From contig NW_003314355.1 of assembly GCF_000143415.4 (NCBI RefSeq), forward strand, positions 639,410-703,409: 64,000 bases of DNA. The letters are read 5' to 3'. Shown here piece by piece: positions 1 through 64,000 of the stretch (its first letter is position 1; every line of letters starts with the position of its first letter). The stretch comes from Selaginella moellendorffii (taxonomy: Eukaryota > Plantae > Lycopodiophyta). The notes beneath the pieces are model-generated. The model was not told the origin of the DNA. It saw nothing but the letters and a program-made list of their open reading frames with translations, and did not search any database. A program made the translations under genes and the position numbers.

Positions 1-239
1 ACTAGTAAATTGTATAGTGTTAGAAAAAGGAAAATAATAAAATGTTACTTAACAGCCAGAAACTCAACACAGTTAATTTAATAATGAAATAATAAAATAA
101 TAAAATAGTGTTCATGTTAGGGGGCGACCCTAAGACCGTATTATTCTTAATTGAAAGTTAAGGCAAATGGGAATTGAACCCATGCATGCTATAACCACAA
201 AGCCATGAACACTGGGAAATAACAAAATATAAATTCAGC

Positions 240-880
240 ACCTCTTATTAGATTTGGAATGCAAAAGAATCCATCTGATTGTCCACGTGGACGACATCCA
301 AGGGCTGCGAGGCCAGAGATTTGGAGGATCCACGCGCGGATCCTGGAGAGCAGTTACTGGCCGAATCAATACCGTCTTCATCCGGCATGAAATCAAAGAT
401 TTCTTTGGAGGTGGCCCCCTCTGGTATTTGGAACGTCCTGTCATTCTGGGCAGTAGATTCGTCCAGGACACGAGATCCTTGGCCGGCGTTTTTGCCCAAG
501 GTCGATTTCGCTGCCACAATTTGCCCCTGGTGCGCGAGCGCCATTATCATCGAGTTCCATGGCGCTCTGAGACGCAATCAAACATAGACTCTCACTCTCG
601 GATGCGGGATGCCGCCACATACGCGGTGATCATCGCGTTCCAGGAGACGTTCACGGAACTCCTAATCGAACAAGGTTGATGCCGCATCGATCGAATGCCC
701 TGTTCTTGCTGCTCGCATTTGCCAGCGAAAGGGAATATCGCGCGATCCAAGAGCCTGAACCCGGCGCGGCGGCGTGGATCATTCGTGGCGTCGCGCCTGG
801 GGGATCGGCACGATAGAAGATTTAGCTCCAGCAACGCTGCCGAGAGCGACTTTGCGGAGAAGAGAAATCCCTCGTTCATA
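240..880 (-). pseudogene. Degenerate PLS-type PPR gene fragments
   Basis: PPR-like peptides split across frames (APWNSMIMALAHQGQIVAAK, SKEIFDFMPDED, VSWNAMITAYVAA, MIHAYSAQG-like). Duplicated at ~3300-3930. Confidence 0.65.
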
Positions 881-2059
881 TAAAAAAACTTTGATGGGGC
901 CTCTGGCTGAACCTGTGACCTTGCCAATATATTTTTTTATTCTAGCCAGATATCCGGCCATCAGGTCCCCGTCCACAGTGTACACTAATTGCTTCTTAAC
1001 GTACCATAATGTAAACAGCGGCGCAAGAGATTTTCGTTTTGTGGGCGCATGGCGCTCAGCGCGTTGCTGCTGTCAAGCTCAAGAAAGAAACCATTCTCTT
1101 CTCGATGGAATGAAACTCTCACTTTCTCCATGCTCTGGCGAGGCCATGGCAAACAAAACGGGTTGGATGGACTCTGCATCTCAATCTGAGCAAGCAGCTG
1201 ATGTAGAAGCTATTTTTGAGAAACAAAGTATAAGTATGTTGCAACAAGAACCAGCAACATCCGTTTAAGATATTGTTCTGGAAGATGGCTTGTCTGAGCT
1301 CGAGTTTGATTTGATCCAGGCACCCTGGTCCCGGGAATCTATTCTTCACTTGGTTGTCAAAGCTGGAGGTCCATAGGTTTGGATCCTTTCAAATCCTTGG
1401 GGCGTGAGACTCGGAGCTCCAAGTTTTGATGCCTTTTCTTGGCAATAATATATTGCTCTGAAACCGTAAAAGCTTACTCACCCGCAAACAAAACTCCAGG
1501 GTTGCACCAGAGATCCAATAAACCTGTGAGAGCCTTGACCAAACTCAAACTCAATCAGCTGAGAGCAAGCTTTCTCAAAAGTTTCCAAAGAGCAGATGGC
1601 ATAACACAAAAAAGTATACCAGGTCACCAACTCATCACATCACAAGTTGCATTGTGGTCACTCCACGCCTTGGATGTTGATGAACTACAGGCCTCCATTT
1701 TATCTTGGAAAATGCTTGAGGCCAAAGGGTGGCAAAGATGAGGAATGAAGCGATCTGGACTAGACAAGAGTATAAGTAAAATGAGCACGAGAAGAACCAT
1801 ACATACCACGGAAAAGCAGTGCTTGTGCTTGTGAGCCTAGTTTGAAGATGTCTAAGACTGAGAAGAAAGACCATGCTGCTCGACTCATAGAGCATGCCCG
1901 GCAGCAGCAGACTGCCCGGGTAAAGAGCCCTTTGGATTGAAAATGTGCAGCAGTAGCGTATAATGGCAATGGCGGTGGTTTTCCATGGCATCGTTCTTGA
2001 GCCTTTGACAAGGAGGTGCCATCTAGCAAAGATTTGTAGGAAGGACCTTAAACTTTAAA

Positions 2060-2530
2060 ACCCATAAAGAAATATGATAAATTAAATTCTTCACTTTCAT
2101 AATAAAATGACTGTAATAACATTTGAAAATCATGTAATTATACATGAACCTTCTAGACACTCTTTTGTCATAAAGTAGTTCACTTTTTTGCAATACACTT
2201 TTGAGATTAATATTAAAAGCATCTATGTGCAAAATGAAAAATTGAGTGTAGTCAACATATGCCAAATTAAGGGAGTTGTCAATTCTATGAGATTTGCAAA
2301 TACAATATTTAGACGAAATAAAAGATGATGTTGATATCTTTAATAATGCTTGCAATTGTACAATATGATTAGAAAGATTATAGAATGTTATTCAAACTAA
2401 ATAACATCACTAAAAACTTATACAAATTAAATAATGCATGAAAAACAATTTTAAGAACATCCTCCTTAATCATTAGAATTTGTTAATACCTAAAAGCCAA
2501 ATACTTAGTGAATTAATGACTCAAGAAACT
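2060..2530 (-). mobile_element. Decayed Ty3/gypsy RT-RNase H remnant
   Basis: Peptide NLAYVDYTQFFILHIDAF resembles the gypsy RNase H start. Nucleotide similarity to 37050-37250 of the old gypsy element. Confidence 0.55.
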
Positions 2531-3119
2531 GTGAACTTCACTACCAACTCGAATGATGTTGCTGATCCCTGGAACTTTCCTCACTCGCCTCGACTTCATC
2601 AGGTTCCAGATCGTTGAGGCCTTGCTGAGAGAGTCGCAGCAAAGATCTTCGAGAGTGCTGGAGCCCTGCTACACAACTGCCTACGATGTTCTCTCAAACA
2701 TGGACTTATCGATTGGGAGGTGGGACACAATCGGCCATGGAGGACTCAAGCTCCCAGCAGCAACATCCAGATCACGACATCTGGAAGGAATGGCATCGAT
2801 TTTGACGAGCTCCTCTGCACTCAGAGTTCTCCTGGATCGACCCAGGACATCGATCATGCAGAAATAAAGAGTGCTGCCGTCTCCTCGCCACCATCCCAAA
2901 GTATTGGCTGTTCAAGACGCAGTGTTCCCAGGTCGGCTGACCGACATGGCTGCACAAAGTTAGAACGCTCCGGAACGTCAACTCGCCCGACTTGACACCC
3001 TCGAGATTCATAAGCTGGAAGACTTCCACTGCTCAATCGTAGTGCCCGTTTTGAGCTTTGGTCGTCCAGGAAACCAGGGTGCGCATTTTCATGCTCTCAG
3101 ACATGCTCCTGGCGGCGCT

Positions 3120-4100
3120 CAAGTTGAAACTGGCGTGAGAGCTATCCAGCAGACAATGGTCTTGCGCAAGATCTCGTGAACGGCCTCGTCAAAATGCCCA
3201 TTCTCGCAAGGAACCACGGTACTGGATTCTTCTCCGGGTATTTGATCGAAGATGTTCTTCGTGAGGGCGACGAAGCCTTGGTGGCTGTCTTCATTGCCGT
3301 CCACGCACCACGTCTTGATCTGGCATGAAATCAAAGATCTCTTTTGCAGTGGCCAAATCCCCCGTCTGGTATTCACCGCTGTGCTGGTGAAGGGGAACCG
3401 ATGGAACGTCCTCTCATTCTGGGCAGTAGATTCGTCTAGTACACGAGATCCTTGGCCGGCATTTTGTCGAAGGTCGATTTCGCTGCCACAATTTGCCCCT
3501 ATCGGCATTATCATCAAGTTCCACGGCGCTCTGAGACGCAATCAAACATAGACTCTCAGTCGCGGGTCCGGGATGCCGCCACATACGCGGTGATCATCGC
3601 GTTCCAAGAGAGAATCACGGAACTCCGTGTTCTTGGAAAGCTCGAGATGCCCGGACTGGGCATACAGTGTAATGAGTGAGTTCCAAGCAACCACGTCATG
3701 ATCCGGCATGGAATCGAAGATCTTGTTTGCCTGGCCGAGATTGGAGATCCGGATGTAGGATTTTACGACTGTGTTGCGGGACACTGGGGCACTCAATCGA
3801 ACAAGATTGACACCGCATAGATCGAATGCCCCGTGTGTTCTTGCTGCTCGCATTTGCCAGTGAAAGGGAATATCGCGCGATCCAAGAGCCTGAACCCTGC
3901 GCGGAGTAGGCGTGGATCATCGTGTTCCAGGTCCTGGCGTCGCGCTGGGGGATCAGGTACGATAAAGCTTCAGCAACGCTGCCGAGAGCGCAAGAGCGAC
4001 AGCCAAAAGGCAGCGAAGAGCTGGTGTAGAGAATGTCGCTCTGGCCAGCGACTTTGCAGGGAGGAAATGGCGGTGGAGAAGAATGCTTCCTGTTTTTTGA
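3120..4100 (-). pseudogene. Degenerate PPR gene (second copy of the 240-880 segment, longer)
   Basis: NLGQANKIFDSMPDHDVVAWNSLITLYAQSGHLE, TKNIFDQIPG, ENGHFDEAVHEI; interrupted by frameshifts and stops. Confidence 0.7.
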
Positions 4101-4175
4101 TTGGGTCTCTGGCTGTGGATTTGAACCTGTGGCCTTGCCAATATATTCTAGCCAGATATCCGGCCATCAGGGCGA

Positions 4176-4406
4176 GCCCGCATTAGCCTTGAATCTAATA
4201 AATGCATGCCTTAAAGAGGTCAGGACTCTTTGCACGTATTAGCTTTAGAATTACTATGGTTATCCAAGTAGTAAGGTACCATCAAATAAATTATTATTGA
4301 TTTAATGAGCTATTCACAGTTTCACAATACAAAGCAATTTATACTTACACATGCATGGATTAATTTTTGAGACAAGCATATGACTGCTGGCAGGATCAAC
4401 CAAGTA
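4176..4406 (-). rRNA. Degenerate 5' fragment of 18S rRNA (non-functional rDNA insertion)
   Basis: Reverse complement begins TACTTGGTTGATCCTGCCAGCAGTCATATGCTTGTCTCAAAAATTAATCCATGCATGTGTAAGTATAAA, matching the universal 18S 5' end with substitutions. Only ~230 nt are present. Confidence 0.9.
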
Positions 4407-5527
4407 GCTATTGTCTGAGGATGCAAGGCACACAAGTCCTAACACTGAAAGATGGAGCAAAGGCAATGCATAGCCAATATCAATTAAGATGCCACAGCTG
4501 TAAGGGTCATGCTTCAAGTGCCAAGGCAAGCCAAAACCCTTAGTAGCTAAGTGAAGCTTACGCATGGTGAGAACACATGCGCACAGCCTTTGCCCACCCT
4601 AGCCGGACTTGGACTGGACCTTGGCTACCTAATGCATGAGCCCCTCTACTTGAGCAGGTTCCCGTCCAACTGGACACTAATTGCTTCTTAACGTATACCA
4701 TAATGTAAACAGCAGTGCAGGAATTCTTTGTTTTCTGGGCGCAAATTCTGGGCATGGCGCTCAGCTCGTTGCTGCTGTCAAGCTCAAGAAAGAAACCATT
4801 CTCTTCTCGATGGAATGAAACTCTCACCTGCTCATGTTCTGGGACACGTTTTATTTAAAAACCCAGAGGCCATGGCAAACAAATGGACTCTGCATCTCAA
4901 TCTGAGCAAGCAGCCGATGCAAACGCTACTTCTGAGAAGCAAAGTATAAGCATGCTGCTGCAACAAGAATCAACAACATCCGTTTAAGATATTGTTCTGG
5001 AAAATGGCTTGTTTGAACTCGAGGTGGACCCTGGTTCCATCTATTGTCAAAGCTGGAGGTCCATAGGTTTCAATTCTTTCAAATCCCCGGGGCATGAGAG
5101 TCGAGCTCCAAGTTTGATCCCCTTTCCTAGCAATAATATATTGCTCCCAAACCGTGAAAGTTTACTCACCCACAAGAAAAACTCCAGGGTTGCACCAGAG
5201 ATCCAATAAACCAAGAAAGCTCTCAAGGAAAATCCTAGATTCAACATAAAGTCACACCCCATGGAATTGGTTGTGATCTTGGTGCAACTAGCTAGTGAAG
5301 CTTGTCTTCAAACACATGGTTTTAGTTGCCAAAAGTATGGCCATGATGTCTTTCACACTATTGTCCAATCTGGTGAGAGCCTTGATGGAGCTCAAACTCA
5401 ATCAGCTGTGAGCAAAAAGTTTCCAAAGGGCAGATGGCATAAAATTCTAGCCAGATATCTGGCACTAATTGCTTCTTAACGTATACCCAAGTATATATTT
5501 GTAAATAATGTTTTTAGTGTAAAATAA

Positions 5528-6127
5528 TTACATAACAAACATTTCACCACACAATGTACACTTAAGTTCCAACTTAAACTCTTTTGTAGAAATCTCCTTA
5601 AAGCACTGCTCATCACCCCCTTGCAACATGGTTTCAAATTCATGCAACTGCCTGATAAAACCATTGTTGGGACTAACACTCTTCCTACACTCTACCAAGC
5701 TCTCGAGTGCCTCATCAAAACTACACCCTTCCTTCCACATCAAGTACGCAATCAGCACTGCTGCGCTGCGCGAGCGCCCGCCAATGCAGTGGACGAGCAC
5801 CATCCCCTGCGCGAGGCCTTCGTCGATAAACTCAAAGCACTCTTGCAAGACAGGGAGAATATCTTGGTCCTCTTTATCCTGCAAAGGGACTATCTTGCGC
5901 ACCAGCGCCTTGCCCACCATGCTCGGGCAAAACTCCTTGAGCTTGGCTTCCACGCTGTGAAACTTATGGAAGCGATGGGGTGGTACCATGCCGATGAAAT
6001 TACAATTTGGTTGAAGACATACTGGTGCCAGGGACAAGACGTGACTGAATCCTTGCATGAACCCGCAAAGATAAATCGCTGCATCGTTGGAAGTGCCAAT
6101 GTAAAGCCTGTCGCGAACTTGCTTCAT
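5528..6127 (-). CDS. Dual-specificity protein phosphatase (intronless)
   Basis: 199-aa ORF with LYIG start, general-acid LQD, catalytic VHCIGGRSRS, AYLM and SPNNGFIRQL motifs. Confidence 0.85.
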   Translation of the reverse strand: MKQVRDRLYIGTSNDAAIYLCGFMQGFSHVLSLAPVCLQPNCNFIGMVPPHRFHKFHSVEAKLKEFCPSMVGKALVRKIVPLQDKEDQDILPVLQECFEFIDEGLAQGMVLVHCIGGRSRSAAVLIAYLMWKEGCSFDEALESLVECRKSVSPNNGFIRQLHEFETMLQGGDEQCFKEISTKEFKLELKCTLCGEMFVM

Positions 6128-6250
6128 TTTTTTTGGTAATCCTTAACCTAAAGAAAAAGGATGGTCCGGTCGTTTATATAGGACGCCGCCACGTGGCGTT
6201 GGATCCCGGTGTTAGTATGAACGGCTCAGAATTGCTAGGGTTTTCTTCCA

Positions 6251-7087
6251 ATGTTGCGCATAGCGGGGGATGGCATGGTGGCCAGGGTCGTCGTCCACGA
6301 CGGGCGCGCCTTCAAGGTCGGCGACCAAGATCGAAGACGAGAGAAGGCTGATGGAGGAAATCGAGAGGCGCTGGAGGAATCACCCTCTCAACCGCGGGAA
6401 TATCAAGGTATGTTCGGTCATAGCCTTCTTCAGCTCTATGTGCGATGCGGCGGCTCACTACCTTCTTCCCGATTATGACTTGGGTGTTTTGGACGAGGAT
6501 AGCGCGGTCCTCGTGACAACGGAAGTGCCTCCTTTGGCAGCGGATGTTTGGTCCCGGCTTGTCCCTGGGACGAGCGAGCCCGGCATCCTCAAGCTCTACT
6601 TGGGGGTTGAACGGACAGAGAATGAAGCGTACGACGACGAGTTCTTGAGACGGCTCATCCAGCCGAGCTTGGGATGGCGGAGGAAGTTCTAGCTATGGAC
6701 GTGGAGGCAGTGTCCTACGACTTCGCACACTACATGCTGCACCTTGATGCCCAGGACATCGAGCTGCAAGTAGGCTCTGGCGGTTGCACGTTCGTGCTAG
6801 ATTTCTCGGAGGTCAAGGAGTTCACCAGTCCAGCCAGTGCAGCAAAAGAAATGGTTAGGAACCAGAAATTCCTGCCCACGGGAGCTCTTGGCGAAGAAGA
6901 GGTGGGCTACAAGCTATGGACCAAGTTTTCTCGCGGGTACGAAGCTCTTGCGCGGGCTGCTGGTACGTCTAGTGAACTTGCTTTGCTATTTTCTTTGCTC
7001 ACGTTTGGATGTGTTTTTACTTTGCAGGAGTTCTTGACAAAGCCCAGAAATTCCTGGCTGTTCTGTGTGACGAAACGCGACGACTGA
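6251..7087 (+). pseudogene. Kinase-like protein resembling fungal DUF3669 family; two frameshifts
   Basis: Joined frames give IAGDGMVARV...AFKVGD/KIEDERRLMEE...LKLYLG...HYMLHLDAQDIELQVG...FVLDF...RNQKFLP...LWTKF. Frameshifts near 6325 and 6672. Confidence 0.45.
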
Positions 7088-7399
7088 GGCTTGCTTGACT
7101 TTCTAGTCGGCAGCATCCTTGTGTACATAGATCTGATAGCGCAGGGATCGAATTCGGCCCATCGGACAAAGCTGAGTCTGAAACATACTTTTCATTGTAC
7201 TTTATAGACATACGAGTGTGGGAAGATTTCTTCCTTTTCCAATCTCTCTCAATACATGTGAAGAAAGTTAGTGCGAGTTCTAATGCCGGAGGTGAGGGGC
7301 AGAATGCACTAACAGCTTGTGGCGTAGATTGCTCAAGTCAGAGGGCAATGCGATCATACTGCTATAGGCAGACAAGCTTGCTAGCTCTTGGTGGCGAGC

Positions 7400-8465
7400 G
7401 ACATTGACCACCAGTTTGATCCTCCTGGGATCACTGCGGTGTGGCTCACGTATTCCTCGTCCGAGCGAGGGAGCTCATAGTTGATCACATCCTGGGACGC
7501 TCGGTTGTACACGTTCGTGACGACAACCGAGAGGCCATGCTCGTAAACTTTCTGCACACAAGCCATTGTCGTGAGCTCTCTGCCATCCGACTTCTAGCGT
7601 TACCTCTAGGATAGCGTCGTCTTGGGAATAGACGGGATACGCCTCGTAACCACGCTCCACCATGCCGCTCACGACTTCGTCCACCTTTGCAGCCGAGTTG
7701 CAGAAGACGGAGTAGTAGCGGGGGAACGACCTCTGGAGTTCCTCCCATCACTCCAGCTCCAACCTGAAACAAGCCTGGTGAGCCAAAGAAACATGGGTAC
7801 AACTCCCGCTCGTCACCTTTGAGATCCTGGCCTCGGACATGCCCATCTCGCGCGCACAGCATTGCACGAGTTGAGTGAGAGCGTGCACCTTGCTCTCTGG
7901 CGCAACCAGAAGCGGTGGCGGGGCACAAGGAAGTGCATGTCGGACAAGTCCGGGGATCAAAGCTACTAGCCCGGACCAGTCCTGACACACCACATTGTCT
8001 CCACGGGCAGAAAAGCTCCTCATGATCCTCGCAAAAGTTTTATCTCCCCACCCAGGACAGGATCTGGCCTCTGAGAGCAGATTGAAGAGAAAGAAAAGGA
8101 AGAAAGAGGAAAGGTTACCGGGCAACTTGGAGGCCAAAAGCTCCTGCAACGTCGAGCTGCAAGAGAGGCGGTCGCGGTCGGAGGGAGAAAACCAGCGCTC
8201 TTGTCGGGTCGTCATTCGGGACGAAGGAAACGACGATGGGAACAACCGGTGGATGACGCCCGTGGCCTGCTCGCGGAAAGAACCGCCGATGTCGCCATCG
8301 ACGAGGATGGTAAGCACGCCCATCGATTGGGAAGGGAGCTTGTCGAGCGGTGTAGCTATCAGGAAATCAAGGCTTGGGATTAGCCATTCTTGGTCGGGTA
8401 AGCTCGCGGCTATCTTATCCTCGCCAATCTCCGACCTCACGAGTGAAACCAGGGGCTCAACCTGA
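7400..8465 (-). pseudogene. Highly divergent or degenerate DEAD-box helicase-like gene
   Basis: LDFLIATP (motif Ib-like), LVAP, VINYELPRSDEEYVSH (motif V-VI region). Canonical GKT, DEAD and HRxGR are absent. Intron-like gaps present; boundaries approximate. Confidence 0.45.
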
Positions 8466-9389
8466 GAGAAGAATCAGCGAGTTTTACATTCGAGATGGAC
8501 AACACAACCTTTTCGGTAGACGTGAGCACCAGGATGAAACGCCCCGGCCGCAGCTTGCTCGAATGTCCCGCCCACCCCAAAACCCTAAACTCCTCCACTC
8601 GAACGCGCGACCTTTAATTTCAAAAAGAAAAGCAGCAGGATTGTTAGAGGAATTGGAGCGGGGGACTTCACGAGGTGTTCTCACGCGAGGATTGCGGATG
8701 GATCTGCTTCCGATCCATGGAGGATTGCTGGCGAGCATGCCCTTCTGTGCCAAAGTAAGAAAGAAGGAAAGCATGTTGTTAGAAATACGCCACTGATCAC
8801 CAGGCACGGCAGTGTGTATTCCGCCATCGTTTGAGGAAGGCCGCACAAATATTTTTGAGCGAGCAACGAGCTTGAACGAGGTGGGATCCTTTTCAGCAAA
8901 GACCGTGCTGCACCCAGCTCGCAGATTTCATGCTCTTGCCAGCTGCTTCCTAAGCATTGTCCGGCACTGTGGCATTTCTAAGTGGGATTCCCAAGTGCCG
9001 CAATCAAAACGTTTGGAGCTATTACTTTTCTTTGGCACGCCTTGCCAAACAACCTGGATCGAACCTTCCAGCCCCCTAGCTTCAATGCACACGATCTAAG
9101 ATAGATTCTATAGATCCAAGTGGTGAGGGAAGGTGGCTACAAGTATTTAGACATTATTGTAAACACTATAATGACACCCTGTTTTATTGGCCTCAGATCT
9201 AAAGTTCCATCAATTCCCTTGTGTAAGTAAAGACCTTTATGTATAAGTAAAACCTGGAAGGTGTCTGTGTATTGAGGAGAGAAGACTTCCTCCTTGTGTT
9301 AGTGACTTGGATTTCAAGACTTAAAAGATTGGAGCCTCACAGAAGATTTTGTTCTTGACAGTTTTGATTTCTTGTTTAGCCCATAATGT

Positions 9390-12150
9390 TTAGATTTTCT
9401 CTTTCTTTTGATCTTCATTACATATCCTTCTTTTGCCATGCTATGCTGTCATTGATCAAGGAGTATATAACTTCAAGTTGCTAATGTTACTCCATTGAAT
9501 CAAATTTTTTATGGTTTGGGGCATGTATCATATTAGTGTTATGCCCATCTTTGATGTGTTGCCACCTCTAACTATGATTACATAATTTATTCTGTTTTTG
9601 GTCTTTTGCCATTTCCCATTAGTATAAAGTATGATTGTGATATCGATTTACAAGTTATAAATGATGTAGTTAGTTTTTCGATTATGATGAGGAATTTGAT
9701 TATTATAGAAATAGCTTTAGAGATGAGTGGAAGATTTTGCAATGTAAGTATAGAAACACTATCTTATATTCATAATGTTTCTTCCTTATGTACAATATTT
9801 CATTTTCCTGATATAATGATTCTTATTCTTAGTTCAATGTTAAGTTGAGTGTTTTCTATTTTTATATTAATTTAAATGTTGAGCATGCGTGTGAAGTTGA
9901 AAATCTTGTTTATGTTCCAAGGGTTGAATCACTTTTATTAAAGTTGCAAATTGAGTACATGTCCCCAATTGTGAATGCCACTAAAAGACTTTGTTTTACC
10001 ATTGTTGTTGAAGGCTTTATATGTTTTGAGAGTGAACATTTCTATAGATTTTTTTGTCTCAAGTGTTGAATTATATATTAAAGAAGTTGAGTAGTGTGAA
10101 TCTTTTACTTATATTGTGGTATTTTATAATAGGAGGTTTTCTATTTCCAAACTTTGAGCACATGTCCTTTTTATTTCTCTATTTTTACATTAACAGCTGT
10201 TGAAAATTCCTTCTAATACTTTTATATCCATTTTTTCTCCACAATATCCTCAATTTTCTCTTTGCTTTGACACTTTAAATTTTTTTTCCTTCAGAGAATA
10301 AGGTAAAGAAGACATATGGGAGTTTAGCCTTGATGATGGAATGCGGACAAACAAATACAATAATGGAGTGAGGATGAGCATAATAAATTTGAACAGATCC
10401 TCAATATAGTGAGGTTGAATAAATGTGATAGTGGAATAAAGCTAAACATAAATAGCAAAATAAAGACAAATATAACACATTTGAATGGAGCTGGTGTTTT
10501 AAATTTTTTATTTTTATTTTTTTTGAAGAGGGGATTAGGAGGATGTGAAGGATAAATAAAGTGAGTCTGACCTCCTATATTTAATGTTAGACAAGGATGA
10601 AGGTTGTGAGTTTTAAGTTAACATAAGTCTCAAATGCTATTGAAAGGAAGACGCAAAGACATGTTCTACTTATGGTTGAGAATGAGTTAACATCGATCAT
10701 CGATAGGTAAACTTAGAGATAGAATGTATTATTTGTTACAATGGTACTTTATGAATTGCTATCGAAGTCCCTTGCTTTGGTTTAAAGTTATGATTTGAAC
10801 TTTTAGCAGCTGTACATAAAGCTGTAATTAGTTCATTAAGATTCAATAGTCAATTGATGTTTGTGCCATAACTTTGAGTTTTGTTTAAATTATGATTGTT
10901 AATAATTAGTGTGTAAGTGACTTACTTTAGTCCCTTAACCACACTTTTGACCATTTGAAAGAGACTCACTCACAACTTCCATAAATTCTATTCATAACTT
11001 GGGGACATGCTAGCCCTGTAAATAGCATTTATACCACTTAACTTTTGCACTTAGCCCATGTGCTTTATATGTCTGATCCCATGACTGAGAAAATACTCAA
11101 CACTAGAACTGATCAAAGACTTTGCCAATGAAACAAAAGAAAAATTTTCAACTTCATGGATACACTCAACATCTAGATTAGTATGAAGAGGACAAAAAAC
11201 ACTCAACTCAACACTGGACTAAGAATGAAAATTATGAGAGTCACAAATGATCAACGTGCTAAGAGAAGAAAACATTGCAGATGAGGAAGAAATACTAGAA
11301 ACATGAAACGATGGCTCAAGCCGAGAAATAAAAAAGGTTGGGAAAGAGTAGAAAGGAAAGAAAAAGGATCAGATGGCAAATTAAAATATTGACACCTACC
11401 CTGCAAAATCTCCACTTCATCTTCAAAGTTATCTCCATAATAATCAAGCCCATCATCACACTTTGGAATCCACTTAAGCTCATACATATTGTTTTCTCAT
11501 AAACTTGATCCTCAAACATTTTCCAAGAATTGGACTACATTATCCATAGCTTGCCAATCAATATCACAAGCACACTCCACATCAATAAGAGATGGCAAAA
11601 CACCGAGAAAAAGACAAACTATGTAATCACGTCCTACAAAAGTTGGAGACGACAACACATCAAAGATGGGCATAACACCAATATAATCACACCCTATAGC
11701 ACCAAAAGTTCGATCTAACAAAGTAGCTTAAATGACATATTCCTTGATCAATGACAGCATGGCATAGTAGAAGAAGAAAATGCAATGAAGATCAAAAGAA
11801 AGAGTAGATTTAAGCACAATGATAGCTAGAATTTTAAATCTTGCAAAAAACTAATACAGATCTAGATCTAAAAGAGAATGAAGAAATAAAAATAAAAAAA
11901 CATAATCTCAAACACTAGAGTAAAGCATTGCCAAAAAACTTTACCCTTTAGAGACATTATAATGCCCCTCACTTCCACCAATGTGAGTGCTTAGGATATA
12001 GGAATAGATATATTAATTGGGGTTTAAACCCTTGCTTATATATAAGAATTAATGGATTAGATTCAATCCCAAATGGACTATCCATATGCTATAATACTAT
12101 AATTAGTGTATTACTTAGCTAGGGTAATATATGTATATACATACATGTAT
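9390..12150. mobile_element. Two decayed related retroelement-like segments in inverted orientation, with an LTR-like unit at 11982-~12150
   Basis: 9390-10100 is reverse-complement homologous to 11090-11810. TGTGAGTGC at 11982, with a PBS-like TGGTGGAAGTGAGGGG on the minus strand beside it, mirrors the LTR/PBS junction at 39810. Confidence 0.55.
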
Positions 12151-13359
12151 TTATACACCTTATAACATAAAAGCTTTGCTGGCCAAATAAACCACCTTTT
12201 TTACCACATCCTGTTCCAAAGAAGCAGTCAACACTTCTACATACACGGAAGACCCTCAAGAGCTCTGGATTTGGCTTTCAATCTTCTGCCCTTGTTATGC
12301 TTCAAAGACACGATTCTAGCTGCTCCAATCTTGCAACTCACCAGCCCTTTATCATGAAGGCATGTGAAGTGTCTTCTGTGTTCTCTTCTTGAGTAAAGGT
12401 TTTTGCTCCAGAGTGCGTAATTAAGTGTTTTATTCACTATATGATCAAAAAACACATATCTGTTGGCCCCATTCTACAGCAACTAAAGGCACAAGTTCTT
12501 ACACGTGAGTGAGAAGATTAGCATTCATCATGCTCATTGCCCTCAATCTCCTAACCTACAAGTGGTTTTTTAGAAGCAGTGAGACATAGCTTAAATGATA
12601 GAAAAGAAAAACTCTGTGAACAACTTCCTCACATGATCAAGCCGCTATCAAATGCTTCAGTGAGTGGCCACTTACAAAATGCCCAGTCCAATGGTAGATC
12701 CGATTGTCCAAAACCAGAGATCATCAGGATGGAGATGGTAGTACGAAGATCCAAATGAAAAGAAATGTGAGGAGCTATACCTCAAATGAAAGCTTCCCAC
12801 AAGACATGCAAATATGAGAACCAGTGCTTACCCAGCATTGTGTGATCATATGATGGGGAGACGAGCAGAGAGGGAGGAGAGGCGGCTGGAGGGTGCTTTA
12901 GTAGGGGGTGGGACGCTGCTCCCAGGCGGGGTCGTTTTGTGGAACATTGAAGGGTGACATTTTTCTTTCTTTTGAAGGGGTTGAGATTTATCTTTCACCT
13001 TGAAAGTCTATTAAAAAGTATAAACTTCAAAGTATAAAAGATAATCAAAGTTAAATGATATTTTATAAGCATAAGTATTTACCATCAATTACATTATCCT
13101 ACTACATTATGTTTAATTCTTTATTAATAAGAACACTACATTATTTCAGCCTTTCTTTTGAAAGGTTTAATAATAAATCACCTTTTTATAAAAGGTAAAA
13201 CACTTTTTTTTTAAGGGTACAAAAAGCTGTCCAAGTTCAGGCATGTTGGCAGTGTGGAATCTTGGGTGTGACTAGGGAATGCGACATTTTTAAGGAAAGA
13301 AAAATGACATCCTTTTAGATTTGAGAAAGAATTATGTATTAAATTTAATGAATGATGAA

Positions 13360-15235
13360 TTAACTAGGAGCAAACATTGTGTCTTGCTCGTGTTGTGATT
13401 TTTCTAGCACTTGTTCCTGTAAGAAATTAGACTACATATGTTTAGCTAGAAAAACCACAAACTTTGTAAAACCATACCATCAAAGTGACATTTTCTTGTG
13501 CGAGCTTGTTACGCTCTTCCATAAGTCGGCCCAACTCGCTCCTCAGTGCCGCGTTCTCCACAGCCAAAGCATCCACTCTGGTGCTTAGTTCTTCACACTC
13601 TGCCTGTCTCATTTCACACAAATTAATTCGATTTAAATCACTTTCTTCTGAAAAGGAATGAAGACAAACTTGCCTGCTTTCGCAATCTCGATCGCCTTGC
13701 TGACTCCCGGTTGGATTGCTTTCTTCTTTGCCTTTTGAGCTCCCGTTCATCCTACCAGAGGTACATTGAGAAAAAAAAAGAAGGAAACAAGTGTGATAAA
13801 CCTGTGACCACATATCAGAACCATCGCAAGCGGAAGCAGCCCCCAACAGCGAGCTTGGCATCCCCGGGAGCAGCGGCTGCGATGGCACTGACGAGTGCTT
13901 CGATTTCCTGTGTACTCTGGAAACATTTCCGCTCCAGTAATCCATCAGAGTATTCGGTACTCCCGTTGGATTCGCTTCAATGGAGCCAGAGCAGCTTCCA
14001 AACATTCCTGCTGTATTGCTACTCTCCAAAACTGCAACATCCGAGACCGAGTGAAGTTCCAGCTACTCAAGAGAACAGACTTTAAAGATCGGTCACCTTC
14101 CATAGCCATTTGATGGAAAGCATTCTTCTGCAGCAGAGAACTTGTAAAGCAGTGTTGACGAACGAGGCTAAAACATTCCTTACATTGTTGTTGTTGTTGG
14201 AGTTGTCATCTTCGCTTCCTTCGCTTGATCCATCGCTGCCACTGCTGCTACTGTCAAAGTGCGGTGAGCTCGATAATCAAAACGAAAGAAAGCTGGCTGA
14301 CCTGTGGCCAAAGCTGCCGTTCTTGACGGGCTTGCTCTTCGATGGCGAGTCGGCTTGTTGCACATCGGCTGACGCAGCAGGACCACTCTGAGCCTGTGGA
14401 GCTCTCGCGAGTAAAAAACAATCCGTGGTCGCTCACGGTGGACGTACCATTTGGAAAGCCTTTGCACCGAAATGTCCAGGAGGTGGCCCCTAAAAGCATG
14501 CTTAAGACATAGCAGGATGCTTGTTGCTCATTTGCTGTATACGATCAACACTGTTTTTTCTGACGAGAAAAATCTTACCGGCTGCCCGTAAGGATTGTAT
14601 GTCGCGAACGATGGCATCAAAGGCTGAAACGCAAACAAAAAAGAGAAAACTTCTCCATTGTCAAAAAAGAGAGAAAAAAAAACGTATAAAAAGATGAATA
14701 CTTGCCTGGATTCCTCCCCACATATAGCGTACTGGCGATGAAGCGTAGCCTGGAACAGCTGCTGCCTGCGAGAGAAACCAATCCATCAGTCGCAGAAACG
14801 AATCAAAAAGGAAGAACGATCGAAGAACCAAGGATAAGAAGTAAAAAACTCTTGAAAGGAAGAACCTGGAGTGCTGGAGATGGCGCTGCTGCTCCAATTA
14901 CATCGGCCATGGGCCATTGGCAAGCGAATTGATGAGCGGCGGACGTGGTCGGCTCCTCGTGATCCTCCTCCTCCTCCTCCTCCACCACCACCTCTTCCTC
15001 CTCGTCCTGTGAACCAGAAAGAGATAGATTGCTAAAAGCTGGTCGATCAAACAGTGGATGGATGAATGAATCAGTGAGCTCCATTCCTTCGATCGATAGC
15101 AAGAAAATGCCATGCCGATCAAGCAAAGAACACACAGCGCAAGGGAATTTCACGCGAACGATCAAGTACCTGGCGCTGCTGCTCCGGATCGTGCTGCTCG
15201 GGGGCGATCGATTTGCCGTCGCCTTCACTGCCCAT
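13360..15235 (-). CDS. G-box-binding (group G) bZIP transcription factor, multi-exon
   Basis: Spliced ERELKRQRRKQSNRESARRSRLRKQ/AECEELSTRVDALAVENAALRSEL basic-leucine zipper; Pro-rich N-terminal exons (YMWGG, PSFATYNPYG); ATG at 15235, TAA at 13360-13362. Confidence 0.88.
14964..15003. repeat. (CCT/CCA)n microsatellite encoding an acidic tract in the bZIP gene
   Basis: cctcctcctcctcctcctccaccaccacctcttcctcctc; translates as EEEEVVVEEEEEED on the minus strand. Confidence 0.8.
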
Positions 15236-15334
15236 GAAAGAGAGAAATTTTAGGGTGACCGGTGGTGGTCGTTAGTTATGTATAACTACTAAAGTAAAGA
15301 GAAAAGGGCTTTAGGTTAGGGTTCTTGGAGGAGG

Positions 15335-16423
15335 ATGGGAGACAAGAAGAAGAAACGCGGCGAGGTCGCTACACTCTCTGATCTCAAGCGCGCGCAGGAA
15401 TCGGACAGCGATTCGGATGGGCAAGAGTACTACACTGGCGGCGAGAAGAGGTAGGCACATCCAAGTTTCGTGGCCGATGAATCGATCGATGTGATTTTCA
15501 GTGGCATGGTGGTCCAGGATCCTGCCAACAACAAGCAGAACAAGGATGTCGACTCGATTTTCAATCGCGCGCTGGAGCTTGGAGCCCAGAAGGGGACGGG
15601 CGATGTCTCGTCCTCATCCAGCCGCGCCAAATCCGGTGGGTTTGGGGGCGTTGGAAGAACCCTAGCAGGCGGCCAGACATCCGCGGCGGCAGCTCCGGAC
15701 GAGGATTCGACGCCGGAGCCAGTGTTTCACACCATCACTTTCTGGAGGAATGGCTTCACTGTGAACGATGGTGGCTTGAGAAGGCTCGACGATCCAGCAA
15801 ACATTCCTTTTCTCCAGGTGCGTGAGATAGAGTTTCTTGTTTCTCTCTTTCGGTTCTCACAAGCCCCCTTGCTTGTTCTTCTAGAGCATCCACAGAGGTG
15901 AGTGCCCGAGAGAATTGGACTCTAGAAATCCAGACATCCCGGTCCATGTCAACTTGATGAAGCGCGACGCGGACTGGACCGTAAGTTCCTTCTCTCAAGT
16001 TTCTCTCTTCTCATCTGTGATCTTTGCTTTGCTCCATGCCAGCCGCCGCCTCCAGCGCAGCAGCAATACTTCTTTGGAGCAGGAAGAACTCTAGGATCTT
16101 CGCAGCCTCCCAGCAGCAATGACGCTAGTGACGCCGCTGTGACCCCTGCCGCTCCATTCCGTGGGATCGTGGTGGACGAGCAGAAGCCTTTCACGTCGCT
16201 CCAGCTGCGGCTCGCCGATGGGACGAGAATGGTAGCGCGATTCAACAATCACCACACCGTGGGAGACATTCGTGGGTTTATCGACGCGGCCCGAGCCGGC
16301 GGACCCAAGCTCTACTCGCTCCAAGTCATGGGGTTTCCTCCAAAGCTCCTCAATGATTCGTCGCTCACGATCCAAGAGGCTGGATTGGCTAACGCTGTTA
16401 TCATCCAAAAGAGCAATGCGTGA
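15335..16423 (+). CDS. Plant UBX-domain protein (p47/PUX3-4-5 type; SEP + UBX), multi-exon
   Basis: [17 protein letters not shown]; SEP domain [29 protein letters not shown]; UBX domain [16 protein letters not shown]...GFPPKLL. Confidence 0.9.
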
Positions 16424-16475
16424 ATAGAACTCCCCTTATTTATTCTCAAGTTTTAGGGCTTGTGAATCGATCGAT

Positions 16476-18235
<1,760 letters not shown>

Positions 18236-18779
18236 GTTTCACCACGAAGCTGTTTTGAAACTAGCACGACACTAGGTTGTTGTTTAGACAACCTACGCAG
18301 GATAAAGACAAACACTCAAATAATTATAACCAGGCTGGTATCAATGCTCTCTCAGCTATCAAGTCTAGATGAAGCAATCACCACGAATCATTGGTTTGCC
18401 TAGAATGCATAAGATAGTAAAATGCTCTTATTAATGAAGAAAAACCATTAACTCACAAAGACAACTACGGCCATAGCTTTGCTTGTCAACTCAAAGCAAA
18501 CAAGGATATCTCCAAGTCGAGGAGGCAATTCCAAGGCTGTTCTGGGTGTCTTGACATTCTCTAGCATAGTGTCTGACCTACTTACAATAGTTACACTCAC
18601 ATTTGCGTTAACATTAGTGGACATCGCCAACATTGCTCAGGTTATAAACATTATGGAATCTATCCTCAAGGATTGAAAAGAAAGAACGCCAGAGCTCTGG
18701 GTTTAGGATATCTCTTCAAACTTAGAGCACCAAGTGACAAGCAATCATAGCTCTTTCATCCATCGAGGCAGAGTATTGT

Positions 18780-19330
18780 AAGATGAGCAAACATGGAAGA
18801 ACCACTTTTACCTAGGGACTACAGCCTCTTTACATTGTGGCTGTCCAGAGGTTTGTCCTCCTTGGCACCGACCTTATTGGCAGCACCAGTGTGTTCGACT
18901 CCATGGCACGCCACTCTCTTGCTATTTCCCTAAAGCTTTTCTCTTGTATTTCCTCCTCTTCACCACTGGAACCCTATGATTATTGCCCACTAATTAATCA
19001 CACTTAGAGAGAAAAACACACTTTTGACTTGCTAGCCCCTTTACAAGTATATTGCTGCAACACAAGCAACTCAAAAAGCTAGGTGGCTTGAAAACATGAC
19101 TGCAGCAACCAATGACCTTGTTTTGCAATTATCGGAGTGCAATCGAGTTGTCAAAGAATCTGAATCTCATGGCCACATCAAACACATTGAGATAAGGTAC
19201 ACTTTATTCAAAAACAAGTTCTAGTGAATACGAAACAAATGACAGTAGATATCATGACAAAAGCTTTGAGCAAAGACAATTTTAAACAACATTGTGAAGA
19301 GTTCTGCCTTATAGACTGATATGAGCAGAC
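18780..19330 (+). mobile_element. Decayed Ty1/copia RNase H remnant
   Basis: HIKHIEIRY...QMTVDIMTKALSKDNFKQH resembles the copia TKHIDIRYH...QLADIFTKAL terminus. Confidence 0.55.
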
Positions 19331-21070
19331 ACATGTATATGGTGAAAATACAAAATGGTAGTTAAGGGACAAAGACATAGGCAAAATAAACCTAACGAGC
19401 AGCAAGGCTACATGACTTTAGATTGCATGACTGCTCAACTGCAGCAAATAGGAAGAGCAAATGGCCATTCCCAAACATGTTCTTCAAAGCTGTCCAATTC
19501 TCTATTGCAATCTTTGTTAAATGGGCCTTTTATATACCAACAAAAAGCTTTCAAAGGGAGGGTTTTACTATGGAAGTACGTACAAAGCAGAGGTTTGCTT
19601 GTGAATTAGAACTTTAAATGTATCATCTGAAACCATTCATCTAGTGGTATCCACATCCATTCACAAGTGCCTACCTCCTTTTGCTTCCACAAAAAATGCC
19701 AAATTTGTGCTTCTCTTTTTGCTTTCTCTGGACCATTTTGCCCTCATCTTTTCTCTAGTTGGAGCATACAAGCTGCTACTGCAGTGATGATTCAAGCCAA
19801 ACTCACACAGCTACCACCTTTGGGCCATCTGTTACACCTGGCTTTCAATATTTCCCATAGAGTAATTCCTTTCAACAAGTTTATCAATTTGGAAGACACC
19901 TTTGTTTTGTTTGTTTGCAGACTGTTGAATTGGTTAAACCAGCAAAATCTTGGCATTGAACTCACCTTGGCAAGGGAACTTGCCATGTATTGGACGAGAT
20001 ACCATAAACATGCCCTTCTCCAGACTCAACCAACACAATTTTCCCATTCCAGACAGTCGCCAAAAAGAAAGTTAGATGTCACTTTTCCTTCTATAGGTAG
20101 CTTTGGGCTATTAGCCGCTTTTACAGAAGGCCACCTGCGCTTGTCTTACACACCAAGCCATTGACTTTTGTATGGGCCAGTTCTAAAGCTTCTGATGGCT
20201 ATGATTTTCTAAATCACTTTTCTTGTTTACACTATTACATGTTTTAAATCCTTACTTTTATAGTTCTTCTCACTTGCTGGAACACACCACACTCCTGAGG
20301 GAAAGATTGCGAGACAACTGATGTTATTGTGACATCCGTAAACAAGCACACTTCTAATTTAGCAGGGTCACCCCATTTCAAACTCAGTTCCTATACATAA
20401 GAGTTTGTTTGCCCCTGTGGCTCGAACACCTCAATCCAGCTCTCTCAATCTCGCAAGAAACCTACCGAATGAGTACCATTCGGCTCTTGACCTGGCCGCC
20501 GCTGATGCTGACCGAGTTTCACCACGAAGATCTTCGCCATTAGAGGTGATTTAAACTTTTGCATTTTATAAGAGAAAGGATCTTCAATGGTACATCTCCT
20601 CTTCAGGCACGATAACACCAGGCTCGCCTTGTGATCTTGTCCTTGACATACATAGTCGTACTTCGCAGTCTCCAATATCAAGCATGTAATGTCAAATTGC
20701 TTTTTCTGCTCCTTTAGCTTCTTTCCCAGTTTGAGACTTGCCCAAAACTCCCCAGACTCGTCAAGCATCCGGCTCATCCTTGGACGCGTTCACCACTCAT
20801 CCTGACCCAGATCAAACCGACAGTAAATTTTTTTTGCTCATTCCAGATATCCCGGGTAGGGGCCTCTGGTTCTATACAGAAACTCACCTGCGCTTGTCTT
20901 ATCCCAATCCATTGTAAACCTTAAATTTCCTTATACATTTATGAGGAGGTCATGGATTCCTGTGACCCCTGGACGTCATCAAAGAGTCGGAGGAGCTGCA
21001 ACATTTTACAGATTTAATAGAATCCACTGCTCTCCCGTGAGCTTGCAAAGAAAACATTCAATGTGAATCC

Positions 21071-22519
21071 ATGGCTTCCAACTATATAATGCGAGAAACA
21101 AAAAGAGAAGTTTCTCGCCTTTCAACTGGAGTAGAAAGGATGATGTTTCTTGTAAGTATCGTGATCGCTTCTTCCTGTATCATCCTCTGCATCGTCACGA
21201 CTCATGTGAGCTGCGACGACATGGTCCTCCCGATCATGCAGCAGAATGCCAGCGCTCGCACCGATCCACGCGAGATTCGAGCCGTTTACGACGTCATGGC
21301 TGCCACTGGAAACTCGTGGGTCACAACAATTCCGGATGTTTGCAATGGAAGATGGCATGGAATTGAGTGTACCTTGGACACGAGCACCAACCTCCTTCAC
21401 GTCGTCTCGCTCTCGTTTGGAGTCCTCTCCGACGACACGGCCTTCCCTGCCTGTAGCTCCGACTCCACAATCTCGCCTTCCATTGCCAAGCTAGTCTTTC
21501 TCAGGCGCCTCTTCTTCTACAGGTGCTGCAGCGGCAATCCCCGGCCAATTCCGCCGCAAATCGGTCGGCTTGGAGCTCGCCTCGAGTCTCTGGTGCTTCG
21601 AGAAAACGGACACGTTGGTGCTGTTCCTGCGGAGCTTGCAAGCCTCTCCAAGCTTCACACCTTGGATCTTCACGGTAACAACTTGAGCTCTTCTATACCA
21701 CCTTCGCTTGGAAACCTGAGCTCTCTCCAGAGGCTCGATCTCAGCAACAACAGGCTGAGCGGTTTCATTCCCAGCTCGCTGGACAAGCTCGCCAGCGCCA
21801 TTATTCTGGACTTGAGCAACAACGATCTGGAAGGTGAGATCCCAGGCGTGATCAGCAGCTTGAGGAGCTTGAAGAAGCTCGACTTGGGCAACAACAGACT
21901 GAGTGGAAGCTTACCAGACGAATTGGGAAGGTTTGAGTCGCTGCTCTTCATGGATCTCAGTCGCAACCGGCTGGTTGGAGGCATCCCCGAGTCGTTTGGA
22001 AGGCTGCATACGCTCCAAGATTTGATCCTCCGGGAGAACAGCCTCAGCTTCACGATCCCAGAGTCACTGGGAAACATCACCAGCCTCCAGGTCCTCGTCC
22101 TCTCCTCGACCAACATCGCAGGGAAGATCCCCACGGCGCTTGGAAGGCTCAAGAGCCTCAAAGTTCTCCACCTGGAAAACAACAAGCTCCACGGATCAAT
22201 CCCAAGAGAGATCCTCGCGCTGCCTCAACTCTGCGAGCTCAACCTTGCCAGGAACTCCTTGTCCGGCCCAGTTCCAGTCTCCAGAGAAGTCGCCACCAAG
22301 CTCGGCGCTCGCCTCCGCCTCATGAACAATACGGGTCTCTGCTTGAAGTCGCCATTGAAACACGATGGAGTGGAGCAATGCGCTGAATTGGAGGAAAGTT
22401 TCAACAATCCCTCGCAGCCCAGCACTGAAACCTCTAGTAGCGTTGCACATACCGATGAAAGCATAGCTCTCCTTTTCTTTCTCGGCGCCATAGCCTATCT
22501 CAATTCGAAAACGTTGTAG
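21071..22519 (+). CDS. TMM: LRR receptor-like protein TOO MANY MOUTHS orthologue (likely start at 21140)
   Basis: ARTDPREIRAVYDVMAATGNSW...PDVCNGRWHGIEC...LSFGVLSDDTAFPAC closely matches the TMM N-terminus; plant extracellular LRRs; hydrophobic C-terminus; no kinase domain. Confidence 0.85.
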   Translation: MASNYIMRETKREVSRLSTGVERMMFLVSIVIASSCIILCIVTTHVSCDDMVLPIMQQNASARTDPREIRAVYDVMAATGNSWVTTIPDVCNGRWHGIECTLDTSTNLLHVVSLSFGVLSDDTAFPACSSDSTISPSIAKLVFLRRLFFYRCCSGNPRPIPPQIGRLGARLESLVLRENGHVGAVPAELASLSKLHTLDLHGNNLSSSIPPSLGNLSSLQRLDLSNNRLSGFIPSSLDKLASAIILDLSNNDLEGEIPGVISSLRSLKKLDLGNNRLSGSLPDELGRFESLLFMDLSRNRLVGGIPESFGRLHTLQDLILRENSLSFTIPESLGNITSLQVLVLSSTNIAGKIPTALGRLKSLKVLHLENNKLHGSIPREILALPQLCELNLARNSLSGPVPVSREVATKLGARLRLMNNTGLCLKSPLKHDGVEQCAELEESFNNPSQPSTETSSSVAHTDESIALLFFLGAIAYLNSKTL

Positions 22520-22827
22520 ACAGAATATCCTCGTTATAAGCGCAGTCAAGCATATTCCGCCTATTCAGAACTAAACTTCGCATTTTACTGAACTTCACGC
22601 AAAAGGATGCGGTGGAACCAAAATTTCCACAGTTACGACGACAAGAACAAAGAATTCGCCACCTGCTGCTAACTGGTTAGAAGATTGCTGGTTTTTTTTT
22701 TTCCTTGTTTTTTAGCATTTTTTCTTTTTGTTTTTGACGTTTCTCGTTTTTTCTTCTTTTTTCTTTTTTTCTGGTTTTAAGTTTAAATGAGAGTTTTTGG
22801 TAGGAAATACAAGTACCCGCTGCTACA

Positions 22828-24694
<1,867 letters not shown>

Positions 24695-25121
24695 CCTGCG
24701 CGAAGAACTAGGTCAAGGAATGAGGGCAAAGATCGAAGGAGAAGAAGAGCTCACCTTCACTGCCGCTGGCTTCTCCGGCTTGGATTTCTTTGGCACGACT
24801 ACTCCTAGGACCTCCTGCTCAAAGCCATGTCTCCCCCAACCCTAGACCTAAGGCCGCCTAGCGCCGTCGCCTACCTCTCTCCTCCTCCAGCCGCCCCATC
24901 GCCATCGCTCCACTGCTCAATCGCCAAGAGCGCGCGCGCGAGTAGGGCAAGAGATTTGCGCGCAGTGAAAATACGCCAAGCCGCCCAGCCAAAGCTCTCC
25001 TCCTAGAGTCAGCCGCATGCACCAATTGGATAATCCCTCAAAGGATATTCCGTTAGCTAGAAAAGGAAGTAAAAAAAAATAATGCCGAGATTAAATCGCT
25101 GGTAATTACCAGCCAGCCCGT

Positions 25122-27011
25122 ATGGAAAGAACGACGACGCAAGAGCTCGCGAGACTCCTCAAATCGGCAGGAGATTCCAGGGATCTTGGGCAGGCAAAGC
25201 GAATCCACGCCGTCCTTCTCGACAGTGTCCACGGCTGTGATCGATACCTCGCGAATTTGACGGTCGAGATGTATGCCAAGTGCGGGGATCTTGTCGAGGC
25301 AGAGCGCGCATTCACAGCGATCGGAAGACCCAACGTCTTCTCCTGGAATATACTCCTCTCGGCATATGCCCTGCATGGGCATCTGGAAGATGCAAAGAGA
25401 ACATTCGATGACATGGAGCAGCGTGACGTTGTCTCGTGGACAACTGTGATCGTGGCCTATGCCCAATGCGGTAATCTCACACAAGCTAAAGGAATGTTTG
25501 ATAGGATGCCGCGATGGAATGTGGTCTCCTGGACTGCCATGGTTCAAGCATATGCCCAAGTCGGGGACATTTTAGAATCCGAGAGAGTTTTTCACGGCAT
25601 GCTAGAGAGGAACTCCGTCTCCTGGGATACTATGATTCAGGCTTTGGTAAGCCATCGGCATTACCAGAGAGCCAAGTTTCTGTTCGATCGATCGCCAGAA
25701 CACACAATAGTCTCTTGGACAGCGATGATTAACGCCTGCTTCCAAACAGGGGAAATTGATCGCGCGAAGGCGATGTTTGATGCGGTTCCAGAGCATAATG
25801 TGGTTTCTTGGACGGTTTTGCTGCAAGGATTTGCGGAGAGTAAGCATTTAGAATCAGCACAAGTCATCTTTGAAAGGATGGCAGAGAAGAATTTGATATC
25901 GTGGGCGGTGATGCTCAATGCATTTGCCCAGATTCCTCGATTGGAAGATGCACGAGAAGTTTTTAAATCCATGCCTTATTGGAATCTGTCGACTTGGAAC
26001 ACCATGGTTTGTGCGGAGGCTCAATGCGGAGAAGTTGACAATGCTCGGGAGCTGCTGGAAACGATGCCAGAAAGAAACTTGGTGACGTGGTCAAGCCTTA
26101 TTGGGCGTGTAGGGATGGGCGAATCGCAGGAGATTCTCAAGAAGATGCCCGAGAGGGACATAGTGGCATGCAATGCTTTGCTTGCTACATATGCCCAGCT
26201 GGGGTGTCTTGAAGATTGTGAAACGTTCTTTAGAAATTCTATGCCTGAGCACGATATCTTTGCGTACACCATAATGATCAGTTTGTATTTCTCTAAAAAC
26301 CAAATAGAAATTGCAGTGCACTTGTTTAACTCCTTGCGATTTGTAGATGTTGTCGTGTGTAACTCATTCATTTCAGCAAATGCCGCGTTAGGGCATATGG
26401 AAGACTGTCAGAGATGTTTCGACACAATGAGAGACCAGGACATGACGACCTGGAATACGATGCTGGAAGCTTACGCTCAGAACTTTAAGATTTTAGAGGC
26501 GGAATCCCTGTTTCAAAACTTTCCCAGGAAGGACACTGTGTCTTGGAACGTAATGGCAATGGCGTATTCTCAGACTGGGAATCTCCCGATGACGGAAGCG
26601 TTCTTTGACGCCATGCCCAAGAGAGATTCCGCGTCGTGGAACATTTTGATAACGACGTACTGTCGCAGAGGCCGTGTCAATCAGGCCGTACGTTTCTTCC
26701 AAGACATGAACTTGTGGGCTGTTCATCCAATCGATCCCGGGTGTTTCTCGAGTATTCTTCTCTCGTGCAGTCATCGCGGGCTCGTCAGTGTTGCCCGACG
26801 CTACTTCCTTCGAATGGCCGCAGATTTTGGCATCGAACCGGACGTGGAGCTTTACTGCTGCATGATCGACGCATTTGGGAGATCCGGCCAGCTTAGAAAC
26901 GCGAGAGAATTGGTGGATTCCATGCCCTTTGTTCCCGAAAGAGTGGCATGGACAACAATTCTTGGAGCTTCATCCAGAAATCCCAAAGGTTTCGTAAGTT
27001 CTTCTGTGTAA
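25122..27011 (+). CDS. PLS-class pentatricopeptide repeat protein with E-domain start (organelle RNA-editing factor type)
   Basis: 629-aa intronless ORF with tandem 31-aa motifs (VVSWTAMV...FDRMP) and the ending CSHRGLV...YCCMIDAFGRSGQL...MPFVPERVAWTTILGA. No DYW domain. Confidence 0.9.
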   Translation: MERTTTQELARLLKSAGDSRDLGQAKRIHAVLLDSVHGCDRYLANLTVEMYAKCGDLVEAERAFTAIGRPNVFSWNILLSAYALHGHLEDAKRTFDDMEQRDVVSWTTVIVAYAQCGNLTQAKGMFDRMPRWNVVSWTAMVQAYAQVGDILESERVFHGMLERNSVSWDTMIQALVSHRHYQRAKFLFDRSPEHTIVSWTAMINACFQTGEIDRAKAMFDAVPEHNVVSWTVLLQGFAESKHLESAQVIFERMAEKNLISWAVMLNAFAQIPRLEDAREVFKSMPYWNLSTWNTMVCAEAQCGEVDNARELLETMPERNLVTWSSLIGRVGMGESQEILKKMPERDIVACNALLATYAQLGCLEDCETFFRNSMPEHDIFAYTIMISLYFSKNQIEIAVHLFNSLRFVDVVVCNSFISANAALGHMEDCQRCFDTMRDQDMTTWNTMLEAYAQNFKILEAESLFQNFPRKDTVSWNVMAMAYSQTGNLPMTEAFFDAMPKRDSASWNILITTYCRRGRVNQAVRFFQDMNLWAVHPIDPGCFSSILLSCSHRGLVSVARRYFLRMAADFGIEPDVELYCCMIDAFGRSGQLRNARELVDSMPFVPERVAWTTILGASSRNPKGFVSSSV

Positions 27012-27413
27012 AACCCGAGCACTGTTCAAGAAATTCCAAAGTTTCCTAGGTTCTTCCTACCCTTACAGATAGAACCCTGAAATATATTCTTGAATTGATC
27101 AATAAAAAACAAAGTGGTCCTAGCTAGCTAGACATGCTAAGGTCTAGGACTAGCGCCGGTTTGATAATCCATTCTCCCACGTGGCCCAACCAGAGTGCGC
27201 TAGGTGTCCACACACCATTGGTCCCCGCCAGCTTTTGTCAGTCGCATTGCGAGCCGCGCCGACCGTAATCTCGCCACATACCGCAGGATCGATTGCATCC
27301 GACGGCTCCACGCTTCTTTATCGGCAAGCAAAACAAAGGTGCGAAAACCTAAAGCGGACCTTTTTCGTTTTCTCCCACTCCACCATGGCGGTGACTTAGG
27401 GTTTTTGTGGGCG

Positions 27414-30400
27414 ATGAAGGCGAGGAAGAAGGCGGGCGTTGGGGCGAGCGCGAGCGCCAAGGGCGTGCTGCGCGTCACGGAGTCGGGCAATGGCAAGCAG
27501 ATGAGCGTGGTGGTGGATGTGGGGCAGCATCCCACGCGCATCCGGAGGTTTGATGGGGATGATCTTGGTTGTGGCGATGCGGCGTGGTTCGCCGCCAGCA
27601 CCGATGCCGTGCCCACATTCAAGAAATTCCTCCTCCGCGAGGACACGGGCGCGTCGTCGCGACTGGATAGGGTACCATCCGATAATCGGACCAGGTCTTA
27701 CATTTGCCTCCGCCAAAACAGGTGGACGGGTCTTCGATTCGCCGTGATCATGTCCAGGCTCGCGAATGGGCAGCTGAGGGCCATGTCGTTCCATCCCCGG
27801 AGATTGCCCAAGCAGCAACGGGATCGGTCTAGGAGTAGCAGCAGCGCGGGCGACGAGGAATTGGTGAAGAGGGCGGTCTTGTTTGCGAGGAGCGCTGCGT
27901 TTTGCCAGTGGCGGGAGCAGCAGCAGCAGCAGCAGCTGCAGCTGGCGATGGAGGGCATGCCATCGTCGCAGCAGCACGAGCTTGATGCCGAGCGGGGCCT
28001 CAAGCACCCGAGCGCGCTGGTGGGATTTGACAAAGGGGACAAGGTGGATTGCAGGTGTGGGAAGAACCGTAGCAGAGGTCAAATGGTGACTTGTGAGGTG
28101 TGTTCCACTCGGGAACATCTGGAGTGTCTGGACTCCAGCTCGCAGGTGTGGTCTCTTCTCCCTCCTCGGATTATAGCTTTTAGAAAACAGGATGCTACAA
28201 GAGGTCCTTTGCACAGCTCAAGGACGCTAAAACAGATGTTTGATCTCTCTTGCAGATAGCAGCGGATTACATCTGCTCCGCCTGCCTGAGGGCGCAGAAA
28301 GAGGAGGTTTTTGTCATCAGTATGGATGAACAGGTTAGTTTCGAGGCATGCACGTCAGATGAGTGGGGAAAAACACACAGGATAGATATATTGACAGGGA
28401 AAAGTGGCTTCCTTCGTGTGCACAGAAGCTGGAGTTATTTCGTGCCGTCGTCTTTGCCTGAGACTTGCCTTTGGAAAAAGCTGATTTGCTTTTTGTGCTC
28501 CCTCTTGAGAGAGATGGATGGGTGGATGGATGGATGATAGAGATGTTGCCTGTGCGTTCTTGAGCAGGGATTCCAGATGTTCGCATCAGTCCTAGGGGAA
28601 AAGCATTATAATCACTCGATGCTCAGACAGGTTTTTGTTGCAGGAGGAGGGTAGGGTACTACTAAATTCAGGAGATTCTTGGACTAACACGCCAAAGGCG
28701 AGGGACACAGGAGATGAGTCCGTTTGTTCCCTTTGTGGCTGCGAAGACAATGAAGATTTCGAAACCATGGTACGTGGTGGTAACTCTCAGGATAGAAACC
28801 ACTCGGAGGAAATCTAGTGCATAGTCGTTTCAGAGGTCTCACAGGGGGCATGCAGGCTTGGCAGTCGGTGTAGAAAAGTTGTAGGAAGCAGATATTTGTC
28901 GCGCGGAATTTTTGGGACAGAAGCATTTACAGCTATGGTTTTTCTGTGCAGATACAGCCATGTACATGTGATAATGCTGCAGTCTCTGCTCATCCTAGCT
29001 GTGTCTCGCTAGCACTGGAGGTTTTGACGCAGAAAGATCGAAGTAAGCAGCCGCACACATGCCACGCCTGTGGCTCTGCCAAGCCTCCTGCATCCAAGCG
29101 TTCGTCAAAACGAGCCCCTGCTACGGACACCAGTTCTACGAAGTGCGTCAAGAGATTGCGTAGTGCGCTGGCGCATCCAGGGAAGACTGAAGCCGATGAA
29201 GGCGTACACACAGGAAAATCTCACGAGGCACAGGAAAAAGCAGACGTTGAAGCAAGGAAGGTATGGCTTGTGTTCATACTGTCTATTCTCTCTGACTTGT
29301 GCATATTCCAGCCTGAAGCCAGTCTTTTGGGAGGTCGTTTTAGTAATGCGGCCTCCACTGTTCCAATAAAAAAGCGGAGGATACAGATTATGGATTCTGT
29401 GCGGTCTCCATCGCCACCATCCAGGTCTCCATCTCCGTCGATAAAGGTGAACAGGGACGAGTTTTCAGGGAGCAGATATGGGAAGCTGGAGTCGGACAAA
29501 GTGGTGGACGAAAGACTACCAAAGTGCACTCAGAACAAAGTCGAAGAAGAAGAAGAGCCGGGGCTTCACGATTATGATCTGGTGAAGGATGAAGATTACG
29601 AGCGTATGGATCATTTTAGAAGGGATATTGATGGAGATGAAGACGGCGGCATGAGGAAGGATGTTGACAGTGGTGACTCTCATGGCAAACGCTCTCACTG
29701 GGACTTGAATAAAGGCATGGATGCCTGGGAACGTCCGTGTGAAGATGGACCTGATTACTGCATCGACGCAGGTGCTGAGAAGTCTCAAGAGATAGTTTCT
29801 GGGAACATCACAGAGCATGCTACGTCCGATACAGATGAAGCCGCAACCAAAGACAGGACAACCGAGGAGTTGTGTGCGACAAGCATGCAGAGCACTGAAG
29901 AGAAAAATGAAGCTGATAATGCCAGAGACGAAGGTCAAGCCCAGGGGGACACTGCCGATTATCAAGCATCTCCGGAACAGGAACAGGAGCCTGACTCTTT
30001 TCCGTCACCGGCTAAGGGTAGTAGTGATCAAACTCAGGCCGAGGCAGTCGAGGATATAAACGGTGACACCAAGGATGATGATCCAAAGACCTTTGAAGAC
30101 TCCGGGGTGAAAAGGACCGGTGAAGCTGAGGACAAAGAAGTCTTTCAAGAGGATGACACGTTCGAAGAGGAAGAAGAACCCGAGTCAGATAAAGTGCGAG
30201 TGGAGGTCGAGGAGGCTGAGAAAGTGGAGGAGGGTCAAATAACTGCTGAGGACTGGGCAGAAGAGGCCTGTGAAGCCGAGCACGTTGATTATGATGACTC
30301 TGAGGAAGGAGATGAGCCGGTGGAAACAGTGGATGAAAAGGTGGCGCGAGCGGAAGGGGATTCCGAGGGTGAACAAGGAGAGATTCACGAGCTCGAAGCC

Positions 30401-31922
30401 AAACGTGAATCTGACAACGAGAACAAAGAAGGTCCTTCGTCGGGTGATTACAAAAGCGGTGAAGGTCAGCCTACCGCTAGCGGCGACGAAGAGTCCAAAC
30501 CAGAGAAGAATGTTGGCGCGACGCGGCGGGTAAAGGCTTCTGGATGGGATCAGCTTCCTGAAGGCTTCGACACAGCAGAAGAAGCTTTACGTGCTTCCAA
30601 GGAGCTTTTCAGGCGTGGTGTGAGGCCAAATGCCTGGACTGGCAATCGCTTACGACCCCCAGCAGGCTCCCGAGTGTCGCAGTTTGAAAGCTACGATAGG
30701 TTTAGACACGAGGATCCAGCGTGGAGTAGGCACGACCATCACGATCAGAGGTAAGCCGACCCATTCTTGCCTCTGGAAACTCTACTCAAGCTTTGTTACT
30801 CTTTGCAGGAACGAGATGTACGATTCGGACAGGTTCTACTCTCGCGATTTTGGACGTGGTAGAAGTCGGGGTGGTCCGAGCTCTCCACTCGTACCTCGAA
30901 GAGCGGAACCATGGATGAATGGTTCCGTGGTTCCGCCGGGACAGTGGGGTCCAAAGCACCACCTTTCTCCGCCAGCTCGTTTCTCCGAGGGTGGCGGCGG
31001 GTTTGGTCCCCACGGCCAAGCTAACGCCGCCGCCGTGGCCGCTGCAAAGGTGGAGAGTAGCGGCTTCGTTGTAGCACCGGACGGCACCATCACCAAGGCC
31101 GGTAGTCCAGGAGCGGCGGTGGTCCGGGGTGGTGGCGGAAGAGCATTTCCAGCAGCAGGACGGAATCCTCCTCCCTTGATCCTGAATCCCACTCGAGCAG
31201 CGGACCCGGAAGCCATGGCTCCTCCAGGGAGAGGCATCGGTTTGAGTCCGGTGCTGAGAGTCGGCCCCGGGATGGGAATGGTGGGAGTAAGCCCCGGCTT
31301 GCGAAGCAGTCGTGGGGTGTTTGACAGGAGCTACGGTGGTGGTCACGGTTTGGAGGGTCCGGCAATGAGAGCAGCGCCGGATGGTCGAGGTGGTGGCTAC
31401 GTTGGTGAGCCGCATCCGGAGAGATGGGATCACCGCAGGGAGAGGAGCCCGAGCATCCGTCGGCGATCGAGATCGAGGTCCAGGAGTGACTCGCCTCGGA
31501 AGAGTCTGAGGCACCACAGCCGGTCTCCTCCTCCGGGGTACGCGAGCTCGGCGAGAGAGATGTCTCCGGCGTCGTCGGTTCCAAAGCTTCCGCTGCCGCC
31601 ACCACCCCCGCGAGGCCAGAGGTCGCCACCCGCGGGGCTCAAGCGCTTGAGTGATCGAAGAGACGAGCGGAGGTTTTTCGAGATGGAGTACCACCATCAC
31701 CAGCAGCAGCAGCAGCATTGCCTGGAGTCGCAGCGAGAGCCTCGAACTTCGGGGTGGGATCTTGGGCCTGGCGACGTTGGGCGGATCTCGTCGGGGAGAT
31801 TTGACGTCGAGTTAGAGAGGAATCACGATAGGCGGAGGAGGGACAGAGGGTTTTCGAGTAGCAGGCCTGGTAGAGATGGCGAGGAGGAAGTGGCTCCCAG
31901 GAGGAGACGACCACCTTCGTGA
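27414..31922 (+). CDS. Large multi-exon protein: PHD-finger-like Cys/His motifs, acidic region and RS/Gly-Pro-rich C-terminus
   Basis: CRCGKN...MVTCEVCSTREHLECL..YICSAC; CSLCGC...HPSC...CHAC; PIKKRR..RSPSPP; WDLNKGMDAWE; RRRSRSRSRS. Exon structure partly uncertain; could be two genes. Confidence 0.6.
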
Positions 31923-31970
31923 AAGGGACGAAGACGAAGAACACACTTATTCCCTGGATATGCTTTTGAT

Positions 31971-31978
31971 AAACCCTA
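31971..31978 (+). promoter_or_regulatory. Telo-box (AAACCCTA) just upstream of PYRB
   Basis: Exact AAACCCTA ending 13 bp before the ATG at 31991. Confidence 0.4.
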
Positions 31979-31990
31979 AACCCTTGGGCG

Positions 31991-33331
31991 ATGGAGGTAG
32001 CTCTAGCGCCGCGCCAGGGATTGTCGCCTCAGTGGAATGTGGATGATCTGCATCCGCGGCGGCGGCGATGGCAGCAGCGCGTGGATTGTCGCGTTGGATT
32101 CTCCGGGGCCGCGAATGCGAGCGGCGGTGTGATGCTAGGGCGGAAGTTCGAGGTGGAGCACGTCCTCGAGGCGCAGCAATTCGACCGGGAGCTGCTGGAG
32201 GGGATCTTTGGCGTGGCCAAGGAGATGGAGGCGATCGTGGAGGGGAGATCCGGCGGCGGCTCCACGATGCTCAAGGGATATCTCATGGCGACGCTGTTTT
32301 ACGAGCCATCGACGAGGACGAGGCTGTCGTTTGAGTCGGCCATGAAGCGCCTGGGTGGAGAAGTGCTCACCACGGAGAATGCTCGCGAGTTCTCGTCGGC
32401 TGCCAAAGGGGAGACGCTCGAAGGTGAGGTTTGGTTCTCTCTCTTCATTGTTTTTCTTCGATCTCGGAAGCTCAAAGATGTCTATCAGACACGATCAGGA
32501 CGGTGGAAGGCTACTCGGATATAATCGTGATGAGACACTTTGAGAGTGGAGCTGCCAAGCAAGCTGCCGCTGTGTCGAGCATCCCAGTGATCAATGCTGG
32601 CGATGGACCTGGGCAGCATCCCACGCAGGTAGCTCAAAGGCCTTCCTTCCTTCGTTGGATCGAGTAAGGAAAAACGCTTGGATCTTTGGCAGGCACTGTT
32701 AGATGTTTACACGATTCAGAGAGAGACCGGGCGGCTCGACGGGATCAAAGTCGGGCTCGTTGGAGACCTTGCCAACGGAAGAACTGTTCGATCTCTGGCC
32801 TACTTGCTCGCCAAGTACGATGGTGTCAAGTTCTACTTCGTCTCTCCAGACGTGGTGAAGATGAAGGTATGAGGAGACGAAGAAGAAGTTCCATGAGTTT
32901 TCTGACGAGCTCTTTGCTTCTTGTGTCAAGGATGATATCAAAGAGTATCTTACCTCCAAGAACATAGAGTGGGAAGAGTCGAAGGATCTCATGGAAGTGG
33001 CATCCAAATGCGATGTCATTTACCAGACGCGCATTCAACGCGAGAGATTTGGCGACAAGATCGAGCTCTACAACCAGGCCCGTGGAAAATACATTGTGGA
33101 CCGCAAAGTAGTGGATGTGCTTCAAAGCCATGCCGTTGTTTTGCATCCTCTTCCCAGGCTTGACGAGGTATCTGTCTCACACACATTTGTTTCGTTGTCT
33201 TATTTGGTTTCGTGTGTGCGCAGATTACCACAGAAGTAGATGTCGATCCAAGAGCTGCGTATTTTAGACAGGCCAAAAATGGTCTTTTCATTCGTATGGC
33301 TTTGCTGAAGTTGCTATTGCTTGGGTGGTGA
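31991..33331 (+). CDS. PYRB: Aspartate carbamoyltransferase, plastid-targeted, multi-exon
   Basis: [71 protein letters not shown]; TGA at 33329-33331. Confidence 0.95.
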
Positions 33332-34139
33332 TTGAAACTAAGTTCATAAATGATAAAACACTCGCCAAACGCGATTGTGGAACGGAAGAAGCAAGACTTT
33401 GGAAACCATGGTCCCTTCATCCTGGATAGCGTGTGCCTCTTCCCGTTCTTGCTGGCCAGGCTCACGGAACTGCTCCACTCTCTTTTCAATCTTTACGCAG
33501 CAGCTGCGCCGGAATTGTCATCTTCCACAAGCATATAGTCCTGGATCAGCTGCAGAAACTCGGGGCACTCTTCGAAGCTCTGGTATGGAGCGGCGAGCTT
33601 GTCGACCACTAATCGGAGGATCCATTTCTCATCACTGTTTAGCTTCTCAAGGACATTCTTTTTAGCTTGCGGCGGGCGTCCATGGCGTGGGAACATGCAG
33701 CCACCGCATCCAGTTGTTTGGGAATTTGTCCATCGATACACGATCCTGTGTGTTCATCCAAACTGATTCAACGCTTACTTGGATGGACGGTGCGAACCTG
33801 TGAAGCATATCAGGACTCCACAAAGAAAGTTCGGGCATCCAAGTCGATGACGTAGATGAAATTGACGTCGATCTTGATATCCAGCTACGGCCGCTCCATC
33901 GTCGGTTCGTGATTGACACAAAAACGCCCAGCTCCAAAGCAACAGAATTTAGATTGGCAGGCTCGTGATGTGCAGCTGACAAACAAGTGGTGTCAACCAA
34001 ATGGTTATTTCGAGTTAAGAGGAACGCAGCGAATCAGGTTGTTTGGTTTAAACCCAGGTATGTGGCCCGTGGATTTACACAAATCCCGTACTGGTGTTAT
34101 GGCTGCTCCTCTGCAACTGTAAACTGTTGCAATTGAAAC

Positions 34140-35060
34140 CAGACTTATCTTATGGAAGAGACTTGGTCAGTATATCAGCTAGCTGCCTCATGGTTGAGCA
34201 AACTTGGAGAACAAGCTCCTGGACATAGTGATAGCGTAGCTGTCTTTTGGTCATGGATGTTGTTGGAAATGGTTGAAGACTAAAGGTTAAGCTCCATAGG
34301 GTGGAAACAGGAGTACAGTCGTGCATATTAAACCATTTGAGAATTTCATCACCTATGGAACTGGTCCCATATAATATTAAGACCAAGACAGAACTTAATG
34401 TCACCGAGATTGTCCATCTCAAATTGAGAAAAAAATCTGTTCTTTGATATTTTGTAGAAAAGCAAGACAGTTTGTGACGAAATCAATACGTTTCTGATTA
34501 GCAGCATTTCTGAAAAATCCAATAGAGTTGAGAAATTTGTCCAACCAAGCTTTAGGAGATTATTTGAGACCATATAAAGCTTTCTTGAGGTGACAAACTG
34601 CTTCTGATAACCCTTTGATTTCTGGATAAAGATTTCTTCATTGAGATCTTCATACAGGAACGCTGTAGATGTACCTCAAGATCATATTGATGCTAAAGCA
34701 AGCATATGTACCACAGGTGAGTACGTCTCAGTAAAATCTAAGCCATTGTGTAAATCTGCAGGATATACCTGAACCAAACGACCTGATTAGTACTTAAAAT
34801 AGCCATTTGGTTTGTCTGTCAGCTGCCTTTCAAACTAGCATCCAAGTGTAAAGAGTGATTGATACTTGGAGTCTATTATGGCTTGCCACTCTGCAGCAAG
34901 AGGACCTGTGAGCACCTGAGGAAGCTCTGGTAACTCAGGTGGTGGTAGAGGTGGTGGATTGATTGGAGGCTGCCTTGCTTCTTGTGGTGCTCCCTCTGAA
35001 GCTGAGCATACCTATGGAGTCATTCCTTGTAATCTTGTTATTTGTACTTGCCCAGATTAG
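34140..35060 (-). mobile_element. Decayed Ty1/copia RT-RNase H remnant
   Basis: DFTETYSPVV, QFEMDNLGDIKFCLGLNI and RQLADILTKSLP motifs with stops and frameshifts. Confidence 0.7.
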
Positions 35061-35244
35061 TTTTGTCTTCTCCCAGGGTTGTGGGTGATGTGGCATTTAA
35101 AGTGTGATATGGAGATGAATGAATATTCATGATTCTAGATTCCCTAGGAATCATGAGAGAAAAATATAACACAAATAGAGATTTTAGAAGAAACCAATAA
35201 GTTATATAAAAGAAGGCATTAAAGATCTAAAAGAAATTAACAAG

Positions 35245-38200
35245 TGTGAGTGCATGGGAATATATAAAATATGCATATCAATTAACTCAAAAACCTTAGT
35301 TTATACATAAGAGCAAGTGGTCTGGATTGAAACCCAACAGTTACCAAAATCCCACTATACTAATATTAATATATGGCATCGTAACTGTAAACTTGGACCC
35401 CTCCTCTTGGAATAATGGAAGACCATTAGGGTTTTCTTGTAGATGGGCCGGGATTTGGAGGAAAATTAGGAGGAGGCATTGGTAAATTTGTAAGTAGTAT
35501 TAGTTGTTCTTAATCCCTTTGTATGATGTCACAATTTTTGGAGGATTGGTTTGTTAGACATCATGCCAAACCTCATAAATTTGTGGTCCAACTTGCCGCA
35601 ACACTTGATATGGTCCTTTCAACTGCCCTTTAGATAAACCACGTACTATAAAATGGGGAAAACTGACTAACACCAAATCATCCACTTTATACTTTGCAAG
35701 TGGATAATGATGGCAGTTGTAATGCCATTGTTGTCCCACTTATACACAGCCCAAGTGTTCGGTAGACTTTGCTTGAGCAAGTGAAAGAATGCTTGTCAAA
35801 TATTGATCCCATGACTTAGTATCGGCAACTCGTGATAATTACAAAGGTAAACCCAACTCCATTAATAATATTGGATCATGACTATATAAGAGTTTATGTG
35901 ATAAAGCACCAACAAAACTCTACACCCTTGTGACATATGCATACCAAAGAAATGACAAATAACCATCCCAATCCGAATAATTCACGTACTTCGCAATCAT
36001 CCTTTTGAATGTTCGAACGAGCCATTCCACTAAATTATTTGTTTGTGGATGATAAGCACTCATGAAAGTGTGTTATATCCCCAACTGAGAAGTCAAAATA
36101 TGAAATGCCTCAGCCATAAATGCGAGACCATTATCCGAAAGAATCCACTCTGGACAAGAATGCTAGAACACCATTGATTGAAGAAGGAGTATCCAACAGC
36201 AATTTCAAAGGTGCTAGCAAGAGCAACAATTTCCACCCAATGAGTTAAGTAGTCAGAAGCAATAATAACATACTCATTGCCAACAGTTGATCGTGGAAAA
36301 AGTTCTATAAGATCAAATACCACTAACTCAAACAAATGAGAAATTACAATTGACTCTAATCGTCCTTCAATAGCACAAGGGGGAGTACTACGAACTTGGC
36401 ACCAAACACAACTACGCATAAAATAAAGAAAGCCGTCTTCAAAGTGATATTGAGAATGTAAATGTCAGAATGGTAAGTCATTAGCAAGTGATGTAGGATT
36501 CTCAAACCCATCTCGAAGCTTTCGAATCCATGGCTCAATTTTTTGAGCTTTGCAAACTTCATCAAGACAAGGTAAATTTTGCTCTACACCTTGTAAACAT
36601 TAAATGTCAAATACAGCAACTACTAATAGCACAGAATCCTCATCTAGAAATTCTATAGATGCTGGAATAATAGGCTCGTCAAAAATATTAGAAGAGAGTG
36701 AAAAAGGAAGAAGAGCTTGAGAAAGGGCATCAACATCAGCTATAGAACTCCCTGGGCGATAAACAATATCAAAATCATATATCTGAAATTTCAAATCCCA
36801 CCAAGTAGTACAACCAACTAGATTATTCCACTTCAATAATGAACGGCAACATGATCACCTTCCAGTAATGTTTGAGAACTATGTAAATATGCATGAAGTT
36901 TCTCGAAACCTCAGATTGTTACTAAACACTCCTTCTTTGTCGTGGAATAGTTCACCTCTGTTAGTTGTAATGTACAGCTTATATATGTAACAGATGGCAC
37001 TGACTAGGCACACTTAGCCTCTTTTGCATCAACACACCTTTAAGACCAATATCAGAAGTATTTATGTGCAAAATGAAATGTTGAATGTAATTAGAATATA
37101 CCAAAACTAAAAGAGTTGTTAATAGCTCCTTGAGATCCATGAAATCCCACTCACAGTCTTCAGACTAAATGAAAGATGATGTTGATAATTTCAGCAACAC
37201 TCACAATAGTGCAATGTGATCAGAAAGATGATCTATAAAATGACCAAGATATTACACTTTACCCAGGAAGTGTTCTACATCATTCACACACTTCAGAGTA
37301 GGGAACTTTAGAATAGTCACAAGTTTGCCATTTTTGGATCAACTTGCAAAACCTCACAAGAAATATAGTACCCAAGATAAGTTGTGTCCTTGGAACCAAA
37401 CACGCACTTTGACCGCTTCAACTTTAAACTAACTTCCCATAGTTGATCTAACACTTTACAAATATCGGACGTGTTCCTCCCATATCCCTTTCGAGTGGAT
37501 TAAGACATCATTGATGAAGTTATTAGTCACCTTCAACATATCATAAAGAACCTCATCCATCATTTGTTGGAAAGTTTCAAGAGCATTGTTTAAACCAAAT
37601 GGCATCACCAAAAACTCATACAAACCAAATGGTGTACGAAAAGCTTTCTTAGGAATATCTTCTTTGCATATCGGTACTTGCCAATATCTAGAAGCAAGAT
37701 TTAGCTTGGTGAACCAATGACTTCTCCCCAGACGATCCAAGAGATCAGTAATGTGGGGAAGAAGGTACACATTCGGGATCGTCCCTTCATTTAACGGATG
37801 ATAGTCAATGTAGAAACGAATACTTCCATCAAGCTTCATCACAAGATGAGGTTCATATGCTCAAGGACCTTGCAACTTTCAAATAACACTTTTTTCCAAC
37901 ATCTTCTTGATGTTTGTACGTAAAATCTTGATCTCTTTGGGTGACCGATGACAAATAGGAACCTTGATTGGATGAGCATCCCCAGTTGGAATCGAATGAC
38001 ATGTGACAATCTTGGCCCCAGACAATACGTCAAATTCAAAAAGATCGGCATACTCCTTCATAAGCTAGTCAACTGTTGCAACACAAATACCATTAGAAGG
38101 ATCAAAAAAGGGAAGAGCGAAACAAGACAAAAACATAGAAGGAAGTAATAGAGAGACAAAAGTAATGGAAGTAGAGGTAGAAACAGAGGGATGAAGAGGT

Positions 38201-39965
38201 ACGAAAGTGAGAGGAATGGATGAAATATAAAGAAGTATGAGATAAAGGGGAGAAACCTCAAAGTCACACTTTGCATGATTGTGCTGTAATTAATTTATAC
38301 CAAGGATGAGGTCAAAAACTTGACTCGGCACCACCTGCAATAACTGCAACTTAAGTTCAAGATCGCCCATATGCACAACTAAGTCTACCTCATCTTGTGC
38401 ATATGCATGTGTATAGCCGTTGCCATAAAGAATGAAAACTGGCTTTGCCATACGACATAAATGTGAATGGCAACATGTGGCAATAGGTCGAGCAATAGAA
38501 CATAAACTTGAATCTATATCAACCAACATAAAAAGAATGACAGGAAACCCTTTATTATAAAAACGAGTTTGGAAAGTAAACACTTGATGAACTTGTGCCA
38601 AATGAACTCCTTGATAATACTCTCGAAAGAAAGATAGAGGCGTCACTAACTTATTTGCGTAAGATCCCTCCGTTACTCGTATGACTCTTTGTTTCTTGGA
38701 TGCATCTCAGTGTCCAGACCTCTATTGCAGTAGCACCAATAGGACGTTGTTGACACCAAAGTCTCCATCCAAGGAATGAAGGCCACCAATCCGAAAAACG
38801 TTGACAATGCCAATAAGTGTGACCAACTTTATCATATGCTCAATAATGATCACAACCATGACCATGTCCTCACCCTTGTCCTTGAACTCGAGCAGCAGTA
38901 ACATCAACCTCCATTGGAATAGGACCATCTCTCACAGGAAGTGGAACTAAAGTACGTGCAGCAAGAAGTGGAAGAGGCAATGTCTCATAATGTTATGCTA
39001 AGTGAAGGGCATCGTCAAGGGTGGCTTGAGCAAGTGCATGCATAAGTCCTTGAAGTGCTGGCCACAACATTCCCAACTTAATCTGCTCCAACATATTTGG
39101 CTCCGCACGAAGCAAGAGGTTTTGGAAACGAATACCAAATTGCATCACCGACTTAGATGGCCTTTAACAAAGATGATGCAATTGTTGGAAGGTAGCATCA
39201 CAATCGTCAATATATTTAAATGTGCATTTGAAGACATCCGAGAGAATACTCCAATCCTTACAAGTGGTTGCTCTTAAACCATTGTACCATTGTAGTGCCA
39301 TCCCTTGGAGATATATGGGAAATTCACATAAACATCAAGCATCATCCCAAGAATGATATATAACAATTATCATGAAGTGATCAAATCAATAGTACACATC
39401 ATCCCCAAGATTTCCATAAAAGAACTTCAGCCGAATATGAGGATTGGCATCAAGAGTAGAAGGAGTTATACCATATGCCATAAATGCCACCATTAATTGA
39501 GTTTGGTTATTCAACTGCAATCATATAGCATTGAGCAATTGCACTAACTGTTGCTCTAGAGTCAAAAGGGGAGGAGATTGCTACTTTGCTATCAAGATGA
39601 ATGAAAAGAAAAGAGCAAAAGAAAATAAATGAAAAAAAAAACTAGAAGGAAAGAGAGATCTAGACCATGTAAAAGCTAAATCTAAATTAAAATCCCAAAA
39701 GGAAAGAACAAAAAAAAGGAAATGGAAAAAACTAAATCTTAATATGCAAAAGCTAAATCTAAACCAAAATCCCAAATCCACAATTAAAGTTGCCCCTCAA
39801 CTCCACTAATGTGAGTGCATGGAATATGGAAAGGGAATATAGAAAATATGTATATCAATTAACCCAAAAACCTTAAGTTATATACAAGAGCGAGTGGTCC
39901 AGATTGAAACCAATCTGATGGCTACCAAAATCCCACTATGCTAATATTAGTATATGGTGTACTCT
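35245..39965 (-). mobile_element. Old, degenerate Ty3/gypsy LTR retrotransposon with short (~150 bp) LTRs
   Basis: Diverged direct repeats starting TGTGAGTGCATGG at 35245 and 39810. PBS-like TAGTGGAGTTGAGGGG at 39793-39808 (minus) and PPT-like AAGAGGAGGGG near 35400. Order gag-protease (LVDIDSS)-RT (37456-38060, [17 protein letters not shown])-RNase H-integrase (36090-36560, GPY near 35610). Many stops. Confidence 0.85.
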
Positions 39966-40772
39966 TAGTTATATAAAAGAATGAAAAAAAGCTTTTGAAA
40001 TGTCTAAATATGTTTAACAACATTTAAAAGTGTTTCTAAAGTGATCTTAATAAACAGTAATAGTGAACCACCGACATTGGACCAATCAAGACAAGTTCAA
40101 TTATTCCCCCTTCCTTGAGCAATACAAGGAACCAACTCCTCTTTTGATGTACAGTGTCCAAGTCAACATCCCTAGACTACCTTTTCATATCCATTGCTTG
40201 CTTTTCAATTTTGCACTTAATTTGCTTCATGGGTTTTTTTTTCAACGAATGACTTAGCAAAGAAATTTCAAGTTCAAGTTACAACTGTCCAATCACTAGG
40301 GAGACATTGGCATGCTAGACAAGTCCAATGATATCCCTATTATTCAGCTTGAGCTTCTTCATATCAAAGAAAGCATCTGCAAAATAATCCATGTTAGAAA
40401 GGAAATTCTTTCCTTAGTAGTTCTGACAAACAAGTTCCAGCAGTTGAGTTATGGATTGCTTACATATCCAGTGCCAGAAAAATGTGCTCTACATAGAGGT
40501 GGAGACTGTGGAACATATTATGCATATGTGTCCAGCATTCAAACACATCCCAGAGCACCTCCATTTACAACAACAAGGGTCATGATTGACTACACTAACC
40601 ACCCCAAGCCAAAGAAGTGGCAATCTTCCTCATGGAGATCATCGCATATCCAGCTCCTTCAGTCTGCCCTAGCTCTCCCAGAGCCGCTGGCCGTGGCCGC
40701 TGGTCATGGACAGGATCAAAATCCCTTGCTCGGGGGGCAATGCCCCTAGATCCACACAAAACAAGAGATCCG

Positions 40773-41920
40773 TGTAAGGAACCAACTCGCCGAGGTGTCG
40801 TAGGCTAAGGGAACCCCGAAAGCATGACCAAAATGACAAAGAGTTCATCGGATGGGACCAAGTCAAAGATCGAGTCCAAGACCGACTCTAGGACCGAGTT
40901 CGAGATCGAGTCCGGAATCGAGTCCGAGACCGACTCGGGGACCGAGTTCGAGTCCGAGTTCGAGACCGAGTTCGAGACGGAGTCCGAGATCCGAAATCGG
41001 GTCCGAGACCGAGTCCGAAGTCGAGTCCGAGGTCGGGCCCGAGATCGGGTCCGAGATCGAGTCCGCGATCGAGTCCGAGACCGAATCCGAAGTCGGATCC
41101 GAAATCGGATCCGAGATCGAGCCAGAGACTAAGTCCAAATACTAATACGGGTCAAGGGGTGAAAGCCCAAAGCGTGCGTCCCCCAGGGGGGGGGGGCTGC
41201 AGGGGGTTCCAAAAGTATAGTAGGGATAGTGAGGTCCAGGAACCAGTTTTGAAGGGACTCTCCAGTTGGGCTTCCAAACCGACTTGAGGTTGGGACTGGG
41301 ACTAAGGGGCCTTGGGTGGGAGTGAGCATGGACTTGGCTGGTGCCGGAGGGGCCATCCAAGGAAGTGCTCAAGAGCAGCTCCCACTCCCGAAAGGGAAAC
41401 CGATTGCGGTGCTCCCGGCTCATGTGGAGTGGTGCCCCACTTGAGTACCATGCGGCTCATTGGTCCTCGCCCTTCCAAGGGGCTTGGGCCTTCCTTCGGG
41501 ATGGAAGTGGGGGGCGAGAGGTACCCATACCGGGCCGTTAGGCCACGGTGTTTCGCCCCGGCGTCCCGAAGCAAGTGTTGCACTCAAGACTTGGGATTTA
41601 GAGGGTCCCATGATCAAGTCTTGTGGTACCAAGGGATGTTAGGAACCTGGAAGCTTGGTGTGCTTGGCTGCTTGTGCTTGCGGGGAGTGTAGCCGAACCT
41701 TAAGTCCAGTCTAACCCGGGGAGGGGGATTGGGAGTGATTTGGGAATCCGTGGAAGGATGGCTAACACTCCGTTGCTCGTGCAGTGAGTAGCTGAAACCA
41801 AGTAGGAGCTGGTACCATAGGCGAGAACCTTGGCAAGGGAACTTAGCAAAAGCCAAGGCAGTGTTGGACGGATAGACGAGGTAAGCTGGCAAATTGGAAA
41901 GGAAAAAATTGTGGCTTACA
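40773..41920 (+). repeat. 5' LTR
   Basis: TGTAAGG...CTTACA; matches 47159-48306 except one G/A difference seen by eye. Confidence 0.97.
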
Positions 41921-41979
41921 ATTTGGTATCGGAGCCTTTTCCTCAGTTCTAGCGAAGGATAGAGGCGGATTGCTGGGAG

Positions 41980-44900
41980 ATGGCAAGGGCAGGGCGTAAG
42001 CGAACCCAGGCGGAGACGGAACCTCCGCCAGAGCTGGAGCCTCCGGTCGAACAAGAGGCTATGGATGAGGAATCCTTGCATGAGGAGGACTCCAGTGAGG
42101 AAACCTCCAAACAGGAGTCCGGTGGCGAGGTTCGGTCGTCCAAGGCTCGATTGGACGTGCTAGAAGGACAGTTGGCACAGACCAATGCCCTGCTGGAAAC
42201 TCTCGTACGCAAGCTAAAGCGTGACGAGAGGCGGAAGAAAAAGAAAAAGACTGCGGATGCTGGCAGCGCAGAAGGTGCGGATCTTTCGGCCGGGACTGAG
42301 GCAAAACCAGACAAGGTCGAACAGACCGAAGTGGAATCAGTCCCTCAGGCAGTTCCCAAGTACAAACCAAAGCCCCCACCGGTCTTCAAGGGAGTGAATG
42401 ACTATAAGGTGGTGGAGGATTGGTTTTACGATATGGAGGACTACTTCCGAGCGTTGCGGTTACCAAGCTCGGAGAAGGTCCCATGTGCAAAACCATACTT
42501 GGCAGATAATGCCAAGTCTTGGTGGAGAACAACGGAGGCCAACGAAGGACCGGTGGTCACTTGGGACATGATGAAGGCGAGGATCCGCGCAACATATGTT
42601 CCTCCGAATGCCACTCTGCATCTGAGGGATGAACTGAGTAGGCTGAAACAGACAGGAACCATCCAGGAATATGTGAATGGGTTCATGGCAAAGAGGATAC
42701 TTGTCACGGACATGGGGGATATGGATGCGTTCCATGCCTTCATATCAGGTTTGCAAACCTGGGCTCGCGGCGAGGTGATGAGGTGGAACCCGACCAACTA
42801 CAAGGAAGCGTTGGATGCGGCCATCAAGGTGCATTTCAACGATAACCTGCGAAAGGGGAACACGATGGGGTCGGGATCCACATTTAGCAAAGGGGCCAAA
42901 CCAAGGGGAACGTATAGCAAGGGGAAATTCAAAAGGAGTTTCTCTAAGAATGAGTCCTCGGGGTTCCGGAAAGGCAAATCCGGTGGCCAGCGAGCGAGTA
43001 CGTGGGGGAGTCAAGCGAAAAAGGACAAACCCACGGATAAGAAGGTCAAGTCGTATAGCAGCGTGGGAAACAACGTATGCTACAACTGCGGCGAAGCGGG
43101 ACACTTCTCGAGGGAATGTCCCTACCCGAAGAAGGCCAGAGCCAATATGGCCATCAAGTCGGGTGAAGTCCAAACTGAGGTATGTGATCCAGTCCCTAAC
43201 TCAAAGTTACTCATTACACGAGCAACTTTGGTAGAGAGTCGTTCGCGACATCTACTAGCCCTCCGAGGGAAGCTCGGAGGTAGCTTTGTTAAGATCCTTA
43301 TTGACACGGGTGCTTCGGATAATTTTGTGGCTGCAGACATAGTCCGGCAAGCCGGACTAACGGTGCAGCGGCTAGGCGAACCAAGGACTATAGAGTTTGT
43401 TCAGGGTAGCCAAAGCACCGATGAGGTACTTCGACAAGCGAGAGTCGAAGTGGGGACATGGAAAGTGGACATGGATTTCACCGTCTTGGATATGGCGGGA
43501 TTTGACGTGATCTTCGGAATGGATTGGTTTAATCGGTTCGTGGTAGCCCTGCATGGACAAGGTAGGAACCTTGTGGTATTGGCGAATGCCCAAGGAAGAA
43601 GATCTAGGGTGGAGGCCCAGGATCTAAAGGTAGGGCAAAGCAAGGCCAAAGAGTCATGCTTGAACCTGGTGTCCACGAGAGGACAACTCACTAAAGGAAC
43701 TAAGGCAGCCTTTTTGTGCTTACTCTCGGTGAAGAGTGACAAAAAGACAAGAACGGAAGAAGTGCCTTTAGTGATCCAGCGAGTGTTGGACCAATTCCAG
43801 GATACCATGCCGGAGGAGCTACCGGCGGGGTTGCCCCCCGCACGACCGATAGAACATAAGATTGAGCTTGTCGAGGGCGCTGAGGCGGTGGTTCGTCCCC
43901 CCTATCGTTTGAACGAAAAAGAACTCAAGGAGCTCAAGTGCCAACTAGAGGAGTTGGTGGGCAAAGGGTATGTTAGGTTGAGCAAGTCGCCGTATGGGGC
44001 GCCGGTATTATTTGTGAAAAAGAAAGATGGATCTATGCGCATGTGCATAGATTACCGGTTGCTCAACAAGTATACCAAGAAGAACAAGTACCCGTTGCCA
44101 AGGATTGAGGACCTGTTCGATAGGTTGGGAAAGGCAAAATACTTCTCGAGGATTGACCTAAGGTCAGGATACTACCAGATCAGGGTAGCCGAGGAAGACG
44201 TTGAGAAGACAACCTGTCGAACGAGGTATGGGAGCTTTGAGTTTTTGGTGATGCCCTTTGGGCTGTGCAATGCGCCGGCAACGTTTTCGGCGTTGATGAA
44301 CCACGTCTTTGTACCCTATCTGGATCACTTTGTGGTCGTCTATATTGACGACATCCTGATCTATAGCGAGACGCTAGAGGAGCATGCCGAACACTTGGCG
44401 AAGGTGTTTGAGAAACTAAGGGAACATAAACTGTATGCTAAAGAGAGCAAATGTGACTTTGCTCAGCAAGAGGTAAAGTTTCTCGGGCATGTGGTGGGCC
44501 AGGACGGGCTCAAGGTGGACCCGGAGAAGGTCCAAGCGATCCAGGAATGGGAGCGACCATCGAATGTACATGAGTTGAGGGCGTTCTTGGGGCTATGCAA
44601 CTACTATCGAAAGTTTATCAGACACTATTCGAGAGTAGCCCTACCCTTAACGGATCAAACGGGAAAAGGGAAGATGGTATGGACAGCGGAATGCGAGGCG
44701 GCATTCGTCCACCTCAAAGGGAAGTTGAGGAAGGCTTCGGTGTTGGCATTACCGGACTTTAGTAAGGACTTTGAGGTAGACACGGATGCTTCGGACTTTG
44801 CGTTAGGCGCAGTTTTGAAGCAAGACAACCATCCAGTAGCGTTCTTCTCGAAGAAGCTGGACAAGGCTCAACGGAAGTGGCTTGCCCACGAGAAGGAATT

Positions 44901-46752
44901 GTTTGCGGTGGTCAAGGCGCTCAAGGAGTGGCGACACTACCTTGGGAGACACTTCAAGGTTTACACGGACAATGTGGCAACGAAACACTTCTTGTCACAA
45001 CCCGACCTGAGAGGGAAACAAGGTCGGTGGGCCAATGCCTTGGCCGAGTTTGATTGCGAGATTCTGTACAAGCCTGGGAAGAGCAACATCGTGGCAGATG
45101 CGCTAAGTCGAAAAGCGAGCTTGAGGTTGGCGATCTCCAGCGCAACAGCAACCTTCTGGGACGATGTGCGGACAGCATATGAGAACGATGGTCTAGCACA
45201 AGAAGTGTTGTTGAGGAATCTAGAGGCACGGGAAGCTCACCAGAGAGGTGAGCCGCCAACGGAAGAGAAAACGGGCTATGCGGAACGCAATGGACTCATT
45301 TATTACAAGCAAACGAGGGTGTATGTTCCAGAAGGTGGACTAAGGAAGGTAGCCTTAGAAGAGTGTCATGACGGACCTCTTGCGGGACACGGCGGAGTGC
45401 CCAGGACGATGGGCTTACTCAAGAGGAAGTACCATTGGCCAGATATGGCTAAGGACGTCCAAGACTATGTAAAGACATGTCCAACATGTCAGCAGGTCAA
45501 AGCCGTGACTAAGGCTAGTGGGGGCTTGTTGCAAAGCATCCCCATTCCAGATCGTCCGTGGAAATGTCTCACGATGGACTTCATCACGGGACTACCCCCA
45601 AGCGAGGGGTTCGATGCGATATTCGTGGTGGTGGACCGATTTTCGAAGATGGCACATTTCATACCCACCACAACGGAGGTGGATGCGGAAGGTGTGGCGA
45701 AACTGTTCTTCGAACAAGTGGTTCGAGTGCGGGGAAGGCCAGAGGAGATTATCTCAGACCGAGATAAGATCTTCACTAGTAGGTTCTGGAGGACCCTCCT
45801 GGAACAGTATCGCACCAAGTTGAAATTCAGCACAGCCTATCACCCACAGACAGGTATGGGGTATTAAGTCAAGTTTGGTGGTCCTAACACTTCTTGACAG
45901 ACGGACAAACGGAAAGGGTGAATAGGCAGCTGGAGGATTATTTGCGATGCTATGTCTCGGGAGACCAGACCGATTGGGTAAGTCATTTGGGACTTGCGGA
46001 AATGTGTTATAACAACTCACCACATTCGAGTATCGGGGTGAGTCCATGGGAAGTCATCAATGGGCGAGCTATTGAAGGTCCTGTGGAACTCGGCGTGGCC
46101 GAGTATCATGGAGAGTTACCCGCAGTGGAGGCATTCACGGCGGAAAGACTCAACATTTGGAATCTAGTGAGGGATTCCTTGGAACGGGCTCAACAAAGGC
46201 AAACCAAGTACGCGAACCTAAAGCGCCGGGACGTAGAGTTCCAAGCTGGGGAGAAGGTGTGGCTGAACACCAAGAACCTTAGGCTACCAAGTGGGATCAG
46301 CCGAAAGTTGACCCAAAGGTAAAAATGCATGTATTCCTGTAAATGAATTGATCTTGAGTTCTTTAAGCAGGTTCGCGGGGCCTTACGAGATTGAGGCACG
46401 AATCGGTAAAGTGGCTTACCGACTCCGACTTCCTCGAGAGATGGGGAAGATGCACCCAGTGTTCCATGTGAACTTACTCAAGCCGTACTTTGAGGATCCG
46501 CTTCGCAAAGACCAAGTAAGACCTTTACCTGAGGTTATCCAAGGGGAAGAGGAATACGAAGTCGAGGCCATCCTCAATGCGCGCAAGAGCAAGCGACAAG
46601 GACGCGAGGTGAGAGAGTTCCATGTGAAGTGGAAAGGATTTCCACACTGCGAAGCAACATGGGAACCGGAGGAGAACCTAGCGAACGCGCGAGATCTAGT
46701 GGAGGAATTTCTGCAAGGCAGAACTCTATGTACTTATGCAAAGTTCAATTAA
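41980..46752 (+). CDS. Gag-Pol polyprotein (Gag, CCHC knuckle, protease, RT, RNase H, integrase, chromodomain); exons 41980-45853, 45901-46318, 46371-46752 give 1557 aa
   Basis: [14 protein letters not shown]; LIDTGAS; YIDD; [13 protein letters not shown]; HHCC zinc finger; TMDF..ISDRD..GQTER (DDE); FAGPY; [10 protein letters not shown]...VKWKGF...ATWEPEENL. One continuous frame only if two GT-AG introns are removed. Confidence 0.9.
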
Positions 46753-47158
46753 AAATATATCAATTTGCAAAGTTGAGCAAGTGGCATATGTTGGGACCCG
46801 AAGGCGCGCCAAAGGTGAGCTAATTAGCATGGGTTAGCTAGGTTGACCAGGCGTAGGGAGCTACGCCCGACTCCCTGCGGGGATGTCGAAACCGTAGACG
46901 TATTCTACGGAGGTTGGGTTCGAGTCCCAACCCCCTAGTAAAGCAAGGCTGGGTTCAAGTCCCGACCCCATACTAGGGCGTGGTGAGGGGTGGAGTATAG
47001 GGACACCTATATTCCGTTGTCATGAGCTCTTGGCCGGGGAGGCTAACTTAGGCACACCGCTAAGTGGGGGGATGCCCCCGGAGACATGGTCAACAAGTCG
47101 TAGGATAAAAAAGAGACGTTCGATGTGGGCATCGAACTTCTTCTATGGGTGGTGGAGT

Positions 47159-48306
47159 TGTAAGGAACCAACTCGCCGAGGTGTCGTAGGCTAAGGGAAC
47201 CCCGAAAGCATGACCAAAATGACAAAGAGTTCATCGGATGGGACCAAGTCAAAGATCGAGTCCAAGACCGACTCTAGGACCGAGTTCGAGATCGAGTCCG
47301 GAATCGAGTCCGAGACCGACTCGGGGACCGAGTTCGAGTCCGAGTTCGAGACCGAGTTCAAGACGGAGTCCGAGATCCGAAATCGGGTCCGAGACCGAGT
47401 CCGAAGTCGAGTCCGAGGTCGGGCCCGAGATCGGGTCCGAGATCGAGTCCGCGATCGAGTCCGAGACCGAATCCGAAGTCGGATCCGAAATCGGATCCGA
47501 GATCGAGCCAGAGACTAAGTCCAAATACTAATACGGGTCAAGGGGTGAAAGCCCAAAGCGTGCGTCCCCCAGGGGGGGGGGGCTGCAGGGGGTTCCAAAA
47601 GTATAGTAGGGATAGTGAGGTCCAGGAACCAGTTTTGAAGGGACTCTCCAGTTGGGCTTCCAAACCGACTTGAGGTTGGGACTGGGACTAAGGGGCCTTG
47701 GGTGGGAGTGAGCATGGACTTGGCTGGTGCCGGAGGGGCCATCCAAGGAAGTGCTCAAGAGCAGCTCCCACTCCCGAAAGGGAAACCGATTGCGGTGCTC
47801 CCGGCTCATGTGGAGTGGTGCCCCACTTGAGTACCATGCGGCTCATTGGTCCTCGCCCTTCCAAGGGGCTTGGGCCTTCCTTCGGGATGGAAGTGGGGGG
47901 CGAGAGGTACCCATACCGGGCCGTTAGGCCACGGTGTTTCGCCCCGGCGTCCCGAAGCAAGTGTTGCACTCAAGACTTGGGATTTAGAGGGTCCCATGAT
48001 CAAGTCTTGTGGTACCAAGGGATGTTAGGAACCTGGAAGCTTGGTGTGCTTGGCTGCTTGTGCTTGCGGGGAGTGTAGCCGAACCTTAAGTCCAGTCTAA
48101 CCCGGGGAGGGGGATTGGGAGTGATTTGGGAATCCGTGGAAGGATGGCTAACACTCCGTTGCTCGTGCAGTGAGTAGCTGAAACCAAGTAGGAGCTGGTA
48201 CCATAGGCGAGAACCTTGGCAAGGGAACTTAGCAAAAGCCAAGGCAGTGTTGGACGGATAGACGAGGTAAGCTGGCAAATTGGAAAGGAAAAAATTGTGG
48301 CTTACA
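47159..48306 (+). repeat. 3' LTR
   Basis: TGTAAGG...CTTACA followed by TSD ATCCG. Confidence 0.97.
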
Positions 48307-49714
48307 ATCCGAGTACGACACATAAACAAGATTAGGAATCTAAATTTGGACAAGGTCAGATGCCTTATATTGTTCACAAAATTCCTATGGTGGAAATGTT
48401 GGAAATTCTTAGTAGTCAGGTGCAATGTAGTGAATACTGATCTGGCATTGATGTGGAAGGTCATGAGTTGGTGAGGTAGCCTAATGATGGCACTTCTTTG
48501 GGGGGATAAGGAGGAGTTTTAGGGAGGCTTGAGGGTGGATCTTGGAGGAGACAAGATTGTCCTCCTCACTTAGTTTTTTCAGCTCCTAGACTCCTCATAG
48601 GCTTTGTTGTAATATCCAGCACATTTTACTAGGGAATCCCATTTTTCATGGCATGATTGGTTCACCATTCCCCCCAAGAATGGGTGACCCGGGCGTTAGC
48701 CTAGCAAGTGCATCTGGTGGGGTGGGCGAGCCTGAACTGTCTTAATGGGCACATGGTCATCCTGTTCCAAGGTCATCCTGAGAACTGAGACTATTTGAAA
48801 GAGACATAGGCCCCAGATCTAAAAGCTTAATGTCTATGTAGCTCAGTTGGAGTTATGCTGCTTCATCTTCGATAGCTCTTTCACCTATGCCAGGAAATCC
48901 CCAGTGCAGCCTAAAAACAAACAAACAATCAGCAATGAGTAATTAGAGAAGTCACCAGCTGTCAATATGCCCTTAGCTTGCATGGCTGCAGCAAGCAACT
49001 TCATGTTCCTATACTTGTCAGGATCCATTCTAGCTGAGATAGCAATGGCATTGAGTTGTGGCTCTCTGAGATTCTTGAGTTCTGTGGGCGACAGTCACAC
49101 TGCTGCAGCCGCTGCAGACACATCAGGCGATGGTCGAACTGGCAGACAGCTAGCAAGTGCTGATGGAGCTGGTGGAACTGGCAGACAGCCAGCAACTGTG
49201 GCATAGCATTCCTCCCTTTTGAGTGCAATGTCGCACAAGAGATTGAGTTCCTTGGTCGGCAGCAACGCATCCAGGGCATCATCAAAGGACCTGATGTGCA
49301 GCGTATATGGCAGGACACCGAAGCATGCTCCACTACAATGCTGAGTAATACTGCCACCCTTGGGAGCTTCATCTTTGCTCGTCAGGCATATAAAGGCGAA
49401 GTGCAGCTTCCATTCCTTCAAGCCCGAGGGGATCCACTAGTTGATCATTTGGATGCTCATAAACCTGTCCGCAGAATGCAAGTGCTTGTCTAAGCTGGTG
49501 GTGACCTGCAGCGCCACCAAATGAAGCTGGCCAGCCATGTCCCTGTATACTACAGCCAGTCAATGTCTCCAAAGTTGAACTTGGTGGGGAAGAACACAAT
49601 GCCGTAGCCATGAGTAGGCAGCTCCTTCAACAGGTTTGGAGCAGTCCTGAAGCATTCAGCTTTCAGTTTGGACAAATCCAAGTAAGGAGCAATCCTTATT
49701 CCCAGCCTGGATAC

Positions 49715-51940
49715 CATTGTTGGTCCCGACCGCGTTCGGCCGGAACCCCGACCACTACCAGACAGCTCCGTTTGGTGATTCTGTTCAGCGATTATAATGG
49801 TGATTGTGCTCGCAGGGGCTAGATTTCCGATGCTGCTGCAACTATCACCATCACCACTGCATCTCCACCACTTTGCTGTCCTCTTGCTGCTATGGAGCGA
49901 TCTATAGCTCTACAGGGCGACACTCTCCAGTTGGTTGGCCTCCACTTTCGATTGAGTGTAGAGCAGCTCGCTAAGGCCTTGCAAATCACTCAGTCCGCGA
50001 CACTTGAATTGTAATTTTTGCCCTAAAATTCCAGTGATTTCAGAGATTTGTTTCTAGCGATTCTAGCGATTCTAGCACAATTGAGCAATGGTGCCTAATT
50101 GGGCATGGTCCTATGTTACCAAGTTCACTCCTTATGCTTCCGGCAAAAGAGTTGGGTGTTGGAAATGTAATTATTGTGGAAAAATGTATGGTGGTCCATC
50201 GAAACAAATCAAGGCGCATCTTGTTAAAATTTCTGGGCATGACATTGAAACATGTAGTGCTTCAAACATTCCTCTTCATGTTCAAAACCAAACTCGCCAA
50301 ATGTTTATGGAACAAATCGCAAATGCCCCTTTATCTTTACCTTCTACAGCAAATCTACAGAGTGAGCATTTTGATGGGGCATCTACTTCTGGAGCTGGTA
50401 CACAAAGTGTTAGTCAATTTCAACTTATGAGTGTTTCTAAAGGCCATGAGGGATCATTTGTTAGTCAAAAGCAAATGCAAGATGGCAACATTGGGGAAAT
50501 GCTTGATGATGCAAGAAACATGAACTTAGATGATGCGATATCAAAGTTCATTTTCTTGAATGCCATACCATTTAATGTTGTGAAAAGCCCATATTTTCAT
50601 GTGATGATCGCAACTACTTATAATGTTAGACCTAGTGCTGCATTGAGGATTTTTGGTTACAAGAAGTTTCATATCACTCAACTCTGTCATCACTATACTC
50701 TAATCAAGGAGAAGCTAGCTATTGTGGACTATTGTGAAGTGGTGATGAAGGAACCAATTACCAATTGGGCAGAAATAAGCTGGATATGCAAGCAACTTTG
50801 CACGGACGTGGTATCTCCTTGATTAGAATATATTGACAAGTGAGCTGAGTAGTATGAAGCTTCTTGTAACCAAGAATCCTCGATGCAGCACTAGGTCAGA
50901 CATTACAAGTGGCTACGATCATCAAACGAAAATATGGGTTTTTCACAACATTAAATGGTATGGTATTCAATAAAATGAACTTTGATATCGCATCATCTAA
51001 GTTCATGTTTCTTGCATCATCAAGCATTTCCCCAATGTTGCCATCTTGCCTTTGCTTTTGACCAACAGATGATCCCTCATGGTTTATAGAAGCACTTAGG
51101 TTGAGATTGACTAGCACTTTGTGTACCAACTCCAGAAGCAGATGCCCCATCAAAATGCCTACTCTGTAGATTTGCTGTAGAAGGTAAAGATAAAGGGGCA
51201 TTTATGATTTGTTCCACAAACATTTGGCAAGTTTGGTTTTGAACATGAAGAGGAACGTTTGAAGCACTACATGCTTTAATGTTATGCCCAGAAATTTTAG
51301 CAAGATGCACCTTAATTCGTTTCGACGGACCACCATATATTTTTTCACAATAATTACATTTCCAATGCCTAGCTCCTTTGCTAGAAGCATAAAGAGTGAG
51401 CTTGGTAACATGGGACCATGCCCAATCAGGTGCCATTGCTCAATTGTGCTAGAATCGCTAGAATCGCTAGAAACAAATCTCTGAAATCACTAGAATCGTA
51501 ATTTCCATTTTAGGGCAAAAATTACAGTTCAAGTGTCGCAGACTAAGTGATTTGCAAGGCCTCAACGAGCTGCTCTACACTCAATCGAAAGCGGAGGCCA
51601 ACCAACTGGAGAGTGTTGCCTTGTAGAGCTTGGTATGCACGCAGCTCCTATAGGCTATAGCCATCTTGGTCAGATTTGATGTAAGCTTGCTGGGCTGGGC
51701 ATTTGTGCATGGATGGATCGCTCCATAGCAGCAGGAGAACAGTAAAGTGGTGGAGATGCAGTGGCGATGGTGATAGCCGCAGCAGCATCAGAAATCTAGC
51801 CCTTGTGAGCGTGATTGCCATTATAATCACCAAACAGAATCACCAAACAGAATCACCAAACAGAGCTATTCGACCGCATTCGGCTGACTGCATTTGGTGG
51901 CAGTCGGGATTCCAGCCAAATGTGGTTAGGACCAACAATG
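49715..51940. mobile_element. Foldback of two truncated hAT-like transposon 5' halves (BED finger + DUF659-like start)
   Basis: Arms ~49715-50711 and ~50814-51940 are diverged reverse complements. Each encodes WAWSYV...WKCNYC...IKAHL...C and DAISKFIFLNAIPFNVVKSPYF. Confidence 0.8.

Positions 51941-64000: not shown

Follow-up and report, generated by a model that had tools for sequence, protein, structure and literature searches.

An intron within a retroelement should be lost at each cycle from RNA to DNA. Plant LTR elements are generally without introns according to a 2025 review, which, in its available part, names Ogre and EVADE as the exceptions and cites copia cases only for spliced Gag RNA (PMC12786077). 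In EVADE and other Arabidopsis Ty1/copia elements, an optional intron centred on the protease is either spliced, which shifts the frame and soon leads to a stop, or retained to give Gag-Pol, and the same article, in its available part, states that no such conserved splicing was found in Arabidopsis Ty3/gypsy elements (Oberlin et al., 2017; PMC5580714). The available text on BARE1 of barley describes a 104-nt alternative intron at the start of the protease, which leads to a nearly full-length Gag-only RNA, together with separate RNA pools for translation and for replication (Chang et al., 2013; PMC3735527). The available part of a study on triticale describes a single gypsy Gag RNA, which had no intron (PMC7765848).

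Splicing is also needed or used by the Ty3/gypsy elements Ogre and CRR, and in Ogre the removal of an intron is required for the full polyprotein, as far as the available parts of the sources describe it (PMC6317226, PMC3735527). Foamy viruses set their Gag:Pol ratio by partial splicing at a suboptimal site, with the difference from the locus described below that the spliced RNA yields Pol and the unspliced one Gag (PMC7828637, available part). A literature search, with most subscription papers outside it, found nothing on introns in SM1-Galahad or on a Gag-only splice in chromoviruses, and the supplement text of PMC3350952 and PMC6317226 gave 0 matches.

SM1-Galahad, placed in the Galadriel clade by the paper that described it (Novikov et al., 2012; PMC3350952), is 7.5 kb long and has LTRs of more than 1 kb (TG..CA, with a G run), a 13-bp tRNA-Met primer site, a main frame of 3885 bp (1295 aa) and, downstream of it, two short frames of which the second encodes a chromodomain. 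That study found no intact copy, and the strings 'intron' and 'splic' have 0 occurrences in its text (PMC3350952). The sister family, SM2-Galahad, has one frame of 1577 aa and is so without integrase introns (PMC3350952).

Anatomy and family of the element

The window, that is, the whole stretch of 64,000 nucleotides of Selaginella moellendorffii DNA analysed here (contig NW_003314355.1, positions 639,410 to 703,409), contains a complete LTR retrotransposon of 7534 bp at 40773-48306, delimited by the sequence and by repeats within the window; all positions below are those of the window, and all features lie on the plus strand. The 5' LTR (40773..41920, 1148 bp, TG...CA) is preceded by ATCCG, and the 3' LTR (47159..48306) is followed by ATCCG, a 5-bp target-site duplication. 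The two LTRs differ by a single mismatch, at 40974, and the insertion is therefore very young. The 5' LTR has an 11-G run (41186-41196), a purine-rich tract (47147-47157) precedes the 3' LTR, and a 13-nt primer-binding site lies at 41924..41936, which we assign to the tRNA-Met type from the description in PMC3350952 and the consensus for such sites. Both LTRs also have an array of units of about 12 nt (40840-41160 and 47226-47550), which in the 5' LTR is followed by the G run and by a TATA-like site (41214).

A single frame is open from the ATG at 41980 to the stop at 45865-45867 (3885 bp, 1295 aa in the ORF list), in agreement with the original prediction that gag and pol share one frame. According to the open reading frames and a Pfam scan, it encodes gag, a CCHC knuckle, protease, RT, RNase H and the integrase core. 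The gag part up to the splice donor takes up 41980..43179 (400 codons), with Retrotrans_gag at residues 173-259 and the knuckle at residues 365-381; the stretch 43337..45853 encodes the remaining protease, RT and RNase H, followed by the zinc finger of the integrase and its core as far as intron 2. Two shorter frames lie 3' of the main one, and the last encodes an SH3-like domain and a chromodomain (last exon, 46371..46752). Ribosomal frameshifting or read-through between gag and pol was rejected, as there is no stop or change of frame there.

The gag-PR-RT-RH-INT order, the C-terminal chromodomain and the flanking LTRs are those of a Ty3/gypsy chromovirus, and in the Pfam scan the integrase follows RT-RH rather than preceding RT as in Ty1/copia. 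In its size, LTR length and G run, 13-bp tRNA-Met site, 3885-bp frame and two short downstream frames, the element matches SM1-Galahad of S. moellendorffii, an assignment made by the published description and not by sequence identity to the consensus. In a quick RT tree of 80 rows with no labelled references, it sits on a long end branch, the nearest group consisting of loci L001, L005, L062 and L018.

Elsewhere in the window, two large inverted duplications were observed. One, in 49700-51950, is about 90% alike and contains what is presumably a fragment of a BED-finger-like transposase; the other, at 54750-61600, is of about 1.4 kb and 92-97% alike, with arms 4-6 kb apart, and includes a gene (55340-56170) that we take to be ribosomal-protein-S3a-like.

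Introns of the leader and the integrase

Eight sequencing runs out of 23 listed were compared with the element, five of which cover or border the donor site at the gag/protease junction. For runs X1 to X4 the RNA status is a software guess (X1 and X2 belong to study P1, X3 to another study and X4 to a third), X16 to X18 are RNA on record, and the kind of X10 is not on record. The X1 contigs cover nearly the whole interior of the element and differ from the window in 170 of 4621 aligned letters (96.3% alike); the expressed copies in the contigs thus differ by about 4% from the window copy, which is itself not their source. Compared over 41600-47100, these contigs have four joints, all GT..AG, of 66, 157, 47 and 52 nt, which correspond to introns 0 to 3.

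Intron 0 (41881..41946, 66 nt; joint 41878^41945, cut +2) lies in the leader and covers the final 40 nt of the 5' LTR together with the primer-binding site. In foamy viruses, the major donor is upstream of the primer-binding site. The intron 0 joint is found in X1 (side 110) and X2 (side 99), both of study P1, and the intron is retained in X3, X10 and, from 41918, in X4. X3 keeps intron 0 yet shows spliced intron 1, and strict coupling of the two splicing events is not shown. The creation of a start codon by intron 0 was rejected because the upstream ATGs are identical with or without it; the leader holds seven short upstream ATG frames. On their upstream side, contigs of X3 and X2 reach beyond 41780 by 534 and 477 letters; if they are colinear, RNA starts would fall at about 41246-41303. 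Separately, one X1 contig and raw RNA reads from X16-X18 align to the LTR piece 41602-41745 with 6 other letters and leave the element for other sequence at 41745, as expected if an LTR fragment at another genomic site is part of a transcript or its start.

The original prediction also mentions two introns in the integrase, and both are seen as contig joints. Intron 2 (45854..45900, 47 nt, GT..AG; joint 45848^45896, cut +5), found in an X1 contig and in one raw RNA read of X16, interrupts the integrase core and holds a stop, and the third catalytic residue, Glu, lies behind it, 35 residues past the second Asp. Intron 3 (46319..46370, 52 nt, GT..AG; joint 46316^46369, cut +2, in an X1 contig) is located in the C-terminal part of the integrase, before the SH3 domain and chromodomain identified by Pfam. 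Retention of intron 1 with splicing of introns 2 and 3 gives a computed Gag-Pol of 1557 aa, with the integrase triad at Asp1200, Asp1260 and Glu1296. The unspliced frame stops at 1295 aa, short of the catalytic Glu, and therefore unspliced RNA cannot encode a complete integrase. The integrase tail published for SM1-Galahad as extra ORFs (PMC3350952) is here composed of exons, with all frames open. As in Ogre, intron removal is required for the full polyprotein, but the available sources place the Ogre intron between two frames, whereas here introns split the integrase core (PMC6317226, PMC3735527). From gag to the integrase core the frame is open unspliced, and splicing of the Ogre type, joining gag-pro to rt, is not needed.

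Among the best 80 of 564 distant loci, those with a recognisable motif have an uninterrupted integrase in 41 of 46 cases at the position of intron 2 and in 43 of 47 at that of intron 3, where three of the four exceptions read as motif variants. Since the integrase is contiguous in most relatives and SM2-Galahad has a single frame, introns 2 and 3 look like gains of the SM1-Galahad family. A conserved donor before the primer site was not found in the 8 of these 80 loci that hold such a site (best matches 4-6 of 9).

The guessed RNA status of the runs, together with the ability of retroelements to copy spliced RNA, leaves room for the joined contigs being DNA from a deleted or processed genomic copy instead of a product of splicing in live transcripts. 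This reading is very improbable: all four joints are GT..AG, the intron 2 joint is present in a raw X16 RNA read, a copy without intron 0 would lack its primer-binding site, and a processed copy would itself prove earlier splicing there. X10, in which 114 contigs with many variants cover all 30 bins and which looks like multi-copy DNA, shows no joint.

The optional intron at the gag/protease junction

The original prediction had placed a 55-nt micro-intron just behind the CCHC knuckle, beginning at a strong donor (GAG/GTATGT, with G at 43180), containing a CTAAC (43196-43200) and ending in the TAG at 43234, with the next AG at 43236. These letters are present, and on paper splicing to 43234 indeed removes 55 nt and shifts the frame into RVVRDIY-stop, giving 407 aa, while splicing to 43236 removes 57 nt in frame. 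The donor is also strong: it is one of the five best U1 matches (7/9) among the 329 GT dinucleotides in 41600-47159, three of these five being joints found in contigs, and the contigs use it. The acceptor is a different one. Contigs join 43179 to 43337, never to 43235 or 43237, and the real intron, intron 1, is 157 nt long (43180..43336, GT..AG), optional and open in frame.

The joint of intron 1 (43177^43335, cut +2) is present in X1 with a side of 255, and X1 is the only run that bridges it strictly. In X3, compared over 41780-43520, the shorter flank of the same joint measures 28 letters, less than the 31 required by rule, and the contigs of this run fork at the donor: one ends at 43179 and two start at 43150, of which one is retained (43150-43312) and the other is spliced to 43337. 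In X2, contigs stop at 43179 and resume at 43335, with zero depth between these positions, a break pattern expected from a fork and rejoining at intron 1, the joint itself not being listed. The retained form is also represented by an X4 contig (43085-43328). Thus, the donor at 43180 is real and used, and spliced and retained forms are both present in the assembled contigs, which give neither levels nor phasing of the isoforms. Of the three outcomes foreseen for this donor, retention is seen, and 43179^43337 takes the place of the junctions 43179^43235 and 43179^43237. An X10 contig (43200-43451) has one other letter, and the difference at 43404 is listed at the depth of that contig; therefore, the acceptor and the stop match the window in it.

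A functional switch based on acceptor 43234, or on 43236 in frame, could still be argued for from the motifs, as CTAAC is 35 nt before 43234, and from the splicing of introns of 47, 52 and 66 nt in the same element; moreover, contigs drop rare forms, so that a minor use of 43234 could escape. Yet a joint from 43179 to 43235 or 43237 is absent from the eight runs, five of them covering or bordering the site and the six contigs of X3 included, and the same method detected skips of 47 and 52 nt, so that one of 55 or 57 nt in a compared contig would be listed. The retained X3 contig differs in 2 letters, as many as the 28-nt piece it has in common with the spliced contig, which means that the expressed copy probably has the AG at 43234 unchanged and that this AG is skipped nonetheless. 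The two rejected acceptors (43232..43236) are predicted to be buried in a stem, with 43234 fully paired (unpaired probability <=0.03 over 43225-43235), and 43234 is the poorest in T among the acceptors compared (6/22). A 55-nt switch is, accordingly, hardly credible as an account of the junction. The raw RNA of X16-X18 (40, 10 and 19 reads on the stretch) has zero depth at the gag/protease junction.

The removal of intron 1 shifts the frame into a TAG (43340..43342) one codon past the joint. The resulting Gag has 401 aa, with the knuckle intact and one residue added, the cut being located 19 codons past the CCHC knuckle, and the start of the protease is deleted together with the codon of its catalytic Asp (43303-43305). 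If the intron is kept, the Gag-Pol frame stays open, and a fully spliced RNA encodes Gag alone. The earlier idea of an optional intron whose splicing gives Gag only and whose retention gives Gag-Pol is thus supported by both forms in the contigs, for a product of 401 aa instead of the 407-aa protein ending in RVVRDIY.

With its optional gag/protease intron present in both forms (in runs of guessed RNA status), its stop by frame shift and its whole Gag, the element works like EVADE and BARE1, yet belongs to Ty3/gypsy. It differs from EVADE, a Ty1/copia element, in that splicing there (though not in BARE1) is coupled to early termination, of which there is no sign here within the 763 nt that a spliced contig covers past the joint, although contigs do not show RNA ends, and in its integrase and primer-site introns, of which the available part of the source reports none for EVADE (PMC5580714). 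BARE1, again a Ty1/copia element, splits its RNA pools by two TATA boxes and the R region according to the available text (PMC3735527), whereas here the split is probably made by the primer-site intron. The available description of Ogre has splicing lead to the long protein (PMC6317226), and here it leads to Gag only.

The proposed Gag/Gag-Pol switch and its relatives

Intron 1 has 45 T against 37.0 +/- 2.9 expected from 5000 synonymous-codon shuffles (P 0.007). A branch-point-like TTGAC (43301..43305), which may serve as the branch site, is situated 32 nt before the used acceptor and overlaps the codon of the catalytic Asp, and there is no other AG within the 22 nt before 43336. In a post hoc comparison, donor, YAG and stop occurred jointly in 0.65% of 2000 synonymous shuffles that keep the protein; a stop at this very codon arises by chance in 23% of synonymous shuffles.

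The predicted fold of 43150-43370 has a z of -3.97, and 0/200 dinucleotide shuffles and 0/300 synonymous-codon shuffles were as stable. Within it, a predicted stem-loop (43330..43369) would pair 43330-43335 with 43364-43369 and enclose an 8-bp hairpin (43340-43359) in which the Gag stop lies. This structure would cover the used acceptor at 43336, with the six bases before its last G paired and the preceding U tract open. Over introns 0, 2 and 3, 120-nt windows (starts 41850-41910, 45840-45870 and 46290-46320) are predicted to be unstructured, with z between -0.6 and +1.9. The element as a whole is rather structured in prediction (mean z -1.25; 35/193 windows with z <= -2.5), and the fold at the junction is a lead on incomplete splicing, not proof of it. 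Its most stable predicted folds are unexplained and lie at 45390-45509 (z -5.9), 42420-42539 (-5.2) and 42030-42149 (-4.9).

Intron 1 is most probably a switch between Gag and Gag-Pol, likely yielding Gag in excess over Gag-Pol, and its splicing may set the ratio of the two. Three classes of RNA would be made by such an element: a Gag mRNA with intron 1 removed (401 aa), a Gag-Pol mRNA that retains intron 1 but has lost introns 2 and 3 (1557 aa), and an unspliced genomic RNA, with incomplete integrase, which alone would carry the primer-binding site and all introns. The incompleteness of splicing could come from the predicted RNA structure, which would hide the 43234 acceptor and half hide 43336. 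Removal of intron 0 would strip the primer-binding site from the mRNAs; spliced RNAs would then not be copied, and so the introns would persist through retrotransposition. The published many-copy consensus has the same 3885-bp frame, with intron 1 inside it and its end within intron 2 (PMC3350952), and genomic copies therefore keep introns. Several observations count against the switch. Beyond the acceptor, the spliced X1 contig continues for another 763 nt, to 44099, without sign of an early end, which would leave a long 3' UTR open to nonsense-mediated decay. The divergence of the expressed copies, the guessed RNA status, the strict bridging of the joint in X1 only, the zero depth of X16-X18 at the junction and the intron 0 kept in X3 weigh on the same side. 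The retained contigs could be pre-mRNA, genomic RNA or DNA, and the structure is a prediction, with 35/193 windows of the element at z <= -2.5.

The long 3' UTR that the spliced RNA seems to retain also fits a cryptic or host-imposed splice of 157 nt, which would inactivate pol or mark the RNA for decay or silencing with no benefit to the element. The splicing of cryptic introns feeds the silencing of Tf2 in fission yeast and of Cryptococcus transposons, as described in the available part of PMC7175516, and a joint that shifts the frame meets an early stop by chance (the 23% given above for this codon). Such an origin is nonetheless unlikely, since the cut 19 codons past the knuckle leaves Gag whole plus one residue and removes the catalytic Asp, the T enrichment exceeds the need of the protein, introns 2 and 3 already must be spliced for the integrase, and there is no frameshift or stop between gag and pol.

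Close relatives were not found by protein searches with Gag (5 matches, 29-31%) or with the 1295-aa frame (36 matches, the best-scoring at 42%), and a Gag-PR locus scan of metagenome contigs and an RT scan of viral contigs gave none. The RT scan of metagenome contigs produced distant loci throughout (45-60%, best 80 of 564). Two short, decayed pieces of the family, P0042 and P0062, were present among the best 150 of 7954 matches of a profile-free search; P0062 extends across the junction but carries mutations all along its length, one of them at the protease Asp, and is uninformative on selection. Two proteins from assembled contigs, P0080 and P0092, are Gag-only frames that end 45-55 residues past a knuckle and have no protease, and could be spliced forms or frameshifted copies. 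L001, the nearest single-frame relative with the junction, has no strong donor within 200 nt before the protease Asp (best 5/9). L062 (4040-4250), a decayed copy, has no gag between LTR and protease: its primer-binding site leads directly into the protease frame. L018 is cut and broken at the junction, and neither locus offers a usable sequence there. At this position, no conservation of intron 1 was found in other families.

A candidate for a similar donor was found in a group of 19 loci, which we take to be Tekay-like from their protease motif; 13 are usable, 2 are too short upstream and 4 have no protease match. The Gly located 14 residues before the protease Asp is encoded by GGT followed by A in all 13 usable loci, and in 11/11 once two near-identical pairs are each reduced to one locus; two near-identical loci have a perfect CAG/GTAAGT. 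Among control Gly columns of the same loci, one codon was fixed in 0/16 conserved columns of RT and 0/5 other columns of the protease. The column (L022:2315-2323, and the same column in L002, L006, L008, L009, L011, L016, L019, L021, L035, L036, L060 and L080) is thus a candidate conserved splice donor at the gag/protease junction. A broader proposal may be put forward tentatively, and is perhaps somewhat more doubtful than not: that the element is intron-gated, with all coding RNAs spliced and deprived of the primer site, only unspliced RNA copied and the integrase introns thereby kept, and that a Gag-only splice is general in single-frame chromoviruses, with the Tekay-like donor conserved for it.

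The Gag-only splicing trick has been described mainly for Copia-type elements, and the chromovirus described here shows this copia solution, a candidate route to excess Gag in plant Ty3/gypsy elements with a single frame, with support at the level of the junction. The fixed candidate donor of the Tekay-like loci suggests that a Gag-only splice may be widespread. A family published without an intact copy has copies with all frames open, and filters based on ORFs would miss such elements. With four introns, two of them needed for the integrase, in a young and abundant family, the sorting of mRNA from genomic RNA becomes directly testable.
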